From a virus (lineage: Duplodnaviria; Caudoviricetes), in IMG/VR virus record IMGVR_UViG_3300046167_000364, positions 1-58,241 of that record: 58,241 nucleotides of DNA; one strand, 5' to 3'. This document shows positions 1 through 58,241 of this stretch, piece after piece (position 1 is the first letter of the stretch; the number at the start of each line of letters is the position of its first letter). The notes beneath the pieces are model-generated. The model searched no databases, was not told the DNA's origin, and saw only the letters and a program-made list of their open reading frames with translations. Position numbers and translations under genes: made by a program.

Positions 1-1
1 T

Positions 2-2359
2 ACTATCTCCGGCAACCTAACTACAGACGGAACCATTGATGGCCGTGATGTTGCTACAGATGGCGCTAAGTTAGATGGCATAGAAGCAAGTGCTACTGCT
101 GACCAAACAGCCGCAGAAATTCGTACACTGGTTGAATCAGCTACCGACTCTAACGTTTTTACTGACGCAGATCACAGCAAGCTAGACGGCATTGAGGCTA
201 GTGCTACAGCAGATCAAACAGACGCTGAGATTAGAGCCGCAGTAGAAGCCGCTACAGACTCTAATGTATTTACCGATGCTGACCACACTAAGTTGGACGG
301 TATCGAAGCCTCAGCAGACGTAACAGATACAGCTAACGTCACAGCCGCTGGTGCTTTGATGGACTCAGAGGTTACTAACCTTGCACAGGTTAAGGCTTTT
401 GACTCTTCTGATTACGCTACAGCCGCACAAGGCTCTACTGCTGACTCTGCATTGCAAAACGTAGTAGAAGACACTACGCCACAGCTAGGTGGTAATCTTG
501 CGTCTAACGGCAATGACATTCTGTTTGCTGACAATGACGCCTTAAGATTTGGTAGTGCTACGAACGGCGACCTAGTAATTAAGCATGACGGCAGTGATTC
601 TTCTATTGTAGACAGAGGTGATGGCGACTTATTAATTCAAGGCTCTACCAATGTAAAACTGCAAAACTTTACTGGGTCAAAAGACTACTTTGTAGGAAGC
701 AATGGTGGTGCATCTACTGTCTACTATGATGGGTCAGCCAAACTAGCCACAACCTCCACAGGCATCGACGTAACAGGCGTTATTACCACAGACGGTATGA
801 CTACCTCTGCTGATATTAACTTTGGTGACAACGACAAAGCTATCTTCGGTGCTGGCTCTGACCTTCAGATTTTCCATGATGGGTCTAATAGTTATGTTGC
901 TGACGTAGGCACAGGGAATCTTGTTTTGCAGGGTTCAAACTCCCTAGTTCTAGAAGCGGCTGACGGAACTAACTACATAGCGGCTGATGATGGAGGCTCA
1001 GTTTTTATATATCATCCTGACGCAACCAATGGAGTTAAGCTATCCACAACCTCCACAGGCATCAACGTAACTGGCACAGTTGTCAGCAATGGTGTTCAGT
1101 CTACAGATGGTGATATTAAAGTTACAACTTCAGGTTCTTTTGTTGGTTTTAATTCTCAACGAGCAGGGGTTCCAAGTTCTGGCGGCTATCAACTTGGAAG
1201 GCTGAACTTTGACGCTTATAGCACAGGTACAACATTTGTATCTGGAGCGTCGATACAATCATTTTCAGATGGTGCGGCTTGGACATCTTCCAGCACTCCT
1301 GCATACCTGTCTTTGCAAACAACGCCATCAGGAAGCACATCCTTAAAAGAAAGGCTTAAGATAGCCAACAACGGAGACATTAGCTTCTACGAAGATACTG
1401 GCACGACTGCGAAGTTGTTCTGGGATGCTTCTGCGGAGTCGTTGGGTATTGGCACTAGCAGTCCAGACTCTGCTTTAGTAGTTCAAGGCGGACAAGGAAC
1501 TTACGCACAAATAAAAGACGGAACAGTTACCACATTATTGCAAGCAAGAGGCCAAGATAGTATCGGCGTTGTTGGAACTTTATCTAACCATGGCTTTGGT
1601 TTTTTTACTAACTCAACAGAACGCATGCGTATCGACTCTAGCGGCAACTTGCTGGTTGGTAAGACTTCTACTACAGGAACAAGTGCCGCAGGTAGTGAGT
1701 TAAGAGCTAATGGTATTACTGTCCATAGCGTTACAAATAACCCTGCTTTGTTTTTGGGTAGATTAAGCAGTAACGGCACCATTGCAGAGTTTGCAAAAGA
1801 CGGCACCACAGTCGGTAGTATTGGTGTAGACAACAGCGACAACTTATTTATTAGTGGTGGCTCAGGTCATGGCGGTATTGAGTTTGGCACTAATGCGGTA
1901 ATACCCAGCTCTAATGGTGTAGCGGCTGATGCGACCGTTAAGTTAGGCAACGCAAACTATCGTTATACCGACCTTTACCTGTCAGGCGGTGTCTACCTAG
2001 GCGGCACAGGTTCAGCCAACAAGCTGGATGACTATGAAACTGGAACGTGGACGCCCGTAGCAAGTGGAACGTGGACAACCACTCCTACAAGTTTATCTGG
2101 TCGGTATATCAAAGTTGGCAATTTTGTTTGGATAGAAGCAAAAATGACTGGAGGAGCAAAAGCATCTGCCACATCAGGGTATTTAACTGGTCTTCCTTTT
2201 TCTACTAATAACAGCTTTGGAGGTACTGGCTCTGTTGTAGACTCAGCAGTGATTGAGCATGGTTCTTGTCTCTTTCAAAATACAGATAGAATCTGGCTTA
2301 CGGATACAGCCTTTGGAACGGGTACTGTATATATAACTGGAGGTTATGAAATAGCCTAA
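2..2359 (+). CDS. Tail fibre / receptor-binding protein, 5'-truncated by window edge
   Basis: Frame open from base 2; KLDGIEA repeats and GDNDKAIFG, ERMRIDSSGN, LDDYETGTW modules; N-terminus matches 32807 gene. Confidence 0.85.
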   Translation, partial: TISGNLTTDGTIDGRDVATDGAKLDGIEASATADQTAAEIRTLVESATDSNVFTDADHSKLDGIEASATADQTDAEIRAAVEAATDSNVFTDADHTKLDGIEASADVTDTANVTAAGALMDSEVTNLAQVKAFDSSDYATAAQGSTADSALQNVVEDTTPQLGGNLASNGNDILFADNDALRFGSATNGDLVIKHDGSDSSIVDRGDGDLLIQGSTNVKLQNFTGSKDYFVGSNGGASTVYYDGSAKLATTSTGIDVTGVITTDGMTTSADINFGDNDKAIFGAGSDLQIFHDGSNSYVADVGTGNLVLQGSNSLVLEAADGTNYIAADDGGSVFIYHPDATNGVKLSTTSTGINVTGTVVSNGVQSTDGDIKVTTSGSFVGFNSQRAGVPSSGGYQLGRLNFDAYSTGTTFVSGASIQSFSDGAAWTSSSTPAYLSLQTTPSGSTSLKERLKIANNGDISFYEDTGTTAKLFWDASAESLGIGTSSPDSALVVQGGQGTYAQIKDGTVTTLLQARGQDSIGVVGTLSNHGFGFFTNSTERMRIDSSGNLLVGKTSTTGTSAAGSELRANGITVHSVTNNPALFLGRLSSNGTIAEFAKDGTTVGSIGVDNSDNLFISGGSGHGGIEFGTNAVIPSSNGVAADATVKLGNANYRYTDLYLSGGVYLGGTGSANKLDDYETGTWTPVASGTWTTTPTSLSGRYIKVGNFVWIEAKMTGGAKASATSGYLTGLPFSTNNSFGGTGSVVDSAVIEHGSCLFQNTDRIWLTDTAFGTGTVYITGGYEIA

Positions 2360-2362
2360 TTA

Positions 2363-2382
2363 TCTCAAGTGGATTCTTGAGA
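2363..2382 (+). promoter_or_regulatory. Conserved intergenic hairpin after tail fibre
   Basis: TCTCAAG-tggatt-CTTGAGA; same element at 35970-35989. Confidence 0.55.
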
Positions 2383-2402
2383 CGGACTAAAGGAGAAAGA
2401 CA

Positions 2403-2630
2403 ATGGCATTAACTAAAAGCGTAACAGCAGACAAAGTAGAAGTAGTCACATCACAAGACGAGGACGGCAACGACGTAACCTCTGTTCAAGTACGGACTGC
2501 TACTAAGGTACTCGAAGACGGTGCTGTAATTTCACAGTCGTATCACCGTCATGTAATTCAGTCAGGTGACGATTGGTCATCTGAACCCTCTAACGTGCAG
2601 GATATCTGCAACGCAGTATTTGGAGCATAA
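2403..2630 (+). CDS. Small tail-fibre-associated protein
   Basis: AAGGAG RBS; conserved with 36010-36222; position after fibre. Confidence 0.75.
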   Translation: MALTKSVTADKVEVVTSQDEDGNDVTSVQVRTATKVLEDGAVISQSYHRHVIQSGDDWSSEPSNVQDICNAVFGA

Positions 2631-2632
2631 CA

Positions 2633-2950
2633 ATGGCTACATGGACTATCGCAAACCTTGAGCGTAACGTGGCAGACGGCGGTGTAACCGTTGCACACTG
2701 GCGTGTTACTGAATCTGAAACTGTTGGTACTGGCGATGACGCTGTGACCTACTCTGCATCCTCATACGGCACTGTAGGCTTTACACCTGACGCTGATGCT
2801 GACGGCTTTGTAGCTTACGATGACCTTACTGAGTCTGCTGTACTGGCATGGGTACACGAGTCAGTCGATCAAGACGCTACTGAGGCGGCGCTAACAGCCA
2901 ACATCGAAGCACAGAAAAACCCTGTGTCTGCTGATGGTATGCCTTGGTAA
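2633..2950 (+). CDS. Small tail-fibre-associated protein (C-terminal GMPW)
   Basis: Near-identical to 36225-36530. Confidence 0.75.
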   Translation: MATWTIANLERNVADGGVTVAHWRVTESETVGTGDDAVTYSASSYGTVGFTPDADADGFVAYDDLTESAVLAWVHESVDQDATEAALTANIEAQKNPVSADGMPW

Positions 2951-2953
2951 ATC

Positions 2954-3592
2954 ATGCGTTTACTTGCCCTCTTTCTTGCGGTTCTGCCGTTATATGCCTT
3001 TGCGCAAATGCCGACAGAAACGCAGGACAGGGAGCCTGGACAAACTGAGGGGTCATCGAACATTGAAGGTGACCTTAATACGATCAACAGTAACAACGGC
3101 GAAACGGTAATTAACCAAGGAGCTGGAGCAGGTAGGCAGATGCCAGCTAGTAGCGCGATAAGCCCAAGCCTTATGAGTAACGGGCAACAGTCGTGCTTAA
3201 AGTCAATCTCAGGCGGTGTGCAGATGATTGGCTTTGGGGTGTCATCAGGTAAGTACTTGCAGGACGAGGAGTGTAATAGAAGGCTAAACGCGATAACGCT
3301 ATCTAACATGGGCATGAAAGTAGCGAGCGTAAGCTTAATGTGTCAGAACGCGCAGGTATGGAGAGCGATGTTTATGTCTGCTACGCCATGCCCGATCATT
3401 AAGGGGGGAAAGTTATTAGTTGGTAAAAGAGCGTTATTGGAGGTTAAGTCAAATCCTACGTTGTGGATTCCTGACTACGAAGATAACCAAGTGTTTTACG
3501 ACCAACTACTAACAGGAGATGGTAATGATGAAGCTGAAGAGTCTGGCAGTCTTAGTGATCGCTTCCGCACCAACAAGCGCGAACGAGATTGA
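2954..3592 (+). CDS. Exported protein with Cys-bounded amphipathic beta-hairpin
   Basis: Signal peptide MRLLALFLAVLPLYAFA; SAISP...C...C...MGMKVA.VS.MCQ...TPCP shared with 36662-37234. Confidence 0.8.
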   Translation: MRLLALFLAVLPLYAFAQMPTETQDREPGQTEGSSNIEGDLNTINSNNGETVINQGAGAGRQMPASSAISPSLMSNGQQSCLKSISGGVQMIGFGVSSGKYLQDEECNRRLNAITLSNMGMKVASVSLMCQNAQVWRAMFMSATPCPIIKGGKLLVGKRALLEVKSNPTLWIPDYEDNQVFYDQLLTGDGNDEAEESGSLSDRFRTNKRERD

Positions 3593-4373
3593 TAACTTGG
3601 TTAATAACTCGCAAGCCTTACGGGATACGTTTAAGTACGGTATCCAAGCTATTGGTGGTATGTGGGATTATGCTGACATTGGCGGCATTGCCCCTACTGG
3701 CACAGTTGATCCGGGATTGATTACTAAGGCCAAGCAAGATGCGTACAACAATGCGGTGCTTCAGTTTCAAAATGCTAATTACACATGGGATCCTAATGCC
3801 GACCAATACTTCCAAGACCAATCTCAGCAAGCCATGAATAACTTAGGCCAAGTTGTTGATGACTACGTTGATGCGGCGGTTGCTTTAATTGAAGTGGTCA
3901 CAGTTAACGAGATGGCCCAAGACGCTCAACAGGCACCTGACTCTCGTGAGGCTATTGCTTTGCAAGAGTACATGGATTCAAACGATGTGCTTCTTGATGA
4001 CCAAGAGGTTGATACATACAACGAATCTTTGCAGGCAGTAGAAGAAGCGGCACAGACAGCGGCGGCATACATGGCAGTAGCTAACAACCCAGAGTTAATA
4101 GAGTCAGCTAACGATTCTGCTTATGCGATGAACGTAACGTATGAAGAATCTCAGACATCATTCTTTGATGCGACGACAGGCATATTGACGGTTGAGTGGG
4201 CAGGACAGGATGCAACTATGTCGGCATCGCTTAATCTTGCAGGCTACTTTAAAACCAATGCAGACATCATTGATCTAGGCGAAGAATCAACATTCTTTAT
4301 TACTAGCCCCGAGGGTGGTTGTTGGTTTATCCAAGATCCAGCAGAACGGGAGACATGCTTGTATGGCTCTTGA
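3525..4373 (+). CDS. Exported acidic hypothetical protein (start 3525 or 3528)
   Basis: AGGAG at 3514-3518; signal peptide MKLKSLAVLVIASAPTSA; C-terminal Cys pair. Confidence 0.75.
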   Translation: MMKLKSLAVLVIASAPTSANEIDNLVNNSQALRDTFKYGIQAIGGMWDYADIGGIAPTGTVDPGLITKAKQDAYNNAVLQFQNANYTWDPNADQYFQDQSQQAMNNLGQVVDDYVDAAVALIEVVTVNEMAQDAQQAPDSREAIALQEYMDSNDVLLDDQEVDTYNESLQAVEEAAQTAAAYMAVANNPELIESANDSAYAMNVTYEESQTSFFDATTGILTVEWAGQDATMSASLNLAGYFKTNADIIDLGEESTFFITSPEGGCWFIQDPAERETCLYGS

Positions 4374-4896
4374 AGATTTAGAAGTAAACGTCGGCGGGAC
4401 GTCTATCAAAGGCGTTTGGATTGCCATTGTGTTTACGTTTGGCTCAACAATTGGTGGCGGTATCTGGGCGGCGTCTCAGTTCTTTTCTCAGCTTAATGAA
4501 CAAAGCGAAGCTGTTATTGCCGCTACTGCCCAAGCTGAAGCACTGGCAACACGCTTTAATGACCTGCGCGAATCTAACTCTATTCGCTTACAGGATATGG
4601 ATAAGAAGTTATCCAACATGGAACAGGCTATGACAGCGGCAGATGTAGAGAATCTGCAAGGCAAGTTGTCAGAGCTGGGGGCTAACCTTATGCAGATCAT
4701 GGATGCACAGAAAGAACTGTTAGATATACGTGATCGGATAGCCAGCGTAGAAAAAACATCGAGCGAGTCAGAGCTGAAGGTAGCCACAAAATTAGAAAGC
4801 TTGAGCACGCTAGATGCCAGGCTTAAAAGATTCGAGCGTGATATGGATGATCTTTGGACAGCCATAGACGCCACTAATCCACTAGGAGGAAACTAA
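4363..4896 (+). CDS. N-terminal membrane anchor plus long coiled coil, C-terminal NPL motif (i-spanin-like topology)
   Basis: TM segment VWIAIVFTFGSTIGGGIWAA; heptads; positional analogue 39330-39836 also ends in NPL. Confidence 0.7.
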   Translation: MALEDLEVNVGGTSIKGVWIAIVFTFGSTIGGGIWAASQFFSQLNEQSEAVIAATAQAEALATRFNDLRESNSIRLQDMDKKLSNMEQAMTAADVENLQGKLSELGANLMQIMDAQKELLDIRDRIASVEKTSSESELKVATKLESLSTLDARLKRFERDMDDLWTAIDATNPLGGN

Positions 4897-5102
4897 TGGG
4901 TACCGCTGAAGAGGCTTTAAAGCGAATAGAAGTTCATCAGGCAGAGTGCGAGATTCTTCGTAAGTCTATTGATGACCGTTTAGATCGTATTGAAAAGCGG
5001 CTTGATGATGGCGGTGACCGGTTTACTCGTGTTGAACGATTAATTTTTGGGAATAGCTTACTGATTGTTGGCTTCCTCAAAGGCATGGAGTATCTCTCGT
5101 GA
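4896..5102 (+). CDS. Small coiled-coil protein with C-terminal TM helix (lysis-associated)
   Basis: AGGAGG RBS; conserved with 39836-40042; directly before holin. Confidence 0.7.
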   Translation: MGTAEEALKRIEVHQAECEILRKSIDDRLDRIEKRLDDGGDRFTRVERLIFGNSLLIVGFLKGMEYLS

Positions 5103-5575
5103 ACTTCGATAAGATCAAAGGATTGGTAGGTGAGCTTGCTCCTACCCTTGGAGCGGCTCTAGGAGGCCCTGTAGGCGGTGCGGCGGCCAGTATGCTTGCT
5201 GACGTACTAGGTTGCGATCCCACGCCTCAGAAGCTAAATAAGGCGCTCTCACAGGCTACTCCAGAACAGCTAGCAGAAATCAAGAAAGCTGAACTTGACT
5301 TTGAAGTCAGGATGAAAGAGCTTGAAGTTGATGTATTCGCGTTAGAAACGAAGGATATACAACATGCTAGGGAATCATTCTCAGAGGATTGGACGGCACG
5401 ATCTATCGCTATTATTTCTATACTTCTGTTTGGCGGATATGTGTTTCTCGTAACGCTTCAACCTGCCGATGATAATGACTTGAATGTAGTCAATCTTGTT
5501 CTCGGATACTTGGGTGGCATCGTGTCTTCTGTGGTTAGCTTCTACTTCGGTGCTAGTAAGTCAGGGTCTAAGTAA
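5099..5575 (+). CDS. Putative holin (GTA-type 3TM family-like)
   Basis: LAPTLGAALGGPVGG N-terminus, two C-terminal TM helices, FYFG end; GTG start. Confidence 0.7.
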   Translation: MNFDKIKGLVGELAPTLGAALGGPVGGAAASMLADVLGCDPTPQKLNKALSQATPEQLAEIKKAELDFEVRMKELEVDVFALETKDIQHARESFSEDWTARSIAIISILLFGGYVFLVTLQPADDNDLNVVNLVLGYLGGIVSSVVSFYFGASKSGSK

Positions 5576-5584
5576 GGAATTATC

Positions 5585-8500
5585 ATGGCTAAAAAATTAC
5601 CCCCTACAAAAGGTATGCTTACAGACGGAAATACAGGATTACCTCCTGCTGATGGAAGGGCCGATATGAGATCAGCAGAAGAAATAAATGAAGCTCAACG
5701 CCTTCTTGATGCCTTTCTTACTGGCGAAGGCATGGCTGAAGCGGCTTATTCTTTATGGGCTGAAGAAACGCTTGACGAGATTTTAGACCGAGTAATGGCC
5801 CAAAACACTCAGATTGCTCCTGCTGATAGAGAAACAGTTAGGGGTAACTTGGGGTTTGTGGTTGAGCAAGCAAGAAACGAAGCTCAAAACATTGTTGACA
5901 CTATGGTTAACAATCCAGAAGAGCTTGCGGATATGGAAGATCCGGGGGTTTTAGTTACTAGCATTTTAGAGACTAACGCTCTTGGTTTGCTTGGCCCATC
6001 TGGAGCATCCCCTGTATCAACAACACCTCAAGGTATTGTGCTTCCCGGAGGCGCTGGCGTAACAATTGACTTTGAAGAGCTTGGGTCAATTAGCGATATA
6101 AACCTTGAAGCAATATTTGAGAAACTAAAAGGCTACCTCCCTGGCATTAGCCTTCCTAGCTGGCTACCTAGTGCTGGGGTTATTTTCATTCCTGATCTTC
6201 AAGACAAGATACGTCAAGTTGATGAAGCAATAGGCGGAGTCATTGATTCTGTAAGCGGTGTTCTTGAGAGCGAGGAAGATGTTCAGGGCGTGCTTGATGC
6301 TATAGGTGGTGTCATTGGCGAGGTATTTGACGCTGTTGTTTATAATGAAGAGGCTACAACAGAAGAAGAAGAAGGCATTCTTCAAAGCGCAGTTGGTAGT
6401 ATTTTTGATGTAATTAATGGTGTATTAGAAGGCACTGCTGATAGCTCAACAATAGGCACGATTATTGGCGGTGTAGCTACTTCCGTTCTTGGAACAAGCC
6501 TTCCTAACTGGTTGCCGGGAGTTTTGACAACCGTCTTTACGCCCGGTAGCCCCGTAATTTCTACGGTTCAACAAGTGTTATCTGACATGGGCATTACGCT
6601 TCCTTTTACCGAAGAAGAGGAAGAAGTAGATATCAATGAAGACGACACCACGTATATTGACGACACCATAAAAGCAAATATTAAATTTCCTGAAGAACCA
6701 GAACCAGAACCAGAACCCGAGCCAGAGCCAGAAACTGGGCCAGTAAAGGGAGATCCAATAAAGCAGGCTCCTTTAGATCCTGATGAGTCTATTGTAGAAG
6801 ATTTATTCTCAGACATTATTGGCCAGACAGAGGCCAACATTCTCCAGGCTATTGCAGATGCTGGTTATGCAACTCCGCAAGATGTAGTTGATGCAATTAG
6901 CGAGGCCGGGTTATTAACAGCAGAGAGCCTAGCCACCACCTTGGCTAACGCTGGTTTCGCTACACCCGAGGATATCGGCACTGCACTGGCTAATGCTGGT
7001 TTTGCTACACCTCAAGACATTTCAGATGCCTTGTCAGCGGCTGGCTTCGCCACGCCTGAAGACTTAGCTACAGCACTTTCTAATGCAGGGTATGCAACGC
7101 CAGAAGATTTAGTTACAGCATTGTCTGAAACAGGCTTTGCTACTCCTGAAGACATTGCTACCGCCTTAACAAATGCAGGTTTAGTTACACCTCAAGATCT
7201 TGCAGATGCGTTTGATGCCGCAGGATTAGCAACACCGCAGGATGTTATCGACGCTATCTCTGCCGCAGGTTTAGCAACGCCTCAAGACATTGTTGATGCC
7301 TTAGACGCCTTTGGATTTACTGAGGCACAGCTAGAACAAATTGCAGGCGCACTGCCGGAAGGTTTGACAACTGACCAACTAAACACCGCACTGAACGATG
7401 CGCTAGCTGGCATTGCTACAGGCACAGATCTTGATACTGCCACTACAACCATTACGGACGCTATTAGCGGCTTAGATATTGCTTCAGCTCAAGATGTCAG
7501 AGATGCACTTGCTGAGTTTAATTTTACTGAAGACCAACTAAACCAAATCATTAATGCTTTGCCGGAAGGATTAAGTACAGATGATTTAACTACTGCCCTT
7601 AGTGATGTAGTTGTAGGCGACGATTTAACTGCCGCTGTTACAACAATTACTGATGCAATTGGTGGTTTAGATATAGCAAGCCCGGATGACATTAGGAACA
7701 TCCTTTCTAACTATGGGTTTACTGATGCACAGCTACAGCAAATTGTTGGTGCATTACCAGAAGGCTTGTCTCTTGAAGATGTAACCGGCGCACTAGAAAC
7801 GGCAATGTCAGGTATTGCGTTAGGAACTGATATTGATTCAGCTACTAACACTATTACTGACGCCATTAGTGGATTAGCTTTTGCTACACCAGAAGATGTT
7901 GCTAACGCACTTGCTAACTTTGGCTTTAGTGAGGATCAGCTAAACCAAATTGCCGGAGTTATTCCTGAGGGTTTAAGTCTTAATGATTTAAATAACGCGC
8001 TTGGCAATGCTTTATCTGGCATTGCGCTGGGCACTGACCTTGATACTGCAACATCCACGATTACGGATGCTATTGGCGGCCTTAGCTTTGCAACAGCTCA
8101 AGATGTCCAAGACGCTCTTACTGCATTTAACTTTACTGAAAGCCAGCTCAATCAAATCTCTGGATTGCTTCCTGACAACTTAACTCAAACGCAAGTACAA
8201 AACTTATTAACTACTTCGTTAAGCGGTGTTTCAACGCAAGAAAATGTAGATGAGGCTTTTGCAACACTAACTACTAACTTAACTACTAATTTAGGCGAGC
8301 TTGCTGAAGGCCAAGAAGAAATTCTTACAGGGCAAGAAGGTTTGTTTGGTGGGCAACAAGACATCCTTACAGGCGTTGGTGAAGAAAGCCAAAGGCTAGA
8401 AGACATCATTATGTCTAGCACTGGGTTGCTTGCGGCGATTGGTGCGGGTGGCCTTGGTGGCGCACCTTCTAGATCTAGACCACAGCCATATAGACCCTAT

Positions 8501-8632
8501 ATGGAAAAGCTAGATTATGCGCCAGGCATGGTTGAGGCGTTAAAACCGCAACAGCAGGTAGACTACAACAAGGAAGTCGATAGGCTTTTAACAATGGGAA
8601 TGGGTGGTAGAAAACAGGGAATGCTTGTATGA
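5585..8632 (+). CDS. Giant hyper-acidic repeat protein (1015 aa)
   Basis: PE linker, ten 15-aa AGxATPxD repeats, five 65/69-aa repeats (last partial). Confidence 0.85.
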   Translation: MAKKLPPTKGMLTDGNTGLPPADGRADMRSAEEINEAQRLLDAFLTGEGMAEAAYSLWAEETLDEILDRVMAQNTQIAPADRETVRGNLGFVVEQARNEAQNIVDTMVNNPEELADMEDPGVLVTSILETNALGLLGPSGASPVSTTPQGIVLPGGAGVTIDFEELGSISDINLEAIFEKLKGYLPGISLPSWLPSAGVIFIPDLQDKIRQVDEAIGGVIDSVSGVLESEEDVQGVLDAIGGVIGEVFDAVVYNEEATTEEEEGILQSAVGSIFDVINGVLEGTADSSTIGTIIGGVATSVLGTSLPNWLPGVLTTVFTPGSPVISTVQQVLSDMGITLPFTEEEEEVDINEDDTTYIDDTIKANIKFPEEPEPEPEPEPEPETGPVKGDPIKQAPLDPDESIVEDLFSDIIGQTEANILQAIADAGYATPQDVVDAISEAGLLTAESLATTLANAGFATPEDIGTALANAGFATPQDISDALSAAGFATPEDLATALSNAGYATPEDLVTALSETGFATPEDIATALTNAGLVTPQDLADAFDAAGLATPQDVIDAISAAGLATPQDIVDALDAFGFTEAQLEQIAGALPEGLTTDQLNTALNDALAGIATGTDLDTATTTITDAISGLDIASAQDVRDALAEFNFTEDQLNQIINALPEGLSTDDLTTALSDVVVGDDLTAAVTTITDAIGGLDIASPDDIRNILSNYGFTDAQLQQIVGALPEGLSLEDVTGALETAMSGIALGTDIDSATNTITDAISGLAFATPEDVANALANFGFSEDQLNQIAGVIPEGLSLNDLNNALGNALSGIALGTDLDTATSTITDAIGGLSFATAQDVQDALTAFNFTESQLNQISGLLPDNLTQTQVQNLLTTSLSGVSTQENVDEAFATLTTNLTTNLGELAEGQEEILTGQEGLFGGQQDILTGVGEESQRLEDIIMSSTGLLAAIGAGGLGGAPSRSRPQPYRPYMEKLDYAPGMVEALKPQQQVDYNKEVDRLLTMGMGGRKQGMLV

Positions 8633-9276
8633 CATACCTCAACTTAATGAATAATGTTCTTCGCCGTTTGCGTGAAGAAGAAGTAACAAGCGTTACTGCT
8701 ACCACTTACTCAAAGATGGTTAGCGACTACATTAATGACGCAAAGAAAATGGTTGAAGAGGCTACAGACTGGTCTGCTCTTCGAGAAACAATCATCGTAA
8801 CAACAGCCGCATCTGACAATACCTATTCACTTACAGGTGCTGGCAACAATGTCAAAGTAATGTCAGTAATCAATGATACTCAAAACTGCTTCATGGAGTA
8901 TCAGACTAAAGATTGGTTTAACGATGCGCTGTACATCGCTAATGCTGTAGAGGGTGCGCCTAAATACTTTACCTATAACAGCGTTGATGGGAGCGGTGAT
9001 ACTCAGGTGTTAGTTGGCCCTACACCAGATGGCGTCTATACGCTTCGATTTGATGTAGTCAAAAGACAAGCCGATCTATCTAGCAACACTGACACCCTTT
9101 TAGTTCCTGCAATGCCTGTTGTTCATTTGACGGTAGCATTGCTTGCGCGTGAGCGTGGCGAGACAGGCGGTACTTCTGCCGCTGAATACTTCGCCGTTGC
9201 TGACAGGTTCTTATCTGACGCTGTCGCTATAGACGCGGCCAAGCATCCAGAAGAGATGGTATTTAGGACAATTTAA
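8629..9276 (+). CDS. Tail adaptor / tubular protein A-like
   Basis: MTYLNLMNNVLRRLRE start typical of podovirus adaptors; position before nozzle. Confidence 0.7.
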   Translation: MTYLNLMNNVLRRLREEEVTSVTATTYSKMVSDYINDAKKMVEEATDWSALRETIIVTTAASDNTYSLTGAGNNVKVMSVINDTQNCFMEYQTKDWFNDALYIANAVEGAPKYFTYNSVDGSGDTQVLVGPTPDGVYTLRFDVVKRQADLSSNTDTLLVPAMPVVHLTVALLARERGETGGTSAAEYFAVADRFLSDAVAIDAAKHPEEMVFRTI

Positions 9277-9277
9277 T

Positions 9278-10801
9278 ATGGCTCAACAACTGCAAAGTAT
9301 TAATCTTGTAGCACCTGCTTTTAAGGGTGTTAACACTGAGGACTCTCCGCTTGCGCAGGATCCATCTTTTGCTGAGGTTGCGGATAATGCCGTAATTGAC
9401 AAGCGAGGGCGTATTGCCGCACGCAAGGGCCACAGCGTTACTACAACTAATAAGACTGTACTTGGCAGTGATTCCATTCGGTCTATTAAAGAGTTCCGTG
9501 ATGACGGCGGCAACACTAAAATTTTCTCTGTTGGCAACAACAAAATCATTAGCGGTACAGCCACGTTAGTCGATGAAACTCCCGGTAGTTATACAATCAC
9601 CGCTGATAACTGGAAGATGGTTACGTTTAACGACAAAATTTATTTCTTCCAAAGAACGTATGAGCCTCTTGTCTATGACAATGCAAGCGGATCAGTAGTT
9701 AAGTTAAGCACAGTTGCAGGCGCTTCCGGTGCTTCTGACATACCCAAATCAAACGAAGTGTTAGCGGCATACGGTCGCCTTTGGTGTGCTGACGTAAGCA
9801 ACAACAAATCTACTGTTTTCTGGTCTGACCTATTAATCGGTCAAAACTGGACAGGCGGTACTAGCGGCTCTATTGATATCTCCAAAGTATGGCCTGACGG
9901 CTACGACGAAATTGTTGCGTTAGCCGCACACAACAGCCTCCTTATTATCTTTGGTAAGCACAGTATTGTGGCTTATCAAGGCGCTGAAGCCCCAGCAAGC
10001 ATGACCCTAGCAGATACCGTTGCAGGTGTGGGTTGTGTAGATAGAGATACCGTGCAGTACACAGGTACTGATGTCTTGTTCCTATCACATACTGGCCTCA
10101 AAAGCTTTGGGCGAACAATCCAAGAGAAGTCTTTGCCGATTAGTAGCCTGTCAGGAAACATTACCAAGGACATTATTGGCTCGCTACAAACAGAGAGTAG
10201 CTTCTTTAGATCGGTGTATAGCCCAGAAGAAGGTTTCTATCTTTTAACGTTTGTTGGTCAGGATATTACGTATTGCTTTGACGTTCGCGGCACAACAGAA
10301 AATGGTTCGTACCGTGTAACACGCTGGGTATCTACAGGATTTACTTCGTATGCCAGAAAAGAAAATGGCGATCTACTGATTGGCACATCTAACGGGATTA
10401 GCGAGTACACAGGTTATACCGACAATGCTACGCCGTATCGATTTAAGTATTACAGCCCAAGCCTAACGTTTGGCGATAGCTCACGAATTAAGATCCTTAA
10501 AAAACTAAAGCCAACACTAGTAGGCGCAAACAATGCCACGGTGTTTTTGAAGTGGGCGTATGACTTTAAAGGTACGTACTCAACGGCTGAGTTTACGGTA
10601 GGTGATCAGATAACAGGATTCTTTGGCGAAAGTGAGTATACAACGGTTGAGTTCACTGGCGGCGCACTAACCAACCAAAGAAGTCTTAATGCAACGGGCT
10701 ACGGCACTAGTGTTGTTGTGGGTTTAGAAGCGGATATTGATGGCTCTCAGCTATCACTACAAGAAATTAACGTAATGGCTTTGATAGGAAAGCTACTTTA
10801 A
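9278..10801 (+). CDS. Tail nozzle / tubular protein B-like (stabilisation protein)
   Basis: 507 aa, beta-rich, ADNAVIDKRGRIAARKG and GRLW/VFWSD motifs; synteny. Confidence 0.7.
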   Translation: MAQQLQSINLVAPAFKGVNTEDSPLAQDPSFAEVADNAVIDKRGRIAARKGHSVTTTNKTVLGSDSIRSIKEFRDDGGNTKIFSVGNNKIISGTATLVDETPGSYTITADNWKMVTFNDKIYFFQRTYEPLVYDNASGSVVKLSTVAGASGASDIPKSNEVLAAYGRLWCADVSNNKSTVFWSDLLIGQNWTGGTSGSIDISKVWPDGYDEIVALAAHNSLLIIFGKHSIVAYQGAEAPASMTLADTVAGVGCVDRDTVQYTGTDVLFLSHTGLKSFGRTIQEKSLPISSLSGNITKDIIGSLQTESSFFRSVYSPEEGFYLLTFVGQDITYCFDVRGTTENGSYRVTRWVSTGFTSYARKENGDLLIGTSNGISEYTGYTDNATPYRFKYYSPSLTFGDSSRIKILKKLKPTLVGANNATVFLKWAYDFKGTYSTAEFTVGDQITGFFGESEYTTVEFTGGALTNQRSLNATGYGTSVVVGLEADIDGSQLSLQEINVMALIGKLL

Positions 10802-10813
10802 CGGGAGCAAACA

Positions 10814-11770
10814 ATGGACGACGATATTTTTAACGAAGACGAGTTTGATTTTGAAACCGGCCAGTTTATTGAAGGCTCTGGTGGAGGAAACGGCTTCTTT
10901 GATTTCCTAGGAGGTCTTGCTGATTATGCAACCCAGCCCGGCGTTTTACTCCCAGGCATTCTTGGCGGCCTTCTTACAGGAGAAGCTTATGGGCGGTTAA
11001 GCGACATAGGGAAACAAGCACGAACAGGCGCAGAAGCATTAGCCGAACAGCAACTACAGCAAACGCAGTTTAGGCCGTTTACTGTAACCACTGCTACTGG
11101 CGCTGGCTTTGGCACCCGTGTTGACCCTATCACTGGCGAAGTCAAAACAACCATGGGCCTATCTCCACAAGAACAAGCAATGCAGTCACAGCTCTTAGGT
11201 GGCGCTGGCGGATTTTTTACAGGCGCCATGCAAGACCCTGCTATTCGTGAGCAAGAGCTATACGGGCAAATTAGGGCCGCTACCGAAGCTGATGAGCGCA
11301 TGGAGCGTCTTGGCTTGGAAGAGCGTCTAGCGGCTCAAGGCAGACTAGGAGTGCGTACAGCGCAGTTTGGCGGCACGCCTGAGCAGTTAGCTATGGAGCG
11401 GGCGCAACAACAAGCTATGGCTCAAGCAAGGCTTGGTGCGGCACAGCAGGCACGTCAAGAGCAAGTCCAACAATCTCAGTTAGGCGGTCAGTTTTTGGGA
11501 ATGGGCTACGTACCACAGCAACAACTTCTTGCGGCTACTCAACCTTCACAGCAGTTGGCGGCACTACAACAGCAGGCGCAGTTGCAAGGTGCTGGATTGT
11601 TTGGAGAGGCTTCTATGTCTGGCCTGGAATCACAGCTTATTGCAGAGCAAGCAAGAGCAAACTTGCTGGGCCAAATGGGTACGGGTTTGTTAAGCGGTGC
11701 CTTTACACCACAGCAAACATCGCCAACAGAATCAATGGTTGGCAACTTTATTAGACAGCTTGGAGGCTAA
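10814..11770 (+). CDS. Putative internal virion / DNA ejection protein 1
   Basis: G/Q/A-rich helical protein after tail genes. Confidence 0.6.
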   Translation: MDDDIFNEDEFDFETGQFIEGSGGGNGFFDFLGGLADYATQPGVLLPGILGGLLTGEAYGRLSDIGKQARTGAEALAEQQLQQTQFRPFTVTTATGAGFGTRVDPITGEVKTTMGLSPQEQAMQSQLLGGAGGFFTGAMQDPAIREQELYGQIRAATEADERMERLGLEERLAAQGRLGVRTAQFGGTPEQLAMERAQQQAMAQARLGAAQQARQEQVQQSQLGGQFLGMGYVPQQQLLAATQPSQQLAALQQQAQLQGAGLFGEASMSGLESQLIAEQARANLLGQMGTGLLSGAFTPQQTSPTESMVGNFIRQLGG

Positions 11771-11772
11771 CA

Positions 11773-12924
11773 ATGGCTAAGTTTTCACAAGCATTTTTGC
11801 AGGGCATGCTACAGCCCTCCTATCAAAAAGGGTTGTTTACTGCCGCACAGCAGGCTGGGCAATTGCCGGCTCAACTAAAACAAGAGCGCCAGCAACAAGC
11901 TGAAATGCAAAGTTTTCGCACAATGAATCCTGAACAGCAATTTGACTTTCTTGAGTCAAAAGCTAAGACACCGCAAGAAATACTCAAGGTTCAAGGAATG
12001 AGAGCTGAGGCGGCACAGGCTAAAGCTAAGGCTAAAAAAGCAGAGGCTGATGCAAAGTGGGAGGCGTACACTAGAGGCAAAACTTTAGAAGAAGATAACA
12101 ACAACAAATTTGTTGATGGTGCATCTTTAGCCGCTGTAGATAGTGGTGATATTAATGCTTACATAGCTCGGCTTCCACCTGAAGTTTCTGATTCAATAAA
12201 AGAAAGAGTTAGGCAGGAAGCTGTTGCAATACAGAAATCAAGAGAAGCCGCAGGCTTGATTGCTACAGAAAGCACACTGCCTCAAGAATACATTGACGTA
12301 CTTCAAGCCAATCCAAAGCTAGCAGATAACGCAGAAGCTAAAGAACAGCTTCGTTTGTATAACAATCCAAAAAATCCTGGGGACAAAAAACGCGCGGCAT
12401 TTGCTTTGCGCGCTTTGGTTGATGCAGAAGATAAACGCACAAGAGCTTTGTATAACTCTGACACTTATGCAAAAGATCGTGCAGGTGATGCCCTTCGATA
12501 TCTTCAAAGCATGGAAAGCGAAGTGTATTTCTTTGAAAGTGAAGATCTACCAAGGATTGTTCAAAGCCTAGAAGGTGATGACCTTGTTGATTTCAAGAGA
12601 AAACTAGAGCTTGAGTATCGCAAGAATCCATCAGCTAATCCTGAGCAAGCGGCACGACAAGCATTAGACCAAATGCAAATAGAAACACCTGGAGCAGAGC
12701 TTGCGGAAGAACGCAGAGCTGAACGTGGAAGAGTTGAAGATATGCGAGAGGCCGCAATTCAAGAGTTAATGGCTGATGGCATGGATAGGATTGAGGCAGA
12801 AACAGAGCTAGCAAAACAAGAACAAGCTCGCATTGTTAAAAAACGCCAAGTAACGACAGCTGGCATAGAAGCCGTTAGAGCGGCAACTAAAGAAAGAAAA
12901 TATGGGCCATCTCCTAGAGGTTAA
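11773..12924 (+). CDS. Putative internal virion / ejection protein 2
   Basis: Helical charged protein; synteny. Confidence 0.55.
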   Translation: MAKFSQAFLQGMLQPSYQKGLFTAAQQAGQLPAQLKQERQQQAEMQSFRTMNPEQQFDFLESKAKTPQEILKVQGMRAEAAQAKAKAKKAEADAKWEAYTRGKTLEEDNNNKFVDGASLAAVDSGDINAYIARLPPEVSDSIKERVRQEAVAIQKSREAAGLIATESTLPQEYIDVLQANPKLADNAEAKEQLRLYNNPKNPGDKKRAAFALRALVDAEDKRTRALYNSDTYAKDRAGDALRYLQSMESEVYFFESEDLPRIVQSLEGDDLVDFKRKLELEYRKNPSANPEQAARQALDQMQIETPGAELAEERRAERGRVEDMREAAIQELMADGMDRIEAETELAKQEQARIVKKRQVTTAGIEAVRAATKERKYGPSPRG

Positions 12925-12928
12925 CTAA

Positions 12929-15583
12929 ATGAGTTCTGTTGAAGAGTATCTCAAGCTACTTTCTGAAGAAGAAACGCCAGAGTTATCTGAGCCTAAAACC
13001 GGCTCTGCCGTTGATGACTACTTTAGTTATATAGAGCAAAAGCGAATAGCTCGAAATGTCGGAAATGTAAGGGCGGCGGCTCAGGGCCTTACCTTTGGTT
13101 TTGCTGATGAGCTTGAAGCGGCGGCATCTGACGAGGAGTATGAGATTGCTCTTGCAAAAATACGGAAAGAGCAACAAAGGTATAAAGAAATGAACCCTGT
13201 TTCTGCGATTGGGTTTGAATTAGCAGGCAGTGTTCCTACTGCTGTTGCAGGTGCGGCTGGCCTTAGTCGTTTAGGCGTTACGTCTGCGGCTAAACAAGGA
13301 GCTTTAGAAGGTGCGGCTTATGGCACTGGCTCTGGAGAAAACTTTGAAGAGCGTGCCGCTGGCGCTGTTGTTGGTGGCTTAAGCGGCTTAGCGTTAGGAA
13401 AGCTTATTGATGTAGCGACAACGCCATCGTCCACTGGGGGTTTAAGAACTGAAGGACATGATCTTGCTGATAACTCCTTAAAGATTGAGCCTCAACTAGC
13501 AAACAAAGACATTGAAGCGGCAAGAGCTAACGAAGTATTTGATGAGGTAGACAACCCTCAGTACACCCAAAAGCCTTTGTCAGAAGCAAAGACCGCTGGC
13601 GAGCTTTGGTCTGGTTTAACTGGCGCTGTTAAGAACTTTTACAACGACAAGGTAACTGGTGTATCAGATGAGTTGATGCGTGTTGTTAGCCCGCAAGTAG
13701 GCGCTAGATTTCAACGTGCTGATGAAGCGGCTCTTGCCACAACAAACAAAGAGCTTGATGGGCTTTCAGAGCGCCTTGTTCCTGTTGTTAAGATTATTAA
13801 CGATAGTGAAAGAGCTAAGGGTGTAATACTTGATTATGCCGCAGGCAAGCTAGGTAAAACACGCAAAGACTCTCTTGTTAAATTACGTAAAGAGCTAGGT
13901 AACGATCTCAACACAGAACACATGAACGTGCTTGAGGCGTACCTTAACTATAGTTATAAGAAAAACGCTCAACTAAACAAAAAAGTATTTGGTGCCGCAT
14001 TCCCAGACGAACTTACCTATCTACATACGCGCAACATTTCTAGATACAAAGAGCTAAAAGATGAAGGCATGACAGATGCTGAAATCGAAAAGATGTTTGA
14101 AGATCCGGGTATGGAGCGGCGTACTCGTGGCTCTTATCTTAGTAAAGACTCCAATGCCCCGCGCCCAGAAGATTACGACAATCCAGTTATTTCGGATATG
14201 CAACGAATCTTTAAGATGGAGCGACTTGCGCAGGTGCAAGATAAGTTTGGCGTAAAGATTGACGATGTACTATCTGCTAAAAGAGCAACTCTTTCGGAGC
14301 GTGCGTTAGTTGCCTTAACTCCGCAGGAGTTTTTAGATTCTTTATTTTATACGCTAACCAATAAAGGCATCAGCAATGATGGCGCTCAGTATGCTGTAAA
14401 CAAAATAACTGACACCATTATGGGTCAGGCAAAGACGCCTCACCCAGCAATACAAGCCGCAAACTCTCTGGCCTATGCAACCACGCTTGCCGGCCCTATG
14501 TCTGCAATCCTTAACATTGCCGATATTCCTTTGTTAGGCGCTAAGTATGGCGGTCGTGCCGCACTTGAAGGTTTAAAGGTTCTTAATCCCTTTAAGAAAA
14601 TTCCTAGCCCAGACCTTAAAAAGATGGGCTTAAGCAATCAAACCTTTGGTGAATTCGTTAACAAAACAAATGAGCTTGCATCAAACAATCAAGGGTTTAT
14701 GGCAAGCACTGCACATCAAATGCGTAAAGGCGCTGACTTTTTAATGAAAGGCTCAGGCTTTGCGGCTATGGATCAAGTAGGCAAAAAAGGTGTTATGCGT
14801 GGCGTACTTCGTAGTGCAGTTGATGACGCCAAGATAGGAAATCTGTCTGAAAACTGGGGCTTTTACTTTAATAAAACCGAACTTGATTTGATTGGGGATC
14901 AGTTAAACAAGCATGGTATGGACTGGTCTAAGTACACAGGCGATGGAGCAAAACTTGTAGAAGAGCTTTTGTTTGCCGGGCTAGGTCAACAGCAGTTAAT
15001 TAGTGCGGCTGGTCGTCCTGCGGCATGGGCTAGAAACCCCAACCTTCGACCGCTGTGGGCATTGCGTGGCTTCGTAGTTAAACAGCAGGCCCTCGCGTTG
15101 CGGGAAGTCATGGGCAACATCAAAGCTGGCAAACCAGAAAAGGCGGCTCAGTTCCTTGGTCGCTACGCGGCGTATGGCGCAGGTGGGTATGCGGTAATTA
15201 ATGAAGGCCGACAATTTATCTTTGGTGACGGCGAAGCTTCATTTAATGGGCTAGTTCGAGGATACGGTGACGCCTGGGCAAGTTTGTTAACAGCCAATAC
15301 GCTTGGACTTAATGACTATCAATACGGTCAAATCAAGCAGAACGGGCTACTTTATACTTTTGCTCAGGGAATGATGCCGATAGCTATTGATCGTCCTTTG
15401 GATATTGGAAAGACAGTTGTTGAAGTGCTAGATAAAGAGCGACCACCACAGGCAATCGCTCAAGAATTACCAATCTTTACTCAGCCTATACGAACCGCAG
15501 AAAGAGCGGCGGGAGCTGTAGGGGCAACCACTACTCAAGGTCTTTTGCAAGAAGCACTGCGCAAACGCAATCCAGAACCTTAA
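12929..15583 (+). CDS. Putative large internal virion / ejection protein 3
   Basis: GLTFGFADELEA and Gly/Ala hydrophobic N-region; last gene of late operon. Confidence 0.6.
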   Translation: MSSVEEYLKLLSEEETPELSEPKTGSAVDDYFSYIEQKRIARNVGNVRAAAQGLTFGFADELEAAASDEEYEIALAKIRKEQQRYKEMNPVSAIGFELAGSVPTAVAGAAGLSRLGVTSAAKQGALEGAAYGTGSGENFEERAAGAVVGGLSGLALGKLIDVATTPSSTGGLRTEGHDLADNSLKIEPQLANKDIEAARANEVFDEVDNPQYTQKPLSEAKTAGELWSGLTGAVKNFYNDKVTGVSDELMRVVSPQVGARFQRADEAALATTNKELDGLSERLVPVVKIINDSERAKGVILDYAAGKLGKTRKDSLVKLRKELGNDLNTEHMNVLEAYLNYSYKKNAQLNKKVFGAAFPDELTYLHTRNISRYKELKDEGMTDAEIEKMFEDPGMERRTRGSYLSKDSNAPRPEDYDNPVISDMQRIFKMERLAQVQDKFGVKIDDVLSAKRATLSERALVALTPQEFLDSLFYTLTNKGISNDGAQYAVNKITDTIMGQAKTPHPAIQAANSLAYATTLAGPMSAILNIADIPLLGAKYGGRAALEGLKVLNPFKKIPSPDLKKMGLSNQTFGEFVNKTNELASNNQGFMASTAHQMRKGADFLMKGSGFAAMDQVGKKGVMRGVLRSAVDDAKIGNLSENWGFYFNKTELDLIGDQLNKHGMDWSKYTGDGAKLVEELLFAGLGQQQLISAAGRPAAWARNPNLRPLWALRGFVVKQQALALREVMGNIKAGKPEKAAQFLGRYAAYGAGGYAVINEGRQFIFGDGEASFNGLVRGYGDAWASLLTANTLGLNDYQYGQIKQNGLLYTFAQGMMPIAIDRPLDIGKTVVEVLDKERPPQAIAQELPIFTQPIRTAERAAGAVGATTTQGLLQEALRKRNPEP

Positions 15584-16005
15584 TCCCAACTAACAAACTC
15601 TAGCCAACCTCTTACCCCTGCCGCCCTGTCATTCTCCATACGGGCGGCTTCTGCTTTGTAATGCTTGGCTATCTCTTTGACTTCCTTGTGTGCTCGCTTG
15701 GCTAGGTCAACATCCTCTGCCTTTTCTCTAATTAACTCAAGGGCACCTTCGCCGTAGGTGTCAATATAATGACGCACGAAGTAGTCCGGGCTACTACCAA
15801 ATCGTTGGTGGCATCCGTAGCAGTGAGCAAATGCGTTCATCTTGTCGTACCGAATGCCCTTCTTAGCGCGGCTAAAATAATGAGAGCAGTGCAGTCCCGT
15901 GCTATTTGATTCGTATTGTGTGCCACAGCCTTGGCACTTGAACTCATTGCGTATACGAATGCACCTACTGAACCAATGATCCGCCGCTGTTCTTTTTAAC
16001 TTCAT
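15580..16005 (-). CDS. ninG: NinG/Rap-like recombination endonuclease
   Basis: D.WFS.CIR.R, CxxCG, HCSHYFSR, RYDxxNAFAHCxxCH. Confidence 0.8.
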   Translation of the reverse strand: MKLKRTAADHWFSRCIRIRNEFKCQGCGTQYESNSTGLHCSHYFSRAKKGIRYDKMNAFAHCYGCHQRFGSSPDYFVRHYIDTYGEGALELIREKAEDVDLAKRAHKEVKEIAKHYKAEAARMENDRAAGVRGWLEFVSWD

Positions 16006-16427
16006 TGCAATTGATCCTTTAGTTGTTGAGGGAATGGTACATATACCTGTTTATGCTCTGAGAGCCACCTGATTAGCACCTCAGCGGCCTCCGAGAGTTG
16101 GATAGGGGTTAGCTTAGCTGTTGACGATTTGCCGTGCATGGCCTTTATAACAGGCTTGTACAAGGTCTCTTTAACTAGCACCTCGGTAAAAGGTATTTCA
16201 AAGTTATCACTAAACGGGTGTCGCACGTAATGGCCTGCGTCGTTCAGTTCGGTAGCTACCTGCCTAAACCATAGGTGCATTGCATTGTTCTGTCGATCAC
16301 TGCGCGTAGTGTCTTTGATGTAGTACAGGATTGTTTTGCCTTCCTGCCATTGATCGAGAATGAAGTTAATAAAGAAGTTAGCTTTGTCTTTGCTGTCTAC
16401 TAGCCAGCGGTGTGATGGGTCACTCAT
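16002..16427 (-). CDS. ninB: NinB/Orf-like recombination accessory protein
   Basis: RSDRQNNAMHLWF and SSTAKLT motifs; GTG start. Confidence 0.75.
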   Translation of the reverse strand: MSDPSHRWLVDSKDKANFFINFILDQWQEGKTILYYIKDTTRSDRQNNAMHLWFRQVATELNDAGHYVRHPFSDNFEIPFTEVLVKETLYKPVIKAMHGKSSTAKLTPIQLSEAAEVLIRWLSEHKQVYVPFPQQLKDQLQ

Positions 16428-16773
16428 AGGTATACTCGTAATATTCTGGCGCTAATTCAGGAAGGTTTGTTGCACCAGTATCGTCTGACACTTGATGTCT
16501 TGTACGGAAAAAACCCTCGCACTCGGGGTACATCCGCATAAATCTTCGAGAATAAAAGGCTCGATAATTATTGTTTAACTTAAAGCTATGCTTCCCATCA
16601 CCACCTGCATCAATTTCCCACCGTATTCTTTCAAACACTGCATTTACGCTATATGTTTTATAGCCACGATTTATCATTTCTTTAGAAAATCTAACAAACA
16701 AGTCCCAAACTTCTGGATGTTCCATGTGAAACTTTCCTACTTGCTCCTGCATTTCCTCTCGTCTTGTTTTCAT
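16420..16773 (-). CDS. Phage hypothetical protein (A only)
   Basis: AAGGAG RBS; FERIRWE...FKLNNNYRAFYSR motif. Confidence 0.75.
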   Translation of the reverse strand: MKTRREEMQEQVGKFHMEHPEVWDLFVRFSKEMINRGYKTYSVNAVFERIRWEIDAGGDGKHSFKLNNNYRAFYSRRFMRMYPECEGFFRTRHQVSDDTGATNLPELAPEYYEYTYE

Positions 16774-16793
16774 CTTGCTCTCCTTTGGTATTC

Positions 16794-16958
16794 AGTTTGC
16801 CCAGTTTGCCCAGTTTGCCCAGCCTGCCTCTAATGCCCTAGTTTTACCCCCCTACTTGTCGCGCCAAGCCTGCTTCCGGCGACGCGACGGGCACGCTAAA
16901 CGTGGGCATCAGGGGCATTCTGGAGGTTTTGGGGCATTCTGGGCATTCTGGGCATTCT
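16794..16958. repeat. Inverted arrays of 9-bp iterons, candidate replication origin
   Basis: 3x AGTTTGCCC plus 2 degenerate on the left; 4x GGGCATTCT plus degenerate on the right; conserved at 52770-52918. Confidence 0.8.
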
Positions 16959-16960
16959 AA

Positions 16961-18100
16961 TTACATAGGTATCCAGCGGTAATACTTCTTGCCGTGTGCA
17001 CCTTTGCGTTCTAGCTTAAGGTTGTTGCCCTTGAGTAGCTCCATGCAACTGCGAAGCATTTTCTTTGTACATCCATTTGGGTTTACTTCGCTGTCGTTTA
17101 GCATGTCAAACAGATCTGTCTGCGAGTACAGCTTGTGAGCCTTCATAGCACTGCTTAGGAATATGTATTCGTCTTCGTATTTAGCAATGGCCTTTCCAAT
17201 CCTGATCTGCGCAGACTGCTTAGCCTTCATGTCGCTGATGTCATCGGGGCTCATAAACTCCACAGAGTCTACGGATTCTTCGTAGCCCACTGTCTCACTT
17301 GTTTGCTTGTACTTGAACCCACCCTCGAAGCTGATCTGACTTCTATCCTTTTCATTGATTACTAACAACTCTTGGTGGAATGCAAACTTATCATTGAGGG
17401 GATCAAGTCCGAACATGTTGTCGACATCAGCCTTGAGATCTCCAACGCCTTCAAAAATGAGTCGTCCATCCATGCTTCGATGCTTGTTGCAATGCCCCAA
17501 CAATACGACTGTGCCGCCTGCCGCCGCAAACTCTCTGAATACATGAAGCACATCCCGCATCTCACCCTTGTTCATTACACCCACAAACTTTTTGAGCGTG
17601 TCACAAATAACAATTTTGCCGTCCGCCTCGCCTTCTTCACGTATAGCATTGAGCAGATCTAGTGCTTGATTGGTGTTCCTAAGATATGGATCGTTGCTGT
17701 TTGCCAGTGTAACCATTGTCATTCCGTGGCGTTTACCTAGCTTGGCTTTTTGCAAAGCGCCCCTGGCCCCATCATCCTCGTTGAAATAGATAACATCGGA
17801 GCCTTTAATAAGGTTGTTGCGGATAGATTGGAATAGGTTGCCCAGAATCCATACGGTCTTACCAGCTCCTGACGGAGCGTATACAAGCGTTACAGTTCCG
17901 GTGGTAATCATGCCGGGGATAACGTCTCTTTCTTTAGCCAGACGCTCCTCAAGCTCTTCTATGCGGTCATTGAGTGCCGCATTGCGTAATCTATCTAAAG
18001 CAGATCTCCCATTCTGCCCTGCCATAATTGGTTTTAGCATTGATGTTGGTGCTGTTATTTGGCTCTGCTGATCGCAGTATACTGACCAGTCATCAGTCAT
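16961..18100 (-). CDS. Replication ATPase / helicase (RepA/AAA_25-like) with probable C-terminal DNA-binding domain
   Basis: Walker A APSGAGKT, Walker B VICD, LLGHCNK; adjacent iterons. Confidence 0.75.
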   Translation of the reverse strand: MTDDWSVYCDQQSQITAPTSMLKPIMAGQNGRSALDRLRNAALNDRIEELEERLAKERDVIPGMITTGTVTLVYAPSGAGKTVWILGNLFQSIRNNLIKGSDVIYFNEDDGARGALQKAKLGKRHGMTMVTLANSNDPYLRNTNQALDLLNAIREEGEADGKIVICDTLKKFVGVMNKGEMRDVLHVFREFAAAGGTVVLLGHCNKHRSMDGRLIFEGVGDLKADVDNMFGLDPLNDKFAFHQELLVINEKDRSQISFEGGFKYKQTSETVGYEESVDSVEFMSPDDISDMKAKQSAQIRIGKAIAKYEDEYIFLSSAMKAHKLYSQTDLFDMLNDSEVNPNGCTKKMLRSCMELLKGNNLKLERKGAHGKKYYRWIPM

Positions 18101-18136
18101 TTACTGTCCCCTCTGTTTTGGTTTGAAAAGTCTTTA

Positions 18137-18165
18137 ACTGTGACCGACCTAGTCAATCTTGTCAA
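18137..18165 (-). promoter_or_regulatory. Sigma70-like promoter for replication operon
   Basis: TTGACA-17-CACAGT; B equivalent TTGACA-17-CAAAGT. Confidence 0.6.
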
Positions 18166-18189
18166 TAACCTTTAAAAGGTTTGCAACTC

Positions 18190-18218
18190 TTTACAAGTCT
18201 TTCGAAGTTCGATAGTAT
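18190..18218 (+). promoter_or_regulatory. Sigma70-like promoter for recombination operon
   Basis: TTTACA-17-TAGTAT; B equivalent TTTACA-17-TACACT. Confidence 0.65.
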
Positions 18219-18246
18219 GGTCTGACCTACCAAAAAGGAGACTAAT

Positions 18247-18639
18247 ATGAGCGAGTTAATTCAAGAGCTTTTAGAAGTTCAACGAGAGTTATCTCATGCA
18301 ACAGCTGACGCAGTAAACCCTCACTTCAAAAGTCAGTATGTAAAGTTTGAAGACCTTTGGGACTATGCCAAAGAAGCTTTGAACAGTCACAACATAATGA
18401 TTCAGCAGTTAAGTCACGAATGTGAAGTCGGAGCCTGTATTGAGACGGTACTGCATGGTCATGGCGCATCCATGTCAACTGGCAAGATGATTGTCCGAGC
18501 AGATAAACCAACAGCGCAGGCATTTGGCAGTGCAATTACTTATGCAAAGCGATACAGCTTATCAATGGCGCTAGGCATCGGAGCTGACAAAGACGATGAC
18601 GCCAACAATGCAACATCCGGTGCAAAACGAGGATGGTAA
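18247..18639 (+). CDS. erf: ERF family single-strand annealing protein
   Basis: NPHFKSQY, QAFGSAITYAKRYSL, GI...DDD motifs. Confidence 0.85.
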   Translation: MSELIQELLEVQRELSHATADAVNPHFKSQYVKFEDLWDYAKEALNSHNIMIQQLSHECEVGACIETVLHGHGASMSTGKMIVRADKPTAQAFGSAITYAKRYSLSMALGIGADKDDDANNATSGAKRGW

Positions 18640-18872
18640 CTAACGAGGAAGAGTTCCTTGCGTACATGAAAGTGATACGTGAGGAGTTCGATTTTATCCA
18701 GCAAGTTAAGAGCGCAGTGGCTAATGAAGAGTGGGAGGTACTGCGTTGCATCGTAGAAGAGACGCCGAATGAGGTAAAGGAGGCTTTGAATCTGGCGCAG
18801 TCTAAGGGCGGTGTGTTTACCACCCTTGAAAATCAAGCAATGAAAATCAATCCATTAAGGAGAACACCATGA
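18633..18872 (+). CDS. Small protein homologous to C-terminal domain of unit B annealase (possibly the ERF C-terminus)
   Basis: ALNLAQSKGGVFTTLE vs ALWLAPSKGGVFTTAE in 54278-54883. Confidence 0.65.
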   Translation: MVTNEEEFLAYMKVIREEFDFIQQVKSAVANEEWEVLRCIVEETPNEVKEALNLAQSKGGVFTTLENQAMKINPLRRTP

Positions 18873-19165
18873 GTGAAGAAAAGAAATTTGTAGACGGCAT
18901 GATCGTCAAGCTACCACCAGATACAGCACCGGACTTTGTAAAGTTAAAGCTGTCATTCAAGCTTGATGAGTTTGGCGCATGGATAGGATCGCAGAAAGCT
19001 GATGACCCATCGCTTGAGTGGATCAATGTCGAGATCAAAGAGGGTCGATCTGGTAAGTGGTATGCTGAGCGTGATACGTTTAAGCCAACGCCACAACAGC
19101 CAGCCCGTCAGCCTGCTCGCAGTGGCCCGCCAAAGTCAGTGCCGAATGACGACATCCCTTGGTAA
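18869..19165 (+). CDS. Putative single-stranded DNA-binding protein
   Basis: Follows annealase; flexible tail ending DDIPW. Confidence 0.6.
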   Translation: MSEEKKFVDGMIVKLPPDTAPDFVKLKLSFKLDEFGAWIGSQKADDPSLEWINVEIKEGRSGKWYAERDTFKPTPQQPARQPARSGPPKSVPNDDIPW

Positions 19166-19204
19166 CTTCCAGTGTGGGGTTTTGGTTCCTTTCCCCGCAC
19201 CCTT

Positions 19205-19227
19205 GCCCCGTCCTGCGGGGCTTTTTT
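19205..19227 (+). terminator. Intrinsic terminator
   Basis: GCCCCG-tcctg-CGGGGC-TTTTTT; stem conserved in B with a different loop. Confidence 0.8.
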
Positions 19228-19240
19228 ATAGGAGAAAACA

Positions 19241-19414
19241 ATGGCTGAATACGTTTACTACCGCGAACTGTTCGAGATCTTCAAGGCGTACACTACGCCA
19301 AAACTTATCCGCGTACTGGAATCTCAAGGTATCGAGTATTTAACTGATGCCAAGGGCAAGCCTTTTACTACGCGCTCCGCCATCGAAGGTGCCCTCGTCA
19401 AGTCCGAGTCGTAA
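19241..19414 (+). CDS. 57-aa DUF4224/Xis-like DNA-binding protein (not in ORF track)
   Basis: AGGAG RBS; MAEYVYYRELFEIFK...QGIEYLTDAKGKPFTTR; homolog 55238-55420. Confidence 0.7.
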   Translation: MAEYVYYRELFEIFKAYTTPKLIRVLESQGIEYLTDAKGKPFTTRSAIEGALVKSES

Positions 19415-19620
19415 TCCTTACCACCGAGTAGCTTCGGGCCTCTCCGTGCCAGCGGAGGGGTTCGTTTTAGTTGGATAGGGGTGGTGCCTTGGGGTTGTCC
19501 AGTGCCAACATCTTGCAAGCATCGTGCCACCGGAGGAAAGGGGTGCGGCGTTTTTGCCCATTGGTACGCCGCGAACCAACTACCGGGGAAGAGAACTTGC
19601 CCCTGGACAAAGGCAGTGTA

Positions 19621-19827
19621 TCACTCCCTGAAACTGTATTGCCATTCGGTAGCATCATCAAATCCATATGTGTAATGAATGCTTGATCCGATGCTAGATC
19701 TACCTTCAACAGCATCGTTCCAACCAGCCCGGTAATCAGACTTAATAAGGCTAATGTAATCTTGCATGTGCCATCCGCATGGGTCGGTGTCGATCATGGG
19801 TACGGCCTTTAAAGGATCTAGTGCCAT
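19621..19827 (-). CDS. Hypothetical early protein
   Basis: DYRAGWNDA motif shared with 55494-55775. Confidence 0.65.
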   Translation of the reverse strand: MALDPLKAVPMIDTDPCGWHMQDYISLIKSDYRAGWNDAVEGRSSIGSSIHYTYGFDDATEWQYSFRE

Positions 19828-20132
19828 GTCCTTTCCCCTCCATTTGTTTTTATAATCTCCCATACAACATCTTCATCATTGATAATTTTGTGACCATTCC
19901 AATCACACATAAAAATATGCAGATCGACTATCTCTCGAGATGCCAATTGACCCCATGCCTCGCTGTACTCAATCTCTGATTCAGCAATAAAGTTAGCTTC
20001 AACCTCATTCATATTTACAAACAAGTGCAGAACGCCCTTCTCTGAATCATAGTCTTCGATCTCAGCGCCCATGTAATCGTCAGCATCTTCTTCGATGCTA
20101 CCGTGTACGAGAATGTTGATTTTTCCTAGCAT
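19818..20132 (-). CDS. Hypothetical acidic early protein
   Basis: GAEIEDYD...EAWGQ shared with 55765-56073. Confidence 0.7.
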   Translation of the reverse strand: MLGKINILVHGSIEEDADDYMGAEIEDYDSEKGVLHLFVNMNEVEANFIAESEIEYSEAWGQLASREIVDLHIFMCDWNGHKIINDEDVVWEIIKTNGGERTWH

Positions 20133-20301
20133 TTTTAAACACCTCATTTAGCTTTGATGTAGGTATACCATCCGAGTGACCATTGCCCAAGGCTTCAAAG
20201 ACAAACTGTTGCATGTCTGAAAAGTCAGGCTCGCGTCTTTGTACTCGGCATACATTGAAGTAAACCCGAAGCAATGACTCCGGGTAATAACGATCAGGCA
20301 C
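20098..20301 (-). CDS. Hypothetical early protein
   Basis: RYYP..L.RVYF..C shared with 56051-56239. Confidence 0.7.
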   Translation of the reverse strand: MPDRYYPESLLRVYFNVCRVQRREPDFSDMQQFVFEALGNGHSDGIPTSKLNEVFKNARKNQHSRTR

Positions 20302-20509
20302 AATCTCTCTCCGGTTCTTTTTCTAAAACACCAAGAGTCACTTTAATACCCATGTCATGCAGGCGCTTTACGCAATCTGCTAAGTGATCTTTTGCGCGAT
20401 CAAGTTCGTGAAGCGACTCCCAATCTTGGTGGTCAATATAGATATCAAGCGCATCGTGATAGGCACGGTACTTCATTGCATAGGCTTCAACTGCTAATCG
20501 GATGTCCAT
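20294..20509 (-). CDS. Hypothetical early protein (A only)
   Basis: AAGGAGG RBS; tight packing. Confidence 0.6.
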   Translation of the reverse strand: MDIRLAVEAYAMKYRAYHDALDIYIDHQDWESLHELDRAKDHLADCVKRLHDMGIKVTLGVLEKEPERDCA

Positions 20510-20871
20510 TAGAATGCCTCCTTGCTTTCTATCTTTCCTAGCTCTTCGCGTAGGTAATGAATAGATGAATTGATATCAAGCATAGTCATACCAGTGCCAT
20601 CGGTTAGCTTTGACTGAGGGATCTTGTCTAGCTCTGCATGTGCAATACGCAAATGCTCAATGGCTTTCTTTAGCTTGTCCCGTCCGTCGATGTGTACAAT
20701 CTTTTCGTCTTTGATGATGTCGGGAAACAAACTCTTAGCTACCACACGAACAGCTTGCGGGTAGACATTTTCTGGCTTGTACAAGTCAAGCACGTTGTCG
20801 ATAAGAACCTTGATCTCTGACTCCAACAACTCAGGGCAGATCTGTTCAAAGTAAGTTTTAGTTAAGTCCAT
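20509..20871 (-). CDS. Hypothetical early protein
   Basis: CPEL...ENVY...SLF shared with 56236-56562. Confidence 0.7.
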   Translation of the reverse strand: MDLTKTYFEQICPELLESEIKVLIDNVLDLYKPENVYPQAVRVVAKSLFPDIIKDEKIVHIDGRDKLKKAIEHLRIAHAELDKIPQSKLTDGTGMTMLDINSSIHYLREELGKIESKEAF

Positions 20872-20893
20872 TGTTTTCTCCTTTGGTAGTGAG

Positions 20894-20933
20894 GGATTTC
20901 CGCAGCCCCCGCCGAAGCCGGGGTGCGGAATCC
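20894..20933 (-). promoter_or_regulatory. Long intergenic RNA hairpin with cUUCGg loop
   Basis: Minus strand GGATTCCGCACCCCGGC-TTCG-GCGGGGGCTGCGGAAATCC, no U tract. Confidence 0.65.
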
Positions 20934-20940
20934 TGAACGG

Positions 20941-21126
20941 TTATTGCTCTATTCTTGCTCTTGAAATTCCTTCCCAATACCCTTCATATAAATCTTGTGC
21001 TATGTGTCTAATTACAGATCTGTCTTCATTACATTCTGCTCCTTGCTCTGCAATCCAAAGATCAATAGCTTTGCCGTAGCAAAATAAGTAAATTGAACCG
21101 TCATCTATGTGTATTGTATTTTCCAT
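20941..21126 (-). CDS. Hypothetical AT-rich early protein
   Basis: AAGGAG RBS. Confidence 0.55.
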   Translation of the reverse strand: MENTIHIDDGSIYLFCYGKAIDLWIAEQGAECNEDRSVIRHIAQDLYEGYWEGISRARIEQ

Positions 21127-21144
21127 AACATTCTCCTTGGTTAG

Positions 21145-21978
21145 TTATGCGGCTTGGTTGTCATACTTTCGCATGAGTTCAAATTGCGACATGCAATACT
21201 CGAATGCTTTCTGCGCATCCTTTGCCGCTGTCGTAATGTATCGAGGATCAGACTTGATGGCCTTCTGCCATGACTTGATATAGCTGGCGTGTTGGCTGAT
21301 GTCATAGGTCACACCCAGCTGAGCGCATAGAAAGATAGATCCTAACTCTGCAACTAACTCTTCTTTGGCATAGTCTTCATGTCCAAACGCACCAGTCAGA
21401 TCACGATCTAGTCGTTTGCTGTGACCGGTAGAGTGAATGCACTCGTGATAAAAGGTGGATTGATAAGCATCGTCAGACTCAAATTGCCCTGGCATAGGCA
21501 TCCGAATCTGGTCAGCTGAAGGTGAGTAACACGGGTTGTGGTGCTCTGCATTACTCACTTTGACTTGCAGTGCGTCGGCAATCTCGTTTGGATTGTCGAG
21601 CCTGCTTTCTCGTATTGGTATCTCAGGTAACTCGATACCTGTTTGGTCAATGTTGAATAAGTTGTATACCTTTGCAAAAGCAAACTCCTTTTCAGGATCT
21701 TTCTTGTCCTTAGCTTTGCTAAAGAAGATTGCAGGTGTTGCCTTCTGACCTTTAACACTACCGCCAAGCTGTTGCACTTGGTTCCATGTAAGCCAGTAGG
21801 GTTTAGTGTAGCCATATTTCCAGCTAGCAATCATTGTCATTAGCTGGTTCGTGCCATTGTATGGGCGCTTAGTCACCCAGTTTTGGTGGAGGCAAGACTG
21901 TGACTCCCATGTCTTGCGCCATGTAGTCTCGTCTGCCATAGCAGACTCAACGAGTTCAACGATTCGATCATATTTCAT
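21145..21978 (-). CDS. ardC: ArdC-like ssDNA-binding antirestriction protein with zincin domain
   Basis: PYNGTN, YWLTWNQVQQLGGSVKG, YNLFNIDQT, HECIHSTGH, YAKEELVAE. Confidence 0.85.
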   Translation of the reverse strand: MKYDRIVELVESAMADETTWRKTWESQSCLHQNWVTKRPYNGTNQLMTMIASWKYGYTKPYWLTWNQVQQLGGSVKGQKATPAIFFSKAKDKKDPEKEFAFAKVYNLFNIDQTGIELPEIPIRESRLDNPNEIADALQVKVSNAEHHNPCYSPSADQIRMPMPGQFESDDAYQSTFYHECIHSTGHSKRLDRDLTGAFGHEDYAKEELVAELGSIFLCAQLGVTYDISQHASYIKSWQKAIKSDPRYITTAAKDAQKAFEYCMSQFELMRKYDNQAA

Positions 21979-22019
21979 AACAGTTCCTTTTTGGTTTTGG
22001 TTAGTAAACTTTATCAAAG

Positions 22020-22235
22020 TTATGCAGAGTTATCCAAAGTTTCTGTCACCATTGTCTCTTTGATGATAGAAATAACTTCGCTTTTATTGAGTCCGAACTC
22101 AAATGCCCATATCGTAAAGCCCGACCAGTTAGGCTGAGCTTTGCCATAAACGTAATGTTCTAGATTCATTAGCACAGTCTCGCCAATCATTCCTTTGGTG
22201 TACCACTTGGGATCTAAGCTTCGTAAGTTATCCAT
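22020..22235 (-). CDS. Hypothetical early protein
   Basis: F..W...FGL....I.I.KE weakly shared with 56559-56729. Confidence 0.6.
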   Translation of the reverse strand: MDNLRSLDPKWYTKGMIGETVLMNLEHYVYGKAQPNWSGFTIWAFEFGLNKSEVISIIKETMVTETLDNSA

Positions 22236-22236
22236 T

Positions 22237-22407
22237 TCACACTCCTGTGTTTATTTGCTCATAGCCTGTCATCGTGTCGTACAAATCATGTAGACCAAAC
22301 AGCAGGCGTTGAATGTCAGCATCAGTTTCATCGTAGTAAAACTCCATGATCGCTAACGTCTTGCCATCGGCATCGTAAATCCGATACGTCCTGTATGCCT
22401 TACTCAT
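22237..22407 (-). CDS. Hypothetical early protein
   Basis: GGAG RBS; overlap-coupled with upstream gene. Confidence 0.55.
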   Translation of the reverse strand: MSKAYRTYRIYDADGKTLAIMEFYYDETDADIQRLLFGLHDLYDTMTGYEQINTGV

Positions 22408-22822
22408 CGTATGGATACTCCACTTCTGCTTCGTCATCTTCTGTTGACTCGTCACCTAACGAATGACCTTCGCTGTAATGCTCTTCATCGTACTGTGCCA
22501 TGCAAAGATCAATGCGTTTATCGGCAACGTCAGTCGCCCATTCGATGGCATCGTCTTCGTTCTTTGCAAGCACCTTAACAATCGACACTACATTGGTGGT
22601 TACCTCAATGCAGTAAACGCGTTTGTCTATGGACTCTTTGAGTTCCATGATTCGATCTTCGGTGTAACTCAACGACATTCGTATCTGTCGCAAGTCTTCA
22701 ATTGCATCGTTACTTAACTCTTCAGTGACATTGGCATCGTTTAGGTGATGAAGTAGCCGACTGCGATAGTCGACTAACTCGTGAAACAAACCTTCGAGGT
22801 CATTGATTAACTGGTCTTTCAT
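22400..22822 (-). CDS. Hypothetical acidic early protein
   Basis: GGAGG RBS; V.A.NEDDA motif. Confidence 0.65.
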   Translation of the reverse strand: MKDQLINDLEGLFHELVDYRSRLLHHLNDANVTEELSNDAIEDLRQIRMSLSYTEDRIMELKESIDKRVYCIEVTTNVVSIVKVLAKNEDDAIEWATDVADKRIDLCMAQYDEEHYSEGHSLGDESTEDDEAEVEYPYDE

Positions 22823-23007
22823 GCTACATCCTCCGTTGGTATTACATCTATTTGTACTGCTTCCAAATCTAACAAGCGTGGCCTGTCATCTAGCAGATCA
22901 CCTTCGCGCCATCCGATAATTGCATGGGCTCGTGCCAGGCATTCATCGTCAGCTTCCACCATCACTATGTGACGTGTTGTTTCTATCAATGTAACTATGT
23001 ATTCCAT
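22819..23007 (-). CDS. Hypothetical early protein
   Basis: AAGGA RBS; V.VEADDE..A motif. Confidence 0.6.
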   Translation of the reverse strand: MEYIVTLIETTRHIVMVEADDECLARAHAIIGWREGDLLDDRPRLLDLEAVQIDVIPTEDVA

Positions 23008-23035
23008 AACTAATTCCTTTTATAAATTAAATTAA

Positions 23036-23281
23036 CAGACCGCCGTTCGGCGGCGCGACCCGACACCGGCGCTGTCCAGCCGGTATAATCGTCGGTCGCC
23101 CGACTCGGCGTGTCTGGCGTCAAAGCTGGCGTGATGCGCTAGCCACCATCGCACCATGGATAACAGCTATAACAACTAAAACTATTAAGTAATGCGATCC
23201 GGGACAGGCACGCGGAAAGCGGAGGCTTCAGCCGTAGCGGTAAATAGCGCGGCTTGCCGCGGCTACCGCGTGACCTGGCCC
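23036..23281. other. Two GC-rich branched stem-loop domains (structured ssDNA or ncRNA)
   Basis: Nested complementarity at 23036-23116 and 23201-23281. Confidence 0.65.
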
Positions 23282-23301
23282 TCAAGATTGGAGACCAACA
23301 T

Positions 23302-23325
23302 AAAAAAAGGAGGCCTAAGCCTCCT
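23302..23325 (-). terminator. Intrinsic terminator
   Basis: Minus strand AGGAGGC-TTAG-GCCTCCT followed by T tract. Confidence 0.8.
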
Positions 23326-23557
23326 CGATTGAGTCGTATGTAAGTTCGTCTTGCTCACGCAGACCATCCATGTACTCGATAAACGACTCACGCAACTGGG
23401 CCGTTGCTTGCTCGTCTATTTTATTTCGCAGTGACTCATACGGATGGTCCTTGAGCAAACGAAGAAGGATGTCTGCCTCTCTAACGGAGACGCGTAGCTT
23501 TAATCCATTCTTCCTGATTCGATAACGCTTTGCTCTAGTTTTGTTACTCATAGTCAT
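23315..23557 (-). CDS. Hypothetical early protein with basic N-terminus
   Basis: AAGGAG RBS; ends in terminator. Confidence 0.65.
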   Translation of the reverse strand: MTMSNKTRAKRYRIRKNGLKLRVSVREADILLRLLKDHPYESLRNKIDEQATAQLRESFIEYMDGLREQDELTYDSIEEA

Positions 23558-23578
23558 GATAGAACTCCTTTGTATGAA

Positions 23579-23594
23579 GGGGGCCGAAGCCCCC
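23579..23594 (-). promoter_or_regulatory. Intergenic cUUCGg hairpin upstream of RBS
   Basis: GGGGGC-TTCG-GCCCCC on minus strand. Confidence 0.6.
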
Positions 23595-23602
23595 GAATGG
23601 AT

Positions 23603-23959
23603 TTAAGCGATCTTGCGAGTCTTCGGTTTCACGACCTTTTTGGAGTCCGTTACTGCCGAAGGCTGTGTCTGCTTTAGTAAATGTGGGTTGATAAACTCTT
23701 CTTCGTCGTGAAAGTTAGAAGACATCTCGACTTGCTGGCCTAACTTGTAAAGGTCGATAGTACCTGTGATGTTTGGGCGTCTCCCTTCCGGGCTAGCGTC
23801 CGCCCAGAACGAGTACGGTAGACGTAAGCTTGAACCATCCTCAAACTCAATGGCGACACTGCCTGCGTGTGTTGGACGCTTGCCTTGATGGAACTGATTA
23901 GTCCAGCCAGCAATTGAGATTGACTTGATTTTGTTTTTCATTTCGTTAGAAGTTTTCAT
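23603..23959 (-). CDS. Hypothetical protein, first early gene of A
   Basis: AAGGA RBS; 118 aa. Confidence 0.65.
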   Translation of the reverse strand: MKTSNEMKNKIKSISIAGWTNQFHQGKRPTHAGSVAIEFEDGSSLRLPYSFWADASPEGRRPNITGTIDLYKLGQQVEMSSNFHDEEEFINPHLLKQTQPSAVTDSKKVVKPKTRKIA

Positions 23960-23985
23960 CTTGAGATTCCTTTTCTCTATATGAT

Positions 23986-24517
23986 TGAAGAGTCCCGAAG
24001 GGACACTTCATGAACAGCATGGATCAGAGGGGATCAGATTCGCTCTGGCCGACCCGGATCATTTCCGGATGTGTCCTTTTCCGGTAATGATGCGGACTCG
24101 GACAAATCTGATGGTCAAGACAACCGAAAAAATCCCCAAGGATTTTTAGCTATCGGTTCTTGCGCCCGCTTTAGCGGGTGGTCTTGAACTGTTCCCCTCC
24201 CATGCTATTGACTGCACGCGCAACATGGATGGGTAATCGGTGGCCCTGACAAGGTTGCGTGCACTTTACCAGCCGGAGGCTGGCGCAAATCCGATAGGAT
24301 TTCCTTGTCAACCGATTAACCGGGCATGTGAATAGCGCGCGTGCGCGAGCGGCTATAAAACGGTTTAGGCGAGTAGCCGGCCGCGGGGAATCCCCGCATA
24401 GGGGATTACCAAGGTAAACCGTAGCCTTACAGCGAGCCAACGGTGGTGGCATTACCGCGAGGCAGAGCCGAGCCAGAGGGAATATCATTCCCGATGCGGT
24501 AGATATCAGTGCTCTGC
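23986..24517. other. About 530 nt array of closed multi-stem domains (structured ssDNA or large ncRNA)
   Basis: Closing helices at 24016-24206, 24214-24344, 24351-24426, 24462-24517 plus hairpin 23986-24010. Confidence 0.7.
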
Positions 24518-24781
24518 TGGTTAACTTGGTAACTATTGGAAACCACTTCAAGAGGGTACTTCACAGACTCACACTCATTGGCACCACTAATCGTATATCC
24601 GGTTATATATCGAATGCACCTGTATGGTTTAGCTTGGCATATATCAAATCTGCCAGGTCTTTCAGGTTAAATAGTGGGATGATTGATACCGGGGGGGGTA
24701 ACTTGACGTCGGTACAATTAATAGTTCCCACCCACATACAAAAAAAGCGGATTTTGAAAGTGCAACGGGGGGTCTAAACTT

Positions 24782-24827
24782 GGGCATTACGGGCATTCTG
24801 ACCTTTTCCGGGCATTCTGGGCATTCT
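24782..24827 (+). repeat. Second cluster of GGGCATTCT iterons
   Basis: GGGCATTAC GGGCATTCT N10 GGGCATTCT GGGCATTCT. Confidence 0.8.
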
Positions 24828-24929
24828 AAACAGGGTTTTTGCGGTTGCTTTAACTTCCTGATTACCAAAGGAATAATGAAGAGGTTTTTATTCCGTTAAG
24901 TTATAAGGTAGGATTTATATTGAAGGGTG

Positions 24930-24958
24930 TTGATTAGCACTCAGGACATATATAGGAT
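24930..24958 (+). promoter_or_regulatory. Candidate late promoter upstream of terS
   Basis: TTGATT-17-TAGGAT. Confidence 0.5.
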
Positions 24959-24996
24959 AGGGAGGGTGGGTTGGTTAAATAGCCAACTTAAAATTT

Positions 24997-25452
24997 ATGG
25001 CATCAGAGTACGTTAAACAGCGCAAAGCTGAGATCAAGAAGAGAAAGCAGGAGTCTGGCAGGCCATCCAAGAAGGATTTGGCGGCTAACTCTCCCGGTGG
25101 TAGGGGCAAGCCCGGTCGACCGAAGGGTGATGCTACGATAATCAATGAGTATAAGTCGCGTATGCTGGCTTCTCCGAAGTCCAAGCGTGTACTTGATACT
25201 ATCTTTGATGCGGCATTAGACCATGACCATAAGAATCAGGCGGCGGCATGGAAGTTAGTAATGGATAGAATCCTGCCTGTGGCGGCATTTGAAAAAGATG
25301 TCGTGCAAAATGGCGGGAAATCTGCTATTCAGATCAACATTACGGGTGTGGGTGCCGCTGAGGTTAAGGATGTTGGCGTGGACTCCAGCGAATTCGATCC
25401 CAACACTATCCAACCTACGGTGATTAACGGGGACAACGGTGAAATACTTTAG
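24997..25452 (+). CDS. terS: Putative terminase small subunit
   Basis: GRP motifs, AWKLVMDRILP, IQINITG; upstream of terL. Confidence 0.65.
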   Translation: MASEYVKQRKAEIKKRKQESGRPSKKDLAANSPGGRGKPGRPKGDATIINEYKSRMLASPKSKRVLDTIFDAALDHDHKNQAAAWKLVMDRILPVAAFEKDVVQNGGKSAIQINITGVGAAEVKDVGVDSSEFDPNTIQPTVINGDNGEIL

Positions 25453-25783
25453 GCTAGAAGAGTTTAACTGCACGCATACCAACAAAAACGAAATGGATGA
25501 CGCGTTTCTGGAGAAATTAGACCAGTTACGCGAAGCCTGTGGCTTTCCTTTCGTGATTACCTCGGGGTACAGGGATTCTACCCACCCCAACGAGGCGAGT
25601 AAGGAAAAGCCTGGGACGCATTCGCAGGGTATCGCCTGTGATATCCGCGTAACCAATGGTGTTGAGCGCATGAATATCGTTCACGAGGCGTTAAAGCTTA
25701 ATTTTGGTGGGATTGGCGTGGCTAGATCCTTTGTTCACGTCGATAGCAGGGACACAACCCCTGTAATGTGGACGTATTCCTGA
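25439..25783 (+). CDS. Peptidase M15 family endolysin
   Basis: FxLEEFxC, ITSGYR, HSQGIACDI, FVHVD. Confidence 0.85.
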   Translation: MKYFRLEEFNCTHTNKNEMDDAFLEKLDQLREACGFPFVITSGYRDSTHPNEASKEKPGTHSQGIACDIRVTNGVERMNIVHEALKLNFGGIGVARSFVHVDSRDTTPVMWTYS

Positions 25784-26136
25784 TGCTGTACACCAAAAAC
25801 AAGAACCTAACGGATACTTCTACGCAGACAATCGTAGAAATCCCTGCTGGTTACGTGGCTCACTGGAATATGGCGTTTATTGCTAACCTGCATAACTCTA
25901 CCAATGACATTACGTTGTTTGTAGACAAGCCCAGCCCCACAGAAGATGTGTATATCTACAACGGTACTAACATATCCTCGAAGGAAAATCTGTTGATTGA
26001 CGGTAATGCCGTGTTTGTTTTACAGCCCGGGGACATTATTAAGGCGTCTAGTGGTAGTGCAGGTAACGTAGAGGTAGTTGTTACCTTTGACTTGATAGAA
26101 GCGTCCCCGGTGTTTAATAACTTCAACGGATCATAG
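25783..26136 (+). CDS. Hypothetical beta-rich protein
   Basis: TGATG coupling; FVLQPGDIIKAS motif. Confidence 0.65.
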   Translation: MLYTKNKNLTDTSTQTIVEIPAGYVAHWNMAFIANLHNSTNDITLFVDKPSPTEDVYIYNGTNISSKENLLIDGNAVFVLQPGDIIKASSGSAGNVEVVVTFDLIEASPVFNNFNGS

Positions 26137-26142
26137 TTTTCT

Positions 26143-27396
26143 ATGAGTGATCTCAATATAGAGCTACTGCCTTGGCAACAAGAAGTCTGGGCAGACGATA
26201 CCCGATTTAAAATTGTAGCGGCTGGCAGACGTACGGGTAAGTCCCGCCTCGCCGCATGGATGTTGATAGTCAATGCTTTGCAGGCCGATAGGGGACATGT
26301 ATTCTACGTTGCACCAACCCAGGGACAGGCGCGGGACATCATGTGGCAAACTCTTTTGGAGTTGGGTCATCCTGTTATCGCTGGTAGTCACATCAATAAT
26401 CTCCAAATCAAACTGGTCAATGGAGCAACCATTAGCCTCAAGGGCGCCGATAGACCAGAGACGATGCGGGGTGTTAGCCTCAAGTTCTTAGTTCTCGATG
26501 AATACGCGGATATGAAGCCTGATGTATTCGAGCAAATCCTGAGACCGGCACTTGCCGACCAAAAGGGATGTGCAATGTTCATTGGGACGCCAATGGGAAG
26601 GAACCACTTTTACGAATTGTATAAGTATGCGGAGCTGGGTGATGATGAAACTTACGCGGCCTACCATTTTACTTCTTACGATAATCCTCTGCTTGATAAA
26701 GATGAAATCAATACTGCTAAAAGGAGCATGTCTAGTTATGCATTCCGTCAAGAATTTATGGCGAGCTTTGAAGCTCGTGGTTCAGAAATGTTTAAAGAAG
26801 ATTGGGTTCGGGTCGAAGCAGATCGAGAGCCCCGTGGAGACTACTACATCGCCATCGACCTCGCCGGCTTTGAAGAAGTCAACAAAAAGCGCACCAAAAA
26901 CGCGAAGCTCGACGAAACCGCGATCGCCGTCGTCGACGTCTCGGAAGAAGGCTGGTACGTCGAAAACATCATCTACGGCAGGTGGACGCTCGACGAAACG
27001 GCCATCAAAATCTTCCAAGCCGTAAGAGATTACAGGCCAGTATCCGTGGGTATCGAGAGGGGCATAGCCAAGCAAGCCGTTATGTCTCCTCTTGTTGACC
27101 TACAAAAGAAGTACGGTACGTTTTTCCGGGTAGAAGAACTAACCCACGGCAACAAAAAGAAAATAGATAGGGTCATGTGGGCATTGCAGGGCCGCTTTGA
27201 GAATGGGTATATCACCCTAAACAAAGGCGAATGGAACTCAAGATTCCTTGACCAACTGTTCCAATTCCCTGATCCTTTGACCCATGATGACTTAATAGAC
27301 GCATTGGCTTACATTGACCAACTAGCCAAAGTGGCTTATGACTATGAATACGAAATAGACGACCACGACATCTTAGACATAGTGGCGGGATACTAA
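26143..27396 (+). CDS. terL: Terminase large subunit
   Basis: AGRRTGKS, YVAPT, VLDE, IGTP, AIDLAG, HDDLIDA. Confidence 0.95.
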   Translation: MSDLNIELLPWQQEVWADDTRFKIVAAGRRTGKSRLAAWMLIVNALQADRGHVFYVAPTQGQARDIMWQTLLELGHPVIAGSHINNLQIKLVNGATISLKGADRPETMRGVSLKFLVLDEYADMKPDVFEQILRPALADQKGCAMFIGTPMGRNHFYELYKYAELGDDETYAAYHFTSYDNPLLDKDEINTAKRSMSSYAFRQEFMASFEARGSEMFKEDWVRVEADREPRGDYYIAIDLAGFEEVNKKRTKNAKLDETAIAVVDVSEEGWYVENIIYGRWTLDETAIKIFQAVRDYRPVSVGIERGIAKQAVMSPLVDLQKKYGTFFRVEELTHGNKKKIDRVMWALQGRFENGYITLNKGEWNSRFLDQLFQFPDPLTHDDLIDALAYIDQLAKVAYDYEYEIDDHDILDIVAGY

Positions 27397-27397
27397 T

Positions 27398-29422
27398 ATG
27401 AGCGACCTGTACGAACAAGATCCTTTAATGATCCAAGAATCCTTAGAGGATTGGGTTATAACAAAGTGCGAGGATTGGCGTGATTACTATGAATCTAACT
27501 ATGAAGACCGCTTTGAAGAATACTATCGGCTATGGCGTGGGATTTGGGATCCCGCTGACAGTGAGCGCCGGAGTGAGCGTAGCCGTATTATCTCTCCTGC
27601 TTTACAACAGGCTGTTGAATCTAATGTTGCTGAGTTAGAAGAAGCGACGTTTGGGCGGGGTAAATGGTTTGATGTCTCTGACAACCTTGGGGACACCTCA
27701 AAAGAAGACGTTCTTTTCCTGAGAAACAAGCTTACCGAAGACTTTGAAGACTGCATGATTCGTAAGTCTGTTGCGGAATGCCTTATCAATGCCGCCGTAT
27801 TTGGTACAGGCATTGGCGAAATCGTCATTGAAGAAATGAAAGAAATGTCTCCTGCCACTCAACCTATTATGGATGGTGACCTTCAGGCAGTAGGCGTTAA
27901 TATTCAAGACAGAGTAAAAGTTAAGCTCAGACCTGTGCTTCCCCAGAACTTCTTAATTGACCCTGTCGCTACAAGTGTTGATGAGGCATTAGGTGTTTGT
28001 ATTGATGAGTTTGTTAGCCGTCACCAAGTAGAGCTTCTTCAAGAGCAAGGCGTTTATCGTGATGAAATACTAGGCAGTGCCGCACCTGACACTGACCTTG
28101 AGCCCGATCAAGACATTACGATCTATAACGACGACAAAATTCGCCTTACTAAATACTACGGCCTTGTTCCTCGTGATCTTTTAAACAACGCAATGAGTGA
28201 TGAAAACGACTTTGGCGATGGCGAAGATACAAAGTACGTTGAGGCAATCGTTGTTATTGCTAACGGCGGAATACTTCTTAAAGCAGAAGCCAATCCTTAT
28301 ATGATGCAGGATCGTCCGGTCGTAGCATTCCCGTGGGATGTAGTGCCTGGGCGGTTCTGGGGAAGAGGCGTTTGCGAGAAAGGCTACAACTCACAGAAAG
28401 CACTCGATACAGAGCTTCGGGCTAGAATTGACGCACTAAGCTTGACTATCCACCCAATGATGGCCTTGGATGCAACCAGACTGCCTAGAGGTGCTAAACC
28501 AGAAATACGTCCCGGTAAGATGATTCTGACTAACGGAGATCCTAGAGAGGTGCTCCAGCCGTTTAACTTTGGTCAGGTTAATCAGATTACTTTTGCGCAA
28601 GCTGGTGCGTTACAGCAGATGGTTCAGCAAGCTACAGGCGCAGTGGACTCAGCAGGTATTGCAGGGCAGGTTAACGGTGAATCTACAGCGGCAGGAATTA
28701 GCATGTCGTTGGGTGCGCTGATTAAGCGCCACAAGCGCACACTAATTAACTTCCAACAGTCTTTCTTGATTCCGTTTGTTAAGAAGGCCGCACATAGGTA
28801 TATGCAATTTGATCCCGAATCTTACCCCGTTGCAGATTACAAGTTTAACGCTAGTAGCACTCTGGGTATTATTGCTCGTGAGTACGAAGTTACTCAGCTA
28901 GTGCAGTTGTTGCAGACGATGGGCAAAGACTCTCCTTTGTACACAACGCTTATTCAATCGGTAGTAGACAACATGAACTTGTCTAACCGCGAGGAACTTA
29001 TTGCGGCGATGCAACAGGCGATGCAACCTAATCCGCAGGCACAGCAAATGCAGATGCAAGCACAGCAGTTGCAGATGCAGTTCCAGCAATCTCAAACAGC
29101 GGCACTGTCTGCGCAGGCACAAGAGTCTGCGGCTAGAGCGCAAAAGCTTTCGGCTGAAGCGGCAGTGGTTCCGCAAGAGCTTGAGATTGACAGGATCAAT
29201 GCTGTTACCCGAAACTTGCGTGAAGGCGATCAAGACGACAAAGAGTTTGAGCGTCGTTTAAAAGTTGCTGACACACTACTTAAAGAGAAACAAATCCAAG
29301 GAAAAGAGAATGCTAACCGACAGAGAACTCCAAATGATCTTCCAGCGGTTCCAAAGCCAAATGGAGCCACTCCAGCGCCAAGTGCAGGAACTCCAAGCCA
29401 AGGTGGAGGCTTTAACCAATGA
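27398..29422 (+). CDS. Portal protein
   Basis: 674 aa directly after terL; FWGRG, NFLIDP motifs; Q-rich C-terminal helix. Confidence 0.85.
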   Translation: MSDLYEQDPLMIQESLEDWVITKCEDWRDYYESNYEDRFEEYYRLWRGIWDPADSERRSERSRIISPALQQAVESNVAELEEATFGRGKWFDVSDNLGDTSKEDVLFLRNKLTEDFEDCMIRKSVAECLINAAVFGTGIGEIVIEEMKEMSPATQPIMDGDLQAVGVNIQDRVKVKLRPVLPQNFLIDPVATSVDEALGVCIDEFVSRHQVELLQEQGVYRDEILGSAAPDTDLEPDQDITIYNDDKIRLTKYYGLVPRDLLNNAMSDENDFGDGEDTKYVEAIVVIANGGILLKAEANPYMMQDRPVVAFPWDVVPGRFWGRGVCEKGYNSQKALDTELRARIDALSLTIHPMMALDATRLPRGAKPEIRPGKMILTNGDPREVLQPFNFGQVNQITFAQAGALQQMVQQATGAVDSAGIAGQVNGESTAAGISMSLGALIKRHKRTLINFQQSFLIPFVKKAAHRYMQFDPESYPVADYKFNASSTLGIIAREYEVTQLVQLLQTMGKDSPLYTTLIQSVVDNMNLSNREELIAAMQQAMQPNPQAQQMQMQAQQLQMQFQQSQTAALSAQAQESAARAQKLSAEAAVVPQELEIDRINAVTRNLREGDQDDKEFERRLKVADTLLKEKQIQGKENANRQRTPNDLPAVPKPNGATPAPSAGTPSQGGGFNQ

Positions 29423-29501
29423 GCAAGAAGGATCCGCGCCTCGAACGCGTAGGCGTAAGCGGGTACAACAAGCCGAAGAAAACCCCCAGCCATCCCACTA
29501 A
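29310..29501 (+). CDS. Overprinted 63-aa coiled-coil protein
   Basis: AAGGA RBS; heptads LQRQVQELQAKVEAL; lies wholly within portal end and next gene. Confidence 0.5.
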   Translation: MLTDRELQMIFQRFQSQMEPLQRQVQELQAKVEALTNEQEGSAPRTRRRKRVQQAEENPQPSH

Positions 29502-29703
29502 ATCGCATGTTGTAGTTGCGAAAGAGGGTGATAAGATCAAGACCATACGGTTTGGTCAGCAGGGAGTAAAAGGTGCAGGTAAGAACCCTAAAAGCGCAAA
29601 GGACAAAGCGCGAAAAAAGAGTTACTACGCCCGGCACAATGCCCAGGACTCAAATCCCAGTAAACTATCTGCGCGTTATTGGTCGCATAAGGTCAAATGG
29701 TAA
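29419..29703 (+). CDS. Small highly basic protein
   Basis: GGAGG RBS; KTIRFGQQG, YYARH, SARYWS. Confidence 0.75.
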   Translation: MSKKDPRLERVGVSGYNKPKKTPSHPTKSHVVVAKEGDKIKTIRFGQQGVKGAGKNPKSAKDKARKKSYYARHNAQDSNPSKLSARYWSHKVKW

Positions 29704-29708
29704 AGGCT

Positions 29709-29855
29709 ATGAAAGTTAAAGCACCTGACGGCTATCACTGGATGAAGAAAGGTAAAGAGTACAAGCTGATGAAAGATCCATCCGAAGGCTACAAGCCACA
29801 CAAGGGTGCATCTAAGTCAGCAGATTTTACGGTTCAGAAGGTTCATAAAAAGTAA
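29709..29855 (+). CDS. 48-aa basic protein (not in ORF track)
   Basis: MKVKAPDGYHWMKKG...; fills operon gap. Confidence 0.65.
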   Translation: MKVKAPDGYHWMKKGKEYKLMKDPSEGYKPHKGASKSADFTVQKVHKK

Positions 29856-29865
29856 GGAGAGCGTT

Positions 29866-29970
29866 ATGCCCGGTTACGGAATGAAGACAACTAAGCCAAA
29901 GAAGAAGCCTGCTATGCCTAAGCGTAATGGGCGCATGATGACTAACAAGAAGAACAAAAAGAAGAAGTAG
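29866..29970 (+). CDS. 34-aa Lys/Met-rich peptide (not in ORF track)
   Basis: AAGGAG RBS; MPGYGMKTTKPKKK...KKKK. Confidence 0.6.
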   Translation: MPGYGMKTTKPKKKPAMPKRNGRMMTNKKNKKKK

Positions 29971-29972
29971 TC

Positions 29973-30152
29973 ATGCCTAAAGCAAAAGCAAAGCCTAAAA
30001 AGAAAAGTGCTATACCTGACAACGTAAAGAACAAAGCTCTTTACTCGCGGGTTAAATCTGAGGCCAAACGTAAGTTTGATGTTTACCCCAGTGCGTACGC
30101 TAATGCATGGCTAGTTAAGACCTACAAAAAACGTGGTGGGACTTATGGCTAA
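29973..30152 (+). CDS. 59-aa basic protein (not in ORF track)
   Basis: LYSRVKSEAKRKFDVYPSAYANAWLVKTYKKRGGTY. Confidence 0.7.
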   Translation: MPKAKAKPKKKSAIPDNVKNKALYSRVKSEAKRKFDVYPSAYANAWLVKTYKKRGGTYG

Positions 30153-30399
30153 AACAAAAGGTGGGCTAACTAAGTGGTTTAAAGAGGATTGGGTAGACGT
30201 TAAGACGGGTAAGTCTTGTGGTCGTAAGTCAGCCAAGAAAAGCAAGCGCCCCTACCCTTCTTGTCGCCCCAAAGCTGTTGCGGCAAAGATGACTGCGGCA
30301 GAAAAAAAGTCCTCGGCAAAGCGAAAAACTGGGCCAGCCAAGATTAAACATGCTGTTACGGCTTCTGGTCGGAGACGTAAGACCACCAAAAAAGCCTGA
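30145..30399 (+). CDS. Small basic protein
   Basis: GLTKWFKEDWVD, CGR, YPSCRP. Confidence 0.7.
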   Translation: MAKTKGGLTKWFKEDWVDVKTGKSCGRKSAKKSKRPYPSCRPKAVAAKMTAAEKKSSAKRKTGPAKIKHAVTASGRRRKTTKKA

Positions 30400-30424
30400 C
30401 ATTTTTAAAAAACCGTGCTAAAAC
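30396..30424 (+). promoter_or_regulatory. Possible promoter for scaffold/capsid genes
   Basis: CTGACA-17-TAAAAC with TG extension in intergenic gap. Confidence 0.35.
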
Positions 30425-30453
30425 GCACAAATCAACCAAAGAGAGAATGAGAT

Positions 30454-30708
30454 ATGACACCTGAACTTGAGGAGTACTTTGACAACTACAATATGCTTTT
30501 TAGCCATCCGGGTTTTAAGCAGTTGATTGAAGAGTTAGGTAACAACGCTAGACAGCTAGCAGACCTTCAAACCGTCAAAGATCAGGAAGAATTGTTTTAT
30601 CGCAAAGGCCAAGTTGCCGCATTAGCTACAGTTATCAACCTTGAGGGGACGATTTCTGCGGCGCGAGACCAAGCCGAGGCGGAAGCTCAGGAAGAGCTTG
30701 ATGTATAA
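30454..30708 (+). CDS. Head-module hypothetical protein
   Basis: LFSHPGFKQL...LFYRKGQ; synteny. Confidence 0.7.
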   Translation: MTPELEEYFDNYNMLFSHPGFKQLIEELGNNARQLADLQTVKDQEELFYRKGQVAALATVINLEGTISAARDQAEAEAQEELDV

Positions 30709-30934
30709 AATATATGACTTTCGCTGTGATTGCGGTCGTATATTTGAAAAGATGGTACGCAGTGGAGAGACAGTCAGTAGGTGCGACTGTGGCTTGACTG
30801 CTACTAAGATGCTGTCAGCGCCTAAGTGCGTACTCGATGGGCATTCTGGAGACTTTCCGGGGCGTCATATGAAATGGGTACGGGAACACGAAGCCGCTGG
30901 CAGGAAACGTAAATCTCCAACTGACGGAGTTTAA
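30701..30934 (+). CDS. FmdB-like zinc-ribbon protein
   Basis: IYDFRCDCG..FE...RCDCG. Confidence 0.7.
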   Translation: MYKIYDFRCDCGRIFEKMVRSGETVSRCDCGLTATKMLSAPKCVLDGHSGDFPGRHMKWVREHEAAGRKRKSPTDGV

Positions 30935-30935
30935 T

Positions 30936-31751
30936 ATGTCACGAGCAACAATGCTTGATCCCCACCTCGAAGAGGAGAATGCGGACAACGTTGAAACTGA
31001 AGTAAACGAGATTCAGGAGCCTGAAGAGGCTGTTGAGCAACCTCAAGACGCAGTAGAGCAAGACACTGATGACGATATTCCAGAGCGTTACCGTGGTAAA
31101 TCTCTGAAAGACGTTGTTCAGATGCACCAAGAAGTTGAAAAGGTGATGAGTCGACACTCTTCTGAAGTCGGTGAGCTTCGTAAGGTAGTGGATGAATACA
31201 TTAGTAATCAGACACCACCGCAAGCACCTGAGCAAATTGTCGAACCCGAGAGTGATATTGATTACTTTACGGATCCTCAAGGCGCTGTTAATAGGGCAAT
31301 TGAGAATCATCCTAAGATTAAGGAGGCTCAGAAATACACTGAAGACTATAGGAAACAAGCGGCGTTATCGTCTCTGGGTAACAAACACCCAGATATGCAA
31401 ACAATTCTTGGTGACCCTAAGTTTGCAGAGTGGATCAAAGCTTCCAAAATTAGGACTCAATTATTTGTAGAGGCCGACCAACAGTACAATGCTGACGCGG
31501 CTGATGAACTGTTTTCACTCTGGAAAGAGCGTAAGACAGTTGCACAGCAAACCGCTAATGTTGAAAAACAGGTTCGTAAGCAACAGCTGAAGGCGGCTAA
31601 TACAGGTAAAGCCAAGGGTAGCGCCGAGAAGTCCACAAAGAAGATATATCGCAGGGCCGACATTATTAGACTAATGAACGATGACCCCGCGCGTTACCAA
31701 TCCTTGTCAGGTGAAATCCTGCAAGCATACGCAGAGGGTCGAGTCAGATAA
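30936..31751 (+). CDS. Capsid scaffolding protein
   Basis: Acidic N-terminus, PERYRGKS, ends AYAEGRVR; directly before capsid. Confidence 0.8.
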   Translation: MSRATMLDPHLEEENADNVETEVNEIQEPEEAVEQPQDAVEQDTDDDIPERYRGKSLKDVVQMHQEVEKVMSRHSSEVGELRKVVDEYISNQTPPQAPEQIVEPESDIDYFTDPQGAVNRAIENHPKIKEAQKYTEDYRKQAALSSLGNKHPDMQTILGDPKFAEWIKASKIRTQLFVEADQQYNADAADELFSLWKERKTVAQQTANVEKQVRKQQLKAANTGKAKGSAEKSTKKIYRRADIIRLMNDDPARYQSLSGEILQAYAEGRVR

Positions 31752-31768
31752 TCCAATAGGAGATTGAC

Positions 31769-32743
31769 ATGGCTACTGCAACATACCCCGGCGCAGGCGG
31801 TAATACTGCGAAGACTGAAGCGGCTACTTTCATCCCAGAAATCTGGAGTGATGAGATTATTGCGGCTTACCAAAAGAACCTGAAGATGGCTCCGCTTGTT
31901 AAAAAGCTTGCCATGTCAGGTAAGAAAGGCGACAAGCTTCACATTCCAAAGCCCGTACGTGGTGATGCGAATGCGAAAGCGGCTGACACTGCGGTAACAA
32001 TTATCGCAAACACCGAAGGCGAATTGACTGTTGATATCGACCGTCACTTCGAATATTCACGTCTAATCGAAGACATCGTAGAAGTACAGGCACTTTCTAG
32101 CCTCCGTCAGTTCTATACTGAAGATGCGGGTTACGCGCTTTCAGTGCAGGTTGATAACGATCTCCACGCGGCAGGTACTGGTTTTGGTGACGGTGGTGCT
32201 GTTGTATTCAGCCCAGCGGCTACTGACTACCAGCACACTGGTTGTTTTTTCAACGACGGCGGTACAACTACTCAGTACACTGACGATACTATCGTTCCTG
32301 CTGACGTGTTTACCGATGCGTTCTTCCGTGACATGATCCAGAAGCTTGATGACAACAACGTACCTATGGATGGACGTTCACTTATCATTCCACCTTCTGT
32401 TCGTAACACTATTATGGGTATCGACCGTTACGTGTCTTCTGACTTCGTATCGGGCCAAGCTGTTAACTCTGGCTTGATCGGTAACCTTTACGGTGTAGAC
32501 GTATACGTTTCAGCTAACTGCCGTACTATCGAAGCGGCGGCAGACAACACAGCTGGAGCGGCTGATACTCGTGCGGCTCTTTTGTTCCACTCTGACGCTA
32601 TCGTCATGGCAGAACAGCAAGCAGTTCGTTCGCAGACTCAGTACAAGCAGGAATACCTCTCAACTCTGTATACGGCTGATTGCCTGTACGGTGTTCAGGT
32701 ATATCGTCCTGAAGCTGGTTTCGTACTCGCAGTCGCTGAGTAA
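31769..32743 (+). CDS. Major capsid protein
   Basis: FIPEIWS, GDKLHIP, GNLYGVDVYVSAN, LYGVQVYRPE; strong RBS and terminator. Confidence 0.9.
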   Translation: MATATYPGAGGNTAKTEAATFIPEIWSDEIIAAYQKNLKMAPLVKKLAMSGKKGDKLHIPKPVRGDANAKAADTAVTIIANTEGELTVDIDRHFEYSRLIEDIVEVQALSSLRQFYTEDAGYALSVQVDNDLHAAGTGFGDGGAVVFSPAATDYQHTGCFFNDGGTTTQYTDDTIVPADVFTDAFFRDMIQKLDDNNVPMDGRSLIIPPSVRNTIMGIDRYVSSDFVSGQAVNSGLIGNLYGVDVYVSANCRTIEAAADNTAGAADTRAALLFHSDAIVMAEQQAVRSQTQYKQEYLSTLYTADCLYGVQVYRPEAGFVLAVAE

Positions 32744-32752
32744 TGATGCCTG

Positions 32753-32779
32753 GCCCCCTTCGGGGGGCTTTTCTTCTTT
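32753..32779 (+). terminator. Intrinsic terminator after capsid gene
   Basis: GCCCCC-TTCG-GGGGGC-TTTTCTTCTTT. Confidence 0.85.
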
Positions 32780-32806
32780 GTACCCCAATTTGCATAGGAA
32801 CCTCAG

Positions 32807-35800
32807 ATGTCTAACTACACTAAGACTACAGACTTTGAAGCCAAGGATTCGTTACCTACGGGTGATTCAGAAAAGATTATTCGGGGATCTGAATTCGAGA
32901 CAGAGTTCGATGCAATCTCCACAGCTATTGCGACTAAAGCTGACACGGCAGGGCCTACGTTTACCGGAACCCTGACTTTTGAAACCATTTCCGATGGATC
33001 TATTAACGTCACTGCCTTTGTTGATGAAGACAACATGGCGTCTGATAGTGCGACATTAGTTCCAACACAGCAGTCCGTAAAAGCGTACGTTGACTCTGTA
33101 ACCACAGAACTCCAAGCGCAAGACCTAGACTTTCAAGCAGACTCAGGCGGCGCACTAAATATTGATTTAGATACTGAGACCATGACCTTTACAGGCGGTA
33201 CTGGTATTGACACGTCTGGCTCAGGTAATGCCGTTACCTTTGATATTGACTCTACTGTTACCACTCTGACTGGTACACAAACACTTACTAACAAGACGCT
33301 TACTGCTCCTACTATCTCCGGCAACCTAACTACAGACGGAACCATTGATGGCCGTGATGTTGCTACAGATGGCGCTAAGTTAGATGGCATAGAAGCAAGT
33401 GCTACTGCTGACCAAACAGCCGCAGAAATTCGTACACTGGTTGAATCAGCTACCGACTCTAACGTTTTTACTGACGCAGATCACAGCAAGCTAGACGGCA
33501 TTGAGGCTAGTGCTACAGCAGATCAGACAGATGCTGAGATTAGAGCCGCAGTAGAAGCCGCTACGGACTCCAATGTATTTACCGATGCTGACCACACTAA
33601 ACTAGACGGTATTGAAGCCTTAGCAGACGTAACGGACACAACTAACGTTACAGCCGCTGGTGCCTTAATGGACTCAGAGCTAACTAACCTTACTGCTGTT
33701 AAGTCTCTGGATCAAGGCGTAGCAACTACTGACACTCCAACCTTTGCAGGTCTAACGACTACAGCAGACGTGTCTTTTGGCGACAACGACAAAGCTATCT
33801 TCGGTGCTGGCTCTGACCTACAGATTTATCATTCAAGTTCGCAAAGTTATATTGAAGATGCAGGTTCAGGAAATTTAAATTTTAAATCGAACGGCAACAA
33901 CTTTAACTTCTTGGACGGAAGCGACAATGTTGTTATGCAAATTGATATGGATTCAGAGACAACTCTATATCACAACACAAATGCCAAACTAGCCACAACC
34001 GTCCACAGGCATCGACGTAACTGGCGCAGTTGTAGCCGATGGGCTTACTGTAGATGCGGCACAAAGTAACTTTAATGACAGTGCAGGGTCGGTTATAGCT
34101 TTCCAAAAATCTGCAAGCGCAAAAGCGTGGATATCTAATAGGTCTTATAGTTTTCACAATGGCAACGGTCTTGCTATTAACACTACAGACGCTAACCCCA
34201 TAATATTCGGCACAAACAATGCAGAACGCCTACGCATAGACTCATCAGGCAATGTCGGTATTGGTACTACGAATCCTGACCGTGCTATTAAAATTGAAAA
34301 AGACAATGCGTACGTCTGGATCGCTGACGCTGAGGGAGGAAACGTAGGCTTTATTGGGGGCAGTGGATCAAACGATGGACTCCTTCGTCTTTATGAAGGC
34401 GCGGGGCATACCGCAAAAGTAGAAATACATAGTGACGCTGACAGTTATTTCAATGGCGGCAATGTTGGTATCGGCACTAGCAGTCCAGCTAACAAACTTC
34501 ACGTTATGGGCGATAGCTCAACTAGGAACACTATTGTTTCTAATGTGACTCTTGATGGCGGTACTACTGTAGCTAACCCATATGAAGGTTTTGGTTTTGG
34601 CGTTGATTTTATTGGCAGAGATTACGGCAACGCTGTCAGAAACTACGCAGGTATCTATAGCTTAATGGAGCACAAATCTTCATCTTCTGGCGGTGGAGAT
34701 GCTGGATTTAAAACAGGATTAAGTTTTTATACAAACAGTGGTGGAGCAAGTAATACTAATCCAAGTGAAAAGATGCGTATCGACTCCGACGGCAACGTAG
34801 GTATTGGCACTAGCAGTCCGTCATATCCTTTAACCGTCCATGACACTGGCGATGGCATTAAATTTGAAGTCAGCGATACAGTCGATGCTAACTACAGAAT
34901 ACAAGTAAGCGGCAGTGATATTGTTACAGGCCCGTCAACTTCCAGTGCTTATACGTTTCAAACGGGCAACACAGAACGTATGCGCATCACAAACACTGGT
35001 GATGTAGAAGTAAAATCAGGTGGTAAGTTACAAGCAAACAGAGCTGACAACGCCAGAAACATTCAGCTGTTCAATGACAGTGATTTTGGGACAATACAAA
35101 CCTCAAATGACCCAATAAAAATTGCCTCTCAAGCGTACACGCGCTTTGACGTAGGCGGCGCCGAACGACTCCGCATAGATGCTAGCGGTAACTTGCTGGT
35201 GTCTGGCACTGAAGCTAACCCTGCTCAGAACAACACAACTGATGCAATCTCATTGCACAATGCTGGTTTGTTACGTGCATCTACTACGAATGCGGCGGCT
35301 CCTTTAGATTTAAATGTTAAGTCTCGTGATGGTGATATTGCGACATTCCGCAAAGACGGCACCTTAGTCGGTAGTATTGGTAGTGTCAGTGGTTATTTGT
35401 ATGTAGGCGGTACAGCAGGTGATGACGCTTTCTTGTCTTTCGGTGTTAATGGTGTTCGCCCTTCTACTTCTGCTGGTGCCGCTAGAGACGCCGCTATAGA
35501 TCTTGGTGGCTCAACTAACCGCTTCAAAGACCTTCACCTGTCAGGCGGTGTCTACCTAGGCGGCACAGGTTCAGCCAACCATCTGGATGACTATGAAGAA
35601 GGGACGTGGACTCCTACGTTTTTAGGGTCATCAACTGACCCAACTGTTACATACGGAACAAGACACGCAACTTACACAAAAGTCGGTCGTCTTGTAACTT
35701 TATTTTTTGACATGACTATTAGTTCGTATTCAGGCGGAAGCGGTACTGTAAAAGTAGGAGGCTTGCCTGTAGCCCAAAGCGGTAATGCAAGAGGTGTTGG

Positions 35801-35966
35801 TCTTACTGTTGGTTCGACAGGAGTAACACACACACAAGCTTTGAGCGCTCAAGCTATCGGAAGCGCTCTTTTCATAAATGAAAGTGGTATCGGAGACTTG
35901 CCAGTCTCAGACGTTTCAACAAGCGGTTGGCGGATAATTGCAGAGTGTTCATATACAGCCGCCTAA
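32807..35966 (+). CDS. Tail fibre (B-type C-terminus), interrupted by +1 G at 34001
   Basis: Removing G34001 restores LATTSTGIDVTG and joins the 32807 and 34506 ORFs; 37-aa KLDGIEA repeats. Confidence 0.8.
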
Positions 35967-36009
35967 TTATCTCAAGTGGACTCTTGAGACGGACTAACAG
36001 GAGACAACA

Positions 36010-36222
36010 ATGTCACTAACTAAAGAAGTAGTAGCAGACAAAATCGAAGTAGTAGCTACAGAGGACGGCCAAGTCGTTCAAGTACGCACTGCTACTCGTG
36101 TATTAGAAGACGGTGCTGTAATTTCACAGTCGTATCACCGTCATGTAATTCAGTCAGGTGACGACTGGTCATCTGAACCCTCTAACGTGCAGGCTATCTG
36201 CAACGCAGTATTTGGAGCATAA
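36010..36222 (+). CDS. Small tail-fibre-associated protein
   Basis: Homolog of 2403-2630. Confidence 0.75.
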   Translation: MSLTKEVVADKIEVVATEDGQVVQVRTATRVLEDGAVISQSYHRHVIQSGDDWSSEPSNVQAICNAVFGA

Positions 36223-36224
36223 CA

Positions 36225-36530
36225 ATGGCTACATGGACTATCGCAAACCTTGAGCGTAACTTAGCAGACGGCGGTGTAACCGTTGCACACTGGCGTGTTA
36301 CTGAATCTGAAACTGTTGGTGACGACACATTCACTGCATCTTCATACGGCACTGTAGGCTTTACACCTGACGCTGATGCTGACGGCTTTGTAGCTTACGA
36401 TGACCTTACTGAGTCTGCTGTACTAGCATGGGTACACGAGTCAGTCGATCAGGATGCTACTGAGGCGGCACTGACAGCCAACATCGAAGCACAGAAGAAC
36501 CCTGTGTCTGCTGATGGGATGCCTTGGTAG
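36225..36530 (+). CDS. Small tail-fibre-associated protein
   Basis: Homolog of 2633-2950. Confidence 0.75.
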   Translation: MATWTIANLERNLADGGVTVAHWRVTESETVGDDTFTASSYGTVGFTPDADADGFVAYDDLTESAVLAWVHESVDQDATEAALTANIEAQKNPVSADGMPW

Positions 36531-36543
36531 TTAGTTTTGGCTG

Positions 36544-36726
36544 ATGCCCAAGGAAACAACTAAGGCCGCGTTAGAGCATAAGATCAAGGTTTTAAACGAT
36601 CAGATTGCGGAGTTGGTGTACGAAAGAGACGCGCTGTTACGGATGTACATAGGAGATTTCGATGAAATCATTACTGATGCAGACTACACCGTTATTGCTA
36701 TTGATGACCTTAGCAATAAACGTTAA
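36544..36726 (+). CDS. Small coiled-coil protein (B only)
   Basis: Heptads; weak RBS; overlaps next gene by 65 nt. Confidence 0.45.
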   Translation: MPKETTKAALEHKIKVLNDQIAELVYERDALLRMYIGDFDEIITDADYTVIAIDDLSNKR

Positions 36727-37234
36727 TGCTCAGGAGCCTATTGTTACTGAGTCAACAACGAATAGCACCGTGACAACTAATGGCTCGATGGAGACGACTG
36801 TTAAGTCACCACCTCCATCGGCTATTTCTCCGCAGATTATCTCTAACGGCAACTCTGATCTCTGCACCTTTGGTGTAGCTGGAGCGGTACAAACGCAGAT
36901 CCTTGGTATTTCTATGGGGTCTACAATTCGTGATGAAAACTGCGAAAAGTTAAAGAACGCAAAAACCCTGTACGACATGGGTATGAAAGTAGCGGCTGTG
37001 TCAGTTATGTGCCAAGACCAACGAGTCTTTGATGCCATGATGAATGCAGGCACACCTTGCCCCTATGACGGACTTATAGGAGATCAGGCAAAGGAAGCAT
37101 GGGAGTCTGAAAAATTAGCCGTAGAGGTGGGCATAGTTGCCGACCCAAAAACAGAAGAAGGAGGGTTAGATGAAAAGCGTGCACAAGGCGCTGGTGCTGT
37201 TGCTGGCATCTTCAGCCTCTTACTCTTACTCTGA
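36662..37234 (+). CDS. Exported Cys beta-hairpin protein with hydrophobic C-terminus
   Basis: AGGAG RBS, signal peptide; homolog of 2954-3592. Confidence 0.8.
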   Translation: MKSLLMQTTPLLLLMTLAINVNAQEPIVTESTTNSTVTTNGSMETTVKSPPPSAISPQIISNGNSDLCTFGVAGAVQTQILGISMGSTIRDENCEKLKNAKTLYDMGMKVAAVSVMCQDQRVFDAMMNAGTPCPYDGLIGDQAKEAWESEKLAVEVGIVADPKTEEGGLDEKRAQGAGAVAGIFSLLLLL

Positions 37235-38027
37235 CACTATCTACGGTATTACATCCAATGCGGCCTCTAACGGCCTCAATTGGGTTATGAGCAACGTTTT
37301 GCCTCAACAGGCAGGGTTGCAGGTAAGTAGTGTTATTTACCAGTACACGGCGATTAAAGACCCAGAGGCGGATATGCTTGTTCATGTGCAGAATCAAAAT
37401 GCACAGGGTGATGGCTACGTCTTTCGTGAAACAGACGACTGGTCTGGACTTCCCGGCAACACGATCAACAAGGTTGTCGCTGTATCTGACATCCCTATCC
37501 AACTATGGGGCAATGGTGAGATAGAAGTTGAAGGGAGTGGGTTGGTCTCTAATCCTAACGTTTTGTACACATACAAGTACGACCCTTGCTATGACCCACA
37601 AAACAGTCCAGCTTGTCCTGGCTATATGCCTCCGATCCCTGAGCCTGAAACAGTAGATGTCTATGACGCACTAAATGACCAAAGCGTATTAGAGGCAACA
37701 GAAGAAACCGATCCTGACTTGTTTGACCGTGATGGTAAGAACAGGCGCGAAGCAAAACGTGAAGCTAGTGACCGGTTAGAACAAGGTTTAGCGGCCTCAG
37801 AGAATGCCCTAAATATTGCCAGCGGATCGGCGCAAGACTTTATGGTTGCGGCAATGGCCAATGAACAACGATTTGATCCATATTACATGGCCAAGATAAA
37901 CGGTGGTGTTTACATAGATACCGTAACACTGCCAACAAAAGATATACCTGACAATAAACGCGGCTTACGTAACAGCTTGGCACAGCAAGTGCTTCATCAA
38001 CAGATGGTCAAATCACAATACAAGTAA
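37170..38027 (+). CDS. Exported acidic protein
   Basis: GGAGG RBS; signal peptide; DPCYDPQNSPACPGY. Confidence 0.8.
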   Translation: MKSVHKALVLLLASSASYSYSDTIYGITSNAASNGLNWVMSNVLPQQAGLQVSSVIYQYTAIKDPEADMLVHVQNQNAQGDGYVFRETDDWSGLPGNTINKVVAVSDIPIQLWGNGEIEVEGSGLVSNPNVLYTYKYDPCYDPQNSPACPGYMPPIPEPETVDVYDALNDQSVLEATEETDPDLFDRDGKNRREAKREASDRLEQGLAASENALNIASGSAQDFMVAAMANEQRFDPYYMAKINGGVYIDTVTLPTKDIPDNKRGLRNSLAQQVLHQQMVKSQYK

Positions 38028-38036
38028 GGGTGGATA

Positions 38037-38531
38037 ATGAAGAAGCTAGCAATTACAGCATTAACAGTATTGGCGCTACCAGCGATAGCTGAAGAAGCCG
38101 TTATTACAGGCAACATTGAATCTAAGTGCGTTATTAACACTGACACTAACGGTGTCTTTGGTAACCCAGTAGCAGGTACTTTAAGCACCCTGCCAACTGA
38201 CGGCGGTGTTATGCCAATCATTCGCTATGACGTTGCACTAGGAGATGCTTACACAGCTCGCATTACTGCACCTAATAGCTTTAGTACCTCGCCTTCAATT
38301 GATGACGTTGTTAACTGGACGGCAGATGTTGAAGTTAGCGAAGTATCTGATACGGCTATGGCTGATTACGAAACTGACAAGATTGAATACGAGTACACGA
38401 CTGAGTTTGACATGCACACGGCTGGCACTACGTGGTTTAAGGTTACCAGTAAAGCTGAGTATGGCTACGGCAGGGCCTATCCTGCTGGTACTTACAGAGC
38501 CATTGTTATGGCGGAGTGTATAGCTAACTAA
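38037..38531 (+). CDS. Exported protein, fimbrial/spore-coat-U pilin-like
   Basis: Signal peptide; ITGNIESKCVI N-terminal strand; YPAGTYRAIVMAEC C-terminus. Confidence 0.55.
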   Translation: MKKLAITALTVLALPAIAEEAVITGNIESKCVINTDTNGVFGNPVAGTLSTLPTDGGVMPIIRYDVALGDAYTARITAPNSFSTSPSIDDVVNWTADVEVSEVSDTAMADYETDKIEYEYTTEFDMHTAGTTWFKVTSKAEYGYGRAYPAGTYRAIVMAECIAN

Positions 38532-38917
38532 TGAAAGCGATATACGCAACATTGGCATTAATTTTGGCGTCTGCAACGCAGGCCCATGAAATGCTTCCTA
38601 CTTACCCTCGCCTTGCACCTTCGTATGTAGAAGATGTAATGCAGGTAAAGATGCGTATGTTTAATAAACGGCAAGATGTTGAGTGGTATGAAGTAAGTGT
38701 TTTTGACGCTGAATGGAATCCAGTGCCATTTGTTACTGGCTACCGCATATTGAAGATAGAGTATCTCGCGCACGTTCGGTTTGACGTGTACATCAGAAAG
38801 GATGACGCAAAACGCGCAACGTATATCTGCTCTCGTTCTAAGCTTCGTCGCAATGATTATGAAGGTGCAATTATAGCTTCAAGGATATGCTCAAAATTTA
38901 AGGCTCCTGCGCTATGA
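38531..38917 (+). CDS. Exported protein, pilus-chaperone-like Ig fold
   Basis: Signal peptide; HEMLPTYP, MRMFNKR, YEVSVFD, YICSRS...SRICSK. Confidence 0.45.
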   Translation: MKAIYATLALILASATQAHEMLPTYPRLAPSYVEDVMQVKMRMFNKRQDVEWYEVSVFDAEWNPVPFVTGYRILKIEYLAHVRFDVYIRKDDAKRATYICSRSKLRRNDYEGAIIASRICSKFKAPAL

Positions 38918-39333
38918 AAAGGCTTGCATGGATATTGCCTCTTTTTTGCGTAAATGCGTACGGGCAGAACAACTCTCTTAACTTACAGCTTCCTAGTGGG
39001 CCAACCAGCTATCAGTCTGACAAGTTTCGTGCAGGCGATCTTGACTGCTCAAACGCGATAGGAGGCGGAACAAACTTAGAGTTTGGCGTTACAGGGATCA
39101 TTAACGATGCGGAAGACCCGTTTAGCAATAGAGATCCTATTACGCCTCAGCGCAAGGATATTGGCGTGTATGCGCGAATTGTTATACCGCTTGATGGCCC
39201 AGAGGAAAGAATTAACTGCAACACGCTTTACAAGTTAGAGCTAGAAAAGAAACAGCTTGAGGTGTTGAAGCTACGACGCGAGGTAGAGAACCTACGCAGA
39301 ATGGCGTCAAGCGATCAGGAGTTTGAGAATTGA
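38914..39333 (+). CDS. Exported Cys-bounded beta-hairpin protein with C-terminal coiled coil
   Basis: Signal peptide; C-SNAIGGGTNLEFGVTG...GVYARIVIPL...INC. Confidence 0.75.
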   Translation: MKRLAWILPLFCVNAYGQNNSLNLQLPSGPTSYQSDKFRAGDLDCSNAIGGGTNLEFGVTGIINDAEDPFSNRDPITPQRKDIGVYARIVIPLDGPEERINCNTLYKLELEKKQLEVLKLRREVENLRRMASSDQEFEN

Positions 39334-39836
39334 GTGAAGACATTGATGACCAAATTAAAATGGTTACAGGTCATGTGTCTCGAATGTCATGGGGCGCTAG
39401 GATTGCGGCTTTTGGCGCGGCAAGTAGTTTGTGTGGTGCTTTGTATGGAGGCTTCTTGATGTATCAAAAGGTAGAAGAAGTTGCCAGCTTAGATTTGGGT
39501 GCATACCAACAGCAAATGGAGGTTATGGATACCAAGGTTACAGAAGCCGTTGAGTATTCTCGCGACATTAAGAACGGATTGCGCGATGATATACTCCGAA
39601 TCGAACAGCAAGCGGATCGTACAGAAGACTTAGTACGTAGCACTACTCGCGAACTGCGTGATTCAATGGATAATGTAGAGACCGAGGTGCGTCAAATAAT
39701 TGACACTGCTGAGGATAGGTTTGAGGCTAGGCGTGAGCAGTTGCGTTCTTCTCAAGATCAAGACATGAAGGAGTTGGAAGAGCGATTAGAGGCGTTAGTC
39801 CAAAGATCATTAGATAATCCACTGGCGGATAAGTAA
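39330..39836 (+). CDS. Membrane-anchored coiled-coil protein ending in NPL
   Basis: TTG start with AGGAG; one TM helix then heptads; LDNPLADK. Confidence 0.7.
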   Translation: MSEDIDDQIKMVTGHVSRMSWGARIAAFGAASSLCGALYGGFLMYQKVEEVASLDLGAYQQQMEVMDTKVTEAVEYSRDIKNGLRDDILRIEQQADRTEDLVRSTTRELRDSMDNVETEVRQIIDTAEDRFEARREQLRSSQDQDMKELEERLEALVQRSLDNPLADK

Positions 39837-40042
39837 TGAGTGCGGCAGAAGAGGCATTAAAAAGAATAGAGGTTCATCAGGCAGAGTGCGAGATCCTTCG
39901 CAAATCTATTGATGACAGGTTAGATCGAATTGAAAGACGGCTTGATGATGGTAATGGGCAGTTTAAAAGACTTGAGAACATGATCTGGGGAAACACCATC
40001 TTGATTGTGGGCATATTAAAAGGCTTGGAGTATTTAGGATGA
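39836..40042 (+). CDS. Small coiled-coil/TM protein
   Basis: Homolog of 4896-5102. Confidence 0.7.
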   Translation: MSAAEEALKRIEVHQAECEILRKSIDDRLDRIERRLDDGNGQFKRLENMIWGNTILIVGILKGLEYLG

Positions 40043-40515
40043 AGTTTGATGCAATTAAAGGCTTAGTTGGCGATCTTGCTCCTACTCTTGGAGCGGCTCT
40101 AGGAGGCCCTGTAGGCGGTGCGGCGGCAGGAATGATAGCGCAAGTGCTAGGTTGCGAGCCTACACCACAGAAGATTGAAAAGGCTCTACAGACGGCAACA
40201 CCTGAGCAACTGGCTGAAATTAAAAAGGCTGAGCTTGACTTTGAAGTCAGGATGAAAGAGCTTGAAGTTGATGTATTCGCGTTAGAAACGAAGGATATAC
40301 AACATGCTAGGGAATCATTCTCAGAGGATTGGACAGCAAGATCTATCGCCATTATTTCCATATTGCTGTTTGGCGGATATGTGTTTCTTGTAACGCTTCA
40401 ACCTGCCGATGATAATGACTTGAATGTAGTCAATCTTGTTCTCGGATACCTGGGTGGCATCGTGTCTTCTGTGGTGAGCTTTTACTTTGGCGCTAGCAAG
40501 TCAGGATCTAAGTAA
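40039..40515 (+). CDS. Putative holin (3TM-like)
   Basis: Homolog of 5099-5575. Confidence 0.7.
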   Translation: MKFDAIKGLVGDLAPTLGAALGGPVGGAAAGMIAQVLGCEPTPQKIEKALQTATPEQLAEIKKAELDFEVRMKELEVDVFALETKDIQHARESFSEDWTARSIAIISILLFGGYVFLVTLQPADDNDLNVVNLVLGYLGGIVSSVVSFYFGASKSGSK

Positions 40516-40524
40516 GGAAAAAAC

Positions 40525-43500
40525 ATGGCAGAACGTGGCTGGTTTAAAAATAGTGAGTTTAGTCCTGACCAGTGGATGGAGCTTCTTAATAATTACTTAC
40601 GTGTTTATTACGAAGATCAAGATTCAGACGACATGGACAGAGTTTACCGTGGTCAAGAAGCACAAGCATTAACTCGTTTATTTAACGACTATGCAAACGG
40701 TGAAGCAACTGTTGACGATCTTGTTGCTTTTGAAATTGATTTTCTTAGTGACGTAGACGGTGTTACTGAATGGTGGGATCAAACTGTTTCTATTGCAGAA
40801 ACAGATAGAATTATTGAAACTTTAGAAACTAACCCGTCTGATCTTGCAAACATACCTGCACCTACAGGAACAAAGACTAACGAATATTTAGAAACTACAG
40901 CTATGTCTTTTGTAGGAACTACTCCTACAAGCCCTATTACTACTGTTGGTGGTCCCAGTGGACAAACAATAGTTATTCGTGGCGGCACTGGCGTTACTAT
41001 GAGCATTCCTCAAGTACTGGAAAGCGGTAGCATAAAAGATTTATTAGGGGTAATGGTTCCTTATATACCGGGGGTTTCTTTACCTAACTGGCTTCCTACT
41101 GCTGGCGTTATTTTTCTTCCTACAATAAAAGACGCTGTAGAAAAAGTAGAAGAAATTATTACTGAAGTAGATATTTCAGGAGCTTGGGAAGAAGGCGACA
41201 TTGGTGAAGTAATACGAGATATTGGTGAAATTGTTGTTGGTGCTGGCACAGCCGCTGCTGATGTTATTGAAGAAAAAGTAAAAGAAGTTATAGGCGGAGT
41301 TGTAGGAGGCGTTACAGATCCAACACAAGCAGGCGCTGTTCTTGGTGGTGTTTTAGCAGGTAGTTTTCCCTCTGGCATCCCTGATTGGCTGGGCGGCATT
41401 CTTTCAGAAAATGTAGGCAGGGCTGTTTATGGTGCGGCACGTAATGTCTTGGTTAACTCAGGCACAGCAACCGAAGAACAGCTTCCACTTACTCAAGAAA
41501 CGCCAGAGCAAGACCCTGCCCTTATGTTTACTCACAGGGGTGACAACTACTTTGTTAACAGCGAATCAAACGAATACTTTCAGCTAGAAGAAGATGCAGA
41601 GTTAGAGTTTGATGTAGATGGCCTTTACTCAAGAGCAGACCTAGAAGAAACCGGTTTAGAAACGCTGGAGTCTGGCACGTATCAATCGCTACTTGATGAC
41701 TACTCTTTCTATGCGCTTACAGAAGACATATATCAGTATCCTATTAAAGAGTTGGTAAAGCGGTTTGAAGAGGAAGGGGGTATTATGCCCGGAGACTTCA
41801 ACTTGATGGATGACGAGTCTCAGTACGATTTCTTTATAAATGAGTTTTTTAATCCAACGCCTACTAGGCAAGCGCCTATTGTTACTGACCCTGAGCCTGA
41901 ACCCGAGCCTGCTCCTCAGCCTGAACCCGAGCCTGCTCCTCAGCCTGAACCCGAGCCTGAATCAGATGCGCCTATTACAGAGGAAATTTTTTCAGATATC
42001 CTTGGAGAGACTGAAGCCAATATTCTTCAGGGAATTGCAGATTTTGGTTTTACCACTCCAGAAGACATAGTTAATGCCATTAATGAAGCCGGCTTACTAA
42101 CACCAGAAAATCTAGCAACAACATTAGCCGCCGCCGGTTTTGCTACCCCAGAAGACATTGGTACTGCTTTAGCCAATTCGGGCTTTGCCACACCTCAAGA
42201 CATTTCAGATGCTTTGTCAGCGGCTGGCTTCGCCACGCCTGAAGACTTAGCTACAGCACTTTCTAATGCAGGGTATGCAACGCCAGAAGATTTAGTTACA
42301 GCATTGTCTGAAACAGGCTTTGCTACTCCTGAAGACATTGCTACTGCCTTAACAAATGCAGGTTTAGTTACACCTCAAGATCTTGCAGATGCGTTTGATG
42401 CCGCAGGATTGGCAACACCGCAAGATGTTATTGATGCCATTTCTGCCGCAGGTCTTGCAACGCCTCAGGACATTGTTGATGCGTTAGACGCTTTTGGATT
42501 TACTGAGGCACAGCTAGAACAAATTGCAGGCGCACTGCCGGAAGGGTTGACGACTGACCAACTAAACACCGCACTGAACGATGCGCTAGCTGGCATTGCT
42601 ACAGGCACAGATCTTGATACTGCCACCACAACAATTACAGACGCTATTAGCGGTTTAGGTTTTGCCACAGCAGAAGATGTAAGAACGGCTTTAGAAGAGT
42701 TTGGGTTTACTGATGCTCAACTTGAACAAATTGTAGAGGCGCTTCCTGAGGGGATTAGTGCTTCAGACTTAAGTACTGCTCTAGAGGGCATCGTAGTAGG
42801 CGCAGACTTAGACACCGCAGTTACAACCATTACCGATGCCATTAGTGGACTTTCATTTGCAACAGCGGAAGACGTAAGGACAGCCTTATCAGAGTTTGGA
42901 TTTACCGATGCGCAGTTAGAGCAGATTGTTAATGCTTTACCAGAAGGTTTAAGCCTGACCGATGTAGAAGGCGCTTTATCTACTGCTTTAACAGGAATTG
43001 CTACAGGCGAAGATTTAACCAACGCAGTAACAACTATTACTGACGCTTTTTCTAACTTAGATGTAGCAAGTGCTCAGGATGTTCGTGACGCTTTATCTCA
43101 GTTTAACTTTAGCGAAGAACAACTAAATCAAATTGTTAATGCCTTACCAGAAGGTTTAAGCACAGAAGACCTAGCCACTGCTTTAGAAAACGTAGTTGTA
43201 GGAGCAGATCTAGACACTGCGGTTACAACAATTACGGACGCTATTGGCGGCTTAGATATTGCTTCAGCTCAAGATGTCAGAGATGCACTTGCTGAGTTTA
43301 ATTTTACTGAAGACCAACTAAACCAAATTATTAATGCTTTGCCGGAAGGGTTAAGTACAGATGACTTAACTACTGCTCTTAGTGATGTGGTTGTAGGCGA
43401 CGATTTAACTGCCGCTGTTACAACAATTACTGATGCAATTGGTGGTTTAGATATAGCAAGCCCGGATGACGTTAGGAACATCCTTTCTAACTATGGGTTT

Positions 43501-44619
43501 ACTGATGCACAGCTACAGCAAATTGTTGGTGCATTACCAGAAGGTTTGTCTCTTGCAGATGTAACCGGCGCACTAGAAACGGCAATGTCAGGTATTGCGT
43601 TAGGAACTGATATTGATTCAGCTACTAACACTATTACTGACGCCATTAGTGGATTAGCTTTTGCTACACCAGAAGATGTTGCTAATGCGCTTACCCAGTT
43701 TGGATTTACAGAAGATCAACTAAACCAGATAGCAAGCGTTATTCCCGAAGGTCTAAGCATTTCTGATCTTAACGACGCATTAGGCAGTGCTCTATCAGGT
43801 ATTGCTCTTGGCTCTGATCTAGAGACAGCAACAACGACAATCACTGACGCTATTGGCGGATTAAACTTTGCAACGGCAGATGATGTTGCTAACGCACTTG
43901 CTAACTTCGGTTTTAGTGAGGATCAGCTAAACCAAATTGCCGGAGTTATTCCTGAGGGTTTAAGTCTCAATGATTTAAATAACGCGCTTGGCAATGCTTT
44001 ATCTGGCATTGCGCTGGGCACTGACCTTGATACTGCAACATCCACGATTACGGACGCTATTGGTGGCCTTAGCTTTGCAACAGCTCAAGATGTCCAAGAC
44101 GCTCTTACTGCATTTAACTTTACTGAAAGCCAGCTCAATCAAATCTCTGGATTGCTTCCTGACAACTTAACTCAAACGCAAGTACAAGACTTATTAACTA
44201 CTTCGTTAAGCGGTGTTTCAACACAAGAAAATGTAGATGAGGCTTTTGCAACACTAACTACTAACCTAACTGCTAATTTAGGCGAGCTTGCTGAAGGCCA
44301 AGAAGAAATTCTTACAGGGCAAGAAGGTTTGTTTGGTGGGCAACAAGACATCCTTACAGGCGTTGGTGAAGAAAGCCAAAGGCTAGAAGACATCATTATG
44401 TCTAGCACTGGGTTGCTTGCGGCAATTGGCGCAGGTGGCCTTGGTGGCGCGCCTGCTAGACCTAGGCCGGAACCATATAGACCTTATATGGAAAAGTTAG
44501 ATTATGCGCCGGGTATGGTTGAAGCTTTAAAGCCGCAACAACAGGTAGACTACAACAAGGAAGTCGATAGGCTTTTAACAATGGGAATGGGTGGTAGAAA
44601 ACAGGGAATGCTTGTATGA
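40525..44619 (+). CDS. Giant hyper-acidic repeat protein (1364 aa)
   Basis: Ten 15-aa and nine 65/69-aa repeats; homolog of 5585-8632. Confidence 0.85.
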   Translation: MAERGWFKNSEFSPDQWMELLNNYLRVYYEDQDSDDMDRVYRGQEAQALTRLFNDYANGEATVDDLVAFEIDFLSDVDGVTEWWDQTVSIAETDRIIETLETNPSDLANIPAPTGTKTNEYLETTAMSFVGTTPTSPITTVGGPSGQTIVIRGGTGVTMSIPQVLESGSIKDLLGVMVPYIPGVSLPNWLPTAGVIFLPTIKDAVEKVEEIITEVDISGAWEEGDIGEVIRDIGEIVVGAGTAAADVIEEKVKEVIGGVVGGVTDPTQAGAVLGGVLAGSFPSGIPDWLGGILSENVGRAVYGAARNVLVNSGTATEEQLPLTQETPEQDPALMFTHRGDNYFVNSESNEYFQLEEDAELEFDVDGLYSRADLEETGLETLESGTYQSLLDDYSFYALTEDIYQYPIKELVKRFEEEGGIMPGDFNLMDDESQYDFFINEFFNPTPTRQAPIVTDPEPEPEPAPQPEPEPAPQPEPEPESDAPITEEIFSDILGETEANILQGIADFGFTTPEDIVNAINEAGLLTPENLATTLAAAGFATPEDIGTALANSGFATPQDISDALSAAGFATPEDLATALSNAGYATPEDLVTALSETGFATPEDIATALTNAGLVTPQDLADAFDAAGLATPQDVIDAISAAGLATPQDIVDALDAFGFTEAQLEQIAGALPEGLTTDQLNTALNDALAGIATGTDLDTATTTITDAISGLGFATAEDVRTALEEFGFTDAQLEQIVEALPEGISASDLSTALEGIVVGADLDTAVTTITDAISGLSFATAEDVRTALSEFGFTDAQLEQIVNALPEGLSLTDVEGALSTALTGIATGEDLTNAVTTITDAFSNLDVASAQDVRDALSQFNFSEEQLNQIVNALPEGLSTEDLATALENVVVGADLDTAVTTITDAIGGLDIASAQDVRDALAEFNFTEDQLNQIINALPEGLSTDDLTTALSDVVVGDDLTAAVTTITDAIGGLDIASPDDVRNILSNYGFTDAQLQQIVGALPEGLSLADVTGALETAMSGIALGTDIDSATNTITDAISGLAFATPEDVANALTQFGFTEDQLNQIASVIPEGLSISDLNDALGSALSGIALGSDLETATTTITDAIGGLNFATADDVANALANFGFSEDQLNQIAGVIPEGLSLNDLNNALGNALSGIALGTDLDTATSTITDAIGGLSFATAQDVQDALTAFNFTESQLNQISGLLPDNLTQTQVQDLLTTSLSGVSTQENVDEAFATLTTNLTANLGELAEGQEEILTGQEGLFGGQQDILTGVGEESQRLEDIIMSSTGLLAAIGAGGLGGAPARPRPEPYRPYMEKLDYAPGMVEALKPQQQVDYNKEVDRLLTMGMGGRKQGMLV

Positions 44620-45264
44620 CATACCTCAACTTAATGAATAATGTTCTTCGCCGTTTGCGTGAAGAAGAAGTAACAAACGTTACTGCTACCACTTACTCAA
44701 AGATGGTTAGTGACTACATTAATGACGCAAAAAAAATGGTTGAAGAAGGCTACAGACTGGTCTGCTCTTCGAGAAACAATCATTGTAACAACAGCCGCAT
44801 CTGACAATACCTACTCACTTACAGGTGCTGGCAACAACGTCAAAGTAATGTCAGTAATCAATGATACTCAAAACTGCTTCATGGAGTATCAGACTAAAGA
44901 TTGGTTTAACGATGCGCTGTACATCGCTAATGCTGTAGAGGGTGCGCCTAAATACTTTACCTATAACAGCGTTGATGGAAGCGGCGATACTCAGGTGTTA
45001 GTTGGCCCTACACCAGATGGCGTCTATACGCTTCGATTCGATGTAGTCAAAAGACAAGCCGATCTATTTAGCAACACTGACACCCTTTTAGTTCCTGCAA
45101 TGCCTGTTGTTCATTTGACGGTAGCATTGCTTGCGCGTGAGCGTGGCGAGACAGGCGGTACTTCTGCCGCTGAATACTTCGCCGTTGCTGACAGGTTCTT
45201 ATCTGACGCTATCGCTATAGACGCGGCCAAGCATCCAGAAGAGATGGTATTTAGGACGGTTTGA
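44616..45264 (+). CDS. Tail adaptor, +1 A near 44746
   Basis: GAAGAAGGCT vs GAAGAGGCT in A; otherwise near-identical. Confidence 0.75.
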
Positions 45265-45265
45265 T

Positions 45266-46790
45266 ATGGCTCAACAACTGCAAAGTATTAATCTTGTAGC
45301 ACCTGCTTTTAAGGGTGTTAACACTGAGGACTCTCCGCTTGCGCAAGATCCATCTTTTGCTGAGGTTGCGGATAATGCCGTAATCGACAAGCGAGGACGT
45401 ATTGCCGCACGCAAGGGCCACAGCGTTACTACAACCAATAAGACTGTACTTGGCAGTGATTCCATTCGGTCTATTAAAGAGTTCCGTGATGACGGCGGCA
45501 ACACTAAAATCTTCTCTGTTGGCAACAACAAGATCATTAGTGGTACAACCACGTTAGGTCGATGAGACTCCCGGCAGTTATACAATCACCGCTGATAACT
45601 GGAAGATGGTTACGTTTAATGACAAGATTTATTTCTTTCAAGGAACTTATGAGCCTCTTGTCTATGACAATGCAAGCGGATCAGTAGTCAAGTTAAGCAC
45701 GGTTGCAGGCGCTTCCGGCGCTTCTGACATACCTAAATCAAACGAAGTGTTAGCGGCATACGGTCGTCTTTGGTGTGCTGACATAAGCAACAACAAATCT
45801 ACTGTTTTCTGGTCTGACCTATTAATCGGTCAAAACTGGACAGGCGGTACTAGTGGCTCTATTGATATCTCCAAAGTATGGCCTGACGGCTATGACGAGA
45901 TTGTTGCGTTAGCCGCACATAATAGTCTTCTTATCATCTTTGGTAAGCACAGTATTGTGGCTTATCAAGGCGCTGAAGCTCCAGCAAGCATGACCCTAGC
46001 AGATACCGTTGCAGGTGTGGGTTGTGTAGATAGAGATACCGTGCAGTACACAGGCACTGATGTCTTGTTCTTATCACATACTGGCCTCAAAAGCTTTGGG
46101 CGAACAATCCAAGAGAAGTCTTTGCCGATTAGTAGCCTGTCAGGAAACATTACCAAGGACATTATTAACTCGCTACAAACAGAGAGTAGCTTCTTTAGAT
46201 CCGTGTATAGCCCAGAAGAAGGCTTCTATCTTTTAACGTTTGTTGGTCAGGATATTACGTATTGCTTTGACGTTCGCGGCACAACAGAAAATGGTTCGTA
46301 CCGTGTAACCCGCTGGGTATCTACAGGATTTACTTCGTATGCCAGAAAAGAAAATGGCGATCTACTGATTGGCACATCTAACGGGATTAGCGAGTACACA
46401 GGTTATACCGACAATGCTACGCCGTACCGATTTAAGTATTACAGCCCAAGCCTAACGTTTGGCGATAGCTCACGAATTAAGATCCTTAAAAAACTCAAGC
46501 CAACACTAGTAGGCGCAAACAATGCCACGGTGTTTTTGAAGTGGGCGTATGACTTTGAAGGTACGTACTCAACGGCTGAGTTTACGGTAGGTGACCAGAT
46601 AACAGGATTCTTTGGCGAGAGTGAGTATACGGCGGTTGAGTTTACTGGCGGCGCACTAACTAACCAAAGAAGTCTTAATGCAACGGGCTACGGCACTAGC
46701 GTTGTTGTGGGTTTAGAGGCGGATATTGATGGCTCTCAGCTATCACTACAAGAAATTAACGTAATGGCTTTGATAGGAAAGCTACTTTAA
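45266..46790 (+). CDS. Tail nozzle, +1 G at 45557-45558
   Basis: TTAGGTC vs TTAGTC in A. Confidence 0.75.
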
Positions 46791-46802
46791 CGGGAGTACA
46801 CA

Positions 46803-47789
46803 ATGGACGACGAATACAACATTGGCACACCATCTGATGTTCTTGGGGCGGGAGCTACGGGAAGTAATCCTATCATGGATGCTAGCAATGCTTTATCAGG
46901 AGGCGGCAACGGCTTCTTTGATTTCCTAGGAGGTCTTGCTGATTATGCAACCCAGCCCGGCGTTTTACTCCCAGGCATTCTTGGCGGCCTGCTTACGGGC
47001 GAAGCTTATGGGCGGTTAAGCGACATAGGGAAACAAGCACGAACAGGCGCAGAAGCATTAGCCGAACAGCAACTACAGCAAACGCAGTTTAGGCCGTTTA
47101 CTGTAACCACTGCTACTGGCGCTGGCTTTGGTACCCGTGTTGACCCTATTACTGGTGAAGTCAAAACAACCATGGGCCTATCTCCACAAGAACAAGCAAT
47201 GCAGTCACAGCTCTTAGGTGGCGCTGGCGGATTCTTTACAGGCGCCATGCAAGACCCTGCTATTCGTGAGCAAGAGCTATACGGGCAAATTAGGGCGGCT
47301 ACCGAAGCTGATGAGCGCATGGAGCGTCTTGGCTTGGAAGAGCGTCTAGCGGCTCAAGGCAGGCTCGGAGTGCGTACAGCGCAGTTTGGCGGCACACCAG
47401 AGCAGTTGGCTATGGAGCGGGCGCAACAACAAGCTATGGCTCAAGCAAGGCTTGGTGCGGCACAGCAAGCACGTCAAGAGCAAGTCCAACAATCTCAATT
47501 AGGCGGTCAGTTTTTGGGAATGGGCTACGTACCACAGCAACAACTTCTTGCGGCTACTCAACCTTCACAGCAGTTGGCGGCACTACAACAGCAGGCGCAG
47601 TTGCAAGGTGCTGGATTGTTTGGAGAGGCTTCTATGTCTGGCCTGGAATCACAGCTTATTGCAGAGCAAGCAAGAGCAAACTTGCTGGGCCAAATGGGTA
47701 CGGGTTTGTTAAGCGGCGCCTTTACACCACAGCAAACATCGCCAACAGAATCAATGGTTGGCAACTTTATTAGACAGCTTGGAGGCTAA
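46803..47789 (+). CDS. Putative ejection protein 1
   Basis: Same as 10814 protein except N-terminal ~30 aa. Confidence 0.6.
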   Translation: MDDEYNIGTPSDVLGAGATGSNPIMDASNALSGGGNGFFDFLGGLADYATQPGVLLPGILGGLLTGEAYGRLSDIGKQARTGAEALAEQQLQQTQFRPFTVTTATGAGFGTRVDPITGEVKTTMGLSPQEQAMQSQLLGGAGGFFTGAMQDPAIREQELYGQIRAATEADERMERLGLEERLAAQGRLGVRTAQFGGTPEQLAMERAQQQAMAQARLGAAQQARQEQVQQSQLGGQFLGMGYVPQQQLLAATQPSQQLAALQQQAQLQGAGLFGEASMSGLESQLIAEQARANLLGQMGTGLLSGAFTPQQTSPTESMVGNFIRQLGG

Positions 47790-47791
47790 CA

Positions 47792-49216
47792 ATGGCTAAG
47801 TTTTCACAAGCATTTTTGCAGGGCATGCTACAGCCCTCCTATCAAAAAGGGTTGTTTACTGCCGCACAGCAGGCTGGGCAGTTGCCTACACAAATGCGTC
47901 AGATGCGCGAAGAAGAAGCGAAGAAACAGCAGGCGCTACAGCGTTACGATCAAGCGGTTCAGACAAGCGAGCAAGGTATTGCGGCGGCACAGCAAGGAGA
48001 TGTTAGCGCGCTTACAAATCGAATTGCAGAGCTTAGGAAGCAAATGGCATCCGCAACTACCCTTCAAGAAAAACAACAGATACGAGCTGAAATGGCTAAT
48101 TTACAGCGCCTTCAGCCTGGCGCTCAAAAGATTGCAGTAGGCAATAAAGCCCAATCAATTGTTCAAGGAGAAGAGGCGCTTAAGGATGAGTCTTTATCTG
48201 GCCCTGCAAGACTAGCTATAGAGCAAAGACTTGAATTTCTCAAACAAGATCCCGAGGCCATGAGCCAATACAACGAATTTAAAATGGATCAATGGCGAAC
48301 AGATCAGGCACAAAAAGAAATACAGTCTCAGCAATGGCTTGCAACAAACTCAGAGGCAATAAATAGAGCAATTACTAACAACGATATGGATGCTGTTGAG
48401 TCTATTGTTGAGGGTGCGGGAGAGTTTAGCGAGGCCGCTCAGTCATTCGTGGCAACATCATTGCGTAATGCAGATGCCATGGCTCGCTTTGAAGAAAACA
48501 GCATGGAGCGCAAAATCGCCCCAAGCGTTGATTACTACCAAGAGCAACTAGACGCACTCCCTGCTGAGATACGAAAGACTTTTAAAGGCACTTTTGATGC
48601 TTATAAGGATGCCGCAGATAAAGGATGGAATGGTAGCGAGTGGTCAACTGGAGAAAGGATGAGGGCCAAGCAACTAGAAAAAACACTGCAAGGCCAGCTA
48701 CGCGCTGTGTACAGCCAGATAGCCACCTCTGAATACTTTGCAAAACAAAAAGAAGGTGTTGCAAAAAGAGAGCAAATTGCCCAGTTAGAATTGCAAATTG
48801 CAACGCCAATGAGTTCTGAATATGTAAGACAAGGGCGAATACAGGCGGCTTCATTACTAAAAAAAGACGAAGAGCTTACTCAAGCAATGATAGATCAAGA
48901 GGCAAGGTCTCTTTATCAGATGGATCAAAGGCGTGCTATATCTCAACTTGCCGCACTTCGTGGTGAATCTCCTGAAGAAATGCCAATAGAGAATGCTGAG
49001 TCTGTAATAACTCAAGCTATGTCTGCAAATCCAGGCAAAACCAGAGATCAAGTTGTTAGCAGGCTAAAGGCGAAAGGCTTGATTCCTGGAGATTATGTAG
49101 AAGAAAAAGAGATAAAGACTCAAGAAGAAATGATAACAGAGCCGGGCCTAATCAATCCGTTTAGAGCAAGGATGAAGCTTGAGCAAAATCCATATCAGGG
49201 GCTTTCTGATGGCTAA
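47792..49216 (+). CDS. Putative ejection protein 2 (B allele)
   Basis: First 33 aa identical to 11773 protein, remainder unalignable by eye. Confidence 0.55.
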   Translation: MAKFSQAFLQGMLQPSYQKGLFTAAQQAGQLPTQMRQMREEEAKKQQALQRYDQAVQTSEQGIAAAQQGDVSALTNRIAELRKQMASATTLQEKQQIRAEMANLQRLQPGAQKIAVGNKAQSIVQGEEALKDESLSGPARLAIEQRLEFLKQDPEAMSQYNEFKMDQWRTDQAQKEIQSQQWLATNSEAINRAITNNDMDAVESIVEGAGEFSEAAQSFVATSLRNADAMARFEENSMERKIAPSVDYYQEQLDALPAEIRKTFKGTFDAYKDAADKGWNGSEWSTGERMRAKQLEKTLQGQLRAVYSQIATSEYFAKQKEGVAKREQIAQLELQIATPMSSEYVRQGRIQAASLLKKDEELTQAMIDQEARSLYQMDQRRAISQLAALRGESPEEMPIENAESVITQAMSANPGKTRDQVVSRLKAKGLIPGDYVEEKEIKTQEEMITEPGLINPFRARMKLEQNPYQGLSDG

Positions 49217-51755
49217 ATATGATGACCTGTTTAATGAAGACTACTCAACTCTTTTTGATGAAGACACTGAGTACAATGCGTTTCGATCTGCGACTACGGG
49301 GTTTATTGAGTCAGCCATAGGTGCTGGAGACGAGTTAGATGCAACTATACGCTTACTATCTGGTGAGGCACAAACCTGGGGGCAAGCAATAGGTCAGTCT
49401 AGAGCTGAACTCAAAGCGTTTGAAGACGCAAACCCTAACGCATCTATGGTTATTAATACGATGGGGTTTGGTGCAGGTTTGTTTATCCCCGGCGCTGGTA
49501 TAGCCAAGATTGCTCAAGCAGGAACCAAGTTAGATAGGGCGCTCAAAGTTGGCGGTCTGGGTGCGGCTGAAGGTGCTGTCTACGGATTCCTCAGCGGGGA
49601 AGGGGAAGGCAGGGCAACCAGTGCTGGCATTGGCGCTGTTGCTGGTGGCTCTCTTGGAGGATTGTCTGGCGCATATTTAACAAAGAATACAGATGAGATC
49701 AATAAAGCCACTCGCCTGCTGGATGCTCAGACCTATAAAGGCAAGGGTAGCTATATAGGCGGTGAAGAAGGCTTCCGCAATGTAGGTAGAGCAAAAGAAT
49801 CCTCAAGACCGGGAGTTACTTACGATACCAGTACGGCTAGTCGTCAGGTTCAGGATATCAAAGATGATGCAATTATTGTCGAACAGCCTGCCGGTGAAAG
49901 CGGAATTGTAGGTAATGTATTCCTTAGCACCAAAGATTGGATTGCCAAGAACGTGGGTGTTAGAGCGGCAAGACTGGCAGAAGACGCAGAGATAATGACG
50001 CGGCACGATCAAAGAGAGATTGATGAGATCTTTGATACGGAGTTTCTTACTGCCGCAGAGTTGTTCGATAACAATCAAGGCTTGAAGTCTTTGGCCTTAC
50101 GAATGAACAAGTCGATCAAGGAAGACAGGCGTGTTTCGTGGGAAAACTTTACTTCCGCCGCCAAAACAACAGAAGAGAAAGTTATTATCAGAAAGCTCGA
50201 AGAGCAGGTAAAGACTCTTCAGGGGCTGGACTTTGTTAAGCAGGGAGACATTGATTACTTCCCCACGAAAGCTATCGAAAAGATAGGCACAAAGGAAGCA
50301 AGGCCGGACGCTTACGACAACCCCATCAGGGCGCTAAAAGAGTATGCGGAAGACGTATCCGCATCAAGAGCGTTGGCCGCTAGGTTTGATATTGATACAA
50401 AGGATCTGCGCGCACCAAAGTCTGATATAGGCGAGAGCCGTCTTAACGTAGTTATCGAGGCGATTGAGAAAGAAGCAAAGAAGCAAGGAGCCTCTACGGA
50501 AGTAGCGGCAAACCTTGGTAACGGCTTGAGGTCTCAGTTTGTTGCCTCAAAGAAAGGCGGCAATACAGTGGGCGCGGTTGCTAGAAGAGTTACTTCATCG
50601 GCACTTCTTGCAAACCCAATGAACGCGATACTAAACATAGCCGAAGGTGTGACTGCCCCGATCTATCAGAATGGGGTCAAGGCATGGATGAAGACCGTTC
50701 CTCGCGCTGTGCTTTCTACGCTCAACTCAGAGCTTGGCGTTAAAAGCAAAGGCTGGATTTCAAACAAGGAGCTTGGGCTAGACAAAGACTTCATGGGTGA
50801 GATTGCCAACGCTGGAAAAAGAGCAATGGACGATACGGCAGAAGCCGCAAGTCTTACAAAGCTATTCCAAAAGGCAGTTCCCGGAATTGATGTCCTTAAC
50901 AAGACGCTATACAAATACTCTGGGGTTCAAACTGTAAACAGGATGGGCCAAGAGTTATTAAGCAACTCAGCAGTTCAACGAGGCATGGATCTTGCTAGCG
51001 ACGGCTCTGAGAAAGCTCTAGCCAAACTCAGAAAGCATGACGGCATGAGGGGGCTTACTGAGAGCGAGTTCAAGTCAACAGTACGCGCCCTGAAAGATAA
51101 AGACCTATCTAACCCTTACATAATTAACTTTGCTGGGGCGGCACTAAACAAGTGGCAACCAGTAAGCGCAAGCACAATGCCCAAGGCTTTCCATGACAAC
51201 CCTAACGGTCGCATGGCTTACAGTATGCTTTCTTACATGAACAAGCAGATGAACAGCTTGAGAAATGATGTTGGCCTTAACATCCTGAGAGCGCAAGAGA
51301 AGGGCCTTAACAGCAAGGAAGGCGCAGAGGCAATCAAGCTAGCCATGATTAACTCTGCTAAGTACGCGGCAATATTTGGCGTAGTTGCTGGCGTCTGGGA
51401 TGACTACAGGAAGACGCTTGACCTAACTAACGACAAAACACTTGAAAAGCTTTTGACCCCAGAGGGGGTTAGCTCCTCTCTTATGAATCAGCTAGCCTCA
51501 AACATGAGTAGCGGAATCCTAAACATAAGGGCTGAAGAGTACGGCGGCCAGCCAATAGAGCCGATACCTGCTCCGATATCTGCTGGGTTTAGGCTTGGCA
51601 GTGGCGTTGTTACCGCTGGAGAAAGAATGTTAACAGGGCAGAAGGAGCCACTGGCTCCGCTGTTGAGGGCAGGCCAAACCTATTTCCCTGGCCTTGCTAA
51701 CATCGACAGAGTTATGCGGATGACTGCTGGCGAAAGACTGTTAACTGAAGACTAA
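49209..51755 (+). CDS. Putative large ejection protein 3 (B allele)
   Basis: GDELDA, AAEGAVYG, AILNIA, NPN.R motifs echo 12929 protein. Confidence 0.6.
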   Translation: MAKYDDLFNEDYSTLFDEDTEYNAFRSATTGFIESAIGAGDELDATIRLLSGEAQTWGQAIGQSRAELKAFEDANPNASMVINTMGFGAGLFIPGAGIAKIAQAGTKLDRALKVGGLGAAEGAVYGFLSGEGEGRATSAGIGAVAGGSLGGLSGAYLTKNTDEINKATRLLDAQTYKGKGSYIGGEEGFRNVGRAKESSRPGVTYDTSTASRQVQDIKDDAIIVEQPAGESGIVGNVFLSTKDWIAKNVGVRAARLAEDAEIMTRHDQREIDEIFDTEFLTAAELFDNNQGLKSLALRMNKSIKEDRRVSWENFTSAAKTTEEKVIIRKLEEQVKTLQGLDFVKQGDIDYFPTKAIEKIGTKEARPDAYDNPIRALKEYAEDVSASRALAARFDIDTKDLRAPKSDIGESRLNVVIEAIEKEAKKQGASTEVAANLGNGLRSQFVASKKGGNTVGAVARRVTSSALLANPMNAILNIAEGVTAPIYQNGVKAWMKTVPRAVLSTLNSELGVKSKGWISNKELGLDKDFMGEIANAGKRAMDDTAEAASLTKLFQKAVPGIDVLNKTLYKYSGVQTVNRMGQELLSNSAVQRGMDLASDGSEKALAKLRKHDGMRGLTESEFKSTVRALKDKDLSNPYIINFAGAALNKWQPVSASTMPKAFHDNPNGRMAYSMLSYMNKQMNSLRNDVGLNILRAQEKGLNSKEGAEAIKLAMINSAKYAAIFGVVAGVWDDYRKTLDLTNDKTLEKLLTPEGVSSSLMNQLASNMSSGILNIRAEEYGGQPIEPIPAPISAGFRLGSGVVTAGERMLTGQKEPLAPLLRAGQTYFPGLANIDRVMRMTAGERLLTED

Positions 51756-52177
51756 TCCCAGCTAACAAACTCTAGCCACCCTGCTACACCCGAGGCTCGA
51801 TCGTTCTCCATACGTTCGGCTTCGGTTTTATAGTGTTTAGCGATTAGCTTCTGCTCCTTGTTCATCCTCTTACCGAGGTTTATATCCTCTGCTTTTTCCC
51901 TAATTAACTCCAAGGCACCTTCGCCATAGGTGTCAATATAATGACGCACGAAGTAATCAGGGTTACTGCCGTACTTCTGGTGACAGCCGTAGCAGTGAGC
52001 AAAAGCATTCAGGGCATCGTACCGGATACCCTTCTTTGATCGACTGAAGTAGTGGGAGCAGTGCAGTCCACTACTGTTTGACTCGTACTGTGAGCCACAC
52101 CCTTGGCACTTGAAGTCGTTACGTAGCCTTACGCACCTGCTGAACCAGTGATCTGCCGCTGTTCTTTTAAGCTTCAT
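51752..52177 (-). CDS. ninG: NinG/Rap-like endonuclease
   Basis: Homolog of 15580-16005. Confidence 0.8.
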   Translation of the reverse strand: MKLKRTAADHWFSRCVRLRNDFKCQGCGSQYESNSSGLHCSHYFSRSKKGIRYDALNAFAHCYGCHQKYGSNPDYFVRHYIDTYGEGALELIREKAEDINLGKRMNKEQKLIAKHYKTEAERMENDRASGVAGWLEFVSWD

Positions 52178-52178
52178 C

Positions 52179-52334
52179 CTATTCTCCTTTGCTGTATCTA
52201 ATTATTTCTAACGGATCTTGGTCTGCATCCTTAAGAAACTTAATGCTTAGGTCTGGCATGATAGCCACGTCTCGCCCCGACCTTTCTGCCATTGTCACTG
52301 CTGATTGAATGGCTATCTCTACGTCGTCCTTCAT
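52179..52334 (-). CDS. 51-aa hypothetical (B only, not in ORF track)
   Basis: MKDDVEIAIQSAVTMAERSG...; ATGA overlap with ninB. Confidence 0.6.
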   Translation of the reverse strand: MKDDVEIAIQSAVTMAERSGRDVAIMPDLSIKFLKDADQDPLEIIRYSKGE

Positions 52335-52756
52335 TTCAATTGATCCTTCAGTTGTTGAGGGAACGGTACATAGACTCCCTTATGCTCTGAGAGCCACCTA
52401 ATTAGCACCTCAGCGGCCTCCGAGAGCTGGGTAGGGGTTAGCTTAGCTGTTGACGACTTGCTGTGCATGGCCCCTATAACAGGCTTGTACAGCGTCTCTT
52501 TAACTAACACCTCAGTAAAAGGTATTTCTAGCTTGTCGCTAAATGGGTGCCGTACGTAATAGCCTGCGTCATTCAGCTCGTTAGCTATCTGCCTGAACCA
52601 TAGGTGCATGGCATTGTTCTGCCTGTCACTTCGCGTGGTGTCCTTGATTGTGTACAGGATGTGCTTGCCACTCTCATACTGATCTTTCACGAAGCTAATA
52701 AAGAAATCTAGCTTATCTTTCTTATCGACTATCCAGCGATGGGATGGATCGGTCAT
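52331..52756 (-). CDS. ninB: NinB/Orf-like protein
   Basis: Homolog of 16002-16427; AAGGAG RBS before ATG at 52756. Confidence 0.75.
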   Translation of the reverse strand: MTDPSHRWIVDKKDKLDFFISFVKDQYESGKHILYTIKDTTRSDRQNNAMHLWFRQIANELNDAGYYVRHPFSDKLEIPFTEVLVKETLYKPVIGAMHSKSSTAKLTPTQLSEAAEVLIRWLSEHKGVYVPFPQQLKDQLK

Positions 52757-52769
52757 ATAAATCTCCTTC

Positions 52770-52918
52770 AGTTTGCCCAGTTTGCCCAGTTTGCCCTGTG
52801 TGCCCAAGGTTTAGGGGGCCCCTTTTACCTAAAACACGTCAAGGTGGGGGGTATATCATGGGCATTAGTGGCATTCTGGGCATTCTGAATCGGGCATTCT
52901 GGGCATTCTGGGCATTCT
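52770..52918. repeat. Inverted 9-bp iteron arrays, candidate origin of B
   Basis: 3x AGTTTGCCC plus TGTGTGCCC; 4x GGGCATTCT plus 2 degenerate. Confidence 0.8.
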
Positions 52919-54113
52919 ACATAGGATTCCATCGGTAAAACTTCTTCCCATGAGCCCCCCTTCGCTCCAGTGTGAGGTTGTTCCCTTTCAATAAGTCGAT
53001 ACAGGCGCGCAATGTTTTTCTTGTACAGCCGTTGGGGTTTACCTCGTGGTCGCTGAGTAGGTCGAACAACTCCGATTGTGCCCAAGCCTTGTTACTTTTC
53101 ATCACACTGCTGAGTAGGATGTACTCATCTTCGTACTTAGCATTAGCCTTACTTATATTAATTTGAGCCTTTTGCTTACCCTTTAACTCGCTGATATCGT
53201 CGGTACTCATAAACTCAACAGAGTCTACGGACTCTTCGTACTGAACAACTGCGCTAGTTTGCTTGTACTTGAAGCCACCCTCGAAGCTGATCTGGCTACG
53301 ATCCTTTTCATTGATTACTAGAAGTTCTTGATAGGCGGCGAACTTATCGTTCACTGGGTCAAGGCCAAACATATTGTCAACGTCTGACTTCAAATCCCCT
53401 ACGCCTTCGTAGATCAATCGACCGTCCATGCTTCGGTGCTTGTTGCAGTGGCCCAATAAGATGACCGTGCCACCTGCCGCCGCGAACTCACGAAAGACGT
53501 GCAGTACGTCCCGCATATCGCCCTTGTTTAACACTGGCGCAAACTTCTTAAGGGTGTCACATATCACGATCTTGCCATTGGCCTCGCCCTCTATGCGTAT
53601 CTGATCGAGCATACGAAGCGCGTCGTCTGTCTTGCGTAGGTTAGGGTCAACAGAGTTAGCCAAGGTAATCATGTTCATGCCGTGACGCTTGCCCATCTTC
53701 GCCTTCTGAAGCACACCCTTGGCACCGTCATCCTCGTTGAAGTAGATGACATCGGAGCCGCGTATCAGGTTGTTGCGAATAGATTGGAATAGGTTGCCCA
53801 GTATCCACACTGTCTTACCTGCGCCACTGGGTGCGTAGACTAGAGTGACTGTGCCGGTTGTAATCATGCCTGGAATCACGTCCCGCTCCTGTGCGAGGCG
53901 CTCTTCTAGCTCTTCGATCCTTCCGTTTACTGAGGCAGACATCAGCCTTGATAAAGCTGAAGATCCGTTTTGCTTTGTGAAATATGGGTTGCCGGGGAAG
54001 GTTTCATTGATCGCCCTTTCCTTTTCTGCCCATGCTGAGGGTTGCTTTATCTGACTTGGTGGTACTGAGATTTTATTCTGCTCTTGAACGTACCATTCCC
54101 AATCATCCATCAT
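52917..54113 (-). CDS. Replication ATPase / helicase
   Basis: Homolog of 16961-18100. Confidence 0.75.
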   Translation of the reverse strand: MMDDWEWYVQEQNKISVPPSQIKQPSAWAEKERAINETFPGNPYFTKQNGSSALSRLMSASVNGRIEELEERLAQERDVIPGMITTGTVTLVYAPSGAGKTVWILGNLFQSIRNNLIRGSDVIYFNEDDGAKGVLQKAKMGKRHGMNMITLANSVDPNLRKTDDALRMLDQIRIEGEANGKIVICDTLKKFAPVLNKGDMRDVLHVFREFAAAGGTVILLGHCNKHRSMDGRLIYEGVGDLKSDVDNMFGLDPVNDKFAAYQELLVINEKDRSQISFEGGFKYKQTSAVVQYEESVDSVEFMSTDDISELKGKQKAQINISKANAKYEDEYILLSSVMKSNKAWAQSELFDLLSDHEVNPNGCTRKTLRACIDLLKGNNLTLERRGAHGKKFYRWNPM

Positions 54114-54147
54114 TCTTATCTCCTTTTTTGTTCCAGAAAAGTCTCTA

Positions 54148-54240
54148 ACTTTGCTCTAGTTTTGGCCAACTGTCAAACGTCAGTGTGCCTGATTACAAAT
54201 GTTTACAGATGTTTACATCTTCTCACAACTTAAGTACACT
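54148..54240. promoter_or_regulatory. Divergent sigma70-like promoter pair
   Basis: Minus TTGACA-17-CAAAGT (54176-54148); plus TTTACA-17-TACACT (54212-54240). Confidence 0.65.
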
Positions 54241-54277
54241 CATTACATCTCAGTACATTTCAACAAAGGAGAATGAG

Positions 54278-54883
54278 ATGAGTGGAACGGTAAAGATTCA
54301 TGGCAAGGAGTACAAAACTGTAGCCTTGCGTATCCAAGAGTTTAGAGAGAAGCACCCTGACTTCACCATTCAAACCGAGCTAGTCGAGGCTAATGACATG
54401 CTCGTTATTGTCAAGGCAACCATAGCCTGTGCCGGCCAAATCATTGCTACTGGCTACGCTGAAGAAGTTAGAACAGCAAGCAAGATTAATCGAACCTCAG
54501 CATTAGAGAATGCAGAGACCAGTGCCGTCGGCAGGGCCTTAGCCTTCTTCGGATTGGGCGGCTCCGAGATAGCCTCAGCAGATGAGGTAGCTAACGCGAT
54601 TACTCAGCAGAGTAGTCAAGCCTCCAAGGAGGATATGGAAAAGTTGATTGCTCACAACGAAGCATGGCGCAATAACTCTGGCTCTATCTACTTCATCAAG
54701 GAGTACATCGACATGGATGAGCCGAAGTGGGAGAGCGTAGCCGAAGCATGGGCTGAGATTTCAAACGAAGACAAGCAAGCCTTGTGGCTAGCACCTTCAA
54801 AGGGCGGGGTATTTACTACGGCTGAACGTGCCGCGCTCAAATCCGATGAGTTCAATGCCGCACGAAAAGTAATGGGAGAGTAA
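54278..54883 (+). CDS. Putative Rad52/Sak-fold single-strand annealing protein
   Basis: Occupies the ERF slot; ATGYAEE, ALENAETSAVGRAL motif; AAGGAG RBS. Confidence 0.6.
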   Translation: MSGTVKIHGKEYKTVALRIQEFREKHPDFTIQTELVEANDMLVIVKATIACAGQIIATGYAEEVRTASKINRTSALENAETSAVGRALAFFGLGGSEIASADEVANAITQQSSQASKEDMEKLIAHNEAWRNNSGSIYFIKEYIDMDEPKWESVAEAWAEISNEDKQALWLAPSKGGVFTTAERAALKSDEFNAARKVMGE

Positions 54884-54885
54884 CC

Positions 54886-55161
54886 ATGAATGATGAGAAA
54901 GTATTTGTTGATGGCATGATCATCAAGAACAAGACCGAAGGCACACCAGACTGGGTTAAGGAGAAGATCTCTCTTAAGCTTGATGAGTTCGGCGCATGGG
55001 TTGCCGCACAGAAGAAGGCAGACCCCAGCCTTGAGTGGATTAACATTGATATCAAACAGTCTCAGGGTGGCAAGCTGTACGCAGAGCGTGACATGTGGAA
55101 GCCAACGGCTAACGCACAGCCTAAGCAAGCGCCTGTCCCTAACGACGACATCCCTTGGTAA
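54886..55161 (+). CDS. Putative SSB
   Basis: Homolog of 18869-19165; DDIPW end. Confidence 0.6.
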   Translation: MNDEKVFVDGMIIKNKTEGTPDWVKEKISLKLDEFGAWVAAQKKADPSLEWINIDIKQSQGGKLYAERDMWKPTANAQPKQAPVPNDDIPW

Positions 55162-55200
55162 CTTCCAGTGTGGGGTTTTCGTTCCTTTCCCCATACCCTT

Positions 55201-55224
55201 GCCCCGTTTCGGCGGGGCTTTTTT
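55201..55224 (+). terminator. Intrinsic terminator
   Basis: GCCCCG-tttcgg-CGGGGC-TTTTTT. Confidence 0.8.
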
Positions 55225-55237
55225 ATAGGAGATTCAA

Positions 55238-55420
55238 ATGACAGATCAAACTGAATACCTTTACTACCGTGACCTGTTCGACATCTTCAAGGTGTATCAG
55301 GTGCCAAAGCTTATCCGCATCTTGGATGACCAAGGCATTAATTACTTTAAGGATGCAAGCGAGAAACCCTTTACAACAAGGGCCGCCATTGATGGTGCGT
55401 TAGAAAGGGAGAGTAATTAG
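55238..55420 (+). CDS. DUF4224/Xis-like small protein
   Basis: Homolog of 19241-19414. Confidence 0.7.
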   Translation: MTDQTEYLYYRDLFDIFKVYQVPKLIRILDDQGINYFKDASEKPFTTRAAIDGALERESN

Positions 55421-55493
55421 TGTCGCAATTTAGCCTACCGGGATGCGACCAACCGGCCAACAGGCAAGAGGAGCCTTAGGCCGGTTCATCTTA

Positions 55494-55775
55494 TCAGGTG
55501 AAATCTCTGCTCAGGTACTCTTTTTCGTACCGGCAATCTTGATAACCCTGCATGTACGCATCAGACGTACACAGATTTGATTGATTCCGCATGGCATCAG
55601 ACCAGCCGTGCTTGTAATCCCGCTCGATCATGTCGAGATAATCGTTCATGTAGAACTCACACGATCCCAGCTCTGGGGTCTCGTCTACTTCAGTGACTAC
55701 CTTTAGGCCCTTCAGCATTTGAAGCGACTGCTCCAATGAATCCAGGGGCAGTTCCTTGGGTGCTTTAAACTTCAT
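55494..55775 (-). CDS. Hypothetical early protein
   Basis: Homolog of 19621-19827. Confidence 0.65.
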   Translation of the reverse strand: MKFKAPKELPLDSLEQSLQMLKGLKVVTEVDETPELGSCEFYMNDYLDMIERDYKHGWSDAMRNQSNLCTSDAYMQGYQDCRYEKEYLSRDFT

Positions 55776-56073
55776 GGTGTAACCCCTGACAAACGTCTTC
55801 CGCATTGATGATATGAAAGCCTTTCCACTTACAGCTAATGACTTCAATGAACTCCTCAGTGAAGACGGCGACTTGCCCCCACGCCTCATCGGTAAATACC
55901 TCTCGATGTACTGCTACGTCTGCCTCGATCTCTTCCTCGTCTACCAGCAACAAAGCTTGTAGCTTGTCGCGATCAAAGTCTTCGATCTCAGCTCCATGAA
56001 AATCATCCACGTCATCCGGGACGATTGCGTTTATTTGAATAAGAATTTTGTTATCGCTTGTACGGAATGCCAT
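55765..56073 (-). CDS. Hypothetical acidic early protein
   Basis: Homolog of 19818-20132. Confidence 0.7.
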   Translation of the reverse strand: MAFRTSDNKILIQINAIVPDDVDDFHGAEIEDFDRDKLQALLLVDEEEIEADVAVHREVFTDEAWGQVAVFTEEFIEVISCKWKGFHIINAEDVCQGLHHEV

Positions 56074-56239
56074 TGAACACCTCGCCTATGCTTTTAATGT
56101 TGATGCCGTTGTATTGTTGCTCGCCTTGAACCTCAGCAATAAACTCGTGCATCCCCTCGAATGTGGGCTGAACCTTTTTAACAGCGCAGGTTTTGAAGTA
56201 CACCCTCACTAACTGCGCCGGGTAATAACGTTCGCTCAC
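56051..56239 (-). CDS. Hypothetical early protein
   Basis: Homolog of 20098-20301. Confidence 0.7.
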   Translation of the reverse strand: MSERYYPAQLVRVYFKTCAVKKVQPTFEGMHEFIAEVQGEQQYNGINIKSIGEVFNGIPYKR

Positions 56240-56562
56240 TTGTCCAACTCTTTGAAAAGGTACACGACATTTGATTGCACGTCTTGCTGTGTGCGCGCTA
56301 CCTCGTCGCTCATGTCGGGTATGTCGGCAAGTATTGCGTCCACATCCTTGAGCAACTCAACCGCCGTAGCGATAGCCTCACGCTTTCTGAACTCACGCCA
56401 GCGGTACAACTCACTAAACAAACTGCGGGCAGTGACTTTGATCTGCGCCTCATAGACGTTCTCGTCGCGACTGTTAACGCGTAGCTCCTCCATTAGTAGC
56501 TTAACCTCAGCGTTGCCCAGCTCAGGGCAAGCCTCTATTACCTTCTCTCGTAGTGGCTTCAT
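56236..56562 (-). CDS. Hypothetical early protein
   Basis: Homolog of 20509-20871. Confidence 0.7.
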   Translation of the reverse strand: MKPLREKVIEACPELGNAEVKLLMEELRVNSRDENVYEAQIKVTARSLFSELYRWREFRKREAIATAVELLKDVDAILADIPDMSDEVARTQQDVQSNVVYLFKELDK

Positions 56563-56729
56563 TCTGCTAACTCCTCTTTTAAAATGTCGATGATGTCCTC
56601 ACTAGCTAGACCGAACCGCTCGCACCAGTAAATGAACTCGTAAACGTTAGCCTCTCCGCTGTGCAGATAGTTGTCTGCCGCGTCGCGAATCTGCTGTCCC
56701 GTCTCTCCGTAAGAGTAACGTTGTACCAT
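56559..56729 (-). CDS. 56-aa hypothetical (not in ORF track)
   Basis: AAGGAG RBS; MVQRYSYGETG...FIYWCERFGL. Confidence 0.65.
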   Translation of the reverse strand: MVQRYSYGETGQQIRDAADNYLHSGEANVYEFIYWCERFGLASEDIIDILKEELAE

Positions 56730-56767
56730 GCTGATCTCCTTCTAAACATCCATAAAGTTTAAACAAG

Positions 56768-56950
56768 TTAAGCAAAGTTATCCAGCCTTTTGACCGCATC
56801 GGACTTCGCCTGCTCTACCTGATCGGCTGTTAGGTGTCCGGCGATAGACTCCGCCAGTGCTAGCGCCTCTTGGGATTGCTCCTCAGTGGGTGCGGTAACA
56901 GCCAACAGAAGGCCGGAGACAAACGCCTCATAATGATTGTCGAAGTTCAT
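56768..56950 (-). CDS. Hypothetical early protein
   Basis: GGAGG RBS, TGATG coupling; LLLAVTAPTEEQ. Confidence 0.65.
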   Translation of the reverse strand: MNFDNHYEAFVSGLLLAVTAPTEEQSQEALALAESIAGHLTADQVEQAKSDAVKRLDNFA

Positions 56951-57178
56951 CACTCGATCCTCCATACGCGAACGCCACCATCTATCGCGAAGAATTTAAC
57001 GCGCATCCCTAGCGATACAGCCGCAGTTCTGAGACTGCGCGGCTTGTTATCGGTTGACCTGGTATCTTCAAAGAATACGCTGTCGCCTACCTTTCATTTG
57101 GCTAGCGACATCTTGCCACTTGCCTCGCTTCCCTTGTTTCTCCGGCATGGGTACGCCGCTATCAATTTGTAAGTTCAT
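56950..57178 (-). CDS. Small putative DNA-binding protein with +1 base at 57092-57094
   Basis: Removing one base gives MNLQIDSGVPMP...MKVGDSVFF...GVRVWRIE. Confidence 0.65.
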
Positions 57179-57180
57179 GC

Positions 57181-57360
57181 TTACAACTCCTCTCTTTTTA
57201 AGGTTTCTAGTTGGTCAATAAAGTAAAAGCCGACAAGGGACGCCACACCTGCAAGCGCCGTTGTCCACCACATGAAGTTAATCGCCGCCATAAATGCAAT
57301 GATGACGTGAGCGGCAGTGCCTACGATTAAACCGCCTATCACTAGGTTTACTTTGCTCAT
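57181..57360 (-). CDS. Small two-TM membrane protein
   Basis: GGAGG RBS; two hydrophobic helices. Confidence 0.6.
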   Translation of the reverse strand: MSKVNLVIGGLIVGTAAHVIIAFMAAINFMWWTTALAGVASLVGFYFIDQLETLKREEL

Positions 57361-57362
57361 GT

Positions 57363-57560
57363 TCACACCTCCCATGTCTTGGTTACGTCTTCGAGGCTGT
57401 CATCCCATAGCCACACCTCAAGACTCCCGCCGTTTAGGTCGCACAGTGAGTGCTCACCGGCCGTCTGTGCCTCCTGGCCTGTCTCATATTCAGGCTCGGA
57501 GCTGAACATCTCGCCACCGTCGCGGTCGATGACAGTAAAGCCGAATAGCTCGCCACTCAT
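57363..57560 (-). CDS. Hypothetical acidic early protein
   Basis: GGAG RBS; MSGELFGFTVIDRDG. Confidence 0.55.
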   Translation of the reverse strand: MSGELFGFTVIDRDGGEMFSSEPEYETGQEAQTAGEHSLCDLNGGSLEVWLWDDSLEDVTKTWEV

Positions 57561-57925
57561 TATCGGCACTCCCATAGCTCGCACAGAGCGCCTTCAACGT
57601 CCATTGCATCCTCAGTGAAGTAAGCCGTTGCACGATCACCCCACCAATACAGCTCGACGGCTTTTGCTTGGAAGTCGATCCAGATATTGGGGCCGCCAAA
57701 GGCCACGAGAATGCGCGCGCTTTTAAATGAACCGTCGCTGTTAACGATGTATTCGATATCGTAAACGTCTGACAGGTAATCGAAGCCGTTCATAAGCTGA
57801 TCGGGATACTCAGGATCGAAGCCGTCCTCATAATCTTCATAAGTAAGACCGTTTTGAATGTTGTCCGCGATTTGGCGCACATGGTCTAGGTTGCGTTGCT
57901 CTTGTGTTTTTTCTATTGCAGTCAT
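57560..57925 (-). CDS. Hypothetical protein, first early gene of B
   Basis: Start probably MTAIEK; RILVAFGGPNIWID motif. Confidence 0.7.
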   Translation of the reverse strand: MTAIEKTQEQRNLDHVRQIADNIQNGLTYEDYEDGFDPEYPDQLMNGFDYLSDVYDIEYIVNSDGSFKSARILVAFGGPNIWIDFQAKAVELYWWGDRATAYFTEDAMDVEGALCELWECR

Positions 57926-57990
57926 GTTGAATCTCTCTGTTGTTGGTTGATGGATAGAATCATGGACATCCACCAGGGTAGACACAACAG

Positions 57991-58034
57991 AATGTGACAA
58001 AACTTTTTTTTATTTATTTTGAAATGTGACAAAA
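57991..58034. repeat. 12-bp direct repeat AATGTGACAAAA flanking an A/T tract
   Basis: 57991-58002 and 58023-58034. Confidence 0.65.
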
Positions 58035-58145
58035 AGGATTTGGGTTGGAGCTGATCGGTTAGGAATTGGGGGTTATGGTTTATGGCTTATTGGGTGCTTC
58101 CCTCATTCTCACCTTTCTCACTCTACCTTTCATATTGCGAATGTA

Positions 58146-58190
58146 TTGGCATAGTCCGTGCCACAATCTTTTGGCATACCGAGTGCCAAT
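58146..58190. repeat. Tandem palindromic operator-like sites
   Basis: TTGGCATAgtccGTGCCA and TTGGCATAccgaGTGCCA. Confidence 0.6.
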
Positions 58191-58241
58191 TGTTGGGATT
58201 TTTTTGGGGGCGGGGGGGGGTATATGCAAACATGGCTGACG

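Follow-up and report, generated by a model that had tools for sequence, protein, structure and literature searches.

The window, by which we mean the whole 58,241-nucleotide stretch analysed, belongs to a tailed phage. Scans of 23 of its 91 open reading frames (ORFs) against PHROGs and 45 against Pfam identified terminase, portal, capsid and tail genes, together with AAA_25 helicase-like, NinB-, NinG- and ERF-like genes and an ArdC-like anti-restriction gene. No RNA polymerase domain was found among the 23 ORFs scanned against PHROGs and the 45 scanned against Pfam, and no relaxase or Rep among the latter; searches for tRNA and tmRNA found none, and blastn against INPHARED phage records returned no match. 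Inside the leftward early operon, an intergenic gap separates the gene for an 80-amino-acid (aa) protein from the gene for a 62-aa protein, with which the block that runs on to the ArdC-like gene begins. The operon starts approximately 1 kb to the right of this gap, behind a conserved noncoding region. The 80-aa protein has an Arg-rich N-terminus, which we take to resemble those of RNA-binding antiterminators of the lambda N type, and matched no family in the PHROGs and Pfam scans.

The record comprises approximately 1.6 genome units, in which two related phages are joined head to tail (1–24800 and 24800–58241). Its tail and early regions recur co-linearly at 64–96% identity, CheckV gives a completeness of 100%, and a close relative measures 35.4 kb (35,401 bp) and has terminal repeats. 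The 58-kb record may be an assembly that is chimeric or concatemeric. At 15580–15583 the tail operon, running rightward, meets the early operon, running leftward; their stop codons overlap, and no terminator was found between them.

Table 1 Features of the gap and its surroundings. Positions are those of the window unless a relative is named.
Feature	Position	Strand	Description
Record IMGVR_UViG_3300046167_000364	1–58241		Whole IMG/VR virus record
ArdC-like anti-restriction gene	21145–22017	minus	PHROGs/Pfam scans
62-aa gene	22819–23007	minus	Downstream neighbour of the gap
Spacer and start of the 62-aa gene	23005–23035	minus	A/U-rich spacer, Shine–Dalgarno sequence, start codon
Intergenic gap	23008–23314		307 nt
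D1	23036–23116		81-nt rod: five helices (~29 bp), one-sided 6-nt bulge, 8-nt loop
D1 helix	CAGAC 23036–23040 with GTCTG 23112–23116	plus	
D1 helix	CGCCG 23041–23045 with CGGCG 23106–23110	plus	
D1 helix	GCGACC 23055–23060 with GGTCGC 23094–23099	plus	
D1 helix	ACCGGC 23065–23070 with GCCGGT 23079–23084	plus	
Local hairpin	23039–23054	minus	6 bp and a U-rich tail; competes with long-range pairs of D1
Small hairpin and 12-nt direct repeats	23117–23144		Two repeat copies
AT-rich middle	23145–23198		Short closing helix in all variants (by eye); one compensatory change in L084
D2	23199–23282		Optional 84-nt irregular hairpin; unpaired TAAATA at 23241–23246
19-nt segment	23283–23301	minus	Kept in all variants; 4-bp mini-hairpin with variable 3-nt loop
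Intrinsic terminator of the 80-aa gene	23300–23326 (hairpin 23326–23307)	minus	8-bp GC-rich hairpin and a run of seven U
80-aa gene	23315–23557	minus	Upstream neighbour of the gap
Conserved noncoding region, ~1 kb	23960–24997 (core 23990–24560)		Head of the early operon
9-nt direct repeat runs	24774–24827, 16896–16949, 52846–52928		In the noncoding region and next to both AAA_25 helicase-like genes
Terminase gene	26143–27396		PHROGs/Pfam scans
Portal gene	27398–29422		PHROGs/Pfam scans
Second 80-nt hairpin of relatives	L008:3625–3705, L038:799–879, L013:3049–3129 and others		Intergenic

The part of the gap nearest the 62-aa gene folds into a long hairpin, D1 (Table 1). A sequence-only reading of this DNA had described four nested helices that leave a perfect TATAAT largely unpaired on the 3′ arm. 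All four helices are present on the plus strand, and only the first T of TATAAT (23084–23089) is paired, with A23065; the other five bases and C23090 form the one-sided bulge. The same reading called the fold branched, a description that we had to correct, as D1 is a rod and branches only if the local hairpin at 23039–23054 replaces long-range pairs. This local hairpin was flagged in the terminator scan, with a weak tail, and has counterparts, identified by eye, in relatives L041, L084, L013 and L093. Against shuffled sequences, D1 scored z = -3.6 (minus strand) and -4.2 (plus strand) when folded as RNA and -3.5 and -3.9, respectively, when folded as DNA. The 246-nt span 23036–23281, folded as plus-strand DNA, scored -4.1, and the whole gap, folded as RNA, -5.6 (plus) and -3.4 (minus). 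No Rfam 15 family matched in the window at the gathering score, and at E values of up to 10 the region 22900–23400 gave four weak partial matches, none spanning D1 or D2; D1 is not represented in Rfam. A pseudoknot between the bulge and the tail before the Shine–Dalgarno sequence was rejected: duplex energies of -0.6 to -2.9 kcal/mol were no better than those of shuffled tails (a fraction of 0.38–0.93 of shuffles did as well), and co-variation of the A/G–U/C kind, judged by eye, failed. Pairing of the D1 loop with the middle region was also rejected, as L034 carries a loop change for which we saw no compensation by eye.

Neighbouring-protein and pattern scans yielded approximately 30 contigs of relatives. 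We compared 29 upstream regions, some of them the same contig from two collections, and 25 of these have a recognisable start of the 62-aa gene. Twelve of the 25 loci carry a full D1 and two (L013 and L014) a mini-version of 95 nt. In the other 11 there is no gap at all, and the 62-aa gene overlaps the stop codon of a gene for a small membrane protein; this shows the entire gap to be an optional insertion. The sequence-only reading had placed the fold where a promoter is needed. With the 62-aa gene abutting its upstream gene in 11 of 25 loci, and the operon starting approximately 1 kb to the right, a promoter is not generally needed at this position. Judged from these comparisons, the gap appears to be a self-contained, dispensable intergenic cassette of a small clade of ~35 kb marine tailed phages.

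The neighbours of the cassette vary. On the upstream side is the 80-aa gene, a gene for a membrane protein or a gene homologous to the window's 118-aa gene; on the downstream side is the 62-aa gene, or an additional 59-aa gene in L084 and L087. D1 always lies 15–30 nt upstream of a ribosome-binding site, in the same orientation, in three gene contexts. Between L041 and the window, identity is 92% for D2, 85% for D1 and 61% for the neighbouring protein (best tblastn segment). A looser pattern found 15 IMG/VR loci, comprising eight known contigs, two new true copies of D1 (L088, 85.0 bits; L093, 48.7 bits), one match to the core only (L098, 14.4 bits) and four loci that had no model match and resemble coding DNA. 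In L093, D1 stands alone between two unrelated genes. Model R1 counts one D1 per genome. A search for host or prophage copies with a profile of the 140-aa protein gave only one weak 23-residue match in genome contigs. Thirteen genome-contig loci with the D1 core pattern, mostly in Clostridia-type MAGs, are core-only by construction, score at most 21.9 bits and were taken as unrelated. Relatives also carry a second, highly conserved intergenic hairpin of 80 nt approximately 200 nt after the 140-aa gene (Table 1). At its end come an A/U-rich spacer and a ribosome-binding site that nearly match those of the D1 cassette, which suggests shared boundary sequences for gene shuffling.

In an alignment of 11 D1 sequences, 10 of them distinct, 95.9% of pair cells were standard, as against 29–52% with slid partners. 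Six of the 29 pairs had changed on both sides, a count that none of 500 shuffles reached, so the covariation check proposed in the sequence-only reading came out in favour of the fold; RNAalifold recovered the same rod. In L093 the lower helices are all of different sequence and still pair, and what is retained is the bulge with the five base pairs adjoining it, the apical stem of 6 bp (with one pair flipped) and the pattern of the loop. The D1 fold is real and under selection. Its most conserved parts are the unpaired bulge and loop, which points to sequence-specific recognition beyond mere stem stability.

In the direction of the operon, the cassette consists of a terminator, a conserved 19-mer, the optional D2, an AT-rich part, 12-nt direct repeats, D1 and a ribosome-binding site. 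The terminator scan confirmed the terminator named in the sequence-only reading. This element combines a GC-rich hairpin with a U run, as an intrinsic terminator should, and is present in all cassette variants with compensatory changes. D2, which scored z = -3.8 and -4.3 against shuffles, is carried by 6 of the 12 loci with a full D1 (four distinct sequences) and is missing as a clean indel from L009, L010, L025, L026 and L033. The four distinct copies are nearly invariant, so covariation neither supports nor refutes the fold; the changes observed, three substitutions and one indel inside the closing helix, either affect unpaired positions or leave a pair intact as U·G in the sense orientation. 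The second domain described in the sequence-only reading thus held in part: its outer helices and unpaired TAAATA are present, and the inner TAGC/GCTA helix is broken in two of the four copies. The 80-aa gene is restricted to some D2-bearing genomes. It is missing in L041, where the idea that D2 accompanies this gene fails. We also rejected D2 as a mimic of a CRISPR repeat (an RNA anti-CRISPR): among 185,579 species genomes an 18-nt D2 word gave 29 single matches and no CRISPR arrays, and the similarity ended within ~23 nt. The 12-nt repeats number three in L009, L010 and L011, and L041 has other repeat words. D1 lies ~20 nt from the next ribosome-binding site, and the last 14 nt of the segment that holds the A/U-rich spacer, the Shine–Dalgarno sequence and the start codon of the 62-aa gene are nearly identical in L093. 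A leader peptide starting from the ATG after the terminator was rejected: it lacks a Shine–Dalgarno sequence and its stop positions vary.

The bulged word also belongs to a promoter-like sequence. On the plus strand, CCGACA (23060–23065) and TATAAT (23084–23089), separated by 18 nt, match 10 of the 12 sigma-70 consensus positions. This is the best site between 15.5 and 25.5 kb and one of only two scoring at least 10/12 in the 58 kb, where first-order Markov simulations gave 11.1 +/- 3.2; promoter-like words between 15.5 and 25.5 kb number 5, with 14.8 +/- 4.3 expected. The second strong site (34177–34204) lies outside any hairpin. CCGACA-18-TATAAT is the only sigma-70-like site common to all nine cassette variants, at 9–10/12, and within its -10 word only the third base changes (TATAAT or TACAAT), at the position that is least constrained in -10 elements. 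In the mini-version (L013 and L014) the bulge word is kept at a spacing of 14 instead of 18, as would be expected of a hairpin motif more than of a linear promoter. In the sense direction, eight of nine cassette variants have no sigma-70-like site of at least 8/12, and the window has none of at least 10/12 before the early or the late operons. The sequence-only reading was therefore right that the leftward operon shows no strong conventional promoter.

Which strand acts was judged from folds and from reading the alignments by eye. RNAalifold energies of D1 are equal on both strands (-39.98 versus -40.37). The L093 rod folds better on the TATAAT strand than on the sense strand, both as RNA (-67.9 versus -58.3 kcal/mol) and as DNA (-33.3 versus -30.6 kcal/mol), and its three to four irregular positions are G·U or G·T on the plus strand and C·A in the sense orientation. 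The one difference between L088 and L084 is of the same kind. By this reading, wobble-type positions favour the plus strand in four of four cases (~1/16 by chance), from two lineages and mostly from L093; the core pairs of D1 are Watson–Crick only. The terminator, which served as a control, has G·U pairs only in the sense orientation (L009 and L010), and the one informative change in D2 (L011) keeps its pair only in sense. The strand bias that the sequence-only reading had suggested as a check split: D1 leans to the plus strand and the rest of the cassette to sense, and D1 may act either as RNA or as folded DNA. In the sense orientation two runs of six U start within 2 nt after the L093 rod; elsewhere the sense tails after D1 begin with UU, and in most variants they are interrupted and U-rich, with weak U runs. 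One run of contigs, probably from DNA, gave no coverage of 22963–23868 and favours no interpretation.

We tentatively favour, ahead of the alternatives below, the interpretation that D1 is an intercistronic hairpin of the sense RNA, formed in the leftward early mRNA and recognised by a factor. D1 fills the slot, composed of hairpin, short A/U-rich spacer and ribosome-binding site, that simple hairpins occupy before other early genes. It may end or attenuate transcripts arriving from upstream and form a stable mRNA end; the conserved bulge and loop would serve as a docking site for a protein or for RNA polymerase, and the docked factor would set the level of expression passing into the block from the 62-aa gene to the ArdC-like gene. 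TATAAT would then be nothing more than the complement of AUUAUA, the conserved bulge word. We infer from several lines of evidence that the sense RNA is the active molecule and that it has this role. The flanking genes are conserved and on the minus strand, so a sense transcript must cross D1. Compensatory change in 6 of 29 pairs, with the replacement of the L093 stems around a preserved bulge, apical stem and loop pattern, favours a hairpin that works as RNA. The same order of hairpin, A/U-rich spacer and Shine–Dalgarno sequence is found before the 118-aa and 80-aa genes and argues in the same direction, as do the two U runs after the L093 rod, which give it the look of an intrinsic terminator, and the lean to sense of the terminator G·U pairs and the D2 change.

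The upstream leader adds to this argument. The conserved noncoding region at the head of the operon is 67–99% identical across its blastn matches to relatives, and folding its 570-nt core gave z = -6.2 (sense) and -5.5 (antisense). In a five-sequence RNAalifold analysis of the core, 17 of 145 pairs had double changes and whole modules were swapped, and its long-range helices contain sense-orientation G·U pairs in all five sequences. The leader had no Rfam match; we regard the region as a candidate large structured leader or noncoding RNA. Its sense G·U pairs and covariation imply that these phages use structured sense RNA heavily, which favours reading D1 as sense RNA. Other observations count against it. 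L093 folds much better on the TATAAT strand and the L088 change agrees; the complement of the bulge is a perfect -10 that varies only at its third position, within one of only two sites of at least 10/12 in 58 kb; a strong terminator stands 190 nt upstream with no visible sense promoter in the cassette; and the RNAalifold energies do not separate the strands.

The promoter-like words could instead form an ordinary duplex sigma-70 promoter, directed rightward and antisense to the early operon, embedded within a hairpin that works as RNA; its product would be an antisense RNA or an RNA of the cassette, or convergent transcription from it would damp the leftward operon. The 10/12 match, a spacing within 16–18 bp, conservation in nine of nine variants with change at -10 position 3 only, and the depletion of such words elsewhere speak for this promoter. 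It would, however, leave unexplained why bases upstream of the -35 covary with bases downstream of the start. Its -35 lacks both leading T and there is no A/T-rich UP region; it would fire away from the operon, with no plus-strand terminator with a U run before the upstream gene; its target would vary (80-aa gene, membrane-protein gene, 118-aa homologue or, in L093, an unrelated gene); and the spacing falls to 14 in L013 and L014. We consider it unlikely. Less probable again is a promoter formed by the folded plus strand, either as single-stranded DNA (ssDNA) or extruded from supercoiled DNA. Host sigma-70 RNA polymerase would bind the bulged -10 and transcribe or prime leftward along the 5′ arm into the 62-aa to ArdC-like genes, a principle akin to that of N4 or Frpo but without a phage polymerase and without a duplex mimic of -35 and -10. 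Such a structure-dependent promoter, or primer site, driving an anti-restriction gene block in a tailed double-stranded DNA (dsDNA) phage is an improbable outcome on our assessment. Its geometry, place and orientation, as proposed in the sequence-only reading, are coherent: the bulged -10 lies on the 3′ arm, and the plus strand serves the downstream genes as template. That D1 keeps one place and orientation just before a ribosome-binding site in three gene contexts, with the same orientation in L084, L013 and L093, fits this promoter as well as it fits an RNA leader. Watson–Crick core pairs and wobble-type positions that favour the plus strand are also in its favour, as is the ArdC-like gene in the downstream block; in plasmid leading regions, anti-defence genes are reported to use ssDNA promoters (PMC11541004). 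The likeness to Frpo and the ssDNA stage that this reading invoked did not stand up. Upstream of the -10 the fold offers no more than 6 bp and a loop, and 11 of 25 relative loci lack the cassette. The strand asymmetry under DNA parameters is small (2.7 kcal/mol in L093, none in the window), and the second strong promoter-like site lies outside any hairpin. The terminase, portal and capsid genes mark this as a tailed phage; nothing indicates single-stranded entry, single-stranded replication intermediates may occur, and we know of no single-stranded stage at entry in tailed phages.

Alternatively, the cassette as a whole may be a small sense-strand RNA gene, with a non-consensus promoter after the first terminator and D1 as its own terminator. 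Two terminator-like elements in the same direction ~200–280 nt apart, the conservation in all variants of the 19 nt right after the first of them, and a cassette more conserved than the flanking genes (L041) suggest such a gene. Set against these are the failure to find a promoter, the occurrence of D1 without the rest of the cassette in L093 and L013, and the weak U runs after D1 in most variants, and we place this explanation below both promoters in probability. We think it very improbable that D1 is a site acting at the DNA level, for example an origin of replication or a palindrome bound by protein and flanked by iterons. The direct repeats, which vary in copy number and have other words in L041, lie beside an AT-rich stretch and a large palindrome and are reminiscent of one, but the element is dispensable in many relatives, its helices are swapped for unrelated sequences that still pair, and its one-sided bulge breaks the symmetry. 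Better iteron candidates are the 9-nt repeat runs beside the AAA_25 helicase genes (Table 1), which may alternatively be operator sites. Our ranking thus runs from the sense-RNA hairpin through the antisense promoter, the folded-strand promoter and the sense RNA gene to the DNA-level site, with the remaining weight on none of these.

As a sense-RNA element, D1 would join the cis-regulatory hairpins supported by covariation and would be unusual among them in how well its bulge and loop are conserved; its carrier would be a mobile intergenic cassette at a place where marine phages swap early genes. Such a cassette would help in annotating phages and would bear on the notion that gene shuffling is driven by regulatory cassettes. 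Were the plus-strand hairpin read by polymerase, structure-dependent promoters, which are known from conjugative plasmids, filamentous phages and N4, would also occur in ordinary tailed phages and take part in controlling anti-defence genes.

Among known systems, the intercistronic hairpins of phage early mRNAs include intrinsic terminators and attenuators and the RNase III sites of T7 and lambda. D1 resembles these in being long, in its asymmetric internal loop and in its position between early cistrons before a ribosome-binding site; to our knowledge, sites of the T7 and lambda type are not known for a bulge and loop conserved across otherwise unrelated stems. The promoter of phage N4 is a short stem with a 3-nt loop, used by the phage's own giant virion RNA polymerase, and filamentous phages are ssDNA replicons with a hairpin minus-strand origin. 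D1 would be like these hairpins if the folded strand acts, as a polymerase would then recognise a template-strand hairpin in ssDNA or extruded by supercoiling; unlike the N4 case, the ORFs scanned here show no RNA polymerase domain.

The Frpo fold mimics duplex DNA, with -35, -10 and UP elements each paired to complementary regions, and lies on the strand that enters the recipient cell as ssDNA (PMC11541004). D1 is like Frpo and ssi sequences in that a fold involving a -10 word precedes early anti-defence genes, and the folded strand is the template of those genes. Compared by fold and context, it differs in having its -10 in an unpaired, one-sided bulge with nothing opposite, in lacking a UP element and in belonging to the replicon of a tailed dsDNA phage. 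In DNA folds, CCGAC of the -35-like hexamer pairs with 23091–23095, starting one base after the -10, so D1 hides a promoter and does not mimic one. Without a duplex mimic and without a strand known to be single-stranded, D1 lacks two defining features of Frpo and falls outside that class. The PeSL cassettes of T4-like phages carry an early promoter in the sense direction (PMC4122927). The D1 cassette differs from them in the absence of a sense sigma-70-like site of at least 8/12 from eight of nine variants, and also in its greater length (250–350 nt) and its covarying hairpins with conserved unpaired words. Like PeSL (PMC4122927), it is a small, conserved intergenic terminator module at the boundaries of variable neighbours, and by this analogy the D1 cassette may be said to recall the composite terminator/promoter cassettes of T4-like phages.
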